A stretch of DNA of 64,000 nucleotides from Candidatus Methanoperedenaceae archaeon (GTDB lineage Archaea > Halobacteriota > Methanosarcinia > Methanosarcinales > Methanoperedenaceae), in assembly GCA_963753595.1 (NCBI GenBank), contig CAVWCX010000024.1, positions 123,496-187,495 on the forward strand, written 5' to 3'. A model generated the notes under the pieces. That model worked only from the letters and a program-made list of their open reading frames with translations. It made no database searches and was not told the origin of the DNA. Below are positions 1-64,000 of the stretch, one piece after another. Numbering within the stretch: the first letter of the stretch is position 1; each line of letters begins with the position of its first letter. The position numbers and the translations under genes are program-made.

Positions 1-380
1 AATTGAATGCCTATGGGATAAGGGTTGAAGATGTGGTGATGCCAGCTCGATATGGAAGAGAGAAATCCAAGATCAAATATAGCAGTTATATCATGAAAGT
101 CGCCCCGATGAATTTCAGGGGATTTTTATGGCGATTGAAAACAAAGTATGTTGTGCTTGATTTCCACCCTCTGGTATTTTTTTATCTTGCAAGCATGGCG
201 CTTATACCCGCAGGAGTGCTTTTTAGCATGTGGATATTTATCCAGAAATGGTTTCATCTCCAGGTATCACAAAACTTTCCTCTGCTTGCGGCTTTTATAA
301 CGCTTATGGGAATCCAGTTACTGTTATTTGCAATGCTTTTTGACATGCAGGCAGATAAGAGCAGGAGTGGAAATGTCTGA
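1..380 (+). CDS. glycosyltransferase family 2 protein, C-terminal part (runs off the left edge)
   Basis: Motif 'V.MPARYG.EKSKI' followed by two C-terminal TM helices, typical of dolichol-phosphate GT2 proteins. Confidence 0.75.
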   Translation, partial: LNAYGIRVEDVVMPARYGREKSKIKYSSYIMKVAPMNFRGFLWRLKTKYVVLDFHPLVFFYLASMALIPAGVLFSMWIFIQKWFHLQVSQNFPLLAAFITLMGIQLLLFAMLFDMQADKSRSGNV

Positions 381-383
381 AAG

Positions 384-893
384 TTATTTGTTCCTTCGAT
401 AAATGGAAGCTGCAATGAAAACCAGGGTAATAAATCCGATCACATCGGAGATGAAATCAATAGAGAAAACAGGAGTAAAAGAATTTTGAATTATATTCAG
501 GAAATAATCCACCCAATACTCCCCTGGTATGCCATGCGGGAACGCAAATCCAAATATAGGCCAGAATAGGGTTTCAGGCGCTGACCACATGCGATCTTCA
601 ATAATGTGAAGAAAAACGGCGCCGGATATGAAGAATATGTGCGCATCTTTGCTGCGCCTGTAAAGATAAAACCCAACAAGAAAGAGGAGGAAATTAAAAA
701 TTATTGTATGGGCAAAGAGGCGCCCGTTAGCAAGAGAATCAGCAAAAAGGACTCTGCCAATAAGCTTATCGATAATATCGGGCAAAATAGCCCCAAGTCC
801 CACATACCAGTATCGAATGTGAATATCAGGTCGAAGATATCCGAGAATGAAAAATATCCCGATCGTAATTCCGATATGTCCTAAAAGAAACAT
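384..893 (-). CDS. membrane-bound metal-dependent hydrolase (YdjM-like)
   Basis: Motifs 'GH', 'LPDIIDK', 'R.FAHT', 'HIIED' and 'FWP' in a hydrophobic 169-aa ORF. Confidence 0.8.
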   Translation of the reverse strand: MFLLGHIGITIGIFFILGYLRPDIHIRYWYVGLGAILPDIIDKLIGRVLFADSLANGRLFAHTIIFNFLLFLVGFYLYRRSKDAHIFFISGAVFLHIIEDRMWSAPETLFWPIFGFAFPHGIPGEYWVDYFLNIIQNSFTPVFSIDFISDVIGFITLVFIAASIYRRNK

Positions 894-1376
894 GATTATC
901 CAGACAGGTTTTATGACTTCAAAAACATTTTCCTTGAATGTGACATATGGGTTATACTTTGCGCGGGGTCAGGGGGTAGAGAAAGAAGCAAGCAGAGCTT
1001 AATCGGCTTAGAAAATCATTTGATATATTCCCGTGGGGAAAACCTGAATGGATCAACAAATACGATCAAATGCTTGATTTAACAGCTACAAAAACAGAAT
1101 ATCAAAAAGAAGTATATGGTCAAGTGCTTCAAGATGTTTTAAAAAGAGGCACAGCGCTACCCCAAACTGATACTGAACACATAAGCCAGGTATAAAGACT
1201 TATATCTCATATTCGCTTAACCTTTCAATTAAATTTTTTCAAATACTAATCCAAAGAGGTTAAACCCCATCATTTGACCGGATTAACAGGATGGACAGGA
1301 TCGGAATTTATCAATAGTTTGGGGATACCTCCTGCCAATAGTCCGGCGCGCTCGAATTGTGACGTGTACATATATA

Positions 1377-1718
1377 TTAATAGAACAATTCCAAAAGCTG
1401 TTTTTTTATGTCGTTGATTTTTTCTTCTTTTAATCGTGCAACAACGTTTATAATAATACTTTTTTCGACTGCATATATGGAATCGACTTTTACATAACTT
1501 GGTTCAATATCGATAGTCCCTTCTGCCAGGTCATCTCTTAGAATTTCTGACTCCCATACATTATCTCTGCTTCTGGATGTTACTCTCAATACAACTATGT
1601 CTATGGAGTGTTCATTATATTCCGAATTGCTGATTACCAGAGCAGGTCTAAACTTTGCCTCTTTTAAGTTGCTATAGGAAAAATCAACAAGTACAATGCT
1701 TCCCTGTTTTGGTGACAT
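1377..1718 (-). CDS. type II toxin, PemK/MazF family
   Basis: 'QGSIVLVDFSYSN...K.RPALVISN..YN' and 'VTS' signature; directly downstream of an AbrB-like gene. Confidence 0.9.
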   Translation of the reverse strand: MSPKQGSIVLVDFSYSNLKEAKFRPALVISNSEYNEHSIDIVVLRVTSRSRDNVWESEILRDDLAEGTIDIEPSYVKVDSIYAVEKSIIINVVARLKEEKINDIKKQLLELFY

Positions 1719-1943
1719 TTAATCTTGTTTCAGGGTCAATCTTTTAGCTGTGTATTCTTTCCAAACCGTATCTTCATTTTCCCAATCGATTTTTTTGGGT
1801 AGTATCTCTACTTTTTGAAGTATAACCTTCCCAGTGTTAATAGTAACGTCTAAATAATCACCAACGCTAATATTTAATTTCTCTCGAATAGACTTTGGAA
1901 GTGTTAATAGCCCTTTTGATGATACTTTAACCAATTCGCTCAT
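1719..1943 (-). CDS. AbrB/MazE/SpoVT family antitoxin
   Basis: 'VKVSSKGLLTLPKSIREKLNI..GD.L' AbrB pattern; its stop abuts the toxin start. Confidence 0.9.
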   Translation of the reverse strand: MSELVKVSSKGLLTLPKSIREKLNISVGDYLDVTINTGKVILQKVEILPKKIDWENEDTVWKEYTAKRLTLKQD

Positions 1944-2255
1944 GTCTTAGATGTTAGAATTCTAAGATATTAAGCTTATCGGATGCACAACAACGTCGAA
2001 GGTGACCCTTATATGAAAAGAGGTATTTACTACAAATGAAAAAAGGAACTGCAAATGAAGCTCCACATAGTAGAGCGGTGGGGCATATCATTAATTCGAC
2101 CTGGAGTTTCTTGAGCCTGCCTTATCCAACACATAGTGGAGTTGGGGGTATACCGATAAAATAAACGCAAAAAGCTTGAATATAAAGGAAGAAGTTTCAT
2201 GTGCCTCAATTACTAAGACAAGAAAGGGGAAGTCGTATAGATATATGGAACCTAA

Positions 2256-4223
2256 GTGAAAAATATGAGAAAACTACATCTTTTATTGTTTATATCATGT
2301 TTAATCCTTCTCTTATATGGGATAATTACCTTCAATAACTCAGGTCAAAATTCTCCAGAGGTCTATATCTCAATTACAGAGCCAAATCTTGATACATTCA
2401 AATTTAATTGGAACGGCACGAACTACAGTTTTTACGACTCTTCTTTAGTATTGGCTATGAACTTCAACAATAATTCCGCAATTGGTGAAAATGCAACAAA
2501 GGTTGTTGATATCTCAAAATATGGGAATAATGGAACGATTAACGGCGCTACATGGACTTCGGATGGACGATTCGGAGGAGCTATGCAATTTGATGGAGTG
2601 GATGATTATGTGGATGCCGGGAATGGAGCGAGTACGGATCTGGGTAATAATGATTTTACTATTGAAGCCTGGGTTAAATCTATTAATTCCACCAACGGCA
2701 GCGGAATAGTTTCAAAAGGTTCCTGGGGCAATATTGGATTTTTTATTTCCTATGCCTATAATCCTGCAAATGATTTATATTTTGGAATTCGTGACTCGCA
2801 AGGATATAAATCTGCGCTTTTTTTTAAAAGCTCAACCTATAATTGGACTCACCTGGTTGGTATAAAGACAAATAATCATTTAGAGACCTGGGTAAATGGT
2901 GTTAAAATGAACGAATATAATGGTCGGATCGGGTCAATAAGTAATCCGGGGCTAAATCTAACGATCGGAAAAAGTTCCAATGGTTATTATTTTAATGGCT
3001 CAATCGATGAATTGCGGATCTGGAATCGTGCATTATCACCAGGTGAAATCAAAATGCATTACCAGTCAGAATTCCAGAAATACGATTCGACAGAATGGCG
3101 TTTCTATGATAATATTTCATGGTCGCCCTGCGGCATGGATAAATTTGGGAGTGATGCAAATCCAACAGGAGATCCAATTGGGGGTGGCGAGGGATATTCC
3201 AGGATCATCAGCGCATCTTCCGCAAAATACATAGTAAACAACAAGAGCGAACTACTTTCGGCATTATCAGCTGCTGTGGAGGGAGATGTGATTTATGTGG
3301 ATGACAATGCTAAAATAAATCTTACTTTTGAACATGATATTATGATCCCTGCTGGTGTTACTTTAGCGAGCGGTCGCGGTAGAGCAGGTTCAAAAGGTGC
3401 ATTATTATATACAGATGAACTAATAAATATCACTGGTTTAGTTCAGATGTTTATTACTGGTGGCAATGGTGTCCGTATAACTGGAATTCGTTTACGAGGG
3501 CCAGATAATCAGACAAGAAATAGTGCATATGAATTTGCAAATTCTCGCGGTATATATTCGGTGCATGATGTTGAGGTTGATAATTCCGAATTATCAGGCT
3601 GGAGCCACTGTGCGGTGTGTTTGTATTATACTCCCAGATCAGTCACTCCATATATCCATCATAATTTTATTCATCACAACCGCAGATCAGGGCTAGGTTA
3701 TGGTATCGTACATGCCTTTGGTGGAAATTCAATTATAGAAGCAAATATATTTGATTGGAACCGTCACAGTATAGCAGGAGACGGAACAATAAATACGAGT
3801 TATATTGCACGTTATAATCTTGTGCTTGGAAATGGGAATGGCCATAGCTTTGATATGCATGGGGGGGCTGACCGAAAAGATGGGACCAATATTGCAGGAG
3901 AAACTATAAACATATATCGTAATACATTTTATAATGTTTTTAATATAAATTATTCGTATCCTGCCGTTGTTATAAGAGGGATTCCCACAAACGGTTCATG
4001 GATCCATGATAATTACCTTTATTACGATTCCCAGGAATATGCTATACGACAGTCAAACGCGTTTGGAAACATGAATGTTTATCGGAACTGTTATAATAGG
4101 TATCTGGATAATATTGAAAGTGGCTCCTTCACATATTATGCCCTGACGAGTGACTTTTTGGGAAATTCAAATAGTTCTGAAATTAGAACGATCACGATAA
4201 AAAGCAAAAATTTGCCGCCATAA
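2256..4223 (+). CDS. secreted LamG-like jellyroll plus right-handed beta-helix protein
   Basis: N-terminal hydrophobic signal; LamG motifs 'FDGVDDYV' and 'FNGSIDELRIWNRALS'; parallel beta-helix repeats ('IHHNFIHHN', 'IEANIFDWNRHSI'). Confidence 0.8.
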   Translation: MKNMRKLHLLLFISCLILLLYGIITFNNSGQNSPEVYISITEPNLDTFKFNWNGTNYSFYDSSLVLAMNFNNNSAIGENATKVVDISKYGNNGTINGATWTSDGRFGGAMQFDGVDDYVDAGNGASTDLGNNDFTIEAWVKSINSTNGSGIVSKGSWGNIGFFISYAYNPANDLYFGIRDSQGYKSALFFKSSTYNWTHLVGIKTNNHLETWVNGVKMNEYNGRIGSISNPGLNLTIGKSSNGYYFNGSIDELRIWNRALSPGEIKMHYQSEFQKYDSTEWRFYDNISWSPCGMDKFGSDANPTGDPIGGGEGYSRIISASSAKYIVNNKSELLSALSAAVEGDVIYVDDNAKINLTFEHDIMIPAGVTLASGRGRAGSKGALLYTDELINITGLVQMFITGGNGVRITGIRLRGPDNQTRNSAYEFANSRGIYSVHDVEVDNSELSGWSHCAVCLYYTPRSVTPYIHHNFIHHNRRSGLGYGIVHAFGGNSIIEANIFDWNRHSIAGDGTINTSYIARYNLVLGNGNGHSFDMHGGADRKDGTNIAGETINIYRNTFYNVFNINYSYPAVVIRGIPTNGSWIHDNYLYYDSQEYAIRQSNAFGNMNVYRNCYNRYLDNIESGSFTYYALTSDFLGNSNSSEIRTITIKSKNLPP

Positions 4224-4583
4224 ATCCATCAAAACTTTCTGCGCTATATTGACACTGAACTAAAACGAACTGCGACAAATTCTTTGAAACCCTGATAGGT
4301 CCATCTTAAATTATATTTTTTAAAAGTCTAGGTGCCTCTGCGATCCACAAAACCCCTAGAACACCAAAAAGCCATCCTGTGAATTTTTTATGCATCACCG
4401 AAAGGATTAAATTAATGACAGATATCTAAAACGAACAAGATATTGAAAAACAATGGTGGTATTAAAAATCATTGGACACCTGTAACAATGTATCTGGTGA
4501 ACTATTTTAATATCATTAAAAGAGTAACCATTGAAGAAAATTAATTCGAAAAAAAGTAAATCAATAAAATACTTATTAAAACC

Positions 4584-4980
4584 ATGCCCCTCGATTTTAT
4601 CCTCACCAAATTCCGCTACCTATGCACCTGCGTAACGAAGCACTACCCTACCCTGACTCTTGCGGAGTACTTCCGGGGAAAAGATATGCCTTCGCGCTTC
4701 GCCATGATGCGTTACGACATTGACAGGAAGCCGGAGAATGCGCTTTTTACGGTGAGGGTAGAAGCCGAGTCGGGAATAAGGGCGACGTATTATTTCAGGA
4801 GGTATGGAAGTGCGTTTAGTCCTGATATTATGAGGGAGATAGAGGGAATGGGGCACGAAGTGGGATATCATTACGAGGTTTTTGGGAAGGCGAAGGGGGA
4901 TAAGGAGAGGTCTATCCGAGTTATTTAAACACGAGTTGAATGAAATCATAGAAACATGCGATGCTAGAGGTTTACATGCT
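4584..4980 (+). pseudogene. truncated polysaccharide-deacetylase-like gene
   Basis: Motifs 'MRYDID', 'GIRATYYF' and 'GHEVGYHYE'; the ORF stops at 114 aa and 'FKHELNEI' continues in another frame. Confidence 0.65.
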
Positions 4981-5012
4981 TAAAAGGATTATTTTAATCA
5001 GTTATATGAATA

Positions 5013-6104
5013 ATGAAGAGAGGCACTAAATTGAAAATATTAATAGATATCGGGCATCCAGCACATGTTCATTTCTTCAAATATTTTATCTCAAATATGA
5101 AGGAAAAAGGCCACAAAGTGTTAGTTACTGCCAGAAATAAGGATGTAACATTGGATTTATTGAAAGCATATCAAATTGATTTTATTCCAGTAGGTGCAAT
5201 AGGAAATACTAAATTAGATCTGATTACTGAATGGATGAAAAGGGATTATGAAATAGTTAAAATTGCAGGTAAGTTTAATCCTGATATTTTAATGGGAATG
5301 TTAAACCCATGCGCTGCTCATGCGTCAAAATTACTTAGAAAAAAATCAGTTATTTTTAATGATTCCGAAGTGGTAGCATCAACCGCTCTTATAACTTATC
5401 CATTTGCAGATGTTATCTGTACACCAATGAATTTTAGTAAGAATCTAGGTAAAAAACATGTTAGATTTAATGGATATAAGGAACTCGCCTATTTGCATCC
5501 CAACCATTTTAAACCTAATCCAGATATTTTTAAAGATTTAAATATAGATATCAATGACAAATATATCGTCATGCGTTTTGTCGCATGGAAAGCTGGTCAT
5601 GATGTAAAACAAAGAGGTTTTGATTTAAATACTAAAATAAAATGTGTCAGAGAACTGGAAAAGTATGGTAGAGTATTCATCTCCTCGGAAGATAAACTTC
5701 CTAAGGAACTGGAGGATTATCGCATAAAATTTCCACCAGAAAAAATGCATAGCCTTTTGTATTATGCACAAATGCTGATTGGGGATAGCCAAACTATGAC
5801 AACCGAAGCTGCCGTTTTAGGAACTCCTGCTATTCGTTATAATACATTTGTTGGCGAAAAAGACATGAGTAATTTTATTGAACTTGAGAAAAAATATGTT
5901 CTCATCCATAGTTATGATGATCCAGACAAAGCCATTAACAAAGCGATCCAACTAATACAGAGGCCAAACCTAAAAGAAGAATGGAAAGGTAAAAGAGAGA
6001 TGCTTCTAAAAGATAAAATCGATGTGACTGAATTTATGATTTGGTTTATTGAAAATTATCCCAAGAGTCTTGAGAAAATAAGAGAAAATGAAATATTAGG
6101 TTAG
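5013..6104 (+). CDS. DUF354 family protein (GT-B-like)
   Basis: Motifs 'ILIDIGHPAHVHFFK', 'GYKELAYLHP' and 'TMTTEAAVLGTPAI'. Confidence 0.85.
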   Translation: MKRGTKLKILIDIGHPAHVHFFKYFISNMKEKGHKVLVTARNKDVTLDLLKAYQIDFIPVGAIGNTKLDLITEWMKRDYEIVKIAGKFNPDILMGMLNPCAAHASKLLRKKSVIFNDSEVVASTALITYPFADVICTPMNFSKNLGKKHVRFNGYKELAYLHPNHFKPNPDIFKDLNIDINDKYIVMRFVAWKAGHDVKQRGFDLNTKIKCVRELEKYGRVFISSEDKLPKELEDYRIKFPPEKMHSLLYYAQMLIGDSQTMTTEAAVLGTPAIRYNTFVGEKDMSNFIELEKKYVLIHSYDDPDKAINKAIQLIQRPNLKEEWKGKREMLLKDKIDVTEFMIWFIENYPKSLEKIRENEILG

Positions 6105-6105
6105 C

Positions 6106-7935
6106 ATGTGCGGCATCAATGGATTCAATTGGAAAGATACAGCTCTAATAGAAGATATGAACCGAGCAACAAAACATAGAGGTCCAGATGACAAAGGGAT
6201 TTATGTCGATGAAAAGACCTCATTGGGTCATGTTCGACTTTCAATAATTGACTTGTCGGAAAAAGGCCATCAGCCGATGTCTAATGAAGATGGAACGATA
6301 TGGATAACCTATAATGGGGAAGTTTATAATTTTCAGGAGTTAAGGTCTGACCTGTTAAAAAAAGGGCATGTATTTAAAAGCAATACTGATACTGAAGTAA
6401 TTATCCATGCCTATGAAGAATATGGTTTAGACTGTGTAAATCAATTTAACGGCATGTGGGCTTTTTGTATATACAACAAAAACAAAGATATTCTGGTTTT
6501 AAGCAGGGATCAATTTGCTATCAAGCCTCTTTATTATTATATAGAAAATAATAAATTTATTTTTTCCTCCATGATCTCTGGAATCTTAAGTCATGAAATT
6601 AAGACTGCTCCAAATGAGAGGGCGATAATGGACTATCTCGCATTCAACCTTGAGCACCATAAACAATATTCATTTTTTGAAAATATATACTCGCTGCCAC
6701 AAGGTAGCACACTGACATATGACCTTAAAACCAATGGTCATAATATCAAGCAATGGTATCAATTAAAATTTAGAAGCGTGGAAAATGAAGGGATTATTCG
6801 AGACAAATTTATAGAGAGTGTCAGATTAAGGACAATATCAGATGTTCCAGTAGGCAGTTGTTTGAGCGGCGGAATTGATTCCTCGGCAATAGTGTGCACT
6901 CTGGATATGATTTTAAAAAATAAATTTTTTACATTTTCTCTTGTCGTGCCTGGAAGCTCGAAGGATGAGAGTAAATATATCAAAGAGGTTGGAAGGAATA
7001 CAAAGACGCAACAATTCTTCACTACGATAGGCGTTGATGACTTTCTAAAAGAAGTGGATGACTTTATTATTGCGCAGGAAGAGCCAGTAACAGGATTAAG
7101 TCCATATGCTCAATATCGAGTAATGAAACTTGCCCATGAACAAGGCACGAAAGTGCTTCTTGACGGGCAGGGTGGAGATGAGATATTTGTAGGATATGTG
7201 TATTATTTTAGTTATTATTTTTATGAATTATTTACAAAATTTAAGTGGTATACGTTGATTAAAGAAATGGTGCTATATATAAAAAATTTTAAAAATGTTT
7301 ATCCACACTCAGTGCTTGCATTTTTATTCCTGCCGGAATCGCTGAAATATATCTTATGGAAAACATTTAGCAATAAATGGATAAATCATGAACTGCTTGA
7401 GAAAGTATGTGTCGATAAAGACCCACGATGGAAAGCCATGAGCCTGAATGATAGTCTTAGATTAACACTTTTTTCTACTGCGATTCCGCATCTATTGCGA
7501 TGGGAAGATAAAAACTCTATGAGGTGGAGCATTGAAAGCAGGGTTCCATTTCTGGATGTTGGGCTTGTAGAAACGGCATATTCTCTACCCTCAGAACAAA
7601 AATTATTCAATGGAAGGACAAAAGTAATTTTTAAAAGGACATTGGATACTCTTATTCCAAAGATGATACAAAATAGGAAGGATAAAATTGGATTTGAAGC
7701 ACCGGTAGATGCTCTTTTCAGGAATGAAACGATCGTAGAATTTTGTAAAGAAATTATTTATTCTGAAAGTTTTAAGAACAGACCTTATTGGAAATGGAAT
7801 GAAGTGGAAAAAATATTTATTAGTCATATTCAAAACAAAAAGAATGCAGGTGATACGATTTGGAAGTGGATAAATCTGGAAATATGGTTGAGGGAATTTT
7901 TTAATGAACAAAAAATCAGAAGAGTCAAAAGTTAA
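6106..7935 (+). CDS. asnB: asparagine synthase (glutamine-hydrolysing) family amidotransferase, glycan-associated
   Basis: N-terminal MCGI; motifs HRGPD, RLSIID, NGEVYN, LSGGIDSS, DGQGGDE and ESRVPFLD. Confidence 0.95.
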   Translation: MCGINGFNWKDTALIEDMNRATKHRGPDDKGIYVDEKTSLGHVRLSIIDLSEKGHQPMSNEDGTIWITYNGEVYNFQELRSDLLKKGHVFKSNTDTEVIIHAYEEYGLDCVNQFNGMWAFCIYNKNKDILVLSRDQFAIKPLYYYIENNKFIFSSMISGILSHEIKTAPNERAIMDYLAFNLEHHKQYSFFENIYSLPQGSTLTYDLKTNGHNIKQWYQLKFRSVENEGIIRDKFIESVRLRTISDVPVGSCLSGGIDSSAIVCTLDMILKNKFFTFSLVVPGSSKDESKYIKEVGRNTKTQQFFTTIGVDDFLKEVDDFIIAQEEPVTGLSPYAQYRVMKLAHEQGTKVLLDGQGGDEIFVGYVYYFSYYFYELFTKFKWYTLIKEMVLYIKNFKNVYPHSVLAFLFLPESLKYILWKTFSNKWINHELLEKVCVDKDPRWKAMSLNDSLRLTLFSTAIPHLLRWEDKNSMRWSIESRVPFLDVGLVETAYSLPSEQKLFNGRTKVIFKRTLDTLIPKMIQNRKDKIGFEAPVDALFRNETIVEFCKEIIYSESFKNRPYWKWNEVEKIFISHIQNKKNAGDTIWKWINLEIWLREFFNEQKIRRVKS

Positions 7936-9103
7936 TAAAAGTCTACTATTTGTGTCCCATAATTATAGTACATTTGTTAAGGATCAAATAGAACAAGTAT
8001 CGGATAATTTTAATAACATAACTGTTTTGTCCAGATATAATCCAATTTCGGAGATCTCAAATATCTTTCCGATACATCGCCTGAGACCATTTAGAAAGGC
8101 ATCGATAATTGATCTATCAAACAAGCCTTCCAATGTTAATGTAATAGTTACACCAATATTTTATTTACCTATTGATTCAGGATATAAAAATCTTGGAGAG
8201 AAGCATTTTAAAATAGTAGATAGAAAAATAGAGAGGGATAACATAAGATTCGATTTGATTCATTCTCACTTTCTATGGTCTGCAGGATATGTTGGAGCAA
8301 AACTAAAGGAGAAATATAATATACCATTTGTAGTTACTGCTCATGGCTATGATATTTATGATTTACCTTTTAGAGACAATGAATGGAAAGAAAAAATCAG
8401 ATACGTTCTTGATTCTGCAGATTGTATTATAACGGTAAGTGATAGTAATCTGAAATGTATTAGAGAATTAAATGCGAAAACACCAGTCCAGGTAATGCCA
8501 AATGGTTTCCGAAGAGATCTGTTTTACCCACAAGATTCAAAAGAATGCAGAAAAAAATTAAATCTCCCACTCGATCGAATGATATTATTGAGCGTTGGAT
8601 GTGTATATGACGAAGTAAAAGGTGGGAAATATTTAATAGAGGCAATAAGAGAAATAGTAAAGTATAGAAAAGAAATTCTATGTATCATTATAGGCAGCGG
8701 AGCGTTAAAAAATAAATTGCAGAAACAAATTGAAAAAGCAGGATTGAAGAATTATATTATACTAGTTGGAGGGCAACCACATAATGAGATTTCAATCTGG
8801 ATGAATGCGTGTGATGTTTTTGTTCTCCCGAGCTTGAGAGAGAGTTTTGGAGTGGTGCAAATCGAGGCAATGGCCTGCGGAAAACCAATTGTAGCAACTT
8901 ACAATGGGGGAAGTGAAGAAATAATTATTTCAGATGATTATGGGTATTTGTGCGAACCAGCAAATTCAAAAAAGTTAGCAGAAAATATTTTAATGGCATT
9001 AGATAAGGTATGGGATGACAATAAAATAAAAAAATATGTTGAAAAATTTACTTGGAAGAACGTCGTAAAAGAGATATTAGAAACATATTCCATTGTTTTA
9101 TGA
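7904..9103 (+). CDS. glycosyltransferase family 4
   Basis: 'TAHGYD' and the EX7E motif 'PSLRESFGVVQIEAMACGKP'. Confidence 0.92.
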   Translation: MNKKSEESKVNKSLLFVSHNYSTFVKDQIEQVSDNFNNITVLSRYNPISEISNIFPIHRLRPFRKASIIDLSNKPSNVNVIVTPIFYLPIDSGYKNLGEKHFKIVDRKIERDNIRFDLIHSHFLWSAGYVGAKLKEKYNIPFVVTAHGYDIYDLPFRDNEWKEKIRYVLDSADCIITVSDSNLKCIRELNAKTPVQVMPNGFRRDLFYPQDSKECRKKLNLPLDRMILLSVGCVYDEVKGGKYLIEAIREIVKYRKEILCIIIGSGALKNKLQKQIEKAGLKNYIILVGGQPHNEISIWMNACDVFVLPSLRESFGVVQIEAMACGKPIVATYNGGSEEIIISDDYGYLCEPANSKKLAENILMALDKVWDDNKIKKYVEKFTWKNVVKEILETYSIVL

Positions 9104-9132
9104 TTTTATTTTTTAGCTTATCCAAGGCATAT

Positions 9133-11103
9133 TTATCCAGATAATTTTATATATGCTTTTGCTTCCCGAGTATCATAAATATTCGAATAATTATTATCTA
9201 GGTATTCTTTAAAATACCTCCCAAGAATCATGCTTGGATTCCTGTAACCTTGAACTTGAACTGGTATGTCCATGCTGCTTTTTCTCCAGATTAACAGCTT
9301 ATTATCTATAGACTCCCAATCAAAATCTCCTTCTGGTGTTGTTTGAAAAGCACTAGTATTACCTCTTTTCAAATACGTTTCGAATGGTCTAACAGACGTT
9401 TGAAGATCTGAAACAATATAATTTGAATAAGAATTGTTCATCTTAGCAAACATTTTCATTTCAGACTCTGTCCAGACCATCTTTTGATTTAACTCCTTTC
9501 CATAAATAGGAGAATCAAGATTGGAAAATGAATTTGTAATCATGAAAAAAGAAAATGTTGACAAAAGTACTAATAGAAAAATAATATTGTAGTGTTTATT
9601 TCTACTTGTGCCGACAAAATTGAAAAATCCAATACCAGCAAATAATACAAAAGTTGTGTAAATAAACGCAGGCCATCTATAGGGAGTAATATTCCTCATA
9701 CCCATTACAGGAAAGGCAAAGAAAATGAAGAATAACACAATTAGCATGAATATCAAAGAAAATATTGTTTTATTAGTATATTTTGTTGACAAACTATACA
9801 GAGACCCAATAATGCCAAAAAAGATGAATATCAGAAATCCAAGAATGTTAAAAATCGATGCCCAAGAATCTCCGATATTTGAAGTAGTACTTCGTCCCAA
9901 AAATTCAGCTTCTTTTGATAATGAATCAACAAATCCCCTTGTTATTGAATCAAAGAAGGGATAGGTTTGATCCATCCAATGAAAGGTCAATATTATTACA
10001 GAAAGCATGCAAATCGTAATACTGATTGGAAATTCCCCGGAGTATTTCACATCCCGACATATAGTTTTGAAAATAGAAGAACCGATATATAACGAAACCA
10101 ATGATAAAACTAAAATCATTGATGAAACCGTATGTGTCCAAACAATCAAAAATAGGAATAAAATTAATAACGACTTATAGATAATGGCAAATTTGTCCTT
10201 TTGAACGATCAATAGATAAATTCCAATAGTATATAATGCGATACCAAATGTCATTGCGATTACTTGAACGCTCCATTGTATGTGAAAATCGGAAAAATTA
10301 ATAAATAACATCGAGAACATTGCAATGTTCGTATTGTTAGTTAAATTCCTGACAATAAGATAAACAAAAATTGTACTAAGAACCAGAACAGTTCCTGCAA
10401 CATACATAGATTCTTTTACGGTAAAATCCATAAGAATACCTGTAATTGCAGTAAAGATGTGCATAATTGGATAATTGCTGTAATAATCGTGTGTCTGAGG
10501 TAAATAACTGGTACCAAGTAATGAAATATCATTAATAAATTCAGCGTGATACCATGGATCAGAACCTAGAGGATAAGGGGATATAAAGTATGCACTGTAT
10601 CTTAATATAAGAGATACAAGAAATATCTTAAAGATTGTTTTATATATATTAAAATTTTTAACCATATTTGTGGACAATATTTCCAACCCTAAAAAAGCGA
10701 CTGCAACTGAAATACTAATAAAGAACATTGGAGGTCGATAATAAGAAGTTGCAAGATAATAGCTAATTAATGCAGTCACAATACAAATCCAGTAGACAAT
10801 TTCAATTATTTTCAATGTCTTACCGTCAAAAATGAAAATTAGCCCCGTCTTTTCTGTTAACAATGCTTGCCTATTTTTCAAATACATGAGACAAGCTATA
10901 GTGAGAAATGGCCCCAACATTATCAGGTAATTATTGCTGTATATCAAATTTAATGATGTAATGAATATACCCAAAATACTTCCAATTACAGCAAATTTAC
11001 CATCAATTGAAAAAACATCAGATCTTTTTATTTTTCGAGCGATTAGTATATAGAATATCAATGTAAGGATTATGACAATCGGTGCAATCTCTTTGAATAG
11101 CAT
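9133..11103 (-). CDS. multi-pass membrane protein, GT-C-like (possible glycan transferase or polymerase)
   Basis: More than 12 hydrophobic segments; 'GSDPWYH' and 'YY.NYP..H' loop motifs; glycan-locus context. Confidence 0.65.
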   Translation of the reverse strand: MLFKEIAPIVIILTLIFYILIARKIKRSDVFSIDGKFAVIGSILGIFITSLNLIYSNNYLIMLGPFLTIACLMYLKNRQALLTEKTGLIFIFDGKTLKIIEIVYWICIVTALISYYLATSYYRPPMFFISISVAVAFLGLEILSTNMVKNFNIYKTIFKIFLVSLILRYSAYFISPYPLGSDPWYHAEFINDISLLGTSYLPQTHDYYSNYPIMHIFTAITGILMDFTVKESMYVAGTVLVLSTIFVYLIVRNLTNNTNIAMFSMLFINFSDFHIQWSVQVIAMTFGIALYTIGIYLLIVQKDKFAIIYKSLLILFLFLIVWTHTVSSMILVLSLVSLYIGSSIFKTICRDVKYSGEFPISITICMLSVIILTFHWMDQTYPFFDSITRGFVDSLSKEAEFLGRSTTSNIGDSWASIFNILGFLIFIFFGIIGSLYSLSTKYTNKTIFSLIFMLIVLFFIFFAFPVMGMRNITPYRWPAFIYTTFVLFAGIGFFNFVGTSRNKHYNIIFLLVLLSTFSFFMITNSFSNLDSPIYGKELNQKMVWTESEMKMFAKMNNSYSNYIVSDLQTSVRPFETYLKRGNTSAFQTTPEGDFDWESIDNKLLIWRKSSMDIPVQVQGYRNPSMILGRYFKEYLDNNYSNIYDTREAKAYIKLSG

Positions 11104-11178
11104 TTTATGCTCTCATTATAAAAAATTTTTATAATTTATAGTAGTCATATGCATGTAGATTTTTTTATAGCTTTAGTT

Positions 11179-12444
11179 TTATTGGGTTTGATTTTTTCTT
11201 GTATATTTTATTATGAAATACGAGCGGGTAATTCCGATAAGAATTAATGATATAGACGTAGCACTTGCAGCTCCAATAAGTCCAAATTGTGGAATTAGTG
11301 TAATATTCAAAAATATGTTCGAGATAACACCTATTACCCCAATCCGATATAGAATCTGGACTTTGTCAATGCTCCCAAGACATCCCCCTATAGGAATAAA
11401 TGCCCCATAAATTGAATAGCCAATTAGTAATATCAGCATCGGTGTATATGCAGGCAGAAACTCACTTGTAAAAATCAATGTGATCAGAAATTTGCCGGAG
11501 AATGCCAGAAATACCGAGATGAATACCATGGCTGTAAATGTCTTGGGGACGGTATTTTTGATAAGTTTTCGGATGCTATCAAAATCTTTTTTTCCGTAAT
11601 AGGTTGCGATTGATGGTGTTATTATTGTTTGCATCGCCTGTGGTAATAACGTGATTCCGCTCATGAAGACTATTGCAACTGAATAATACCCAACTTCCGT
11701 CTCGTTCATGTAATAACCGATTAGCAAGTTGCCGATCTGGGTGTTGATCATATCGATGGAGCTTGCAAGTACGACATAGAAACCGAACGTTGAAATATCT
11801 TTAAGGAAGGAGTTTACGAGTTTTGGAGATATTGCGAAATAGGCTCTAATAATCGTCAGAGAAAGCAAACTGACCAGTATTGTTGGGAGAACGAAACCTA
11901 TCACTGCACCCATGATATCCATGTTTAGCCATATTATCAGGACAACGGTAATCACCATCATCGATATGTTCTGGACAATGTTCACCGCAGCATACCACTT
12001 CATCCACCGGAGGCCGTTCAGTGTGCCTATGACAGCTTTCTGAATTGCTATGAATGGGAAGCAGAATGCGGTGATCTTCAGGAGGTCGGTCATCTCAGGG
12101 TTGTGGAAAAGCTGAGTAGCGATGATGCTGGAGAGCAAGTATAGTAGTATGCCCATCACGGAGCCGCTAATCAGAGAGCCTAAGATACCGGAGGTGCAGA
12201 ACTCCCGGATCTTCGTCTTGTCGTTGTGGTACTGGGCGATGAATTTTGTCATGGCTGCACCGATGCCGAATCCGGCGAACTGCAAGCCTAACATGTAGAT
12301 GGTGAAGACCATAGTGTAAGAGCCAAGTCCGGAAGGTCCAAGCACCCGGCTGAGAACGATTCTGAGCAGCAGATGTGAAATCGAAGCTGTGGCTAGACTG
12401 ATGAATGGCCATTGGATGTCTTTAACAGTTTTTGTGAGTTTCAA
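11179..12444 (-). CDS. oligosaccharide flippase (Wzx/MOP family)
   Basis: Motifs 'R.LGPSGLGSY', 'VGYYSVA' and 'LIPQFGLIGAASATS'. Confidence 0.9.
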   Translation of the reverse strand: MKLTKTVKDIQWPFISLATASISHLLLRIVLSRVLGPSGLGSYTMVFTIYMLGLQFAGFGIGAAMTKFIAQYHNDKTKIREFCTSGILGSLISGSVMGILLYLLSSIIATQLFHNPEMTDLLKITAFCFPFIAIQKAVIGTLNGLRWMKWYAAVNIVQNISMMVITVVLIIWLNMDIMGAVIGFVLPTILVSLLSLTIIRAYFAISPKLVNSFLKDISTFGFYVVLASSIDMINTQIGNLLIGYYMNETEVGYYSVAIVFMSGITLLPQAMQTIITPSIATYYGKKDFDSIRKLIKNTVPKTFTAMVFISVFLAFSGKFLITLIFTSEFLPAYTPMLILLIGYSIYGAFIPIGGCLGSIDKVQILYRIGVIGVISNIFLNITLIPQFGLIGAASATSISLILIGITRSYFIIKYTRKNQTQ

Positions 12445-12564
12445 ATCGAGTGTGAAATGACCGTTGACCTACTTCTAGTTAAGCATACAGTATTAAAAAT
12501 ACAAGTAAAGTAATAACCGATCTCACATTTTAAAGATGCAAGAATGGTTATCATTTTCTCGTAG

Positions 12565-13800
12565 TTATACTCCTTTGTAGGGTAAAGAATCTACTAATTC
12601 CTTAACAAATTTACCATTTAACAGTGCTTTTTCTTTTATAAAAGGAATTTTTATTTTCAATTCTGCTGTAATTTCGTCCCTTGATTTCCAAGCTTCTTTA
12701 ATGGTGGAAAATAATTTATCAGAATTCAATTCATCGACACCTATTATATATTTTTCCTGTCCCAACATCTCTCCTATGATTCCATACATTTTATGACTAT
12801 ATGCAATCCCTATTGTTGGTACCATCATCGAAGTCGAGGCGATTGTAGAATGCATTCTTGCGCCAATAAATAAATCACATAATCCTATTATACCTTTCAA
12901 TTCACTTGCCGAATATTCATTTGCTATTCTATATATCTTTGTTTTATTTCTGATTTTATTATATATAGCATTCAGCACATTTTTGTCACTTACACCTATT
13001 GAATATACGTGTGGGATAAGAATTACACTTGCATCTAAATATTTGGATATATCATCAATTACTTCTGCAAATATTGTGATAATTTCATTTTCGTTGGATT
13101 TTGATTCACTTTTTCTATACTTACTAATTAAGCCACTTGCATTTATTCCAATAAGTGGTCTCTTTATATCGCCGATCTTTTCTCTAGATAATATATCTAA
13201 AACAACGTTTATTGGAACAGGATTTAAATTAAAGGCTGAATCTGCGGTGAGATATACTTTTGGTTTTTTCACACCTTGATTATCTAAATATTTCTTAGAT
13301 AAACTTTCCCTAACTGTTATTACTTTTGTATTATTCAAGACACTTTTCGCAATAAAATTGAAAATCGGATTACTATAATAACCTAGACTTTCCCCATAGA
13401 GAACTACAGGTTTATCCAGCAAAATAGCATAGGATATATTTAACAGACTACTTAATCCAAAATTCTCCCCACTTAAATGATCTCCACCACTATTTATTAC
13501 CACATCGGTTATATAATAATCATACAATTTTGAATTTTTAGATATTGAAAAATTCAACCCAATTTTTTTAAAAAGGTGTACGAAGGAAGAATGCAATAAA
13601 TACAACCAAGGGTATGGATTTTGTAGTACATTAAAAGCTAATTGTTTCTTAATTGGAATTTTGTTTTGATTGGTCTCAAGACCCATGAAAGTAAATTCAG
13701 CATCGGGAATATATTTCTTAATTGTGTCCGTTGTTGACATTATCAAAGCTTGACTACCTTTATTTGAAACTCCCACATGTAATAAGAGTATTTTTGTCAT
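12565..13800 (-). CDS. polysaccharide pyruvyl transferase family protein (WcaK-like)
   Basis: Motifs 'NKGSQA', 'SGGD', 'ITVRESLS', 'GARMHSTIAS' and 'IAYSHK'. Confidence 0.9.
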   Translation of the reverse strand: MTKILLLHVGVSNKGSQALIMSTTDTIKKYIPDAEFTFMGLETNQNKIPIKKQLAFNVLQNPYPWLYLLHSSFVHLFKKIGLNFSISKNSKLYDYYITDVVINSGGDHLSGENFGLSSLLNISYAILLDKPVVLYGESLGYYSNPIFNFIAKSVLNNTKVITVRESLSKKYLDNQGVKKPKVYLTADSAFNLNPVPINVVLDILSREKIGDIKRPLIGINASGLISKYRKSESKSNENEIITIFAEVIDDISKYLDASVILIPHVYSIGVSDKNVLNAIYNKIRNKTKIYRIANEYSASELKGIIGLCDLFIGARMHSTIASTSMMVPTIGIAYSHKMYGIIGEMLGQEKYIIGVDELNSDKLFSTIKEAWKSRDEITAELKIKIPFIKEKALLNGKFVKELVDSLPYKGV

Positions 13801-13867
13801 GATCTTCTCTCCTTTTATCAGGACTATGTGATGATTTGTAAAATTGGTGTTCTTAAATTTTCGTTAA

Positions 13868-15205
13868 TTATTTATAAATTCGGTACTTTTCCGGTAGTTT
13901 CTTAAAATACTTTTTTGTTAATATTCCCAATACAATACCATAGGGCATATTATATATTTGAATGAATTTAGTAGGAATATTAGCCAACAAACTTTTCACT
14001 ATAACTTTTGAAGACATATATGAATTAAGACACATGTATATTGCAAGTATGTTATCAAGTATATCCGATTTAATTTTATTATTATTATTATTGTAATTTA
14101 AAAACATTTTATAGACTTTTCTCCTTGAACTAACATTTTTCTTTTTAAGGTAGAGCATTCCTGATTGTGAATCAATAACTTTTTCCAAATCGATTTCAGT
14201 TAATTTTAATTCATTGCTAGAAGTCATCATTTTTAATAAATTATCGGCACATATATTTCTTGTAATACATATTGATGTACCTTTATCATCAGATGAAAAT
14301 TCTTTTAGCCATGCATCTCCACAAGACAAATCTGCAAATTCACACATTCCATCGCTGCAAACTAAACAATGTTTTGGAAAAAAAAAGTGAGAGCCAATGA
14401 ACCGCCAAGATTCAGATTGTGGTATCATTTTGTTTTGTTTTGATGTAGTTATCTCCATGAATCCGGGCCATCCTCCCCCCCTATATTTAAATTGAATAAT
14501 GTCTTTTTTTTTAATATTGTGTCGTTGTAAAAATATATGTGTTGCCCACAAGTTAGGAGTATGGTTACAAAATATTCCAATATGTAATACAATTTTGTTC
14601 TTCAGTTCTTTATTAAATATTTCGGCTTTCCTTATTCCATTAATATGACACGGAAGTCCTACGACTGCAAATTTTTCATCTGTATTTGATTCTATAATAT
14701 ACTTTAATGCAATATTTGTAGGAACGGGACAATATTTTGATTGTGCTGCTTCAATGATTTCTTCTTTTGTTCTTGCAATAAAGGGTTCTGGCTCCAAAGG
14801 CCTATCTTTGTTCATCTTGGTAACTAAAGCGCCATTAATTATCCTTTTTTCTAAAGCAAAAATCAATATTTGTGTAATTAAACCACCAGAAGATGATTTG
14901 GTACGTATATCAATATCTTCTGAAAACCCTGCATAGGAATGCAAAAAATTTCCTACAAATATATTGTCTGGTTTCTTTCCAAAAATGTCATGATTCATAG
15001 AATCATAATTCATTTCTTCTCCAGGACATACTTTATAACAAATACCACAATAAATGCATTTTTTTTCATTTAGTTTTGGTATATAAATTCCTTTTGTTTC
15101 ATCAACCATCATTTTTATTGCATTTTCAGGGCACATTGCCGTACAGGTCCCACAACCAGTACAAAATTTATTATCCATGACAAATTCGATGGTTTTGTTT
15201 CTCAT
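13868..15205 (-). CDS. coenzyme F420 hydrogenase/dehydrogenase beta-subunit (FrhB) family protein with N-terminal 2x[4Fe-4S]
   Basis: Two CxxCxxCxxxCP motifs; 'SSSGG', 'SKY', 'VGLPCH', 'YRGGGWPG' and 'ADLSCGDAW'. Confidence 0.9.
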   Translation of the reverse strand: MRNKTIEFVMDNKFCTGCGTCTAMCPENAIKMMVDETKGIYIPKLNEKKCIYCGICYKVCPGEEMNYDSMNHDIFGKKPDNIFVGNFLHSYAGFSEDIDIRTKSSSGGLITQILIFALEKRIINGALVTKMNKDRPLEPEPFIARTKEEIIEAAQSKYCPVPTNIALKYIIESNTDEKFAVVGLPCHINGIRKAEIFNKELKNKIVLHIGIFCNHTPNLWATHIFLQRHNIKKKDIIQFKYRGGGWPGFMEITTSKQNKMIPQSESWRFIGSHFFFPKHCLVCSDGMCEFADLSCGDAWLKEFSSDDKGTSICITRNICADNLLKMMTSSNELKLTEIDLEKVIDSQSGMLYLKKKNVSSRRKVYKMFLNYNNNNNKIKSDILDNILAIYMCLNSYMSSKVIVKSLLANIPTKFIQIYNMPYGIVLGILTKKYFKKLPEKYRIYK

Positions 15206-15208
15206 CTT

Positions 15209-15568
15209 TTATATCCATTTAATACATTCGTTTTTGGTTATTCCCCCATCCAATCCCATTAAACACATACCCCTAGCAAATGAACCGTCGTTTATCCACA
15301 ACATTTCTCTCACTATCAATAACTGGATGCTTCTGTTCATTCGCATCAAGCCCCGAATACTCATTAAGTTCCAACATCGACAGCCTCCACGATCAACTCC
15401 GCCGCAGATATCGCCTGAGACAAGCCCCTTGTCCTGTGCTGGCATGGTGCAGGCTATCACTATCCAGAAAAGGAAACCAAAGAACGCTGCGAAGGCGGAG
15501 TTAAGCATCAGCACCAGAGAGTTGCGATATAAGAGGTCGGTGAATAGAGATATGAATTTTGTTATCAT
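15209..15568 (-). pseudogene. 5' remnant of a second flippase gene
   Basis: 'LYRNSLVLMLNSAFAAFFGFLFWIVIA' resembles a flippase N-terminus; the frame then degenerates. Confidence 0.6.
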
Positions 15569-15730
15569 TAAGGTGACTTATAAACTCCTGATTTGTATTT
15601 AAATGCGTGGGTGTTGTTATGTTTTTTGCTGAGGCGCTATGATTCTGTAATTATACACAATAAGTGAATTTTTTTTGATTAACCCTTATATTCTGAGACC
15701 CTAATGTGACAAAAAGGCTGTGGGACAAAA

Positions 15731-16719
15731 TTAACCGGGGTACAGGTTCATCAAATTATGCCAGACACCCATTACATGTTAAGGCTGTGTTTATACGATC
15801 ATCTCTTTTTTGTCCCACTTTCCATCCAAACATTCTTTTATCCGCCGAAAATCCAGATTCAGAATTGTTTCGCAAAAAATATTGTCTAAGATATGTCATT
15901 GTTTCATTCACAAACTCTTCCATTGTATCCTTCCATTTCCATGAACCATTCAATGTTGCATTTTTTCTCGGAATGACATAGACTTTTGCTTTCCCGAATC
16001 GATCTACATACGACGAGAAGCTATAATATTTATCAAGCCTCAAACTACCGATTTCGATGTCAATGTGTTTTAGCATATCCATCGCTTTATCAAAAGCTTC
16101 CTTTTCACTTTTCAAGCTCATTCCAAATGCCACATACATTTTGGACTCAAGATACATCAACTTGAAAGAATAAGCGAAAGCCTTGGTTCCGGAATACTCT
16201 TTTGTTTTATCTTTTTGGATTTGTGTTTCTGAAGCATAATGCTTTTTTATGGATAATGAATATCCCGTTCCATCTCCACATGCATTAATTTTCTTTATTC
16301 CTTTCTCCTTCATAATCAATATGTTGTAGATTGTGAATTGCCAATGATACATCATAATTTGAATATAATCTTTCCACTTTTTTATAATTGACATTGATTC
16401 CTGAAAGTAGAGAAAATAAATCAAGCATTGAAGCCATACTTCTGTTGCTTTTTCCAATCAATTCCTTGATTAATAGGATTGTTACGCTCTGTTTAATATC
16501 AAGGTCTGGCGGTCTTCCAGGACCTCTATGGATTTCTATATTTGTTGCTTCATTTATTAGAGGCTCAAGGTTGCAGATTGCTCCTTTGACCCGTTTCATT
16601 AATTGCTGTTCATATGTTCGCCAATCTCGTTTCTCTATTTGATTGCTTTCTTTGTATTTCTTGAGGAGATAATCATCTATGTCTTTTAGTCTGTCCCGAA
16701 TGTCTTCACTTCCCATCAT
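15731..16719 (-). pseudogene. DDE transposase of IS copy A, with two frameshifts
   Basis: ORFs 16285-16719 and 15756-16457 together align with the intact 328-aa transposase; extra bases near 16324 and 15772. Confidence 0.88.
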
Positions 16720-16772
16720 AATCTTATTTAGAATGCAAAGGCATATATAGATATCTATAAATATCTACTAAT

Positions 16773-16946
16773 ATGGCAAGAAATATTGAACTTAAAAAAG
16801 GGGAACTGACTTTGAAAGATGGCGAAATAGATGGTTTTCTGGAAAGGGTTGTTACATCATTTGGAACTTCAGCAAAGGCGGATGTTCCGAAAAAATATAT
16901 TGGAAGGCGTGTTTACGTGATAATTACTAAAAGTATTGAAGAATGA
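16773..16946 (+). CDS. small transposon-encoded protein (DUF2080-like)
   Basis: Translated by hand: MARNIELKKGELTLKDGEIDGFLERVVTSFGTSAKADVPKKYIGRRVYVIITKSIEE; lies inside the IS, divergent from the transposase. Confidence 0.8.
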   Translation: MARNIELKKGELTLKDGEIDGFLERVVTSFGTSAKADVPKKYIGRRVYVIITKSIEE

Positions 16947-17159
16947 ATTATAAACTATTTCTGTCCCACAGCCTGACAAAACAAAATTAATTATATCAAG
17001 ACATTCTAAGAAACGAAGTCAACTTGTTGTGGAATTTTATCAACGATTATTTATTCATAGTGTGAATTTACCCCAAGAAATTGGTGGATATTAAGTTTTA
17101 GTGAACATAGCTGTTCCATGACATTATCCATTTTCGGGGTTAATCTCTTCTCTGATTTT

Positions 17160-17963
17160 TTAAATTTTCTTATTTTGCTTAAAGGGGATACGCGACTTGA
17201 CCAAACATAAATGTTCTCCGTAACCAAAAATTTTTCGAACCAAATAATAAGGAACTAGCTTGACATCAACCAAGATTCGCCCTAGCTTTTTTATTGTCAG
17301 TTTCGATGACTCTTCTGGAATAAGGATATCCCTACCAACTGAAGGTACAATTGATAAAACAAATCGTTCATTAACAATCTCAAAACCACTTCTTTCCAAT
17401 AATTCATGAGATGTTTTTGGGGTAAAAAAATTAATATGCCCATCTGTATGATCATTACCTTGTTTTATAGGTGGTTTCCCTCCGAACCAATCACCTCCAG
17501 TTTCAAGTGGTGTTTTTATCAATGCAAATTTAGTACGATGTGCAACTAATGATAAGAATTGTTTAGGATCGGGTATGTGCTCAATAACATCAAACATAGT
17601 TATTAAATCGAAAATCTTCGGAGTTCCATTCCATAAGCAGAAATCCTCTTGAATAAAATCTATATATGGAAATAACTGTTTTCCGATTGATATGAAATCA
17701 GATGATATCTCAAAAACTTTTGTGTCAGGATAATCTTCTTGGGATTTAGATATATGAAATGCCATAGAATTAGCGCCAAATCCAAAGCATCCGCCAATAT
17801 CTGCATAAGTTTGGATACTTCCCAAAGAGGATATAATACTTTGACCATAAAGTTTCCATAAAACCGTACTTTTATATTGTGCTCTTGTAGTATATCCAGG
17901 CCTTAAGATTACTCTAGAAGGATAAGAAGAATAATACTCTTTTGGATCAAATCTTTGTGTCAT
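17160..17963 (-). CDS. class I SAM-dependent methyltransferase (glycan-associated)
   Basis: Motifs 'DIGGCFG', 'FDLITMFDVIEHIPDP' and 'HINFFT'. Confidence 0.85.
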   Translation of the reverse strand: MTQRFDPKEYYSSYPSRVILRPGYTTRAQYKSTVLWKLYGQSIISSLGSIQTYADIGGCFGFGANSMAFHISKSQEDYPDTKVFEISSDFISIGKQLFPYIDFIQEDFCLWNGTPKIFDLITMFDVIEHIPDPKQFLSLVAHRTKFALIKTPLETGGDWFGGKPPIKQGNDHTDGHINFFTPKTSHELLERSGFEIVNERFVLSIVPSVGRDILIPEESSKLTIKKLGRILVDVKLVPYYLVRKIFGYGEHLCLVKSRIPFKQNKKI

Positions 17964-18158
17964 AAATTGTTACCTCGTTGTTCTTTTTATATACTGTAAT
18001 TTTTGTAACAAATTTTAGCATATTTTCATGAAGTTTATCATCAACTTTCCAATCATTATAAATTCTATCTGGCTTCAAATAGACAAAGTATAACATTAAT
18101 TATAAACTTTGTATCTATACGTTGAAGGATTATATATGACTTGAGCCTCAGGCGGCTG

Positions 18159-19203
18159 TGTATCTTTTCCTGAAATAATTTCCTCATTCTTAACTTCTTT
18201 TACCTTTTATACAGTTTTCATAAAATTCACCAATCAAACATCTTAAAAGCAAAACCGAGCCAGACCTCTGGGTGCATCTTCCGTATGAATGCCTGATTTG
18301 GCGTTTCTGCCCGTCTTAAATTCAAAGATCCGTGAGGGCGATTATTGTACCACTCGATCATTTTATCCAGACTTTCAAATCTTGCCCTATGGTTCTTGTA
18401 AAAATCGTGAAACTTCTCCTGTTTTCCATTAGTTTGCGGATGATTTACACCGCATAAGATCTGCTTGATACCCTTCTCCTTAAGAAAAATTTCAAATCCA
18501 TGATCTGCATAATCATTTTTGTCTCGTCTGTTGGCGCAGAATTGCGATCCATGGTCTGATATTATGGACATAATCGGATACAGATGAGTAGTTTTTTCAA
18601 TAGCTTCATTCAGGACTTTCAAAGAGTTCTCTTCAGTAGCGTTGTCAAATTCTCCTGCAGACAGGAGTTTTCGAGATGCATCATCCACGATAGAACACAA
18701 CTGCTTTCCATTGACCTTACTTAGGTGCCAATCAATATGAACGGCTGATAGTGAATGTTTCCGTTCATATCGTATCCAGGGTTTTCTTCGTTTTTGCATG
18801 CTTTCTTGTTCCTTTGCAAATCCGAATTCGAGCATTACTTTATGTATTGTATTGTGAGGTATTCTTATTTTGCATCTTGAATAAATTGTTTTTTCCTGAT
18901 ACAACGCATTCAGTCTGAACATTTCATATTCCTGCTTGATGAGTTCTTTCCATTTTTTCGGAATATCCTTCTTTGGTCGCCCAAGGCCGACCCCTATTAC
19001 AGGAATTTCACCAGTTGATTTGTATATCTCATGGATTTGCCTGAAACGTCTTGGCGTAATGCCGAGAGCCTTGGCCGCCGATTTTTGAGAAGAGTTTCCT
19101 AAGTCATAATCTTTCAAATAAAATTTAAGTTTTCGCCTGTTATTGATTTTTACCACATATCTACATTTATTTAGAATGAGGAAATTTTTTTGGGAAAAGA
19201 TAC
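18159..19203 (-). mobile_element. IS481 family insertion sequence
   Basis: Imperfect ~31-bp terminal IRs GTATCTTTTCC-N8-TTTCCTCATTCT; starts with TGT; encloses an rve transposase. Confidence 0.88.
18227..19156 (-). CDS. IS481 family transposase (HTH plus integrase core)
   Basis: Motifs 'HIDWH', 'VDDASR', 'SDHGSQF', 'HPQTNGKQEKF' and 'YNNRPHGSL'; probable GTG start at 19156, inside the IRs. Confidence 0.9.
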   Translation of the reverse strand: MVKINNRRKLKFYLKDYDLGNSSQKSAAKALGITPRRFRQIHEIYKSTGEIPVIGVGLGRPKKDIPKKWKELIKQEYEMFRLNALYQEKTIYSRCKIRIPHNTIHKVMLEFGFAKEQESMQKRRKPWIRYERKHSLSAVHIDWHLSKVNGKQLCSIVDDASRKLLSAGEFDNATEENSLKVLNEAIEKTTHLYPIMSIISDHGSQFCANRRDKNDYADHGFEIFLKEKGIKQILCGVNHPQTNGKQEKFHDFYKNHRARFESLDKMIEWYNNRPHGSLNLRRAETPNQAFIRKMHPEVWLGFAFKMFDW

Positions 19204-19883
19204 CTAATGCTATCGATTTGTATATCAATCTTCTTTATCATTTCCATAGCTCTATTGAAAGCTTCTTTTTCACTCTTTAAACTCATTCCAAATGCTACAT
19301 ACATCTTTGATTTGAGGTCGAGTAACTTGAAAGAATAAACAAAAGCCTTAGTTCCAGAATACTCTTTTGCTTTATCCTTTCGTATTTGAGTCTCAGAAGC
19401 ATAATGCTTTTTTATCGTCAATGAATAACCAGTTCCATCTCCACATGCATCAATATTCTTAACTCCTTTTTCCCTTAAAATGAGTATGTGAAGATTATGA
19501 ATTGCCATTTCAACGTCATGATTAGAATACAATCTTTCTACAGTCTTATAGCTGACATCAATTCCGGAAAGGAGGGAAAATAAACCAAGCATAGAAGCCA
19601 TCATTCTGTTGCTTTCTCCTAATAGTTCTTTCAATAAAAGGATAATAACTCTCTGTTTTAGTTTTAAATCTGGAGGTCTTCCTGGGCCTCTATGAATTTC
19701 AATATTTACTGATTGATCTATCAATGGTTCAAGATTACGGATTGCTCCTTTGATCCGTTTCATCAATTGCTGTTCATAAGTCCGCCAATCTCGTTTCTTC
19801 TCTACCTTTCTATCCTTGTATTGCTTTAGTAGAAAATCATCTATGTCCTTTATCCTGTCTCTGATATCATCACTTTTTAGCAT
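19204..19883 (-). pseudogene. C-terminally truncated transposase of IS copy B
   Basis: Near-identical to the intact 328-aa transposase up to 'QIDSIR', then reads into the IS481 end. Confidence 0.9.
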
Positions 19884-20026
19884 AACCCTATAATGTACCG
19901 CAAAGTATTTAAGTATTTACATGTATATACTACAATATGAGGGAAATCAAAGCGGTTTCAGGCGGAAAAGTGATAATTAAAGATAATGTTGAAGAGATTT
20001 ATGAGAAAAAAGGCTGTGGGACAGAA

Positions 20027-21013
20027 TTAACCTGGGTACAGGTTCATGAGATTATGCCAGACCCCTGTGCAATTCAATGCGGTATCAATCCTATCATCCC
20101 TTTTTTGTCCTACTCTCCATCCAAACATTCTTTTATCTGCTGAAAACCCTGATTCAGAATTGTTTCTACGAAAATACTGTCCAAGATATGAGAACGTATT
20201 ATTTACAAAATCTTCCATCGTATCCTTCCATTTCCACGAACCTCTTAATGTGGCATTTTTTCTTGGAATGACATAGACTTTCGCTTCTCCAAATTTATCG
20301 ACATAAGAGGAAAAACTATAATATTTATCAAGCCTAATGCTATCGATTTGTATATCAATCTTCTTTATCATTTCCATAGCTCTATCGAAAGCTTCTTTTT
20401 CACTCTTTAAACTCATTCCAAATGCTACATACATCTTTGATTTGAGGTCGAGTAACTTGAAAGAATAAACAAAAGCCTTAGTTCCAGAATATTCTTTTGC
20501 TTTATCTTTTCGTATTTGAGTCTCAGAAGCATAATGTTTTTTTATCGTCAATGAATAACCAGTTCCATCTCCGCATGCATCAATATTCTTTACTCCTTTT
20601 TCCCTTAAAATGAGAATGTGAAGATTATGAATTGCCATTTCAACGTCATGATTCGAATACAATCTTTCTACAGTTTTATAACCGACATCAATTCCTGAAA
20701 GGAGAGAAAATAAACCAAGCATAGAAGCCATCATTCTGTTGCTTTCTCCTAATAGTTCTTTCAATAAAAGTATAATAACTCTCTGTTTAAGTTCTAACTC
20801 TGGAGGTCTTCCTTGGCCTCTATGAATTTCAATATTTATTGATTGATCTATCAATGGTTCAAGATTACGGATTGCTCCTTTGATCCGTTTCATCAATTGC
20901 TGTTCATAAGTCCGCCAATCTCGTTTCTTCTCTACCTTTCTATCCTTGTATTGTTTTAATAGAAAATCATCTATGTCCTTTATCCTGTCTCTAATATCAT
21001 CACTTTTTAGCAT
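20027..21013 (-). CDS. DDE transposase (ISNCY/ISA1214-like)
   Basis: DDE-like residues in 'CGDGTGY', 'LDKYYS' and 'Y.RRNNSESGFS..K'; 328 aa. Confidence 0.9.
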   Translation of the reverse strand: MLKSDDIRDRIKDIDDFLLKQYKDRKVEKKRDWRTYEQQLMKRIKGAIRNLEPLIDQSINIEIHRGQGRPPELELKQRVIILLLKELLGESNRMMASMLGLFSLLSGIDVGYKTVERLYSNHDVEMAIHNLHILILREKGVKNIDACGDGTGYSLTIKKHYASETQIRKDKAKEYSGTKAFVYSFKLLDLKSKMYVAFGMSLKSEKEAFDRAMEMIKKIDIQIDSIRLDKYYSFSSYVDKFGEAKVYVIPRKNATLRGSWKWKDTMEDFVNNTFSYLGQYFRRNNSESGFSADKRMFGWRVGQKRDDRIDTALNCTGVWHNLMNLYPG

Positions 21014-21066
21014 AACCCCCCAATGTACCGCAAAGTATATAAGTGTTTACATGTATATACTATAAC

Positions 21067-21228
21067 ATGAGAGAAGTTAAAGCTGTTTCAGGTGGAAAAG
21101 TGATAATTAAAGATAATGTTGAAGAGATTTATGAGAAAAAAGTTACACCTTATGGAAATGGTGCCAAGATAGATGCACAAAAAAAGGACATTGGTAAAAG
21201 AGTCTTTGTTATTGTTCTAAAGGACTGA
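21067..21228 (+). CDS. small transposon-encoded protein (DUF2080-like)
   Basis: MREVKAVSGGKVIIKDNVEEIYEKKVTPYGNGAKIDAQKKDIGKRVFVIVLKD; a homologue is present in every IS copy. Confidence 0.82.
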   Translation: MREVKAVSGGKVIIKDNVEEIYEKKVTPYGNGAKIDAQKKDIGKRVFVIVLKD

Positions 21229-21514
21229 TTGTTCAAATGGGAGGGGTATCTTTCAATTTTGTCCCACAGCCGAGAAAAAAGTTACACCTTATGGAAATGG
21301 TGCCAAGATAGATGCTCAAAAAAAGGACATAGGTAAAAGAGTTTTTGTTATTGTTCTAAAGGACTGATGGTTCAAATGTGGGGTGTGTCTTTCTATTTTG
21401 TCCCACAGCCGCCTCAGGCAAATTTGATGAAACAATCTCAAAAATCTCAAATAGATAATCTCCTAACTCCTATTCCGAAAAAATATCCGGACTCTACAAG
21501 TTGCACTTCTTCAC

Positions 21515-22579
21515 CTAAAACTCACGCCTTAAAACATCCAAAATCCTTTCGCTTGCACTGGAGTTGCCGAAGATATTCCTCTGTGTTCCCATCGGTGCCA
21601 AATCAGATATTGCCTTGATGATTTCGCCTTTATCCGCCCCTACCAGCACATTCCACCCTCTCTCCAGCGTCTCCACCCATTCAGTATTCTCCCTCAACGT
21701 AATGCACGGCACTCCCAGCATGTAAGCTTCCTTCTGGATGCCTCCAGAATCAGTCAGTATCTTCCTGGCATTAGCCATCAGCATAAGCATATCCAGATAT
21801 CCCAGGGGCTTGATCAACTTCACATTTCCAGGCATCCTCTCTATCAATCCATATTCATGCAAAAACTTCTCAGTCCTTGGATGCACAGGGAACACCACAG
21901 ACATGCCTGAATCGGACAGCGCCTCAATGATGCTTCTCATATTGTCAATTCTATCGGTATTGCCCGGACGGTGCACCGTGGTCACGAGATACTTCTGTTT
22001 CTCAAGCCCCAGTTCCTCGATAATCCTGGATTTTTTCCTCGACAATTTTAGATTATATTCAAGCGCATCCAGCATAACATCGCCCACAAGATACACGCCC
22101 TGCGTGATCCCTTCCTTAGCGAGGTTATCAACTGCGGTCTGAGTGGGACAGAATAAAATATCTGAAATATGATCAGTCAGAACCCTGTTTATCTCTTCTG
22201 GCATGCTCCTGTCAAAGCTGCGCAGTCCTGCTTCCACATGCGCCACCCTGATGCGAAGCTTCACTGCAGCCAGCGCGCCTGCCATTGTGGAATTGGTGTC
22301 GCCATAGACTAGCATGAGGTCCGGTTTTTCTTTTATTAACACTTTTTCTATTTCAGTGAGCATCTTTCCCGTCTGTTCACCATGGTTGCCTGAGCCTATA
22401 CCGAGGTTATAATCCGGTTTCGGGATATTTAGCTCTTCGAAGAATATATCTGACATATCATGGTCGTAGTGCTGTCCGGTATGGACTAAAATTTCCTGAT
22501 GGGCTTTGCGCACTTCGCGGGAGAGCGGGGCGCATTTAATGAACTGGGGGCGGGCGCCTATGATTGAGATGATTTTCAT
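21515..22579 (-). CDS. wecB: UDP-N-acetylglucosamine 2-epimerase (non-hydrolysing)
   Basis: Motifs 'GARPQFIK', 'HTGQHYD', 'GDTNS', 'HVEAGLRS', 'PEEINR' and 'TDSGGIQKEA'; likely start at MKIISII (22579). Confidence 0.95.
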   Translation of the reverse strand: MKIISIIGARPQFIKCAPLSREVRKAHQEILVHTGQHYDHDMSDIFFEELNIPKPDYNLGIGSGNHGEQTGKMLTEIEKVLIKEKPDLMLVYGDTNSTMAGALAAVKLRIRVAHVEAGLRSFDRSMPEEINRVLTDHISDILFCPTQTAVDNLAKEGITQGVYLVGDVMLDALEYNLKLSRKKSRIIEELGLEKQKYLVTTVHRPGNTDRIDNMRSIIEALSDSGMSVVFPVHPRTEKFLHEYGLIERMPGNVKLIKPLGYLDMLMLMANARKILTDSGGIQKEAYMLGVPCITLRENTEWVETLERGWNVLVGADKGEIIKAISDLAPMGTQRNIFGNSSASERILDVLRREF

Positions 22580-22764
22580 TTGTGTATCTGGGTTCTTTTT
22601 ACTATTGGAGGGTATATAAATGTGTTTGTGGGGGTGGAACGATGAGGGAGAGATAAAATTAGCGTGCATCTGAGGCATCATTTTGTGAGGTTATCTGCAG
22701 CTAATTTAGTTTTAATATACTGTGGCCATAGTATTATTATCAATGTTCATTCGAATTTAAAAAT

Positions 22765-25184
22765 GTGAAAAATGATAATATCTATAAAATAGTTTTATTT
22801 TTACTTCTTGTTTTCCAGGCATATGCCGTTGAATTAGTAGTTTCAACTGAGAACGACAACGTTTATTTAGATAATGATTCACTGGAAGTTAATATCTCAA
22901 TTAGAGAACCCACTCTTGAGGCATTTAAATTCAATTGGAACGGCACAAACTACAGTTTTTACGACTCCTCCCTGGTGTTGGCAATGAACTTCAATAATAA
23001 TTCCGCAATCGGTGAGAATTCAACAAAAGCAGCAGATATCTCAAAGTATGGGAATAATGGAACTATTGTTGGTGCTACATGGTCAACGGATGGAAAATAT
23101 AATGGAGCGTTACAATTTGATGGTTTGAACGATTATATTAACGCCGGAAACGAAACAAATTTAAATCCAACAGATGAGATCACTCTGGAAATGTGGATTT
23201 TCCCAATCAATTCAACAGCATCTAGACTAGGAATTATAGGTGGCATAAATGCTAGTTTTAGACACAGAGGTGAGATTAGGTATGAAACCGCCACTAAAAG
23301 ACTTTTATTCTTCGTTGGAAGTGACTCATCATATTTATATTCAAATACTAACTCAATCCAAGAAGGAAAATGGAATCATATTGCAGCAGTTGCTAAAAGT
23401 GGTAACTATATAAAATGGTATATAAATGGTAAACTTGATACCCAAACACTGACTAACGTTGCGATTATGACTAATTATTCTGCCGACTTATATATCGGTC
23501 GTGTCTCAAATTATTATTTCAATGGTTCTATTGATGAAGTTCGCATTTTGAATCGTTCCTTAAGTGATGATGAAATTAGAATGCAATATCAGTCAGAATT
23601 TCAGAAAATAAACTCAACTGATTATAGATTATATGAAAATGTTTCAATCAGTAACACTACTATAAGCCAAATGGGATATCTTAGCAATCCGGATTTGAAT
23701 CCTGTTGGGGGCGGTTCAGGATATTTAACATTGTTCTTAATGATTCTAATGTAGATTACAGAGTGTCTACTAAATCAGAATTATTGTCTGCTCTTTCATC
23801 TGCAGTTAGTGGAGATATAATTTACATAAATGATGCTGTAGAAATCAATCTCACAACTGAAACAGATATTATGATTCCAGGAGGTGTTACTTTAGCGAGT
23901 GGTAGAGGAAATGGGAGTAGTCAAGGTGCATTATTATATAGCAATAATATAAATCCTCCTGACGTTTTTGAATTATTTAAAACCAATGGGAGTGGAGTAA
24001 GATTTACAGGTATTAGGCTCAATGGAACAGATTTTGCAGTCGGAACAAATGGTGATGTACCTCACCCGACAAGAGGGATATATTCAGAATATCCGATCGA
24101 GGTAGATAATTCTGAGTTAATGGGGTGGACACATTGCGCTATATGTTTACATTACAATTCATCCGGGAATATACATCATAATTACATTCATAACAATGAA
24201 AGAACTGGATATGGATATGGAGTATCACTTGCTTATAATTCAAGTGCAATCATAGAAGCAAATATATTTGACTGGAATCGTCATAGCATAGCAGGGGATG
24301 GACAAATAAACACAAGTTATACTGCACGTTATAATCTTGTGCTTGGAAATGGAACCAGACATGGCTTTGATATGCATGGGGGTGCTGACCGAAATGATGG
24401 GACAAATATAGCAGGAAAAACTATAATCATATATGGTAATACATTTAATAAAATATATGATGTAAATAATTCTTATGCATCTGAAGCGATACTTATTCGT
24501 GGTATTCCTGCAGATGGTGCATATATTTATAATAATTATTTATATTATAATAATCAAGCCGAAAGCGTAAAACAAGTGAATGCATTTGGAAACATGAATT
24601 TATATAATAACTGCTTTTTAGGTAGTTGTGATTCAAATTATATCATAGATGGCACCTATACCTATTATGGCTGGGCGAGCGACATTTCAGGGAATTCAAA
24701 TAGTTCAGAAATAAGAACGATCACAGTTAACAGGGATAACAAGCCCCCAATATTCTCTTTCACACCATCCAATGGTTCAGTATTCAATCGAAACGACAGT
24801 ATCCTGATAAGCATTAATGCCAGCGATCCGGATAATGACTCACTCAGTTACAGCATAAAAATAGATGATCTTCAGGTCAGCACAGCACCAAATTATGAGT
24901 GGAAATCCAGCAATAATTCCCCGGGTTATCACCATATAAACGTATCTATCAGTGATGGGAAGTTAACAGTTACAAGAACCATAACAATTTACCTGAACAA
25001 CGTTTATTCCCGCTTTGATGTGGATGAAAATGGAATTATAAACACAGGTGATATTGAGACAATAGCGCAGCATATTAATGAAATCACAGTTCCTCCGTAT
25101 CCGGGATATGATGTGAACATGGACGGAATTGTGGATATAATGGATATCACGATTATCGGGCAGCATTTTTGGGATGCGACGTGA
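22765..25184 (+). pseudogene. secreted LamG + beta-helix + Ig-like + dockerin-like protein, split by a 1-bp frameshift
   Basis: ORFs 22765-23754 and 23763-25184 are colinear with paralog 2256-4223; one base is missing at ~23725; C-terminal 'DVDENGIINTGD...DVNMDGIVDIMD' dockerin-type repeats. Confidence 0.8.
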
Positions 25185-25516
25185 GCCCGGAAATAAGGTC
25201 ACTCTAACCTCTATAAAAAGCACTTGATGAACGGGCTCCTGCGATAGAGAGGAGTTTCATTTTTTGATACCATCTATAATAGTAACCCATCGCACTTGAT
25301 ACCATAAATTTCTGATTTATCTATGAAATATGAGCTTTTCTTAAATTCCTATATAGATTTTGTTTAACTTCCCTTTTATAGGCTATTTGGCGAAGTCAAG
25401 TGAAAAATCAAGGGTTATTTCAAAAAAATGATGCTATTGTCACTGATTTATTTGAAAAATTTTGTTCTCAAAGATGGGTTAAATCTCTCACTTTTCCCCA
25501 GAATAGTTCGTATTTT

Positions 25517-27049
25517 CTAATTGCCATTACAAATCACTTTGTAATTATCAGGAATTAAATCAGCATTAAAATTCATCGTTCCATTTATTAAATTACCCGA
25601 TTCAATAGTCATTTTGTTTGAATCAAGTAAATAACAAACTGTATTTGGTGATAAATTACTTAAATTACTAATATTAAACCAATCTATAATACCACTATTG
25701 AGTGTAAAATTCGCAATTTCTCCTGAATATGGGGGATTGTAACTGACATTCGCTATACCAGAAGTAGAAGCCATTCTCCATGATGTATTTATTGCACCGC
25801 TCAAATTTATGCTATAAATTATTGTCCCATCGGAATTGATTAAATTATGAAGCCCTGGCTTTCCATGAACAAACCTAAAGGAATCTTTTATAGCTTGTGC
25901 AATTCTTTCATTACCAAATTGATTAAAATGTAATCCATTATCTGGTGTGTAAGATGCATTTGTATCCCAACAATTCCCATAAGGACCCGACGGCCTGTAT
26001 ACACCTACATAACACCGTGCATCGACCACAATTGATGGAGTGTAGTTTGTGGCCAGTATAATTAACTGTTCGTTCAGATAATCTATCTTATTCACTATAT
26101 CATCTGAACCGTTTTTATTAGAGGGTAATATTAACATAATAACTGGAGTTATATTGTTATTATGTGTTTTCTGTATCATTGATTCCCAATTAGTAAGGAT
26201 CTCTGATGTACTAACTTTTGATAAATCATTTACACCACCTTCAATTAACACGAATTCTGGTTTTAAATTAACAACATCCGAATTGAACCTATTGTTAATT
26301 GATGTGGTATTTTGTCCACCGTACCCCATATTTTGATATGTTCTACCATTTACCTTCATTGACCACTGATTTTCAATTGATGTTGATATATTAGTACTAC
26401 CAGTATCCATTATTAAAGAACGATGTACAGGAGTCCCTGAGATGATCGAATCACCTATGAAGATCATATATGGTTTTTCCATATATGGTTCGATCACAAA
26501 AACATATGATTCATTAGTTTGGTTTGTCCAATCAAAATTTGTTGTTAATGTTGCCCCAGAGTCTATATAATAAGTCAGATGATTATTTATATTTTTATCC
26601 ACATAAAGTGCATTTCCTGAAGCTTTGATACGATAACCATAAAAATCACCTTCCTGGACTCCTTCTATTGGCGGATTAAGATCTATTATATTTACACCAT
26701 TATAAATGGCGTACTTATTAAATAAATTTTCTGTCGTTGCGATTCGATCATAATTACTTCCATTTTTTCTCCATATCGTAAAATAGAATTGATTTAAATT
26801 TAAAGCATTTGCCAAAGCAAATCTTATTTGATAAATTGTTCCGTTTTGTCTTATCCTGTCGTTGTGTCCTGCCTGTATGAATTCTCTATCGATACCCCCC
26901 CAATTAGGTCCACTTTGAGATGGTATATCTGCGTATGGTGCTGTTTTTGAGAAACTTGGAGATATAACGTCAGCATCTTGATCAAAGTAAGCTATAGAAT
27001 AGACCATTATAAATGATAGAATGATAGAAAAAAGAATAAATTTATGCAT
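25517..27049 (-). CDS. secreted SGNH/GDSL hydrolase domain protein
   Basis: Signal peptide; SGNH blocks 'FIGDSI', 'NMGYGG', 'GGVND' and 'DNGLHFN..GN'. Confidence 0.85.
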   Translation of the reverse strand: MHKFILFSIILSFIMVYSIAYFDQDADVISPSFSKTAPYADIPSQSGPNWGGIDREFIQAGHNDRIRQNGTIYQIRFALANALNLNQFYFTIWRKNGSNYDRIATTENLFNKYAIYNGVNIIDLNPPIEGVQEGDFYGYRIKASGNALYVDKNINNHLTYYIDSGATLTTNFDWTNQTNESYVFVIEPYMEKPYMIFIGDSIISGTPVHRSLIMDTGSTNISTSIENQWSMKVNGRTYQNMGYGGQNTTSINNRFNSDVVNLKPEFVLIEGGVNDLSKVSTSEILTNWESMIQKTHNNNITPVIMLILPSNKNGSDDIVNKIDYLNEQLIILATNYTPSIVVDARCYVGVYRPSGPYGNCWDTNASYTPDNGLHFNQFGNERIAQAIKDSFRFVHGKPGLHNLINSDGTIIYSINLSGAINTSWRMASTSGIANVSYNPPYSGEIANFTLNSGIIDWFNISNLSNLSPNTVCYLLDSNKMTIESGNLINGTMNFNADLIPDNYKVICNGN

Positions 27050-27479
27050 AATTCTTCCTTAAGAAATTTATATAAAAAAGATATTGTTTATGGGGTTTAT
27101 ATAATTGGCAAGTAAAATCACTTGCTTGAATTCACAAATATAACAGTAAAAGTTTAATAGATTGTAAATTATTAATTCTTTAGCAATATTATTAGGTGAA
27201 TATATTTTTGTATGTAGATTTAACAACATATAATATCATTTCTTGATCAATTTATTTTTTAAATATAACTAAACCCCTTTCTAATATTTAACTTTTTATA
27301 TTCGGGAAATGATAGTCGATATTTATTGTCTTGAAAACAGGACGAAGAGATGGAATAAAAGGAAGATATGGTTTTAGAAAATCTGATTAAACCCTATAAT
27401 TTTGCGAAGGTTGGGTTATAAAATACTTTTAATGGTGCTTGTTGAACTGTTTTTAATCCACTCAAATTTAGTTCCATTT

Positions 27480-27980
27480 ATTCAGACCCAATAACCTTTG
27501 AATGCATCTTAATATCATATATGTTTCTTCTGAGTTTTTTAAAATTTTTTTCAGAATATAATCTAACGGTTTATTGACTCTATAGTCAGAATAGCAATGA
27601 AATAAAAAATGGTTGTTAGTGCTCTGGAATTCGGTCCAGATCATGTTCACCTGTTCTTGGGAAATTGCAGAAAATACAGCGTTCCACAAGTGTCTCAATA
27701 TTTCAAAGGAGCAAGTTCAAGGGAACTTCGTAAAAAGTACATGGATCGTGTCAAGATAAAATTATATAGCGATTCTTTCTGGAGCGATGGTTACTTTTAC
27801 GAATCTGTAGGCAGAGTAACAAGTGAATCTGTAGAATATTACATAAAACGACAACAAAGTAAACATTGGGCAGATGTAGATTTTGAGGTTCATAAAAAAC
27901 CCCAATCGAAGAAATCTTTAAAGGACTTTTTCAAAGGTTAACCTAGACAACCATAAACGCTCAGGGCTTCCAGCCCTGAG
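27480..27980 (+). mobile_element. IS200/IS605 family remnant (5'-decayed tnpA plus subterminal hairpin)
   Basis: ORF 27609-27941 has 'PDHVHL', 'KGASSR', 'FWSDGYF' and 'YYIKRQ'; hairpin CTCAGGGCT-TCC-AGCCCTGAG at 27960-27980; left boundary approximate. Confidence 0.8.
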
Positions 27981-28013
27981 TACTTTAAATTTTTTCACTC
28001 AATCAAACTTTCT

Positions 28014-29375
28014 TTATTCGCTATGATCAAGTGTGAACTCAAATTTCTCACCATTGATATTGAGCATGAGTTTTTTCGGGGTTGCATCATCCTTCAATTT
28101 TTGGAAGAAAATAAGGCCTTCCCTATTCGCCATCGGATATATATTGGTTTGAGATATTTCGTTGGTTCTTGGTACTTTTATTATTTCATATTGCTGGTTC
28201 TTATCATCTAAAATCATGGATCCAGCCCCTATTTTGAATGGTTTCTCTATATTTTCCATGTTCTCTACTTTCAGCCAGATGCTTGTATATTGGAATGAAA
28301 CGTCCACACCCTTTAAAGTAATGTTCCATCCGCTCTTGATATAGGGTTCACCGGTCTTTCCAGCGATCTGCTTTTCTGTAACCGTCGATGTATTTATATC
28401 AAAATAAACAGTCTTGTTGGAAAAATTCCCTCCGGAATTATTAACATATAAGGTCATCTTATGCTGCCCTTCTGGAAATGGTTTATATATCTGGATATAA
28501 TCAAATTCAACATTCGAATTTATACCGCTTATTCGTGAACTTCCATTATTATATGGTCCGTCCATATCATAATAGTCAATATACTGGATACCATCGATTA
28601 AAACCTGTATTCTATTACCCTCGGCAATAATCTTCCATATATGCCACATTGCCGGGTCGATACCCCCAAGCACCGTATTATATAGGCTAACCACACCTGA
28701 ATCATTAAACTTCCTTAATTCAAGATACCCATATGCATTCCTCGTCTGTATGCGGTAATACCTGTTTTTTCCATTCAAACGCAGGTCAATGATCGTCATA
28801 TCTCCGGATGTGATCTTCGTTTTTGCCTCGATGACATAATCATCCCATTCAGGATCCCCAAACGACGATGTCCCTCCGTCTGTTATGTACTTGCCATCCT
28901 CAACGCTCCAGTTACCGTTCTCTTTCCATCTTTCTTTAGTTCCATCGCTAAAATCGTCGATGAACATGATATTGCCCCTGGCAAAATCTATACGCGAAAC
29001 AGTTCCATCGTTAGGAATGGAAACATTTGGGCCATCATCAATTGAAAGGAGGATTTTCCTGATTTCAATCCCTGACACAGTCATATCCAGCAGCGGTGCA
29101 CTGGTGAAATAAGTAATGTTCTCAGGTGAATTGATCTTGATTATGGGTTCCGGTAAAACGTACGAGATAGAACCAACAGATGATGAGCTAGGTCTATCTC
29201 CTAAGACAAAGGAAGCGATGATAGAAATGAAAAAAATCATAATAAGTGCTATTATGATCAGGTTATATTCATTCGGTATCTTTCCTTTTCTCTCGTGAAA
29301 GCCACGGAGAGAAGAGCGCTTTTCAATAATTCTTTTCCGTTCTTCACTTTCCATTATTTTCTTCCATTGATTCAA
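28014..29375 (-). CDS. membrane-anchored surface protein (Ig-like, lectin-like beta-sandwich and DUF4352-like C-terminus)
   Basis: One N-terminal TM helix; 'DDFSDG..W...GNW', 'WH..KI...GN.I...IDG' and 'FDYIQI'. Confidence 0.6.
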   Translation of the reverse strand: MNQWKKIMESEERKRIIEKRSSLRGFHERKGKIPNEYNLIIIALIMIFFISIIASFVLGDRPSSSSVGSISYVLPEPIIKINSPENITYFTSAPLLDMTVSGIEIRKILLSIDDGPNVSIPNDGTVSRIDFARGNIMFIDDFSDGTKERWKENGNWSVEDGKYITDGGTSSFGDPEWDDYVIEAKTKITSGDMTIIDLRLNGKNRYYRIQTRNAYGYLELRKFNDSGVVSLYNTVLGGIDPAMWHIWKIIAEGNRIQVLIDGIQYIDYYDMDGPYNNGSSRISGINSNVEFDYIQIYKPFPEGQHKMTLYVNNSGGNFSNKTVYFDINTSTVTEKQIAGKTGEPYIKSGWNITLKGVDVSFQYTSIWLKVENMENIEKPFKIGAGSMILDDKNQQYEIIKVPRTNEISQTNIYPMANREGLIFFQKLKDDATPKKLMLNINGEKFEFTLDHSE

Positions 29376-29447
29376 AAATTAATCAAGATTTATTTATCAA
29401 CTTCGTTTGAAAGAATATAAATAGATTCTTCTCAGTGTAGACATAAA

Positions 29448-30278
29448 ATGGTTGATAAAGTATTTTTTGGTCATGAAAAGAAAAATGGAGAAGAAATCCT
29501 TTCTATTACCGAAGAGTGCAGTACGCTTGAAGGAGAAAAAAACCATTTCATAGCGATAGTGAGTGGTAAAGGAGGGGTAGGCAAGACCACCATATCGGCA
29601 AATCTCGGAGTCGCTCTTTCAAAACTGGGAAAGCAGGTTGTTCTTATCGATATGGACCTTGCAATGCCTAACCTGGAAATAATAACTGGTCTTCATAATA
29701 TGCCGATTGGACTTGTAGACGTATTGGAAGGGCGGTTTGAGCTTGAACGTGCAGTTTATACAGGCCCTATGGGCATGAAAGTGCTCCCTCCAGGAGTTAT
29801 GCTTGAGGGGTATAGTCAAGAGAACATTGAAAAGATCAACCGATTGTTCAACGAATTCCCACTGAAAAGTGATTATGTTATCCTTGACATGCCAACGGGC
29901 AAGGAAGCAATTGAGGTTCTCTCAGAAAATATGGAAGCTCTGCTTGTTGTCAACCCGAACAAGGCGGCTGTTCAGGATGCCTTGAACATGAAGGTGTTGC
30001 TCGACAAAAAAAGAGTTAAAATTCTTGGTGTCATCCTCAACAGAGCCGAAATAGGCGATGGGCCATGGATAAAGGAGATAGAGAGATTGCTTGAGACCTG
30101 TGTTGTTTCTGTCATACAGGAAAGCAGGATGGTAAAAGAATCTCTTAACGATGAGGAGTGCTTCGTGGTATCATCGGCGCTTAGTGCTCCATCCGAGGAG
30201 ATAAATGAGCTTGCTGAGGAACTATTGAAGATATATTTACCAATCTTATTCATTATTGGATTTTTTTTGTTTGTGTGA
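29448..30278 (+). CDS. MinD/ParA family ATPase
   Basis: Deviant Walker A 'SGKGGVGKTT'; 'IDMDLAMPNL', 'LDMPTG' and 'GVILNR'. Confidence 0.9.
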   Translation: MVDKVFFGHEKKNGEEILSITEECSTLEGEKNHFIAIVSGKGGVGKTTISANLGVALSKLGKQVVLIDMDLAMPNLEIITGLHNMPIGLVDVLEGRFELERAVYTGPMGMKVLPPGVMLEGYSQENIEKINRLFNEFPLKSDYVILDMPTGKEAIEVLSENMEALLVVNPNKAAVQDALNMKVLLDKKRVKILGVILNRAEIGDGPWIKEIERLLETCVVSVIQESRMVKESLNDEECFVVSSALSAPSEEINELAEELLKIYLPILFIIGFFLFV

Positions 30279-30364
30279 AGTACTTTCGGATTTGTGATTA
30301 ATAAATTTGGAGGCTGCATCTGATTAGATGAAGCGCCTAGACTGTAATTATTTAATTTCAATGC

Positions 30365-30625
30365 AATTAATCTCATATTCAATGACATGGAATCCCATAA
30401 TCCATATTCTTTAAGGTATTTCTCTGTCCTGGGGTGCACAGGGAACACAACAGGTTCCTGACTCAGGGCATCGATGATATTTTGCATATTTTTCCGACTG
30501 TCAGTATTTGATGGCTGGTGCACTGTTATCACAAGTTATTCTTCTTTCTTTATTCTAATCTCCTCAATGATACTTGACTTCCCCTCGGCCACCTTCCTAT
30601 TATGAAGGAGCGCATCCATCATCAG
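30365..30625 (-). pseudogene. internal fragment of a second wecB
   Basis: 'ITVHQPSNTD...VVFPVHPRTEKYLKEYGL' matches the middle of the intact WecB at 21515-22579. Confidence 0.8.
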
Positions 30626-30660
30626 TATATTTATCTCATCCCAGCCATTATTAGAACTTT

Positions 30661-31104
30661 GTGCTATTCGAACACCTCATCTACTCAACAGCCATAGCAA
30701 TAATAGCCGGAATGCTCTGGTACAAACACACAGGCAGAGACCTGTTCTTGGTCGTAATATCCAGCGTCTATGCACTTGACTTCGATATCTTCACCGGGGA
30801 ACTTTTAAAAAAACTAGCCCTGAACAGCCTCACAACTCCCATCAGGCACGGGGATTTCCACAACATAGCCTTACTGCTGCTTTTCGCTACCGCGGCAACA
30901 TTGGTGCTGAGGTTGGCGGGCATGATGTTCAGGGATTCGTTCCTGTTCGTGGGAATTGGGGTGGAGGCGCAGGTTTTTAAAGAGGCGTTGATTGCGAACC
31001 GAGCATATCGATCTTGCTGGCCGATAACAAGCAAACACAAGGGATTGGGGCAATTTAGCCTACAATGCATGAATATTTTAGTTATGAAAACAAACCTTCG
31101 ATAA
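30661..31104 (+). pseudogene. degenerate membrane metal-dependent hydrolase
   Basis: 'EHLIYS', 'ALDFD' and 'HGDFHN' present; the C-terminal His/Asp motif looks eroded. Confidence 0.5.
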
Positions 31105-31129
31105 AAGCAAATTAACCTAGGATCAAATC

Positions 31130-31780
31130 ATGGAAAAAATAAATGTAATAATTTATGGACAAAGCTCTATTGGAAAAAATATGATATTTGGTGAAAGGGT
31201 TATCATCGGATACCCCACACAAAATATTCTAAAAGAAGCGGCTGCTTCCGGATTGAAAATAAGAAATATGAACTTTAAAGGAGCAGATATCGGGGATAAT
31301 GCCATTATAAGAGCAAATACGACTGTTTATACGGACGTAAAAATTGGAAAAAACTTTCGCACAGGTCACAACGTTATGATCCGCGAGGAAACAAGTATCG
31401 GCGATGATGTTCTAATAGGCACAAATACGATCCTTGATGGGCGTACGGTTATCGGAAACCATGTAAGTATACAGGGAAATGTATATATTCCATTAAATGT
31501 TATCATCGAAGATAATGTTTTTATCGGGCCTTGCGCCGTCCTTACCAATGATAAATATCCTATAAGGACAAAATCCGATCTGAAAGGTCCAACGCTAAGG
31601 TGCGGGGTATCTGTTGGAGCCAATTCTACCATTCTTCCTGGTGTTGAGATCGGGGAAGGGGCAATGGTTGCTGCAGGCGCGCTAGTTACAAAAGATGTAC
31701 CCCCATGGAAACTTGCGATAGGTTTCCCGGCAATATTCAAAGATCTACCAGAAGAACTAAGAACATTAAATAATATTTAA
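31130..31780 (+). CDS. hexapeptide-repeat N-acetyltransferase (WbpD-like)
   Basis: Left-handed beta-helix repeats; 'FIGP.AVLTND.YP' and '[15 protein letters not shown]'. Confidence 0.88.
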
Positions 31781-31786
31781 ATTATT

Positions 31787-32872
31787 ATGATCCCAATAGC
31801 CAAACCAATAATAGGAGAAGAAGAAACCAGGGCGGTATCAGAGGTTTTAAGATCAGGCGCCATCGCTGAAGGGCAAAAAGTAAAGGATTTTGAGAATGCG
31901 TTTGCAAAATTTTCAGGCACCTCCTTCGCAGTTGCAGTGAATTCAGGAACAGCAGCGCTCCACGCGGCACTTCTTGCCCATGGGATCGGACTCGGGGATG
32001 AGGTTATCACAACCCCGTTTTCGTTCGTGGCTACGGCGAACTCTGTTCTTTTCACTGGCGCAAAACCGGTGTTTGCAGATATCAGGGAAGATACTTTCAA
32101 TATTGATCCGCAAAGTATCGTAGAGAAAATTACGCCGAAAACAAAAGCGATCATTCCTGTTCATCTTTATGGACAATCAGCAGACATGAAAGCTATAATG
32201 GATATTGCAGACGATAAAGATCTTATCGTTATCGAAGATGCCTGCCAGGCTCATGGCGCGACTTTTGAGGGAAAAAGCGTTGGCTCATTCGGCGAAGGCA
32301 CTTTCAGTTTCTATCCCACCAAGAATATGACAACAAGTGAAGGTGGGATAATTACAACAAATGATAAAGATGTTTATGAGAAAGCCAGGATGATCAGGTC
32401 ACACGGTTCAAAACAGCGTTATTTGCATGAAATGCTTGGTTTCAATTTGAGAATGACTGATATTGCCGCAGCTATAGGTTTGGTGCAATTAGGGAAAATT
32501 GGTGATTTCAATAAGGCAAGAATAAATAATGCGCAGTATCTCACCAAAAGCCTTCAGAAAATTGATGGATTGATTCTGCCGCACGTTGATAAAAGATGTA
32601 GGCATGTGTTTCATCAATACACGGTCAGGATAAGAGGCGACCTATCAAGAGACGAGGTTGTATCATCTTTGAATAAGATGGATATTGGGACTGGGATATA
32701 TTACCCATTGCCTATCCATAAACAACCCTATTATAAGGAATTGGGATATAACGATTCGTTGCCAGTTGCAGAATGCGCATCAAAAGAAGTTATATCTTTG
32801 CCGGTACATCCTTCTTTAAATAAGTTAGACATTGACACTATTTCTGGAAAATTGCAGGAAATACTGGGTTAA
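31787..32872 (+). CDS. DegT/DnrJ/EryC1/StrS sugar aminotransferase (WbpE-like)
   Basis: Motifs 'NSGTAALH', 'PVHLYGQ', 'EDACQAHGA' and 'FSFYPTKNMTTSEGG'. Confidence 0.93.
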   Translation: MIPIAKPIIGEEETRAVSEVLRSGAIAEGQKVKDFENAFAKFSGTSFAVAVNSGTAALHAALLAHGIGLGDEVITTPFSFVATANSVLFTGAKPVFADIREDTFNIDPQSIVEKITPKTKAIIPVHLYGQSADMKAIMDIADDKDLIVIEDACQAHGATFEGKSVGSFGEGTFSFYPTKNMTTSEGGIITTNDKDVYEKARMIRSHGSKQRYLHEMLGFNLRMTDIAAAIGLVQLGKIGDFNKARINNAQYLTKSLQKIDGLILPHVDKRCRHVFHQYTVRIRGDLSRDEVVSSLNKMDIGTGIYYPLPIHKQPYYKELGYNDSLPVAECASKEVISLPVHPSLNKLDIDTISGKLQEILG

Positions 32873-33192
32873 CATATTAAACTATATTTCACACGGATAA
32901 ATATTTTTCAAAAAATAATAATTTAAGAAGCTGAAAAAAAAAATGGAATTAGACTGAAACTTAGACACCATCTTCACCATTTGGTTCTGATATGCTTGCC
33001 CTATGGTTGTTTAAGATCGTGTTGGATAAAAAAAATTCCATAATCTGTTTCATATTGTTCTGCCCAGAATCTATCAAGAGCATTCCAATCCATCTTCGTA
33101 TTTCTATTTCGTTTTATTGTTTCCATCATGATACTTACTATAATAATAAAATGTTCTGATATTAGATATACTTTTCTCATGCTTATTTTCAA

Positions 33193-33271
33193 TATCATTT
33201 CCCGAAATAAGTTCCTCAGTCTTAATTTCTTTTACTTTTTGTACTGTTTTCATAAAATTCACCAGTCAAAC
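33193..33271. mobile_element. solo end of an IS481-like element
   Basis: Clear similarity to 18161-18239, including the transposase stop region (cataaaattcacca.tcaaac). Confidence 0.75.
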
Positions 33272-33274
33272 GTT

Positions 33275-33326
33275 GCGACGGCACACCCAATCGCAGCAGA
33301 GCTGCGGGGCATGATTGTGCCGTCGC
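33275..33326. repeat. GC-rich compound palindrome (REP-like)
   Basis: Perfect 11-bp IR GCGACGGCACA/TGTGCCGTCGC enclosing CGCAGC-AGA-GCTGCG. Confidence 0.75.
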
Positions 33327-33432
33327 TTTGTAGTTTTGTTTTCATCAAAAATCCAAAAGCTTCATTTGGCTAAAACCTTCTTTTTCTTCCTTAGTTCCTT
33401 GTTTTTCAACTTAATCTTTTATAATATCAGCT

Positions 33433-34979
33433 CATTGGTCATCGGTTAAGGAATTCTGCTCAATGAATTATCTCAAAAAAGATTGCAGAATTACTCGTTT
33501 TTAGTCAATAGCTTTGGGTTTCCAGTTGAAATAATCGTTATATAGCGAAGCATTTATCGTCTTAGCATGCATATATTACTTAAAAATTCTAATTTTACTG
33601 TATTAAAATTAGAAAGAGGATCAGTAGCATGAAAAAGCCCAAAGAACCAAACACAAAAATCCCATCTTATGACCCCGATATAATTGAAAAAGACCTCTAC
33701 ACACTATTCCCTCCAGAATGGCTGAAACAAGCAGCAAAAGAAACCGGCCTCATAGAAAGAGAGAGAAAAGTGACAGCCGTAGAAATGTTTTGGGTTCTTG
33801 TCAATAGTTATGGTGTTCGCCTTGCAAGAAATCTAGCCTTTGTCAAACGGAATTATGAAAAGTTTTCCAATAAAAAACTGAGCGACAGCAGCTGGTATGA
33901 AAGATTCACACCTGAACTTGTTGCATTCCTGAGGCTATGTGTAACTCATGGAATTGAACAGCTTGCTAAGGAACAAACCAAAGTTCTCAATGAAAAAATA
34001 GCTAAATTCCAGGATGTAATGATACAGGACAGCACAATTATCAGATTGCATAAGTCTCTTGCTAAAAAATTCCCGGCAGCACGTTCCAGAACGGTAGCAG
34101 CTGGCGTTAAAGTGAGTTTGTTGGTAAGTGCCGTGGCAAACAGCCCAAAAAGCATCACTATTCATCCTGAAAGTACAAATGAATTGAAGACTCTGCGAAT
34201 AGGTCCATGGATAAAAGATAGAATTCTTCTTATCGATCTTGGTTTCTACAAACATCTACTCTTTGCTAAAATCAAGGAGAATGGCGGTTACTTCGTGTCC
34301 AGATTGAAAGGAAGTGCGGATCCTCTTATTGTTGATGTGCATAATACGTGTCGGGGGAATAGTATTGATGTGAAAGGGAAATATATCAGTGAAATTCTCC
34401 CCAAGTTAAAAAGACAAGTACTCGATGTTGAAGTTGAGGTCTCATTCAAGAAACCGAATTATAATGGGAAAAGTAAGACAAGAATGGATACTGAACAGTT
34501 CCGATTGGTAGCGGTTTTTAATGAAGATGAAGAAAAGTATCATGTCTATCTTACTAATATTGCAAAAGATGTTTTGGAGGCTGAGGATGTTGCGAAACTC
34601 TATGGAGCAAGATGGGATATTGAACTGATCTTTAAAGAACTGAAAAGCAGATACGCTCTTGATGTTGTGAATACAAAGAACACACAAATTATCGAAGCCT
34701 TTATCTGGATATCGATTCTTACCCTTTTAGTAAGCAGGAGAATATATTCGTTAGTTCGGAAGTATAATCCAAAAGATATTGGTTCTCGTTTTACACAATT
34801 GCGATGGAGTACGATTTTTGCCGAAAATGCTGATAAACAGCTTACTCTGATACTTCGGTATTATGGGATTGAAAGAACTATTCTGACTGTTATGAATGTC
34901 TATTCAAGTCAGGCACTTGATCCCCATGTCAGTAGACATCGGTTCAGGGATGACTGGTGGGCTTAACCGATGACCAATG
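33433..34979 (+). mobile_element. IS4 family insertion sequence (ISH8-like)
   Basis: Perfect 18-bp terminal IRs CATTGGTCATCGGTTAAG / CTTAACCGATGACCAATG; no TSD visible. Confidence 0.92.
33629..34966 (+). CDS. IS4 family transposase
   Basis: 'QDSTII', 'IDLGFY' and the YREK motif 'YGARWDIELIFKELK'. Confidence 0.93.
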   Translation: MKKPKEPNTKIPSYDPDIIEKDLYTLFPPEWLKQAAKETGLIERERKVTAVEMFWVLVNSYGVRLARNLAFVKRNYEKFSNKKLSDSSWYERFTPELVAFLRLCVTHGIEQLAKEQTKVLNEKIAKFQDVMIQDSTIIRLHKSLAKKFPAARSRTVAAGVKVSLLVSAVANSPKSITIHPESTNELKTLRIGPWIKDRILLIDLGFYKHLLFAKIKENGGYFVSRLKGSADPLIVDVHNTCRGNSIDVKGKYISEILPKLKRQVLDVEVEVSFKKPNYNGKSKTRMDTEQFRLVAVFNEDEEKYHVYLTNIAKDVLEAEDVAKLYGARWDIELIFKELKSRYALDVVNTKNTQIIEAFIWISILTLLVSRRIYSLVRKYNPKDIGSRFTQLRWSTIFAENADKQLTLILRYYGIERTILTVMNVYSSQALDPHVSRHRFRDDWWA

Positions 34980-35983
34980 AATACTTATATAATAAAACTA
35001 AATATGGTGTTCTATATAAATATATGATTGTGAAATTCATGTTCATGTTACGGATCTGATGAATCTTCGGTGAGGTTGTAAAGAAATTTTGGTGAAAAGA
35101 GAGTAGTTATAAAAAAATGGCCAAGAAACCACAAGTCAAAGACATAAGATTACTCAGGAAATTCCTGAACAATTTGACACTTACTGTTGCATACCCAAAA
35201 AATAATTTACAGTACTATCCAATATTTCAAATGAAGTGATCAGTATTTTAGGGGATTTTATCAAAAAATATGAGGATAATAGTATGAAATTACGCTGGTA
35301 AATATCCATCTGGCAAATTGTATAAAGGTATAATAATTCGTATCACTTAGCCGCAAGTGGCGAAGTTAAGTATAAGAGTGTGAAATTTGTGTGAGGCATC
35401 CTTAATACCATGTAAATTCATTAAAACATAAGGGCTCCCAGTTCCTCCATGAAACATTTTGTTTATATAATTAGATACTATGGGAGCCCACCTCCGTTTT
35501 TTATGTATCAATTACGATATCGACCGAAGTAAAAAGTTTTCTCGGCTCTGATAATATTTCATGGAGCAAATCTTCTATATGTGTCATATTAGAATAATTG
35601 GCGGCAAGTAGACTCAAGATAATAAAAATGTTGGTTAATGCCATAATTTGGGGGCAAGTTATGAGGTTTCGTCAGGTGCGATTAGAAGCTACAGGCAAAA
35701 AGAAATTAGCGTGTTGATCTCATAAATGCGATATAAACGACGAATCTCTCAGGGCCGGAAGATTCTCTGACTGTATCCTGTCAGATCCTAGATGAAATCA
35801 CATCCTGAAGAGCGTTATAGATTTCGATAATTCTTATGTTTTCCATCTTTTTTAGAGATACAAGAAATGCTCACTTATTCACAACTTTGTTTATAGTTGT
35901 GTGACCTTCAATAACACGTGGTATTTCCCCAACAATAAAGTTAAATATCGGCAATATTATAATGATACTAATGAGGTAAGCAT

Positions 35984-36568
35984 ATGGTTCATTTGAGATT
36001 AGCGATAACATTGTTTTTAATTTTCACGGTTATCACGGCTGGTTGTATAGGTAATGGTGACATAGGCACAGCAATAGAAAAATGGAATAAAGTAGCTGAT
36101 AAGACTCAAGAAATAAGACTTCTGGAAGAACAATTTGAAAAAGCTGTAACGGTTGATAATATTCTAATAGATTCAGAACTTGCAAAAGATACCCCCAATT
36201 TTGAAAAAATACTTCCTATATTAGATAAATGGCAAAAAACGCTTGACGAAGAAAGAAAACATCTCGAAGCAGAAAGTAGCCTTATAAGTGATTTTGCGGG
36301 TGCAACTGCAAACCTTGATGGAGATGCAAAAAGATATGGGGATAGCACGTTAAAAAACATCAGAGAATCGCATAGATATCAGACTTCATCTTTAGATAAT
36401 TATAATCGGGCAATTGAGAGTTTAAGAATGAATTATAAGTCTCTCGATGACAGATATTACCGTCAATATGAACAATATTTAAATGCAGTAGATTCTGATA
36501 ATACAAAATCTGGATTATATACCGATAAAGCAAACGATGACATGAACAAACTGGCGGCACTACAATAA
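35984..36568 (+). CDS. putative lipoprotein, alpha-helical
   Basis: Signal peptide ending in the lipobox 'TAGC'; amphipathic helical body. Confidence 0.7.
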   Translation: MVHLRLAITLFLIFTVITAGCIGNGDIGTAIEKWNKVADKTQEIRLLEEQFEKAVTVDNILIDSELAKDTPNFEKILPILDKWQKTLDEERKHLEAESSLISDFAGATANLDGDAKRYGDSTLKNIRESHRYQTSSLDNYNRAIESLRMNYKSLDDRYYRQYEQYLNAVDSDNTKSGLYTDKANDDMNKLAALQ

Positions 36569-36828
36569 TATTTAAAGGAGAGTTGATTTCATGCGGGGGA
36601 GTGTAACCGTTTTCAAAAGCTAAAAAGATAGGCGCGGTTCGGTCCAGTTTCTATCATTATTTGATCTTTCTTAAATAAAATCTGATTCTATTGAATAGAA
36701 ATCCAATTAAGCGACCAGTCGTTACAATTAAACCGATTTCTAATACTGTTCGGCGCCGCAAATAAAAGAGAAAGACCATCGTAGGGCAGGGTTACAGATT
36801 AATATATTAAGAGCGTGGAATAATACAT

Positions 36829-37674
36829 ATGATGAACCGGGCTGAAATTCAGAAGTTCTTTCTACTCGAAAATGACCCCCAACTATTTGATATCGCCCTT
36901 CGTCCCCGATCATGTGGGGGCGGAGCAGAATTTGAACAGCTCGCCCTGTATGGCGATCTAGTAATTGACATGCATTTGCTCGACTACTTAATAAAAGAAG
37001 ATTTTCAACAGAATGGAGATCTCACGAAGTGTAAGGGTACAATCCACCATATGAATATGATCAAAACATTTGCAGATTATTTGGGCATTTCAGATATTTT
37101 AACTCCATTAGATTCGACATATCACCCTGAAGACAAAGAATTGGCAGAAACAGTGGAGGCCTTAATTGGGGCCGCGTTTAAAGCCAATGATTTAGAGAAA
37201 TGTAAACCCATAATTCTCACATTTGCAAAATTCGCCCAAAAAATACAGGAAACATCACAAAAACAGGGCGAATTTGACATATCAAAAAATTACAAGGGAA
37301 TATTATTTGATTTATTCCAAAAAAAGCATTTAGTTTTGCGCAATATCGAAACAACCCGAATAGGAGGCACGGATAACTCCGCCATCTTCCAATTTGAAGG
37401 CGATATAACTTTCGATGGAATAAAACATGAAATATCCACCAATCCTTGGCCAACAAAGATATTAGCCGAACAGGAAGCCGCATATCATGCTCTTCTCGCC
37501 ATTACTGTCAATAATGCAGAATATCCAAAGTTCGATCCTAGAAGGGACGATATGCCAGCATCACAAGAAAAAACGGTGCATCCTACAACATCCATCGATA
37601 ATGAAGAACTTATTTTCCGTAAACCTGCTCCCCATAAAATATCAATGGAAGTGAATCAGAACACTGGTGAGTAA
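36829..37674 (+). CDS. ribonuclease III-family protein with a dsRBD-like region
   Basis: Nuclease motifs 'FEQLALYGD' and 'LAETVEALIGA'; dsRBD pattern 'NYKG.L...' to 'TK..AEQEAA..AL'. Confidence 0.75.
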   Translation: MMNRAEIQKFFLLENDPQLFDIALRPRSCGGGAEFEQLALYGDLVIDMHLLDYLIKEDFQQNGDLTKCKGTIHHMNMIKTFADYLGISDILTPLDSTYHPEDKELAETVEALIGAAFKANDLEKCKPIILTFAKFAQKIQETSQKQGEFDISKNYKGILFDLFQKKHLVLRNIETTRIGGTDNSAIFQFEGDITFDGIKHEISTNPWPTKILAEQEAAYHALLAITVNNAEYPKFDPRRDDMPASQEKTVHPTTSIDNEELIFRKPAPHKISMEVNQNTGE

Positions 37675-37942
37675 TGTGAATCGCAAGACTAAGGAAAATG
37701 TCTTTGGCATGTTGACCCTGCTCAGTGCCCGGCTCGACACCGTAAGTGGAGCATCTTGGACTTGCGAATTCTCTTCAGGTGTGTTGGTCCTCATAAATTT
37801 GAAACTGGGGGAACAGAATTGTTTTGCACTTGGATTTGGGCCGTCAAATACAAAAGCCCGAAAAGCCGCAGGAGAAAACATGCTAATGAAAGTAGACCTT
37901 ACCGAATGGATTGAGAAACACTATCCGAATCATAAAATTTGA
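37667..37942 (+). CDS. dsRBD-like protein, probably the split C-terminus of the RNase III gene
   Basis: 'ALGFGPSNTKARKAAGENML' matches the dsRBD G.G.s...A...AA motif; overlaps the upstream stop. Confidence 0.5.
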   Translation: MSNVNRKTKENVFGMLTLLSARLDTVSGASWTCEFSSGVLVLINLKLGEQNCFALGFGPSNTKARKAAGENMLMKVDLTEWIEKHYPNHKI

Positions 37943-37979
37943 CCATATTTAATTCGGGGGCTGAATAAACCTTTTGCAA

Positions 37980-38402
37980 TTACAAAATTCTTGATACATC
38001 GCGCCTACGTCTAAGAATTTGCCTGATAAGGTCTTTCTCTTCTTCGTTAGCGCATTCTTTTATGAGATCATCCAGAGTGTGGGATTTTTCCTCTACATTA
38101 AATTCCTCGAACAGATAGTCATAGCAAGCCCAGGCTTTACAGCAAGCGCATTCATCATTAAAACTTAGACAGCGTTCGCCCCAATATTTTATCATCCATT
38201 CTTTAACCCTCTCTGCTATATACCCACTGCAATTTTCGCACTCCCAGTACTCTGTATCCTTTCCTGTTAGCGAAGTTCCAAGAGTTTTTGAAAAAAAATA
38301 CTTTTCAGGGATTACGTTTCCTTTTTTAAGTTTGACATCAAATTTACAGCCACAGACAGCACATTCCAGGTCCTTTAATACTTTATTTGTCATAAACGTC
38401 AC
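37980..38402 (-). CDS. Cys-rich hypothetical protein (putative zinc-binding)
   Basis: CAVC, CENC and C..FNDECACCKAWAC; overlaps the upstream gene by 4 bp. Confidence 0.6.
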   Translation of the reverse strand: MTFMTNKVLKDLECAVCGCKFDVKLKKGNVIPEKYFFSKTLGTSLTGKDTEYWECENCSGYIAERVKEWMIKYWGERCLSFNDECACCKAWACYDYLFEEFNVEEKSHTLDDLIKECANEEEKDLIRQILRRRRDVSRIL

Positions 38403-38698
38403 ATCTCAGCCAGGTTTTTCAGCACGCTGTCGTTTTCACGCATGGAATCTTCCAAGAGCCTTTGTTCATCGAAAGATAAAGAGCTCGTCTTTACATTCTT
38501 ATCATCAACACTGATATAAAGAGGCTCATCCAGAGCGTCCACTCCTGAAATGGAGAGGCCAATAACGTTACCCTCCATATCGACTTTTACCATAACTGCA
38601 TCATTCTCAGTGTCCCTGAAGTATCCAGGTTTTTTTTCAAACATGACCTCAAGGAAGTCAGCTTCTTTATCGTACCAGATCTTAATCTCTTTTTTCAT
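38399..38698 (-). CDS. DUF2283 family protein (putative antitoxin)
   Basis: 'IWYDKEADFLEV.F' and 'V.VD.EGNVIG..I'. Confidence 0.8.
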   Translation of the reverse strand: MKKEIKIWYDKEADFLEVMFEKKPGYFRDTENDAVMVKVDMEGNVIGLSISGVDALDEPLYISVDDKNVKTSSLSFDEQRLLEDSMRENDSVLKNLAEM

Positions 38699-38728
38699 AT
38701 AACTCAGTTTATTTTAACTGCAATTCTT

Positions 38729-38935
38729 TTAGCTTTTGATATGTTCTTCCTTCTTTGCTCTAAGGTACAAGTAATTTAAGTCCATTCTGCTATAATAATA
38801 TCGAAACATAAACTCTGCTTGTTTACAGTCTTTATCGGACTTCCAATGTACACAAGCATTCAGACGGTCTATTATTAAGTCTTTAAGACTTAATAAGTCT
38901 TCGGGATATTCAGGCAGGGCAGCAGACTTAACCAT
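38729..38935 (-). CDS. hypothetical protein
   Basis: 68-aa ORF preceded by an AGGAG RBS, co-oriented within a run of small genes. Confidence 0.45.
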   Translation of the reverse strand: MVKSAALPEYPEDLLSLKDLIIDRLNACVHWKSDKDCKQAEFMFRYYYSRMDLNYLYLRAKKEEHIKS

Positions 38936-38968
38936 AATCTCCTATATATTTAGGTATTTCAATTTTCT

Positions 38969-39622
38969 CTAAGTATCATTTTTTCCTGCAAAAATTATAT
39001 AGTATTTATCAGCACTTTCTAATGTTTTTCTTATGAATTCCTTTTGTTCATCTTTAAATTTTGAGAGTGTTTTTACGAAAAAGTGTATTTCTTCCTTTGT
39101 AGGCCTAAAAGAGTGATATTCGGTTGTTATTTCGTAATTCAATGTTTTTAAAGCATTAACTATTTCATCGTTTACATTTTGTTTTCTTTCTCTGTTTGCG
39201 ATAATGAGGGTTCCTTTAGGATTCAATAAGTCATTAAGTTTTGAAATTGTTTTGCAAATATCCTCAATATGATTAAATACATCTTTTGAAATTATGACCT
39301 CATAATCAGGCAGATTAATTGATGAAATATCACCAACATAAAAATCGCAGTTTGGATAATTGATTTTTGCTTTTTCAATCATTTGGCTAGATATATCAAT
39401 GCCATCTATCTTTGAATTAGGGACATTATCAGATATAAATTTGCAAAGTAAACCAGTTCCGCAGCCAAAATCAAGAATGGAATACGACTTATTTTTGTCT
39501 AAACGAGAAGTTATTTTCCTAAAGATTTCTTGGGTGTATTTGGGTCTCGTTTTGTCCCAATTTGCAGACAAGTCATCATAGAATTTGTCTATTTCAAATT
39601 TATTTTCTGACATATTCGTCAT
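38969..39622 (-). CDS. class I SAM-dependent methyltransferase
   Basis: Motifs 'ILDFGCGTG', 'GIDISSQMIEKA' and 'LNPKG.L'. Confidence 0.9.
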   Translation of the reverse strand: MTNMSENKFEIDKFYDDLSANWDKTRPKYTQEIFRKITSRLDKNKSYSILDFGCGTGLLCKFISDNVPNSKIDGIDISSQMIEKAKINYPNCDFYVGDISSINLPDYEVIISKDVFNHIEDICKTISKLNDLLNPKGTLIIANRERKQNVNDEIVNALKTLNYEITTEYHSFRPTKEEIHFFVKTLSKFKDEQKEFIRKTLESADKYYIIFAGKNDT

Positions 39623-40072
39623 AAGAATATCATTCCTTTTATAATTTTTGTCTTGTTCGTTCAGACGTTAATTCGTCTCCGGGATATTCAGATAAGGCAT
39701 GGCCTTGAACTGCTCCTTTGCTTCCTTATCCATTGTAGTTCTGCATATTTTTCAAATGTGGAGAAAAGGAGTGGAACCCTTGAATCACTGCTGAAACAGA
39801 TATTGAGTCTTGCACCCGCGCCAGAGTGGGGATGGATGCCTGATACTGAAATGATAAAATAATTCATACCAGTAGGGAATCATCCATGGAGATCATAGAG
39901 AAATAGGCGAACAAAAGTATTAATAAGAATTATTGGAGTAATGAGGTAATAATAACATGCCCGATTTAGAGGTAATATATCAAAATCAATTATAAATAAC
40001 ACACTTTATTTGATTTATATATTACCAAAACGTACTGAGGATTGCAGCCCCTTATCAAATAAGAAAGAAAAA

Positions 40073-41311
40073 ATGAGCGCTATAAAAATAGATCCCAATA
40101 TCAAATATCTTGAAGGCACGCAGCGTGTATTTGATCCTGAAACCACACTGGCAAATACGACAAAGCTTCTTCCAAAGATAGGTGTGACCCGTATTGCCAA
40201 TATCACTGATCTTGATCGCGTTGGTATACCTGTTTTCTCGGCTATCAGGCCAAGTGCCGCCGCTGGTGCAATATCCATATATTCAGGAAAAGGCGCAACA
40301 GAAACAAATGCCAGGATATCTGCAATAATGGAAAGTTTTGAGCGCTGCCTTGCAGAGCAGCCTGAGGTAAGCGTGAATCTTAGCGGCGTTCCGCTGCAAA
40401 CAGAGACTGTTATAGATACATACGAGTCACTTTGCGAGAGCTATCCGACACTATACCCTGATGCGCTCCTTCTCCCGCAGCCTGTTGCTGAATTCACAAA
40501 ACTTGAATGGGTAAAGGGGGATGACATTTTAAACGATGTGGAAGTTTTCGTTCCTGCAAATGCGGTTTTCCACCCTTATGAACCCCAGGGCAGGAACAAG
40601 CTGTTCAGGAGTAATACCAACGGCCTTGCTTCAGGAAATACTATAGAGGAATCAATACTTCATGGATTGCTTGAAGTGATAGAAAGAGACTCACTGAGTA
40701 TAGCTGAATACACCCGGAATCCCGGAAAAGAAATAGTGCTTACTGAAAAAGACGGGTTGAATTACACACTTAAAAGAAAATTAGAAGAAGCTGGCATTAA
40801 TGTAAAGATCTGGCTGCTTGGTTCTGATATTGATATTCCCACGGTCGTAACAGCGCTTGATGATGTAGTCCTTAAAGACCCGGCTCTTCTTGTCATGGGC
40901 GCTGGCTCGCACCTGAAACCTGAAATTGCGGTCACAAGGGCCCTAACAGAAGCTGCGCAAAGCCGGGTCGTGCAGATACACGGAGCGCGTGAGGATACTG
41001 ACAGGGAGCAAGTGGTAAGAACTTTTGGCTATGATCATATGAAACGAATGAACAGCTACTGGTATGAAGATCTTGATAAAGTTCATATGGATGAGCTGGA
41101 GGACAGCTCAAGTAATACGCCTGCTGCCAACATAAAAACAGTTTTGGAGCGGCTTGACGATATAGCCGACGGCGCTATAATCGTAAATCTTTCCAGAGGC
41201 GTTGATATCCCGGTAGTAAGGGCAATAATCCCGATGTTTGAACTTTATACTCTTGACCGTGAAAGAAAAGGGGACCGTATCAAGAAAAGGAAGAAGAGAG
41301 TGGCTAAATGA
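40073..41311 (+). CDS. ycaO: YcaO-family McrA glycine thioamidation protein
   Basis: Motifs 'ITDLDRVGIPV', 'GKG', 'ME..ER', 'SNTNGLASGN', 'EVIERD' and 'TEAAQSR..QIHGARED'; adjacent to tfuA. Confidence 0.93.
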   Translation: MSAIKIDPNIKYLEGTQRVFDPETTLANTTKLLPKIGVTRIANITDLDRVGIPVFSAIRPSAAAGAISIYSGKGATETNARISAIMESFERCLAEQPEVSVNLSGVPLQTETVIDTYESLCESYPTLYPDALLLPQPVAEFTKLEWVKGDDILNDVEVFVPANAVFHPYEPQGRNKLFRSNTNGLASGNTIEESILHGLLEVIERDSLSIAEYTRNPGKEIVLTEKDGLNYTLKRKLEEAGINVKIWLLGSDIDIPTVVTALDDVVLKDPALLVMGAGSHLKPEIAVTRALTEAAQSRVVQIHGAREDTDREQVVRTFGYDHMKRMNSYWYEDLDKVHMDELEDSSSNTPAANIKTVLERLDDIADGAIIVNLSRGVDIPVVRAIIPMFELYTLDRERKGDRIKKRKKRVAK

Positions 41312-41952
41312 AGCCTGTGGTTTATACCGGTACAAGCATAACCCACAACGACGCAAGAAAAATACTGGATGCGGATTATCGTGCGCCTGTGAGACGTCAT
41401 GATCTCAGACGTATTCTTGCATCGCCTCCTGAAATAATCGGGATAATTGACGGTGTTTTTTTTGATAATGCGGCAGTGGGTCACCGTGAAATAATTGAAG
41501 CCTTAAAAAGCGGAATAATCGTTGTCGGAGGGGGAAGTATGGGGGCGCTTCGAGCTTCTGAGCTTGAAACATATGGTATGATAGGAGTAGGAAAAGTTTT
41601 TGAGATGTACCGGGACGGGATCATTGAATCAGATGACGAGGTTGCTGTTACTTTCGATGCAGGATCAAATGAAGCGCTTTCGATCCCGCTTGTCAATATC
41701 AGGATGACAGTTGAAGCTGCAAAAAATGCGGGAGTTATAAATCCAGTACAGGCATCTGCTATTATTGGGGTCGCCCGGAAGTTATTCTATCCAGACAGGA
41801 ATTACCAGAATGTCGTATTCGAAAGCGAGAAAAATGGAATTATCTCAGGAATGGAAAAGAAAAAATTCCTTGAATTCATTGAACTGAATGAAGTTGATAT
41901 AAAACATCAGGATGCCATTCTCGTTCTTGAAAAAATTACAGAATTAATCTGA
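41308..41952 (+). CDS. tfuA: TfuA-family McrA thioamidation protein
   Basis: 'IIDGVF...AV.H.EI', 'SMGALRASEL', 'GM.G.G' and 'DDEVAV'; 4-bp overlap with ycaO. Confidence 0.93.
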   Translation: MKPVVYTGTSITHNDARKILDADYRAPVRRHDLRRILASPPEIIGIIDGVFFDNAAVGHREIIEALKSGIIVVGGGSMGALRASELETYGMIGVGKVFEMYRDGIIESDDEVAVTFDAGSNEALSIPLVNIRMTVEAAKNAGVINPVQASAIIGVARKLFYPDRNYQNVVFESEKNGIISGMEKKKFLEFIELNEVDIKHQDAILVLEKITELI

Positions 41953-41968
41953 ATAAAATATCTTCAAT

Positions 41969-42253
41969 TCATGTGAGTGATCCTATGAACTCGTCGATGG
42001 GAATCACTTTGTAAGTCGCTGTCTTGATGCTGCCGCGGGAAGCAATTGCAATTACAGCCTTCATGACATTGATATCATCTTCTGCTTCAACTATGGATAT
42101 GAAATCAAAATTTCCCAGGACGGCATATTGATCTGTTACATTTACTCCCATTGTCTTGAGTTCCTTGTTTACTTCTTTTATCCTGCCTGCATTCTTCTTT
42201 AAAGTCTTTGCCCCTTCGTCTGTAAGGTTTGAAATTATTACATATTTAGACAT
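41969..42253 (-). CDS. GYD domain protein
   Basis: 'LTDEGAK' and 'YAVLGNFDF..IVEA.D'; 94 aa. Confidence 0.8.
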   Translation of the reverse strand: MSKYVIISNLTDEGAKTLKKNAGRIKEVNKELKTMGVNVTDQYAVLGNFDFISIVEAEDDINVMKAVIAIASRGSIKTATYKVIPIDEFIGSLT

Positions 42254-42414
42254 AACATACCTCCATTCCTTACATTATAATCTTCTGTCATTCTATATAT
42301 ATCTTATTTCAAGTGGAATTTAGCACTCCGGGCAAAAACCTTTTTATACCCCTAAACAGATTATATAGTGCTAATTTTCTCATTTTTTGTGATGAGGTTT
42401 AAGAGGTATTTAAA

Positions 42415-43044
42415 ATGGATAATATGGAATATAAAGGAACTACCACAATAGGGTTAGTTTGCGATGAGGGTGTAGTATTGGCCACTGAGAAAAGAGCTAC
42501 GATGGGACATTTTATTGCAAGTAAGGATGCAAAGAAAGTCTATCAGATTGATGATCTCGTGGCAATGACCACAGCAGGCTCGGTAGGGGATGCTCAAAGA
42601 CTTGTAAAATGGATGCAGGTCGAGTCAAAACTCTACAAAATGCGAAGAGAAGAACCCATGACTGTAAAGGGTATAGTAAGTTTACTGGCAAATATCTTGA
42701 GCGGAAACAGATATTACCCTTATTACGTTCAGCTTCTTGTTGGCGGAGTCGATAAAAATGGTCCTGGTATCTATTCGCTTGACGCTGTAGGCGGAATTAT
42801 TGAAGAGAAAAAAGCGGTTTCAACAGGTTCTGGTTCACCCATGGCATACGGTGTTCTTGAAGACAGATATGTAGATAATATGCCAATTGACGATGGAGTT
42901 GAACTCGCAGTGCGCGCACTGCATAATGCCATGAAGCGTGATTCAGCATCAGGTGATGGTATTAATGTCGTAAAGATCACTAAAGATGGATATATGCAAG
43001 TGGAAGATAGCGAAGTCAAGAAAATACGTGACACACTAACATAA
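42415..43044 (+). CDS. psmB: proteasome subunit beta
   Basis: Propeptide then 'G-TTTIGL'; 'AGSVGDAQ', 'GSGS' and 'RDSASG'. Confidence 0.97.
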
Positions 43045-43095
43045 ATTCATATTTTATTTTTAGGATGTTTAGGGTGTTTTAGAAGGAAAAAAATA

Positions 43096-45009
43096 ATGAC
43101 AGTTGAAGAAGTATTAAATGATTTGAAAAAGAAAATAAAAGCACAGCTTCCCAAAGATATCACGATATCTGATGTGGATTTTGAGGGGCCTGAACTTGTT
43201 ATTTATACTGAAGAGCCACGAAAATTCGCTGATGACGGGGATCTTATCAAGGGTCTTGCCAAGGAACTGAGAAAACGTCTTGTGGTCAGGCCGGACCCGA
43301 AAGTCCTGGCACAGCCCGAAGAAGCGATCACTGCTATTGCAAAGATCGTTTCAGCAGAATCCGGAATTTCAAATCATTTTTTTGACGTGGATACCGGTGA
43401 GGTGGTAATTGAAGCGGAGAAACCAGGTCTTGTCATAGGAAGGCATGGCGAAACACTTCGCGAGATCACTAAAGAGATCGGATGGACACCAAAGGTGGTC
43501 CGTACACCTCCTATGAAATCAACGACTGTGAATAATATCCGCCAGTTCATGCGCGCCAACAAGGAAGAGCGAAAGACTCTTCTTAAAACCATAGGCCGAA
43601 AGATCCATCGGGGTGTTTCATCCAAGGATAAATGGGTACGATTGACCACTCTGGGCGCCTGCCGTGAAGTAGGACGAAGTTGTTTTTTGCTCTCGACCCC
43701 TGAAACAAGGATCTTAATAGACTGTGGCGTAAACGTTGGCGGTGACGATAATGGCTCACCCTACCTTTATGTGCCTGAGGTCCATCCCATAAGCCAGATC
43801 GATGCTGTAGTTCTTACTCATGCACATCTTGACCATATCGGGCTTGTTCCGTTATTGTATAAATATGGATTTGAAGGGCCAGTTTATTGCACGCCTCCCA
43901 CGAGAGACCTGATGGCTTTACTTCAACTGGATTATATTGATGTTGCCGCCCGTGAGGGCAAGAAAAGCCCTTATGAATCGGTTATGATCCGTGAAGTTCT
44001 CAAACATACCATTACATTGAATTATGGGGATGTCACAGATATCGGCCCGGACATGAAACTGACATTCCATAATGCAGGTCATATCCTTGGTTCTTCTGTC
44101 GCTCATTTCCATGTCGGGGATGGCCTGTATAATATAGCTTTTACCGGCGATTTCAAATATGAAAAGACACGCCTCTTCGATCCTGCGATCAATGATTTCC
44201 CGCGAGTGGAAACAATTGTCATGGAAGCCACTTACGGTGGGTCAAGGGATATGCAGCCTTCAAGAAAAGATGCTGAACGGCATTTGCAGGAAATAGCTAA
44301 AGAAACCCTTGACAACGGCGGGAATCTTCTGGTACCGACATTCGCTGTAGGAAGAAGCCAGGAAGTCATGATCGTGCTTGAGGAAGCAATCCGCAAAGGA
44401 ATAATCCCGGATGTGCCGGTCTATCTTGACGGTATGATATATGAAGCAACAGCGATTCATACAACGCACCCTGAATATTTAAACAATGAACTGAGAAACC
44501 AGATTTTCCATAAAGGTATGAACCCGTTCCTTGCAAAATGTTTCGTCCAGGTGGATTCAAAAGAAAAACGCCAGAAAATCCTGGATGACCGTGACCCCTG
44601 TATCGTTCTTGCAACTTCAGGCATGATGAACGGCGGCCCTGTCATGGAATACTTAAAGGCATTCGGACCAGAAGAAAAGAATACGCTTGTTTTCGTAGGT
44701 TACCAGGCAGAAGGTACACTTGGCAGACGTATCCAGAAAGGCTGGAAAGAAATACCAATGCATGCAGCCGGAGGAAGGACCGAGACCGTAAAGATCAACA
44801 TGAATATTGATACAGTTGATGGATTTTCAGGTCATTCTGACAGGATGCAGCTTATGGAGTATATCAGGAAAATGAGACCAAGACCTGAGCATGTCCTGAC
44901 ACAGCATGGTGACGAAAAGAACTGCATGGATCTAGCCAGTTCGATATATCGCAAATTCAAGATCGAGACCAGGGCGCCAATGAATCTGGAAACGATAAGG
45001 CTTGCGTAG
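43096..45009 (+). CDS. fttA: beta-CASP ribonuclease aCPSF1 (FttA)
   Basis: N-terminal KH domains; 'HAHLDH', 'AGHILGS' and 'GFSGHSD'; C-terminal 'NLETIRL'; next to psmB. Confidence 0.95.
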
Positions 45010-45104
45010 CGTGATTTATTAATAGGTTTCAAATGAATTAGCGTCCAATGGATTCCTATTTTCAACCAAAAAGTATTAATCTTTATAAAACAAGATAATA
45101 ATTT

Positions 45105-45132
45105 ACCATATCAAGAACGATTTTGATATGGT
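45105..45132. promoter_or_regulatory. palindromic operator-like site downstream of a TATA box
   Basis: ACCATATCAA-N8-TTGATATGGT; TTTATAAA at 45082-45089. Confidence 0.5.
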
Positions 45133-45140
45133 GCACGCTA

Positions 45141-45407
45141 TGATGAGCTAGCAAGAGATCGCTGGAAAAGCCTATTGGAAATAGAAAGAACAGTTCCAGG
45201 TTTCCCGGGCGTAATTGCCCTATGACTGTCCATAGTCTAAAAGGAAGCGGCTCGACTGGGATTTCACTCGGTAAGGGGTGCTGTAAGAAAGCGCATGGGG
45301 AGTGGAAGAAAGCATATAGAGCGCAATTTGTGGCGAAGTAAACACAAATATTTGTGTTACAAGGGTGCCGCAGGCCCTCCGAAAACCACCAGGGGGTCAG
45401 CTCATCA
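45141..45407 (+). ncRNA. candidate structured non-coding RNA (~270 nt)
   Basis: 9-bp closing stem TGATGAGCT/AGCTCATCA; several internal hairpins; GC-richer than its flanks; upstream TATA and downstream T-tract; no listed ORF. Confidence 0.55.
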
Positions 45408-45673
45408 ACCCACTCATATATTTTGCTTTTTATTATATATGTAGTATAATAAATTTTTGTTTATTGGATTTTGTGCTATCTTGTTACTACAATAATCAAA
45501 ACACTATTACAGAATGAACCTTTTAAATCATAAAATACATATTATGCCCCTATTTCTTGTGGGATATTATTGGTGCCACTTTATTTACACTATACTATTT
45601 ATCAGTGCTACTAAAAAATAAGAATATAGGGAAAAACGGGTTGAAAAAAGATCAGGGGATAGGAGAAGAGCCT

Positions 45674-45868
45674 ATGTTAAGAACTCGGCAAGAGAGAGTG
45701 AAATTATTAAAAGCTGGCATTTTTGGGAAAACAATAGAAAGGCTGTATATAACACATAATAATTTCAAAATAATGGGTAATCCCATTTTAGAGATGATTG
45801 AAATTAATACTCACAAAATTAAGGATATCGCTCTAAACCAGGAAGCAACCGCTGAATTAAGTTTTTAG
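45674..45868 (+). CDS. small hypothetical protein
   Basis: AGGAG RBS before the ATG at 45674; MLRTRQERVKLLKAGI... Confidence 0.55.
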   Translation: MLRTRQERVKLLKAGIFGKTIERLYITHNNFKIMGNPILEMIEINTHKIKDIALNQEATAELSF

Positions 45869-45925
45869 ATAGGGGAGTTAATAGTAAAATTTTTCAAAAG
45901 CCACGTTTTGACCCCCCTATTTTTT
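45869..45925. terminator. inverted repeat and T-tract between convergent genes
   Basis: ATAGGGG...CCCCTAT followed by TTTTT. Confidence 0.4.
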
Positions 45926-45957
45926 CGATCTCCAAAATCGTATTCTGAACTCTTGAG

Positions 45958-46248
45958 TCATCGAGAGACGTTAATTTTTTCCCAGATTTGATTGAAATCA
46001 TTTAAATTTGCTCTCAAATTTTTGGAAAGAAAATATATTTTACCGTATTTGTCGCCTTCTGTTGTGATTATTCCATTTTTGGCAAGGACATCAAGATGGT
46101 GCCTGGTAGTTTTATAATCTATCTTCAAAGCCTCAGCTAATTGATTTGCATTATACGGTTTATCAATAAGCTGCTTCAGGATAAACCCACGGGTATATCC
46201 ACCTCGCGTTCCTGCGAACATTTGCCAAAGCAACCTATTCATCCACAC
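45958..46248 (-). CDS. ArsR-like winged-helix transcriptional regulator
   Basis: 'LLW..FAGTRGG.TR', 'NANQLAE.L..DYKT.RHHL.VL' and 'YG..YFLS'. Confidence 0.88.
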   Translation of the reverse strand: MWMNRLLWQMFAGTRGGYTRGFILKQLIDKPYNANQLAEALKIDYKTTRHHLDVLAKNGIITTEGDKYGKIYFLSKNLRANLNDFNQIWEKINVSR

Positions 46249-46372
46249 TCAAACCCCAACAATATATTCTGCTATCCTCCCGTTTTTAACTATGCTCTAC
46301 AAAACAATAAAGCTTACCAACACCTCAAATTTCGGATGGGTTTATATACTTTCAACAACGAAAATGAATACC

Positions 46373-46510
46373 ATGGCAATGTCTAAAAAGATTATGGAAA
46401 GAAAAGAACGTGATCGCAAGGAAAAAATAACAGAACTTGAAAAAATGGCAGCATCAGGCAGCGGTGAGGCCAAAAAGAAGCTTGCCAAAGAAAAAAGAAA
46501 ATTGAAATAA
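46373..46510 (+). CDS. small basic protein (45 aa)
   Basis: TTTATATA box at 46341-46348, ~25 nt before the ATG (leaderless geometry); Lys/Arg/Glu-rich helix. Confidence 0.6.
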   Translation: MAMSKKIMERKERDRKEKITELEKMAASGSGEAKKKLAKEKRKLK

Positions 46511-46512
46511 TC

Positions 46513-47301
46513 CTATTTTAAAATTTCCTGTGGAGCGCCGCACAATTTCACCAGCGCCTCAGCCTCGATAAAGTGGAGGCTGGCGGGAATTAAGAGGGTG
46601 TGCAGCGGTCCTCCAAAATCATATTCTTTTATTTTTTCAAGATAATCCGAATGAACAGATGGGGATGGGGAACCGGCGCGTGCAATACCGATCGCAAGAG
46701 CATTTACAAGCACTCCTTCACCCCTTCTGTCTTCCATTTCAAGAAGAAGCGAAGCAGCTTTTCTAATATCCATAAACCCTTTTTCCCGGTCAATGTCAAG
46801 AAAAACAATAGTATGCAGGTCATTTTTCTTGTTCATTTTTATCGTATCATAAGGAGCTTCGGAAACGATCGTCTTTTCATTCCTCGTATAAGGGAATGGG
46901 ATCGTGGTGGATTTCCCGAACCTGTAATTCTGGAGGCCGCTTAATCCCGAAACAGCCGAATAGATGGATGGCGCATGGATGATCGAAGTTTCAATACCAA
47001 GATCTTTTGCACGTAAACGAAGATCAATATGTGTGGTCGCAACCATAGCATCTCCTCCGCTTAAAAATACCACATTTTCCTTAATTGCTCTTGATAACCA
47101 GACTGGTTCTAACTCAACTTCTTCCCGTGAGAGTACGATCAACTTCTTTCCATAGAATTTTTCAATTTTTTCTATGGAAGTACCAATAAGATTTGAAGTA
47201 TAGAATTCAGCATAGACCGCGTCAGCATTTTTTACTGCTTCCAGTCCTTTTACCGTTATGTCTTTTTCATCATATAGCCCAAGTCCGATAAATGTAAGCA
47301 T
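46513..47301 (-). CDS. dph5: diphthine synthase
   Basis: Motifs 'MLTFIGLGL', 'EFYTS', 'GD..VATTH', 'GLQNYRFGK', 'LHT..FLD' and 'GGPLH'. Confidence 0.95.
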   Translation of the reverse strand: MLTFIGLGLYDEKDITVKGLEAVKNADAVYAEFYTSNLIGTSIEKIEKFYGKKLIVLSREEVELEPVWLSRAIKENVVFLSGGDAMVATTHIDLRLRAKDLGIETSIIHAPSIYSAVSGLSGLQNYRFGKSTTIPFPYTRNEKTIVSEAPYDTIKMNKKNDLHTIVFLDIDREKGFMDIRKAASLLLEMEDRRGEGVLVNALAIGIARAGSPSPSVHSDYLEKIKEYDFGGPLHTLLIPASLHFIEAEALVKLCGAPQEILK

Positions 47302-47368
47302 AATTCTTAATAGGAATCTATTCTTTGTAAGTCTTGCCATAGAAAACTATAAAAATTAAGTGAGCTTT

Positions 47369-47503
47369 ATGAAAGCGATGGAAACAGGTCAAAATATAAA
47401 CGGTATAGGTCTCACAATAGGAAGCATCCTTGGATATATTGCTATCCTTGCAGGAATCATAATGACTATTTTGCTGCTTGAAACTGTTTTTCTGGCGAAA
47501 TAA
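47369..47503 (+). CDS. small single-TM membrane protein (44 aa; absent from the ORF track)
   Basis: Translated by hand: MKAMETGQNINGIGLTIGSILGYIAILAGIIMTILLLETVFLAK; fills the dph5-trm5 gap. Confidence 0.55.
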   Translation: MKAMETGQNINGIGLTIGSILGYIAILAGIIMTILLLETVFLAK

Positions 47504-47520
47504 TTAAGACTATAATCCTT

Positions 47521-48498
47521 GTGAAACCAGAAATGATGGAATCCCTGTGTATCAGGGTACCAAGAACCGAAGGTGAATTGACACGTAAGAGGTTGATCGA
47601 ACTTCTTCTGCTTGACAATAACCTGAAAATCAGATCAGTGGGGGAAGATTTGTTAATTCCGGTTTTAAAGCCGGTCGAAGGATTGGGGATGCTGGAAAAA
47701 GATGTATTTGAAATTGCAGGTCATGAAAACCCATTGACCCAGATTCCCGGAGCTTATGAGTTAATAGGAGATATCGCTATCATTGACCAGCATGAAGAAA
47801 ATGCCCGGGAAATTGCAGAAATCCTTTTGCAGCATAAGAATATCAAAACAATATTCCAGGCAACAAGTGCTGTTTGCGGAGAATACAGGACACGTGAGCT
47901 TTTATTTATCGCAGGTGTAAAAAAGACTGAGACAATATACAGGGAAAACGGATGCAGATACCTTCTTGATGTGACACAGGTATATTTTACGCCGCGATTG
48001 TCCACTGAAAGGATAAGGATAGCAGACCAGGTAAAAAATGGAGATAAAGTTGTTGATATGTTCGCAGGTATCGGGCCTTTTAGTATCCTTATTGCTAAAA
48101 GATTTCCCGAAGCAGAGGTGACCGCTGTTGATAAGAACCCTGTGGCAATTAAATACCTCTGGGAAAATGCCCGGCTTAATAAGGTTAAGAATATCGAAAT
48201 AAGGGAAGGTGATGCAAAAGAAGAAGCTAAAGGGATCTCTGGTGCAGACCATGTTATTATGAACCTTCCACACAGCGGATTGGAATTCATTGATAGCGCT
48301 TTTGGGATAATTAAAAAAGGCGGGATAATACATTTTTATGCAATTTCGCATGAAGATGACCTGTTTGAAGGGTTGATCGATGAGATCGAAGCACATGCGA
48401 GTAAATCAGGTCTTGCGGTGTGTCCCATTGACCGCAGGATAGTGAGGCCATATGCGCCGTACCAGTATAATGTCTGCATTGATTTTCGGGTATATTGA
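47521..48498 (+). CDS. trm5: tRNA (guanine37-N1)-methyltransferase, Trm5/Met-10+ family
   Basis: Motifs 'IGDIAI', 'GEYRTR', 'YFTPRL.TER', 'DMFAGIGPF', 'DKNP.A' and 'MNLP'. Confidence 0.88.
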   Translation: MKPEMMESLCIRVPRTEGELTRKRLIELLLLDNNLKIRSVGEDLLIPVLKPVEGLGMLEKDVFEIAGHENPLTQIPGAYELIGDIAIIDQHEENAREIAEILLQHKNIKTIFQATSAVCGEYRTRELLFIAGVKKTETIYRENGCRYLLDVTQVYFTPRLSTERIRIADQVKNGDKVVDMFAGIGPFSILIAKRFPEAEVTAVDKNPVAIKYLWENARLNKVKNIEIREGDAKEEAKGISGADHVIMNLPHSGLEFIDSAFGIIKKGGIIHFYAISHEDDLFEGLIDEIEAHASKSGLAVCPIDRRIVRPYAPYQYNVCIDFRVY

Positions 48499-48604
48499 TA
48501 TTTCTTATCAAAAGTTATTTAATATACTACCCCCATAAAGAGTTGCCTTCGCTTATATAGAATTTGAAAATCAATTGGAAATAATAATTATTGGAGAAAA
48601 TTAA

Positions 48605-49063
48605 ATGGCAAGAATGCACACACGCAAAAAAGGTCAGGCAGGGTCCACAAAACCAATCAGGACGGAGCCCCCGAAGTGGTCGAACACGAACAAGGAAGAG
48701 ATCGAGAATACTATACAGCAGCTTGGATCGGCTGGAACATCCTCAAGCAAGATCGGTATGATCTTAAGAGACCGTTATGGAGTCCCTGATGTCACTCTTG
48801 TGACCGGAAAGAAAATAGGGACCATAATGAAGGAAAAGAATATTACTTCAAAAGTCCCGGAAGACATTCATAATATCATAATCGATGTACTTGATCTCAA
48901 TAAACACCTTTTAAAGAATCCTAAAGATATGCATAACAAGCGCGCTCTTAATAATAAGATATCAAAAATTAGGAGACTTGAAAAATATTATCACCGCGAA
49001 GGTGTTCTTCCAGTAGACTGGAAATTCTCTATCCAGAGAGCAGAAATGCTCATTTCAAGATAA
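48605..49063 (+). CDS. rps15: 30S ribosomal protein S15 (uS15, archaeal)
   Basis: 'MARMHTRKKG.AGS.KP', 'IGMILRD.YG.P' and 'SKIRRL.KYY'. Confidence 0.97.
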   Translation: MARMHTRKKGQAGSTKPIRTEPPKWSNTNKEEIENTIQQLGSAGTSSSKIGMILRDRYGVPDVTLVTGKKIGTIMKEKNITSKVPEDIHNIIIDVLDLNKHLLKNPKDMHNKRALNNKISKIRRLEKYYHREGVLPVDWKFSIQRAEMLISR

Positions 49064-49069
49064 GTCCCG

Positions 49070-50380
49070 ATGACTGATGGACAGGAAAGCCTTGAGGCTT
49101 TAAGCAGGCAGGCAGCAGAAGCCATATTAGAACATGACATCGTTAGGCTTATTTCGCATAACGATGCTGATGGCTTATCTGCTGCCGGTATCATGTGCAA
49201 TGCCCTCCAGAGAAAGGGTATACTTTTTCATACTACGATAGTCAGCCAGTTTGACCGGTCAACTTTAGACTTAATTGAAAAAACATCCAATGGACCCGTT
49301 ATCCTTTGCGACATGGGAAGCGGCCAGGTTGAACTGGCCTCCAGGATAAAAGAAGCCATAATAATAGATCATCATAAACCAACAGGGAAACTGGAACATG
49401 TCCAGTTCAACCCGCATCTTGTGGGTATTGACGGCTCAACTGAATTGTGTGCTTCATGCGGGGCCTACATGGTGGCTCGGCAGATGGGCGACAATACTGA
49501 TCTTGCAGGACTTGCTATTGCAGGGGCGACAGGGGATAAACAGCCAATGAAGGGCGCTAATAAATTTATCCTCGATGAAGCCATTATTAATAAAACAGTA
49601 ACTATCACCAGAGGGCTTCGAATGGGGGATGGGCCCTTGGCTGAAATTTTTGAAAATAGTGTAGACCCTTATCTTGATATAACCGGTGATAAGGATAAGA
49701 TCAAGGTTTTCCTGGATAATCTTGGAATAAAAGGCCAATTACGAGAGCTTTCAGAAGAGCAATTGACCAAACTTTCTTCCGTGATCATATTAAAACTTGT
49801 AAAACAGGGAAGCATTCCGGCTATTGATTCCCTTATAGGTGAAAACTATAACCTGAACAACGAAGTCGTACCAAATATATATGATTTTGTAAATATCCTG
49901 AACGCTTGCGGTAAAGATGAAAAGGCAGGAATTGCACTTTCGTTGTGTATGCGTGATGCATCGGCTATTGATGAAGCAAAGGCCATAGCGCGGGAGAACC
50001 AGCGAGCTTTGATCAGTGTAATTAAAAAGGCGCAAGTCCAGATCAAGTCAGCCCGGAGTTTCAGGTATGTGCTTCTTGAGGATTCAAGTGGTACGGGAAT
50101 AATTGCAGGAACAATGACGAGATACTTATATCCTGACAAGCCTTTCCTCACATTTAACGAAATTGAGGGGAAGATCCGTGTTTCAGGCCGCGGGACAAGG
50201 AAATTGGTGGGCAGGGGACTTGATCTTGCAGCGGCTATGAAGGAAGCATCAGAAACTGTGGGAGGCATGGGCGGAGGGCATGATGTTGCATCCGGCGCAA
50301 CAATTCCCATCGGGACGGCAATGAAGTTCATAGACCTGGTCGATTCAATTATCGAAAAACAATTAAAACCAAAAGCATGA
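49070..50380 (+). CDS. DHH family phosphoesterase (RecJ-like)
   Basis: Motifs 'HNDADG', 'DMGS', 'IDHH' and DHHA1 'GGGHDVASGA'; conserved position after rps15. Confidence 0.92.
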   Translation: MTDGQESLEALSRQAAEAILEHDIVRLISHNDADGLSAAGIMCNALQRKGILFHTTIVSQFDRSTLDLIEKTSNGPVILCDMGSGQVELASRIKEAIIIDHHKPTGKLEHVQFNPHLVGIDGSTELCASCGAYMVARQMGDNTDLAGLAIAGATGDKQPMKGANKFILDEAIINKTVTITRGLRMGDGPLAEIFENSVDPYLDITGDKDKIKVFLDNLGIKGQLRELSEEQLTKLSSVIILKLVKQGSIPAIDSLIGENYNLNNEVVPNIYDFVNILNACGKDEKAGIALSLCMRDASAIDEAKAIARENQRALISVIKKAQVQIKSARSFRYVLLEDSSGTGIIAGTMTRYLYPDKPFLTFNEIEGKIRVSGRGTRKLVGRGLDLAAAMKEASETVGGMGGGHDVASGATIPIGTAMKFIDLVDSIIEKQLKPKA

Positions 50381-50607
50381 AGATAGAAGGGAAATTAACA
50401 TTCAAAAGCGAAAGAGCAGACGAACTGGTTAATATTATTGCCCGGTCTCTTGCGCCGGATAATGTTCCCGGGATAAAGACAATTATTGATGGTGATACTG
50501 TGACTGTTTTATTCGAAGGAGAAAAAGTGGGTACGATCCTTGCCTCAGTTGATGATTACCTGATGAATGCCACAATAGTTGAAAAGCTATTTTATACACT
50601 TAAATAA
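50377..50607 (+). CDS. pcc1: KEOPS complex subunit Pcc1
   Basis: 'SLAPDN' and 'ASVDDYL.N'; conserved position after the DHH gene. Confidence 0.82.
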   Translation: MKIEGKLTFKSERADELVNIIARSLAPDNVPGIKTIIDGDTVTVLFEGEKVGTILASVDDYLMNATIVEKLFYTLK

Positions 50608-50989
50608 TTGTCTACTCGAAAGATGTGCTGGAAAATGATCAATGATTCTAGACGTTGAGCTGTATCACATGAGTCAAATTCACGGAACTATCGTGGGAAT
50701 AGAAAAACTAATTGGCCTTGACGATCTATTTAATGCGACATCTAAGTTCACTCGAACAAGTATTCTTAGCGCAATATGAGAAAGAGACTCTTCCGTTAGA
50801 CTCTACCAATGTCTATTGTATTCAAAACTCTATAATTAAAGAAAATTTCATTCCGAACTTATATAGTTAAATGAAAGCCGGGCACTCCGGCTAAGTCCGG
50901 GGAAGGAGAGAGGGATTATAGAGAACAGATACTACAATCTTATGGTATAATTGTAGTGTTTATCTTATTTTTGATTTATGCACACCTTC

Positions 50990-52975
50990 TCATACCGGCA
51001 GGCCAAGTTTTCCCCTTGCTTTTTTCATATGTTCAAGAAGCAATTTTGAAGCTTTCATGGGTTCTACTTCCACTATGAATTTACCTCCGAATACCTCTTC
51101 TGACTTCGAAGTGAGTAAAGCAGCAACAACAGAGCTCCCAAGAACAGGTGGCGTTACACCAAGATGAACTGTGACTCCAAGTGCGACAGACCCCATGCCT
51201 ATAGCTGCTGCTTTTTCAGTTACCCATTCAGAAGCGGATGCTGCTATCGGCAGGTCCTTTATCTGGACGCCCAGTTTTTCGGCAATAGCAGAGACAAGAA
51301 TGACCACTCTTGCGTTATCAACACAGCTCCCGAAATGCCATACAGGTGGCAGAGGTTTCTCGATGCCTGCTGTCTCACCTAGAACTTTTAGAACACTCTT
51401 TAGCTTATTACCTGCATATTTTTCTGTAGCTTCCGGTGTCAGAAGACCTGCTCTCGCACATGCCTGGGCGGCACATCCCGTTGCGATGAGGAGGACGTTC
51501 TGCTTCATAAGTTCTTTTGCAATAGTAACATGGCTTGCATCAGCTGTCACTTTCGGGCTTGTGCATCCGGCAAGCAAGACAACTCCATAAATGTTACCTG
51601 AGGCTATATTGTCGATCAAGGGTTTCAACGGGTCTTCTTTATCGATTTTTGAGAGCACACCCAGGCAGGTCTCCACTGAAAATCCGGCCATAAGATCTTT
51701 TGGATATCCATGGGGCAGGTATATATTTTTTCCTCTTTTGGGGAAGTTCTCGATAGCTGTTTCAAGAATTTTCTTTGCAGTTTCATCCGCATTTTCCTCC
51801 TCGAAAGGAATATGCAATGCATTGGTAAGCTTAGCCTCTTTCATGGTGGATATGATCTTTGTATGGAACTTCTTTGCTACATTTTCAACATTCGGGAAAA
51901 TGCACTGGATATCCACAACGAAAGCTTCAGCAAGTCCTGTCGCTATTACAAGTTCCTGTTGAAGACTGCTTCCTACTAGCGGAATGCCGTGTCTCATCAA
52001 AACTTCGTTTCCTGTGCAGCAGCAGCCAACTACATTTATCCCTTGCGCTCCCAAAGAGCGTGCTTTATTAAGCATTTCCGCATCTTCGGAAAATTCAACT
52101 ATTTTTTCCGACAGCAGAGGAACATGACCATGGATTATGACATTCACTTTATTCTTGTCAAGAACATTAAAACCAATCTTTGAAAAAACAGGTTTTGGAA
52201 TGCCAAACAGAACATCCTGGAATTCAGAACTTATTATCAGGGACATTATGTCAGCAACACCAAGCCTTGTTGCATGTAAAATAAGTGATTCCGGATCAGC
52301 CATATTTCCCATTGATGTTTCAAGTCCTTCATCTAAGAGTTCTTTTCCGATAGAAGCTGGTGTAATGCCGTTACTCGCGAAAACGTTGCTTTTTGGGCAA
52401 TAAGAAGCGGCAAACTTCATTGAGTTCTCATCGCTTAATATATCCAAGAGGGCTATTGATGCTGCTTCTGCTGCTACAGCCTCGATATCATTTCCTGTAT
52501 CTATCTTTAATTTTGATGCGATTGATCTTAGCTTCTCAGGCTCTTTTATCAAATAAGGCGTTTTTTTCTGGGCAGTTTTAAGGAGAGCTGATGCTGCATG
52601 CCGTGCATGTGAAGCATGGGATGCTGTTCCTCTTGCAACCATCATAAGAAGATTCCTTGCAACAATAGTATCTACGCTTGCCCCGCATGTCCCTTTTTCC
52701 AATTGTGGAGTAGATAATTTGTATATAAATGAAAGATGTTCATTCCATATCCTGCATGGGCCCATCGCGCACTGTCTGCAGCAAATGCCCAGCGATCCAA
52801 AGTTGCACCTTGTTTTATCTATCCCCAAAGTTGATTCATCATATTTCGCTTGTCTACTAAAAACAGTATCTATGCCCATACTGTCTGCATGTTGAATCAT
52901 TTCTTCGGTATCATCGTCAAGCGCTCTTTTTTCAATTCTTAATCGTTTTTCAGCTAAAAACAACTTACCTGCCAT
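50990..52975 (-). CDS. cooS: anaerobic carbon monoxide dehydrogenase catalytic subunit (CooS type)
   Basis: B/D-cluster motif 'C.FG..GICCRQC.MGPC'; C-cluster ligands in HGH, CCTGNE, DIQC, AGC, TGC and GSCVDN. Confidence 0.93.
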   Translation of the reverse strand: MAGKLFLAEKRLRIEKRALDDDTEEMIQHADSMGIDTVFSRQAKYDESTLGIDKTRCNFGSLGICCRQCAMGPCRIWNEHLSFIYKLSTPQLEKGTCGASVDTIVARNLLMMVARGTASHASHARHAASALLKTAQKKTPYLIKEPEKLRSIASKLKIDTGNDIEAVAAEAASIALLDILSDENSMKFAASYCPKSNVFASNGITPASIGKELLDEGLETSMGNMADPESLILHATRLGVADIMSLIISSEFQDVLFGIPKPVFSKIGFNVLDKNKVNVIIHGHVPLLSEKIVEFSEDAEMLNKARSLGAQGINVVGCCCTGNEVLMRHGIPLVGSSLQQELVIATGLAEAFVVDIQCIFPNVENVAKKFHTKIISTMKEAKLTNALHIPFEEENADETAKKILETAIENFPKRGKNIYLPHGYPKDLMAGFSVETCLGVLSKIDKEDPLKPLIDNIASGNIYGVVLLAGCTSPKVTADASHVTIAKELMKQNVLLIATGCAAQACARAGLLTPEATEKYAGNKLKSVLKVLGETAGIEKPLPPVWHFGSCVDNARVVILVSAIAEKLGVQIKDLPIAASASEWVTEKAAAIGMGSVALGVTVHLGVTPPVLGSSVVAALLTSKSEEVFGGKFIVEVEPMKASKLLLEHMKKARGKLGLPV

Positions 52976-53155
52976 TTTATCACTCCTTTTTTCTTAAAAT
53001 CCTAATTTATTAATTCATCACCGGTCAGCCTAATTTCTGGTGTAAATTTATTGAGCATTCTTCAATAAAAAAACCATCCAGAATTCCCAGTTGATAATTA
53101 TTTATTAATATAATTACTATATATAAGTAAGCACAAAATGGGCTGTGGGACAGAA

Positions 53156-54142
53156 TTAACCTGGGTACAGGTTCATGAGATTATGCCAGACCCCTGTGCA
53201 ATTCAAAGCGGTATCAATCCTATCATCCCTTTTTTGTCCCACCGTCCATCCAAACATTCTTTTATCTGCTGAAAATCCTGATTCAGAATTGTTTCTACGA
53301 AAATACTGTCCAAGATATGAGAACGTATTATTTACAAAATCTTCCATCGTATCCTTCCATTTCCACGAACCTCTTACTGTGGCATTTTTTCTTGGAATGA
53401 CATAGACTTTCGCTTCTCCAAATTTATCGACATAAGAGGAAAAACTATAATATTTATCAAGCCTAATGCTATCGATTTGTATATCAATCTTCTTTATCAT
53501 TTCCATAGCTCTATCGAAAGCTTCTTTTTCACTCTTTAAACTCATTCCAAATGCTACATACATCTTTGATTTGAGGTCGAGTAACTTGAAAGAATAAACA
53601 AAAGCCTTAGTTCCAGAATACTCTTTTGCTTTATCCTTTCGTATTTGAGTCTCAGAAGCATAATGCTTTTTTATCGTCAATGAATAACCAGTTCCATCTC
53701 CACATGCATCAATATTCTTAACTCCTTTTTCCCTTAAAATGAGTATGTGAAGATTATGAATTGCCATTTCAACGTCATGATTAGAATACAATCTTTCTAC
53801 AGTCTTATAGCCGACATCAATTCCGGAAAGGAGAGAAAATAAACCAAGCATTGAAGCCATCATTCTATTGCTTTCTCCCAATAATTCTTTCAATAATAGA
53901 ATAATAACTCTCTGTTTTAGTTCTAACTCTGGAGGTCTTCCTGGGCCTCTATGAATTTCAATATTTATTGATTGATCTATCAATGGTTCAAGATTACGGA
54001 TTGCTCCTTTGATCCGTTTCATCAATTGCTGTTCATAAGTCCGCCAATCTCGTTTCTTCTCTATCTTTCTATCCTTGTATTGCTTTAGTAGAAAATCATC
54101 TATGTCCTTTATCCTGTCTCTAATATCATCACTTTTTAGCAT
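53156..54142 (-). CDS. DDE transposase (ISNCY/ISA1214-like)
   Basis: 328 aa; only a few substitutions relative to 20027-21013. Confidence 0.9.
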   Translation of the reverse strand: MLKSDDIRDRIKDIDDFLLKQYKDRKIEKKRDWRTYEQQLMKRIKGAIRNLEPLIDQSINIEIHRGPGRPPELELKQRVIILLLKELLGESNRMMASMLGLFSLLSGIDVGYKTVERLYSNHDVEMAIHNLHILILREKGVKNIDACGDGTGYSLTIKKHYASETQIRKDKAKEYSGTKAFVYSFKLLDLKSKMYVAFGMSLKSEKEAFDRAMEMIKKIDIQIDSIRLDKYYSFSSYVDKFGEAKVYVIPRKNATVRGSWKWKDTMEDFVNNTFSYLGQYFRRNNSESGFSADKRMFGWTVGQKRDDRIDTALNCTGVWHNLMNLYPG

Positions 54143-54195
54143 AACCCCCCAATGTACCGCAAAGTATATAAGTGTTTACATGTATATACTATAAC

Positions 54196-54357
54196 ATGAG
54201 AGAAGTTAAAGCTGTTTCAGGTGGAAAAGTGATAATTAAAGATAATGTTGAAGAGATTTATGAGAAAAAAGTTACACCTTATGGAAATGGTGCCAAGATA
54301 GATGCACAAAAAAAGGACATAGGTAAAAGAGTTTTTGTTATTGTTCTAAAGGACTGA
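54196..54357 (+). CDS. small transposon-encoded protein (DUF2080-like)
   Basis: Same protein sequence as 21067-21228. Confidence 0.82.
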   Translation: MREVKAVSGGKVIIKDNVEEIYEKKVTPYGNGAKIDAQKKDIGKRVFVIVLKD

Positions 54358-54400
54358 TGGTTCAAATGTGGGGTGTGTCTTTCAATTTTGTCCCACAGCC

Positions 54401-55117
54401 CCTTATTATGAATCTTGTAGGGAACATCTTAAGCCATTACTTATTTTGATGAACTATATTCTTAATTACTCGGAACAAAAATACATTGAAGAATATTTTG
54501 AGTACGTATTCCAATTTGAAAAACTAGTTCAAGGAAAAAGTGGAACTGTTGCTATAATAGATATACCAATAACACTCATATCTGAAATCTTTTTTAAAAT
54601 AATACCAATAGCATACAAAAAGAAGAATGCTAGCATTTTAAGAAAACTGCTCGTTCATTCAATTTCTAATAGATACGGTTATTCAGCACCTATTATTTAT
54701 GATGCAAGAATTTGGGGACCTGAAATCTTCAAAAGTGATGTCGATTCATATATTAGATACCTATTCCCTGAAGATACGAAGAAGGGTCTTACATCAATTT
54801 CATACATAAATAATCTTAACGAAATTACTTTTTTATTAGATTGTTATGCTGTGAGCGGCGAATATTATGTATCCCATCCAACGTACTTAACATTCAATGA
54901 TATAGATACTCCAAGAAGAATAATTTTAAAATTATCTGATCAAAAGTTTGTATCTTTTATAGAAGAAATGTTTGAAATTAAGCTTAAAAATTTTCTTGAT
55001 TTAATTATAAAAAGACAAAAAATGATTTTAGGATGGCACGGAAGAAATTTTGAAATAAAGGCTTCAATATCCAAAACTCTGACAAAATTTGAAGAGATTG
55101 CTTCAAAAATTCCTTAG
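54401..55117 (+). pseudogene. hypothetical gene, probably 5'-truncated by IS copy D
   Basis: The open frame runs right up to the IS end, and the listed start codon lies inside the IS. Confidence 0.5.
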
Positions 55118-55444
55118 TTTCGCGCTTATTTTTCATTTGTCCAAAAAGTCTAAAGGATTTTATACGCTTAAGGTGCATGAAGTCTATTTCATGTAGTTAC
55201 CTCTATTCAGTGGCATCCGGGGACTGTGATTAAAGTTACCTAGAGCGGTATTACATTTCATTTTTTCTTGGGATACTTTGCATATGTCTTATTATCTTTC
55301 TTGACATTTCTTTGGATTTTACTTTAAATCAACAGCTACAATATCTCACAATTCAATATATTTCGGCAGCAATCTAACCAAAACCCAAATAATCCTCGAC
55401 AATCATCGAAACATATATAAACCCTCCCGCAAAATTAATCCATT

Positions 55445-56725
55445 ATGCTCGATCAATCCATCCGTTCATGGAACCCATGGTGGGCGCAAAAGATGCCTCC
55501 ATCCCTCACTGGAATAAGGAGGGACATCACAGGAGACATCATCAAAAGCCTCGGAACTCCCCACATAAAGGACATAATAGGTGTAAGGCGCTGCGGTAAG
55601 ACCACCATTCTCTATCAGGTGGCAGACCATCTGGCCTCTCAGGGAGTGCGGGCAAAGGACATCATGTTCCTGAACTTCGATGATCCATCGATAAACGCTG
55701 CCACATTTCCCGAACTCCAGAAAGAGATATTCAAAATAAATCCTGATATATCCCACATATTCCTTGATGAGATACAGCAGAAAACAGGCTGGGAACGATG
55801 GGTAAGGACGCTTTACGACACACGAAAATTCCAGAGGATATTCATCTCAGGATCATCTGCAAGCCTGCTTTCGCATGATATGGGAAGAGTACTGACAGGC
55901 AGGCATATAACCTTTGCAGCATCGCCTTTTTCATTCAGGGAATATCTCAGGAAAAGAAGCTGGGAGGATTTTGCGCCTGAATATCTCGCTTATAATAAGG
56001 ACAAGCTCCTCCATTACCTTGGCGCTTATCTTGAAGCCGGAGGCTTTCCTGAAACAATAGGGCTTGATGATTTTGGCCGAAAACAGGTGCTTACCTCGCT
56101 TTACAAGGACATTCTTGCCAGGGACATTTCTTCAAGATACGGCGCATCCTTTGAGATCACTGACAGGATATGCAGGTTCATGCTTACGAATCCGGGTGCT
56201 TCTTACTCAGGCAATAGCATAGCGCAGGCAACAGGCGCTGCTGTAGAAACGGCTGAAAAATATATCGGCTACTTGAAAGAATCCCTGCTGATATACGAAC
56301 TTCCGATTTTTTCTTATAAACTGAAGATGCAATTCAAGCAGAACAAAAAAACATATCCTGCTGATACTGGTGTCCGGAATGCCGTATGTTTGCGTTTCTC
56401 CCAGGACACAGGAAGGCTCGCAGAGACGGTGGTTTTCCTTGAACTCAAGCGACGCAATTTTGAGGTATACTACTGGAAGAACCAGGATGGTTATGAAGTT
56501 GATTTTGTGGTAAAATCAGGACAAAAGATCATAGAGCTTATCCAGGTGGCGTGGGATGTAAGTGATGAGGCTGTTCAAATGCGCGAAGAACGTGCACTCT
56601 GGTGCGCTATGGAAGAACTTGAAGTCGATGCCGGGATTATTTTAACTGAGGATTATGAGAGAAGTCTTGAAAAAAATGGAACGGTCATAAAATATGTGCC
56701 GATGTGGAAGTGGCTCTTAAAATGA
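55445..56725 (+). CDS. AAA+ ATPase (AAA_14 plus DUF4143)
   Basis: Motifs 'GVRRCGKT', 'FLDEIQ', 'SGSS', 'LTGR', 'GGFPE', 'K.Y..DTG' and 'EVDF'. Confidence 0.92.
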   Translation: MLDQSIRSWNPWWAQKMPPSLTGIRRDITGDIIKSLGTPHIKDIIGVRRCGKTTILYQVADHLASQGVRAKDIMFLNFDDPSINAATFPELQKEIFKINPDISHIFLDEIQQKTGWERWVRTLYDTRKFQRIFISGSSASLLSHDMGRVLTGRHITFAASPFSFREYLRKRSWEDFAPEYLAYNKDKLLHYLGAYLEAGGFPETIGLDDFGRKQVLTSLYKDILARDISSRYGASFEITDRICRFMLTNPGASYSGNSIAQATGAAVETAEKYIGYLKESLLIYELPIFSYKLKMQFKQNKKTYPADTGVRNAVCLRFSQDTGRLAETVVFLELKRRNFEVYYWKNQDGYEVDFVVKSGQKIIELIQVAWDVSDEAVQMREERALWCAMEELEVDAGIILTEDYERSLEKNGTVIKYVPMWKWLLK

Positions 56726-57379
56726 ATCTAATTCCGACATAAATTCTCTTAGCCTTGCATGATCTGGAAGCACAATATCCGCATTCTTCAATAATTCCGG
56801 TTCTACATATGTCGGGATCGCTATACAGTACAGGCCCGCCCTTTTTGCCGATTCAACACCCATAGGCGCGTTTTCGATTACGATACATTCATCTTTTCGG
56901 ACTTTTAGCATTTCAACAGCTTTCAAATAGGGCTCCGGGGATGGCTTTCCTTCTGTAACATCATTTCCAGTCACAATAACAGAAAATGTATCCGGGAAAA
57001 ACCGCCCGATTAGCTCTGTGACAACTGCTTTATCAGAACCGGATACCACCGCGAGAGCATATTTGTTTTTTAATATATCGATCAATTCATATATTTCTTC
57101 AAAAACAGTCACCTTATTGATCTTTGAAAATATCTCCTGTTTTTCCTCTGCAAGTTTGTAAAAGTCCTCAGGTCCAGGTATCCTGCCTGCTTTCTCAAAT
57201 ACCAGCCTGATTATTCCAATATGGTTGGAACCTTCTATTTTATAGATATCATCCCTCTGGATCTTGATCCCCACATTGGCAAAAACAGCTGCCCATGCGT
57301 CTGCATGACAGGGCATAGAATCCACAAGCACGCCATCCATATCAAAAATCACTGCTTTTCTCATAAAATTCACCAACAT
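56717..57379 (-). CDS. HAD family phosphatase (beta-phosphoglucomutase-like)
   Basis: Motifs 'FDMDGVLVDS', 'KPSPEPY' and 'IENAPMGVESAK.AG'. Confidence 0.92.
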   Translation of the reverse strand: MLVNFMRKAVIFDMDGVLVDSMPCHADAWAAVFANVGIKIQRDDIYKIEGSNHIGIIRLVFEKAGRIPGPEDFYKLAEEKQEIFSKINKVTVFEEIYELIDILKNKYALAVVSGSDKAVVTELIGRFFPDTFSVIVTGNDVTEGKPSPEPYLKAVEMLKVRKDECIVIENAPMGVESAKRAGLYCIAIPTYVEPELLKNADIVLPDHARLREFMSELDSF

Positions 57380-57484
57380 GAAGTTAAACGCTCACTACAT
57401 TATCTTCTTTATATATTATGTCTTGAATATACATTAAATCTTGCAGAACCATGTGATAATCTTTTTTGTATTGTCAATTTTAAA

Positions 57485-58744
57485 TTATTTGTTGCCTTCG
57501 GATATTTCAATAACGCATAATAATCCGTGTCCGCATCCTAAGCCAGGTTCTAGCGACATTTCTATGTTCCTTAATATCATAGCTATTTGTGGTCCCATTA
57601 CGTTTGCCCAAAAATCCACAACTGGAAATCTATGTGCATTTCTATAAAGCCATGCTAAAAACTTTAATTCATTTGATACATCTGGAGATGTTGTTTCAAT
57701 AAGTTGAGATACTAATTTATCATCATTTTTAATAAGTGCATCAACAAGTTGTATTACATAATTCCATTTTTCTGCATAATTTAATAATCTTTCCCATACT
57801 TCGGGTTTATTCTTTCCTGCTTCATTGCACCAATCAAGATTAATAAGTAAGTCTTTAATTAATACTCTATGATCATGGTCAAATAAATGATTAACCTTTA
57901 AACGGTAATTAAAGCAAGGCGAACCGAATAGACCTGTTTCCATATGTCTTCCTATAAAGATAGAACGGTCGATACATTTTACTATCTTAAAATTTATATT
58001 TGTTTTTTTTTCAATATCATCAATTAGTGATAACAATGCTGAAGATTCCCAATAACACACTTCATACCATTTGATAAGTTCTTTTTTGCGCATTTCTGGT
58101 GAAATAAGATATGCCATATTATAAGGAAGTAATTCTTTAGTTTCATTCCAGTACCTTACCCATTCTGGTGAACATTTTCCAAGCAGGTCTAATACAATTA
58201 CTGCTCCAGGTTGTGCATGGTTAAATATTTCTTTCAAAAGTTGGGAAAGTTTGCCTGGCGTTAAATGTGACAAAGAAGAATAAGAAGAAAAGTATATGTC
58301 AAATGGTTGTTCATCTATTAATTGAAAACCTTTATTCAAATCTACTTGTTCAAATTCTACATTTTCCATACCTTCATAGTTTTTTCTTCCTTGTTGAATC
58401 ATAGAACCACTAATATCAACTCCCAAATAGTAAGATATCTGATTTGGTGCTAGAGTAAAAGATTGAGTACTGGTGTGTGGATGTTCACTATTAGGAATGT
58501 GTGTTAATAACTCGTAACCTTCACCACTACCGCATCCAAGGTCAACTATACGTATGTCTTTTCTTTTTGCCAAAAGTTTTTCGATAGAGCCTTTTATGGT
58601 TAATTTGGTTACTACATCTTCCCAATATTTTCTAACATGGTCTTTCTTTCCAGTAAGACCACCTTCTTCAAGACCATAGAATCCTTGCTGAGCAGCAACG
58701 TCAAAGAACTCTGCTGGTCTAATTATACAATTACCTTTTTCCAT
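57485..58744 (-). CDS. class I SAM-dependent methyltransferase with extended C-terminus
   Basis: 'IVDLGCGSGEG' and 'YLGVDIS..M'; 419 aa; GAGG RBS. Confidence 0.8.
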   Translation of the reverse strand: MEKGNCIIRPAEFFDVAAQQGFYGLEEGGLTGKKDHVRKYWEDVVTKLTIKGSIEKLLAKRKDIRIVDLGCGSGEGYELLTHIPNSEHPHTSTQSFTLAPNQISYYLGVDISGSMIQQGRKNYEGMENVEFEQVDLNKGFQLIDEQPFDIYFSSYSSLSHLTPGKLSQLLKEIFNHAQPGAVIVLDLLGKCSPEWVRYWNETKELLPYNMAYLISPEMRKKELIKWYEVCYWESSALLSLIDDIEKKTNINFKIVKCIDRSIFIGRHMETGLFGSPCFNYRLKVNHLFDHDHRVLIKDLLINLDWCNEAGKNKPEVWERLLNYAEKWNYVIQLVDALIKNDDKLVSQLIETTSPDVSNELKFLAWLYRNAHRFPVVDFWANVMGPQIAMILRNIEMSLEPGLGCGHGLLCVIEISEGNK

Positions 58745-59231
58745 TTAATTCCTCTAAATTTAAATATAATTAAGTCATATCGGTTAAAATTTCCCACTTT
58801 CTACTGTTTAAGTTTCCCCAACCCATTATAAAGTTTCCTCTCGACTGTCAAATTTTCTAACAATAAGTAAGCTTCATTTTCGAGGAATTATCAACTCATG
58901 TTGTGTTGCTGAATAAAGAGGAATGATCTGATTACCACCAGCGCATATCTCCGTAGGATTACCCCAAACGGAAGGGGAAGCGGCAATGCATGATGTAACT
59001 TCTTGTCACGTAACACTCCGTTGAAGAATATGGAATATAGAACAGATATTTTACAATAGGATTTACGACAATTATATATTATACTGTATAACATATAGAA
59101 TGTAATTAATGTTGCAAACAAAATAACATACTATTATAAGAGTGGTAAATATTTAACAAAGTGATATAAGGGGGAAATGATGTTATGGGGTTATATAAAT
59201 ATATAATATTATTAAATAAATGGTGAATTAA

Positions 59232-60044
59232 ATGTTAATTGTTACATGTGTAAAACAGGTGCCTGATACTACCCAGGTCAAAGTTGATCCGGTCACAGGT
59301 ACTTTGATCAGGGAAGGTGTGCCGTTCATAATAAATCCGTTTGATACTTATGCCTTAGAAGAAAGTCTCAGGCTCAAAGAAAAATACGGGTTTCGCGTAG
59401 CTGTTATTTCTATGGGTCCCCCTAATACCGAGGTTACACTGCGAAAAGCTCTTTCCCTGGGCGCTGATGAGGTAATACTTTTAAGCGACAGGGCTTTTGG
59501 CGGAGCTGATACCCTTGCGACCAGTATGGTTCTTGCTGAAGCCATCAAGAAGCTTGGTAAGAAAGAAGAGGTGGCCATAGTAATTTGCGGCAGGCAGACC
59601 ATTGATGGAGATACGGCACAGGTCGGGCCTGGTATTGCGACCCGCCTTGGTTATTCACAACTGACCCTGGTAGACCATATAGAATCCGTGGATCTAAAGG
59701 CCAAAAAAATAAAAGTCAGGCGCAGGCTGGAAGGCAGGCACGAAATAGTTGAGGCGCCTCTTCCTTCAATGATCGCGGTGCTTCGGGAAATAAACCGTCC
59801 ACGCTATCCGACAGTTCCTATGCGCCTTTTTGCAGAGGTCGCTCCTGTAACATTATGGAATAACAAAGAAATGGGATTAAGGGAAGACACTATCGGCCTT
59901 AAGGGTTCTGCAACACAGGTGCGAAAGATCTTTTCACCCCAGAGAGAAAAAGGAGAGATAATCGGCGATGGGGTCAACGATCCGCAGGCTTCTGCCCGAT
60001 TATTGGTTGAAAGGCTTAAAGAAAAGAATATCCTGAGTTTATAG
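59232..60044 (+). CDS. etfB: electron transfer flavoprotein beta subunit
   Basis: Motifs 'CVKQVPD', 'INPFD', 'SMGPP', 'GADT.AT', 'DGDTAQVG' and 'PRYP'. Confidence 0.95.
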   Translation: MLIVTCVKQVPDTTQVKVDPVTGTLIREGVPFIINPFDTYALEESLRLKEKYGFRVAVISMGPPNTEVTLRKALSLGADEVILLSDRAFGGADTLATSMVLAEAIKKLGKKEEVAIVICGRQTIDGDTAQVGPGIATRLGYSQLTLVDHIESVDLKAKKIKVRRRLEGRHEIVEAPLPSMIAVLREINRPRYPTVPMRLFAEVAPVTLWNNKEMGLREDTIGLKGSATQVRKIFSPQREKGEIIGDGVNDPQASARLLVERLKEKNILSL

Positions 60045-60052
60045 GGGGAGAC

Positions 60053-61399
60053 ATGGAAGAAGAGAAAAAGATACGCAAACCAAGAGGCATAGCTAAACTT
60101 ATCCCTGGAAAATGCATAGCCTGCGGAGCGCGCTGCCAGAGCGCCTGCCCGGAAGATGCCATCGAAATGAACGATAAGGGCGAGCCGGTGATCAATGTAG
60201 AGAAATGTATTGGCTGTCGCAGATGCGTAAAGATTTGTCCTGCAGAGGCCCTGGAGATGTTTTATACCCCCGAGGAACAGAAGATCCTTGCCCAAATAGC
60301 CGCGTCTGCAAAAGGAACTGACACAAAAGAGTTAAGTATCGAGGAAGCAGCAGCTGCAGCCGAGATAAAAGAATACAGGGGGGTATGGGTCTTTGTGGAA
60401 CATACCGAAGGTGAGCCTGCCACGGTTTCATGGGAATTACTGGGTGAGGGCGCAAAGCTGGCTAAAACACTGGGCGTTTCGCTTTGCTCTGTTGTAATCG
60501 GCGACAAAGTTGAGCATCTTTGCCAGGAGTCTTTTGCTTATGGCGCATCTATTGTTTATTTACTGGATTCTACTGTTTTTCATTATTACCGGACCGAGAC
60601 TTATTATAAAGCCATCTGTTATCTTGTGAAAAAGTATAAACCTGAGATTTTATTGATGGGCGCCACAGGCCTTGGAAGAGACCTTGCAGGTGCAGTTGCC
60701 ACAAAACTCAATACTGGCCTGACCGCGGATTGTACAGGTCTTGATGTTGATGAAAAGGGATACCTGTTGCAGACACGCCCTGCTTTTGGCGGAAATATCA
60801 TGGCAACGATATTTACGGAGCGCACAAGGCCGCAAATGTCTACTGTAAGGCCACATGTGATGCTATTACCCTGTAAGGATACTTCGCATAAAGGAGAGAT
60901 AATCCGCGAATCTTTTTCGATCAAAGAAGATGATGTTGCCGTCAAAGTGCTGGAGGTTATTAAAGATCAGAGGGCAGAATGTGACCTGGCAGCAGCAGAA
61001 GTTATAGTTTCAGGAGGGAGAGGAATGCAGGGGAGTGAGAATTTCGGGATGTTACAGCAGCTTGCAGATGAGCTTGGCGGGGTAGTTGGTTGTTCCCGCG
61101 CTGTAGTAGAAGCGGGCTGGATGCCAGCAGAACGCCAGGTTGGACAAACCGGAAAGACTGTCAGGCCTAAAATTTATATCGCATGCGGCATCAGCGGCGC
61201 TATCCAGCACCTTGTAGGTATGCAGAGTGCGGATGTCATAATCGCTATCAACCAGGATAAAAACGCCCCGATCTTTGAGGTTGCGACCTATGGTATCGTA
61301 GGTGATGTCTTCCAGATAGTTCCAGCCATTACTAACCATATCAGGGAATTACGTACAGGCACATGTTCTATATCAGAAAATATTCTCGGGAAGGAGTAA
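60053..61399 (+). CDS. etfA: electron transfer flavoprotein alpha subunit with N-terminal ferredoxin domain
   Basis: Two 4Fe-4S motifs; 'GLTADCT', 'RPAFGG', 'SGGRG', 'QVGQTG' and 'GISGAIQH'. Confidence 0.95.
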   Translation: MEEEKKIRKPRGIAKLIPGKCIACGARCQSACPEDAIEMNDKGEPVINVEKCIGCRRCVKICPAEALEMFYTPEEQKILAQIAASAKGTDTKELSIEEAAAAAEIKEYRGVWVFVEHTEGEPATVSWELLGEGAKLAKTLGVSLCSVVIGDKVEHLCQESFAYGASIVYLLDSTVFHYYRTETYYKAICYLVKKYKPEILLMGATGLGRDLAGAVATKLNTGLTADCTGLDVDEKGYLLQTRPAFGGNIMATIFTERTRPQMSTVRPHVMLLPCKDTSHKGEIIRESFSIKEDDVAVKVLEVIKDQRAECDLAAAEVIVSGGRGMQGSENFGMLQQLADELGGVVGCSRAVVEAGWMPAERQVGQTGKTVRPKIYIACGISGAIQHLVGMQSADVIIAINQDKNAPIFEVATYGIVGDVFQIVPAITNHIRELRTGTCSISENILGKE

Positions 61400-61402
61400 T
61401 TT

Positions 61403-63379
61403 ATGTTGATTTACATCAGTACAATTGTTTTCGCAGCCGCTATAGTGCTTTTTTGCTGGAGTTGTTTCAGGCGATTTCGCCTCCTGTTGCTGGGCGGGGC
61501 AGAAAACCGCTTTGGCGATATCGGTAAGCGCATAGGAAGTGTGCTGTATTATGCTTTCGGGCAAAGGTGTACTGTTTCCCACGGATATCGTTTTGGCTGG
61601 AACCATCTTGTCCTTTTCTGGTCTTTCATGATACTATTGATAGCCAATACAGAATTCCTGCTTGAGGGACTGTTCCCGGATTCCATAAGTTTCTCGCTGC
61701 TTCCTGCCAGCGTGTATCATCCACTGGCTGTTTTGATCGAGATAGCATCAGTTCTTGCCCTGCTGGCGGTTTGTATTGCGATGATCCGCCGCCTGGTGTT
61801 CCCTCCTTCTTACATTGAAGCAAGAAGCAGGGACGCGTTTATAATTCTTGGCCTGATCGCTTTACTTATGATCGCCTTTTTCGGCCTGCATGCCAGTGAG
61901 ATCGCACAGGGTAGTGAAGCAGCGGCTTCTTTTATGCCTGTATCTAAATTTGTAGCTTCTACTTTTTTTTCGAATGTTCCGGCAGGAAGCCTGAATGGAT
62001 ATATCGAGACTTTCTGGTGGCTCCATGCAATTGTGCTGCTGGGTTTCCTGAATTATCTGCCTTACAGCAAGCACATGCATATCCTGACAGGTATCCCGAA
62101 CGTCTATTTCAGAAGCCTCACGAAGGTCAGCACACAGCCCAGGGAAGATTTTAAAAAGGGTAATGAATTCGGTGTGGGCCAGATAGACCAATTTACATGG
62201 AAAGGCTTAATTGACTCATATTCCTGTACCGAGTGCGGCCGCTGCTCGGATAATTGTCCGGCTACAAATACAGGTAAGATGTTAAATCCCAGGCTCGTAA
62301 TCCATGATATTAAAGTCAACCTGTTAACAAATGGGCCAAGGATCTTGAAAAATAAGGACACGATATTGCCTTTGATCCGTGGGGGTATGGAAGGTAGTGT
62401 TGCACCTGAGGTTCTCTGGGACTGTACAACCTGCGGGGCATGCATGGAAGTTTGTCCCGTGTTCATTGAGCATGTTCCTAAGATCGTTGATATGCGCCGA
62501 AATCTCGTAGAAATGAACGCAAAAGTACCTGACGAATTACTGTCTCTTTTTGAAAATACAGAACAGCGAAGTAATCCCTGGGGCATTGTACCGGGAGATC
62601 GTGCGAAATGGGCCGTAGATTTGGATGTCAAGCCTTTTGAGACAGGTAAGACCGAATATTTATTTTATGTTGGATGTTTTGGCGCATACGACGCACGCAG
62701 CAAAAAAGTATCCCAGGCAATATCAAAGATCCTGAATGCAAGCGGTATTTCCTGGGGTATCCTGGGAAAAGACGAGTTGTGCTGCGGAGACAGCCTGCGC
62801 CGTCTTGGTAATGAATATGTTTTTGACCGGATGACCCGGGAAAATATTAAGATATTTAATGATAAAGGCATTAAGAAAATCATTACCCAGTGCCCGCACT
62901 GCTATAATACGCTGAAAAACGATTATCGGCAGTATGGCGTGGAATTAGAAGTAGTTCATCATACTGAGTTTATAAATGATCTCATGAAATCGGGTAAACT
63001 GAAGTTGAATGACGCAAAAGATCATGGAAATCTCGTGTTCCATGATTCATGCTATCTGGGACGATATAACGGAATATACGAAGCGCCGCGAAATATTATT
63101 GCCTCGGTAACAGGCCGTGCGCCAATCGAAATGGAACGCCGCAATGACAGGTCTTTTTGCTGCGGCGCGGGAGGTGGACGAATGTGGATGGAGGAAAGCA
63201 CTGGTAAACGCATCAATGTTGAGCGTGTCGAGGAGGCAATGAAAAAATATCCCGGAACGATTTGCGTTAGTTGTCCATATTGCATGACCATGTTTGAAGA
63301 TGGTATAAAAGATATCAAAGCCACTGATAAAGTGCAGGTGCTGGATATAGCTGAAATCGTATGTGAAGCATTGAAGTGA
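61403..63379 (+). CDS. membrane-bound Fe-S oxidoreductase (FadF/EMO-like: cytochrome b-type TM region, 2x4Fe-4S, CCG domains)
   Basis: About 5 TM helices with His residues; 'SKH.H', 'CTECGRC...CP', 'CTTCGAC...CP', 'CCG', 'HDSCYLGR' and 'CCGAGGG'. Confidence 0.9.
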   Translation: MLIYISTIVFAAAIVLFCWSCFRRFRLLLLGGAENRFGDIGKRIGSVLYYAFGQRCTVSHGYRFGWNHLVLFWSFMILLIANTEFLLEGLFPDSISFSLLPASVYHPLAVLIEIASVLALLAVCIAMIRRLVFPPSYIEARSRDAFIILGLIALLMIAFFGLHASEIAQGSEAAASFMPVSKFVASTFFSNVPAGSLNGYIETFWWLHAIVLLGFLNYLPYSKHMHILTGIPNVYFRSLTKVSTQPREDFKKGNEFGVGQIDQFTWKGLIDSYSCTECGRCSDNCPATNTGKMLNPRLVIHDIKVNLLTNGPRILKNKDTILPLIRGGMEGSVAPEVLWDCTTCGACMEVCPVFIEHVPKIVDMRRNLVEMNAKVPDELLSLFENTEQRSNPWGIVPGDRAKWAVDLDVKPFETGKTEYLFYVGCFGAYDARSKKVSQAISKILNASGISWGILGKDELCCGDSLRRLGNEYVFDRMTRENIKIFNDKGIKKIITQCPHCYNTLKNDYRQYGVELEVVHHTEFINDLMKSGKLKLNDAKDHGNLVFHDSCYLGRYNGIYEAPRNIIASVTGRAPIEMERRNDRSFCCGAGGGRMWMEESTGKRINVERVEEAMKKYPGTICVSCPYCMTMFEDGIKDIKATDKVQVLDIAEIVCEALK

Positions 63380-63389
63380 TTCTAAGAGA

Positions 63390-64000
63390 TCATTTCAAAT
63401 ATACGATATTTTTTTCTACCAATCCATTCAAAAAGCCATTGCATTTAGAGTCAGCTTCAGTATAAGTGATGTGATATTTTTCTTTAATAAGGTCAATTAT
63501 TTCTGATATGGTAGATTTCCCATTACTATTATCCAGGATGTCCCTGGCAATATCAGAAATTGTAAAGATCCTGTTATTATCTATATCAAAAAGGACATTG
63601 ACTTTTTCTTTTTGAAGGTTTCCGGGTTTATTTCCTGTAAGGCCGGAATGGATTATCTGCGCCATGTTAAAATTGAAAGTCCCAATAAAGACTCCTTCAT
63701 TCAGGACAGGCTGGAAATCACTTTTTTTTGTAGATTTATTAGCGGTCTTTTTCCTGTTCTGTATCGCCCTGATCAATCCGGATAGATCCGCTACTTCGTT
63801 ATTAGATTTGTAATGGGCGATATAAAGGAAAAGATGTTCCCTGTCAAGATTGCTCCAGATAGGCAAATCCAGGTATTTATTGGCAAGTTTTGCATAGAAT
63901 TCCTGGATTACACCTTCGGTATCTTTTTTCGACAATCCTTTTGATATCTCGCAATCATACCATAAAGACAGGTCTAAGGCATCATCTTTGTATATTTTTA
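63390..64000 (-). CDS. C-terminal part of a protein ending in a PqqD/RRE domain (runs off the right edge)
   Basis: The frame stays open to the window edge (KIYKDDALDLSLWYDCEISKG-); tail 'FTISDIARDILDN.NG..TI.EI...I..KY....C..FL..L.EK.IV' is PqqD-like. Confidence 0.7.
   Translation of the reverse strand, partial: KIYKDDALDLSLWYDCEISKGLSKKDTEGVIQEFYAKLANKYLDLPIWSNLDREHLFLYIAHYKSNNEVADLSGLIRAIQNRKKTANKSTKKSDFQPVLNEGVFIGTFNFNMAQIIHSGLTGNKPGNLQKEKVNVLFDIDNNRIFTISDIARDILDNSNGKSTISEIIDLIKEKYHITYTEADSKCNGFLNGLVEKNIVYLK

Follow-up and report, generated by a model that had tools for sequence, protein, structure and literature searches.

An abundant structured RNA, probably undescribed, detected in two families of ANME-2 archaea

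The window analysed here, that is, the whole stretch of 64,000 nucleotides from a Candidatus Methanoperedenaceae genome, contains an open reading frame of 637 amino acids (43096–45009) which can be called aCPSF1/FttA from its Pfam domains (KH_TffA, metallo-beta-lactamase, Beta-Casp, and RMMBL). Starting 95 nt past its stop codon and on the same strand, there is an element with a G+C content of 0.46–0.53, against 0.24–0.29 in the flanks. What does this element encode? A sequence-only reading had taken it for a structured RNA of ~270 nt, and had left the choice between a new class of non-coding RNA and a strongly remodelled relative of the SRP RNA. According to our analyses, the first of these proposals is supported, since no Rfam 15 family matches, the structure covaries, the RNA is present in RNA libraries, and no paper describing it has been found, while the second has to be rejected. 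We consider it very likely that the interval of about 45104–45424 on the plus strand is an independent gene for a stable and very abundant structured non-coding RNA of ~320 nt, and that this RNA belongs to an undescribed family, detected only in two ANME-2 families (the Methanoperedenaceae and a second family). The ends given here are inferred ones, within about 5–8 nt, and the proposed size was slightly short, as the 5' hairpin is part of the RNA. There is no conserved reading frame in the 58 copies compared (longest open frame 37 on the minus strand and 21 on the plus strand), and the product is probably an undescribed cellular RNA which is not translated. We use ANME-2 structured RNA as the working name of the family. 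The window copy shows all the features that define it, namely P0, P1, a 5' module with P6 and P7, P12 abutting the 3' strand of P1, and the T-tract.

We have searched the locus against Rfam 15 (4227 models), a check that the earlier reading had itself proposed. No family matches: the whole window gives nothing at the gathering thresholds, the interval 44950–45600 gives only two chance-level matches at E ≤ 10, both outside the RNA, and eight diverse homologue loci give nothing on the RNA at E ≤ 1. According to ARAGORN, 44800–45700 contains neither a tRNA nor a tmRNA gene. A C/D box sRNA was also considered. The heptamer 45140–45146 resembles what we take to be the C-box consensus; however, within P1 its bases form Watson-Crick pairs that show compensatory changes, the second ANME-2 family does not preserve it, and no Rfam snoRNA family matches, so that this candidate was rejected. 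In full-text searches of the literature on non-coding, small or structured RNAs of Methanoperedens, ANME archaea and Methanosarcinales, we have found no paper describing the RNA. The matching passages of two papers (10.1101/728089 and PMC9879509) deal with annotation method and Borg repeats, and the RNA is not described in these passages. Overall, we take the RNA family to be new and without an assignable class, while "structured ncRNA of unknown function" is itself a familiar category.

Could the RNA have diverged from the SRP RNA, or from the RNA of a different universal RNP such as RNase P, and have lost its canonical interior? Like the archaeal SRP (7S) RNA, it is about 300 nt long, has paired 5' and 3' regions and its own promoter, is abundant and stable, and lies in housekeeping-gene surroundings. 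However, the same genome carries canonical genes for both RNAs. A separate Archaea_SRP RNA, for which the sequence-only reading had suggested looking, is present on contig C33 (RF01857, G000:C33:14930-15243, 204.1 bits), and rules out that the candidate is the sole SRP RNA of the genome; RNaseP_arch is found on C37 (RF00373, G000:C37:55356-55678, 196.9 bits). The SRP-like ends that had been noticed do not stand either, as the real SRP RNA, on its other contig, has different and unrelated termini. Moreover, none of the 4227 Rfam models matches the candidate at E ≤ 10. RF01857 in particular is without a match both at gathering in the window and at E ≤ 10 in 44950–45600, and RF00373 has no match on the candidate, in agreement with the earlier remark that no RNase P consensus is visible; membership in Archaea_SRP and in RNaseP_arch was rejected accordingly. 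In its own genome, the covariance model R1, derived from 36 copies of the Methanoperedens family, matches the two copies of the new RNA only and ignores the SRP locus. Unlike the universal SRP RNA, the new RNA is also restricted in its distribution. An SRP derivative is contradicted by these data, and the origin from SRP RNA or any other universal RNP RNA is scarcely credible.

How far is the RNA distributed? With 45082–45432 as the query, a BLAST-type search was positive for 33 of the 36 genomes searched within the genus and for none of 24 taken from five further families of this order; in the own genome it detected a second copy, on G000:C4, with 78% identity. A short match in the genome G026 turned out to be chance. 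The model R1 recovers the window copy from end to end (45098–45428, 288.3 bits). Within the genus Ca. Methanoperedens (g1), 40 of the 44 other genomes are positive with this model, as are both genomes of the sister genus g17, but neither of the two genomes that represent two further genera of the same family (f1). In the second family (f2), 2 of 20 genomes give matches to R1, weak yet full-length. A second model, R2, made from six f2 copies, detects the RNA in 14 of the 20 f2 genomes, where the copies are much diverged from those of the Methanoperedens family, and leads back to the same loci in 9 of the 48 f1 genomes; thus the homology between f1 and f2 is reciprocal.

The models give no credible match in four other families (f3, 0/27; f6, 0/6; f7, 0/74; f8, 0/3) or in the Methanosarcinaceae-like family f4 (0/48 and 0/67 with R1; 0/40 with R2 and laxer filters), where these figures come from genome samples and from models of diverged relatives, and mean "not found" but not "absent". 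The lone f4 match of R2 (20 bits over 101 nt, in one genome among 48) was taken as spurious. In addition, a 20-base pattern was scanned against one genome per GTDB species. It matched 22 contigs, labelled as Candidatus Methanoperedens (13), "uncultured archaeon" (3), ANME-2 cluster archaeon (3), Methanosarcinales archaeon (2) and Nanoarchaeia (1), the last being identical with a contig of the f2 genome G093. From these labels, f2 is another ANME-2 family, and the genus of the window is Ca. Methanoperedens (ANME-2d). The same pattern has 23 matches among metagenome contigs and none among viral contigs. Four of the 44 Methanoperedens genomes show no match to R1, among them G026, which is 99% complete in ~10 contigs, and so the RNA may not be essential.

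Does the RNA have a conserved structure? When folded alone, the plus strand reaches −89.5 kcal/mol with z = −1.51 (17 of 200 shuffles are as good), and the minus strand has z = −0.62. As the single-sequence fold is at chance level, its significance rests on comparative data. Homologues had been proposed as a test of covariation, and those found do covary. In the alignment A1 (36 copies, 361 columns), the model, which has 14 helices with 66 pairs, is paired in 96.1% of cells, and 33 of the 66 pairs have changed on both sides, compared with a mean of 14.7 pairs in shuffles (0 of 500 as high) and 7–14 when the model is slid. The alignment A4 of 58 distinct sequences, which was fitted to the model and hence leans toward it, is 96.5% paired. 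In it, 42 of the 66 pairs have changed on both sides; the corresponding values are 18.7 in shuffles, a control that ignores the relatedness of the sequences in both alignments, and 12–16 in slid models. The six f2 sequences show the same architecture, with 83 predicted pairs, 17 of which have a compensatory change.

The overall fold, all on the plus strand, runs from P0 through a linker, P1, a 113-nt multi-junction 5' module and P8 to a 3' domain (P9, P10/P11, and P12) and a tail; the pair counts given below are those of A1. P0 is the 5' terminal hairpin (45105–45132, ACCATATCAA / TTGATATGGT), with 95.6% of cells paired and two-sided changes in 3 of the 5 modelled pairs; in its place the second ANME-2 family has a longer covarying hairpin. 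The 10-bp palindrome behind it (45105–45114/45123–45132) had been described as operator-like. The palindrome is real, but because its pairs covary it is an RNA hairpin and not an operator. The following linker (45133–45141, GCACGCTAT) is nearly invariant in the Methanoperedens family and also in the f2 genera g2 and g13 (GCATGCTAC), and is missing in g10. The molecule is closed by P1, whose 5' strand GATGAGCT (45142–45149) pairs with AGCTCATC (45399–45406), with 98.3% of cells paired and two-sided changes in 3 of its 8 pairs. Inside it, the 5' module (45154–45266) comprises P2–P7 in two stacked three-way junctions: the helices P2 (45154–45160/45260–45266), P3 (45169–45172/45249–45252) and P5 (45201–45205/45243–45247), and the hairpins P4 (45175–45199), P6 (45207–45220) and P7 (45224–45237). 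A possible helix P2b of 3 bp (45163–45165/45256–45258) is 94% paired and compatible with the alignment, with no pair changed on both sides.

Next to the module, P8 (45267–45277) is a short hairpin with a variable loop, whose 2 modelled pairs are 98.6% paired, 1 of them changed on both sides. In the 3' domain, the hairpin P9 (45291–45324, GCGC/GCGC) is 100% paired with 1 of 4 pairs changed on both sides, and P10 (45328–45335/45366–45373; 6 of 8 pairs changed on both sides) encloses the hairpin P11 (45341–45358), in which all 5 pairs have changed in this way. The last hairpin, P12 (45374–45397, GCCC/GGGT), is 97.9% paired with a loop length that differs widely among the rows; its equivalent in the second ANME-2 family is a longer helix. 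Pseudoknots were sought by mutual information, but clade-specific substitutions dominated the signal, and no long-range pair was convincing.

All the sequence elements listed in the sequence-only reading were found, at most 1 nt from where it had placed them, and half of its helices belong to the conserved fold. Apart from P0, the closing helix (P1) and GGGCG/TGCCC (P6) are backed by the 36 homologues, the 18-nt palindrome returns as P11, and from GGCCCTC/GGGGGTC the inner core, which is P12, is the part that holds. The other five (CTGGAA/TTCCAG, CTATT/AATAG, GCGGC/GCCGC, ACTGGG/CTCGGT, and GTGCT/AGCGC) stay at shuffle level, with 73.9% of cells paired jointly versus 73.4% in shuffles (45 of 500 as high) and only 44.5% for CTGGAA/TTCCAG. 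In the family, their bases pair elsewhere, that is, in P2, P3, P4, P9 and P10. On the other hand, the argument from G-U pairs was correct: such pairs are frequent on the plus strand, which indicates that this strand is the RNA.

The gene is also delimited by conserved elements on both sides. In front of it, the promoter core CCAAAAAGTATTAAT (45066–45080, plus strand) consists of a purine-rich BRE-like run and an A/T-rich TATA-like block. This core is conserved in 36 of 36 aligned Methanoperedens-family copies, and its f2 equivalent stands at the same distance, about 24 nt ahead of the hairpin. Judged by what is generally known of archaeal promoters, it is a putative BRE/TATA element. When the promoter-core 16-mer was searched in the own genome with at most 2 mismatches, six matches appeared, two of which precede RNA genes; the other four have no RNA gene after them and look like chance. 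Conservation reaches about 40–95 nt upstream of the 5' hairpin. It includes the promoter-proximal DNA from the TATA-like block to the transcript start (45084–45104, plus strand), where an ATAAAAC..ATAAT block is conserved in both families. Most of this segment should lie outside the RNA, since the RNA-library depth is 0 in the bin 45041–45097. Such conservation from the TATA-like block down to the hairpin is unusual, and a regulator may bind there. The "TATA box" formerly placed here (45082–45091) resembles a TATA element in just two copies, that of the window and one of its two orthologues; most other copies read GTGATAAAAC or ATGACAAAAC at this position. At the other end, the 3' tail (45407–45431, plus strand, beginning with AACCC) contains T-tracts at 45421–45424 and 45427–45431. 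The tail and the T-run are conserved in both families, so the T-tract recognised at 45421–45431 is borne out by the homologues, and transcription likely terminates there.

Genomes that carry the RNA have one or two copies of it. In the genome studied here, the main copy is G000:C4:24352-24660, and the window copy is the rarer paralogue. Only the latter and its orthologues in two other genomes sit behind aCPSF1 (3 of 36 aligned copies), and these same three rows are the only ones with an insertion of ~21 nt in the P9 loop (about 45298–45318). Downstream of the main copy lies a conserved reading frame of 171–177 amino acids in convergent orientation, and this arrangement recurs in nearly all other genomes, including those of the sister genus. 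In Methanoperedenaceae, this convergent neighbour is a 174-aa winged-helix protein, which in tblastn matched 75 of 121 loci, none of them from f2. In f2, the RNA is flanked by a TrmI/GCD14-like methyltransferase on one side and a convergent thymidylate kinase on the other; BLASTP between the 174-aa protein and the f2 neighbour gives E = 9.8, and at the examined loci no gene partner common to both families was found. The gene neighbours offer no functional clue.

Is the RNA made? Four public runs from four studies contain a part of 44300–46000 in contigs aligned at a likeness of at least 88%. For two of them, X2 and X4, it is doubtful whether they are RNA, and these were left out of the expression evidence. 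In the RNA library X1, the summed depth is 14–191 over aCPSF1 (44300–44983), 0.7 in 44984–45040, and 0 in 45041–45097. It then reaches 199,835 in 45098–45154, 90,700 in 45155–45211, 430,147 in 45212–45268, 10,584 in 45269–45325, 5,088 in 45326–45382 and 156 in 45383–45439, and is 0 again over 45440–45781. That is, the cover is limited to 45098–45439, which corresponds to the predicted gene, and exceeds the neighbouring aCPSF1 mRNA by about three orders of magnitude, where the depths are those of assembled contigs summed over related strains or organisms and over both paralogues, and cannot rank genes rigorously. The contig depths carry neither strand nor exact ends. The silence of the flanks argues against DNA carry-over. 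Most of the X1 depth, as well as the commonest variant letters and loose ends, is of the main-copy type and not of the window paralogue, and the bins containing the paralogue-specific insertion have a depth of 5,000–10,000. In a different study, the RNA library X3 contributes one contig of 185 nt (45115–45299) with 2 differences.

These observations bear on a cis-acting role, either as a structure in the 3' UTR of aCPSF1 or, for the downstream gene, as a leader or riboswitch. Such a role could be suspected from the position 95 nt behind the aCPSF1 stop on the shared strand, and from the complexity of the 5' module, which is aptamer-like. However, aCPSF1 precedes only 3 of the 36 aligned copies, and the remaining ones occur in different surroundings, with the downstream gene convergent. 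The depth in the RNA library is zero between aCPSF1 and the RNA and there is none beyond the RNA, which moreover has its own conserved promoter. A riboswitch was rejected on the same grounds, since the downstream gene is convergent in most copies, and the RNA ends at the T-tract, where the library cover also stops. As with the SRP derivative, a cis-acting element is contradicted by the data, and we regard it as very improbable.

If the RNA is an independent product, what might it do? As a tentative reading, possible rather than probable, the RNA would act in trans, either as the scaffold of an RNP or as a sequestering RNA, with the 5' module as a putative functional unit that binds a protein or a small ligand. 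Certain variant genes are suggestive in this respect. In three genomes, the family promoter, the 5' hairpin and the 5' strand of P1 are kept and the 3' domain is missing, and the 5' module is repeated in tandem, three times in L072 (G024:C79) and twice in L073 (G020:C151); the third such genome is G035 (contigs C81 and C4). The module may be the binding unit because it alone has been multiplied two to three times in these variants. Such a role is also in line with the P6 and P7 hairpins, which are recognisable in both families with their loop sequences partly kept, and with the junction strands, which are nearly invariant within the Methanoperedens family. A role as scaffold or sequestering RNA would further suit the abundance, which fits a stoichiometric function. 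Variants with two or three tandem 5' domains suggest a putative modular binding platform. In this design they recall the protein-sequestering RNAs of the CsrB/RsmZ type, which contain repeated binding units: abundance is high in both, and a module resembling a binding unit occurs in one to three copies between genes. Unlike there, the repeat is a 113-nt domain of six helices and not a short hairpin, so the likeness would be an analogy of design only.

Alternatively, the RNA could be a base-pairing regulatory sRNA that targets mRNAs through its conserved single-stranded stretches. There are near-invariant unpaired stretches which might serve this purpose (the P0–P1 linker, the stretch between P7 and P5, the one after P8, and the internal loop of P10), and the gene stands alone with a terminator. 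Yet the RNA is far larger and its fold more elaborate than in typical base-pairing sRNAs, the most conserved linker is absent from the genus g10, and a stoichiometric RNP or sponge would better explain an abundance about three orders above that of a neighbouring mRNA. We therefore consider this reading unlikely. The Methanosarcina small RNA sRNA154 is likewise a stand-alone non-coding RNA of the order Methanosarcinales, but the new RNA is about twice as long, and R1 and R2 have no credible match in the Methanosarcinaceae-like family. A catalytic RNA, that is, a new ribozyme, or a self-assembling architectural RNA would agree with the multi-junction architecture, the invariant junction nucleotides, the high abundance, and the partial conservation of the P6 and P7 hairpin loops across both families. 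Against it, the contigs, which show such features poorly, reveal no processing site, joints or clustering of ends, and neither the window copy nor the eight homologue loci have any similarity to Rfam ribozyme families. This explanation appears quite improbable.

In general character, the RNA can also be compared with the large orphan structured RNAs of bacteria, namely OLE, raiA, GOLLD and ROOL, all of which are included in Rfam. The new RNA resembles them in its lineage-restricted occurrence, its elaborate covarying fold, an often very high abundance, and an uninformative gene context. It differs from them in that it is archaeal, that no sequence or structure match to Rfam exists, and that it is smaller than OLE, GOLLD or ROOL. 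To our knowledge, Archaea have so far yielded few large structured RNAs without a known function, and in the literature searched we have found no such RNA reported for ANME archaea. Here the novelty lies in the family itself, not in the category of structured ncRNA.

ANME archaea consume much of the methane that arises in anoxic sediments and wetlands, and are not known to grow in pure culture. The new covariance model can be used for the annotation of ANME-2 genomes and metatranscriptomes, and the RNA could serve as a sensitive marker of active Methanoperedens and ANME-2 cells and as a bait for its own partner. Natural variants with one, two and three modules are a ready-made experiment on which part is functional. 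In a field RNA library, the summed depth of the RNA is ~1000 times as high as for the mRNA of a housekeeping neighbour, which makes an important cellular role likely. Overall, the anaerobic methane-oxidising archaea may here have provided their first orphan structured RNA that is large, lineage-specific and highly abundant, and with it a new RNA class. Its duplicable 113-nt module would be a specific protein- or metabolite-binding domain, and an undescribed RNP or sequestration system, important for ANME-2 physiology, would be built around the RNA as its core; we hold this view to be plausible, if not quite an even bet.

Besides complete copies of the RNA, we have found four predicted variant genes, in L072 (~1005-1440; G024:C79), L073 (~2001-2290; G020:C151) and L071 and L074 (G035), all of which retain the family promoter and the 5' hairpin, carry the 113-nt 5' module in two or three tandem copies, and lack the 3' domain. 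As for distribution, no copy was found when genome G026, which is 99% complete in about 10 contigs, was searched by BLAST and by R1, the covariance model built from 36 Methanoperedens-family copies; a short BLAST-type match in this genome was rejected as a copy, having proved to be due to chance. Since a copy has not been detected in G026, the RNA may not be universal within the genus. At locus L080 (DATKUV010000036.1), the sequence is labelled 'Candidatus Nanoarchaeia archaeon', yet it bears an RNA of the ANME-2 type, and it agrees both in length and in the position of the match with contig C36 of G093, a genome placed in the second ANME-2 family. The Nanoarchaeia name is probably a problem of taxonomy label or binning.

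In the window, the RNA is followed by a short ORF of about 64 aa (45675-45868, + strand), which begins MLRTRQERVKLL. Its ATG is preceded by a purine-rich stretch, and DNA similar to its start region is present in L004 and L005, the loci orthologous to the window copy; a Pfam search with a longer 103-aa frame gave no match. A proteasome subunit (42415-43044, + strand) and a tetrapyrrole methylase-family protein (46513-47340, - strand) are ordinary neighbours.

The segment that separates the TATA-like block from the start of the transcript (window 45084-45104, with equivalents in L078-L094) is conserved across two archaeal families, and GTTAYC-like words are repeated farther upstream of the RNA gene in most copies. 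Such conservation, together with the repeated words, is unusual for a promoter. It may point to a site for a transcription factor.

The main RNA copy of the window's own genome adjoins a conserved gene for a protein of 171-177 aa (L033:2362-2880, contig C4, - strand), which is convergent to the main copy throughout Methanoperedenaceae, with no more than a few tens of bases between its stop codon and the end of the RNA. Orthologues are present at 75 of the 121 RNA loci compared. The protein has no match in a Pfam search. In its AlphaFold model (mean pLDDT 77.7), a beta-beta-alpha-beta-beta-alpha domain at the N-terminus is followed by a C-terminal winged helix. The highest-ranking hits in Foldseek are DNA-binding domains of the RosR, Fur, PadR and MarR types, each of them weak (E 0.008-0.08). 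This winged-helix protein is a possible regulator of the RNA gene.
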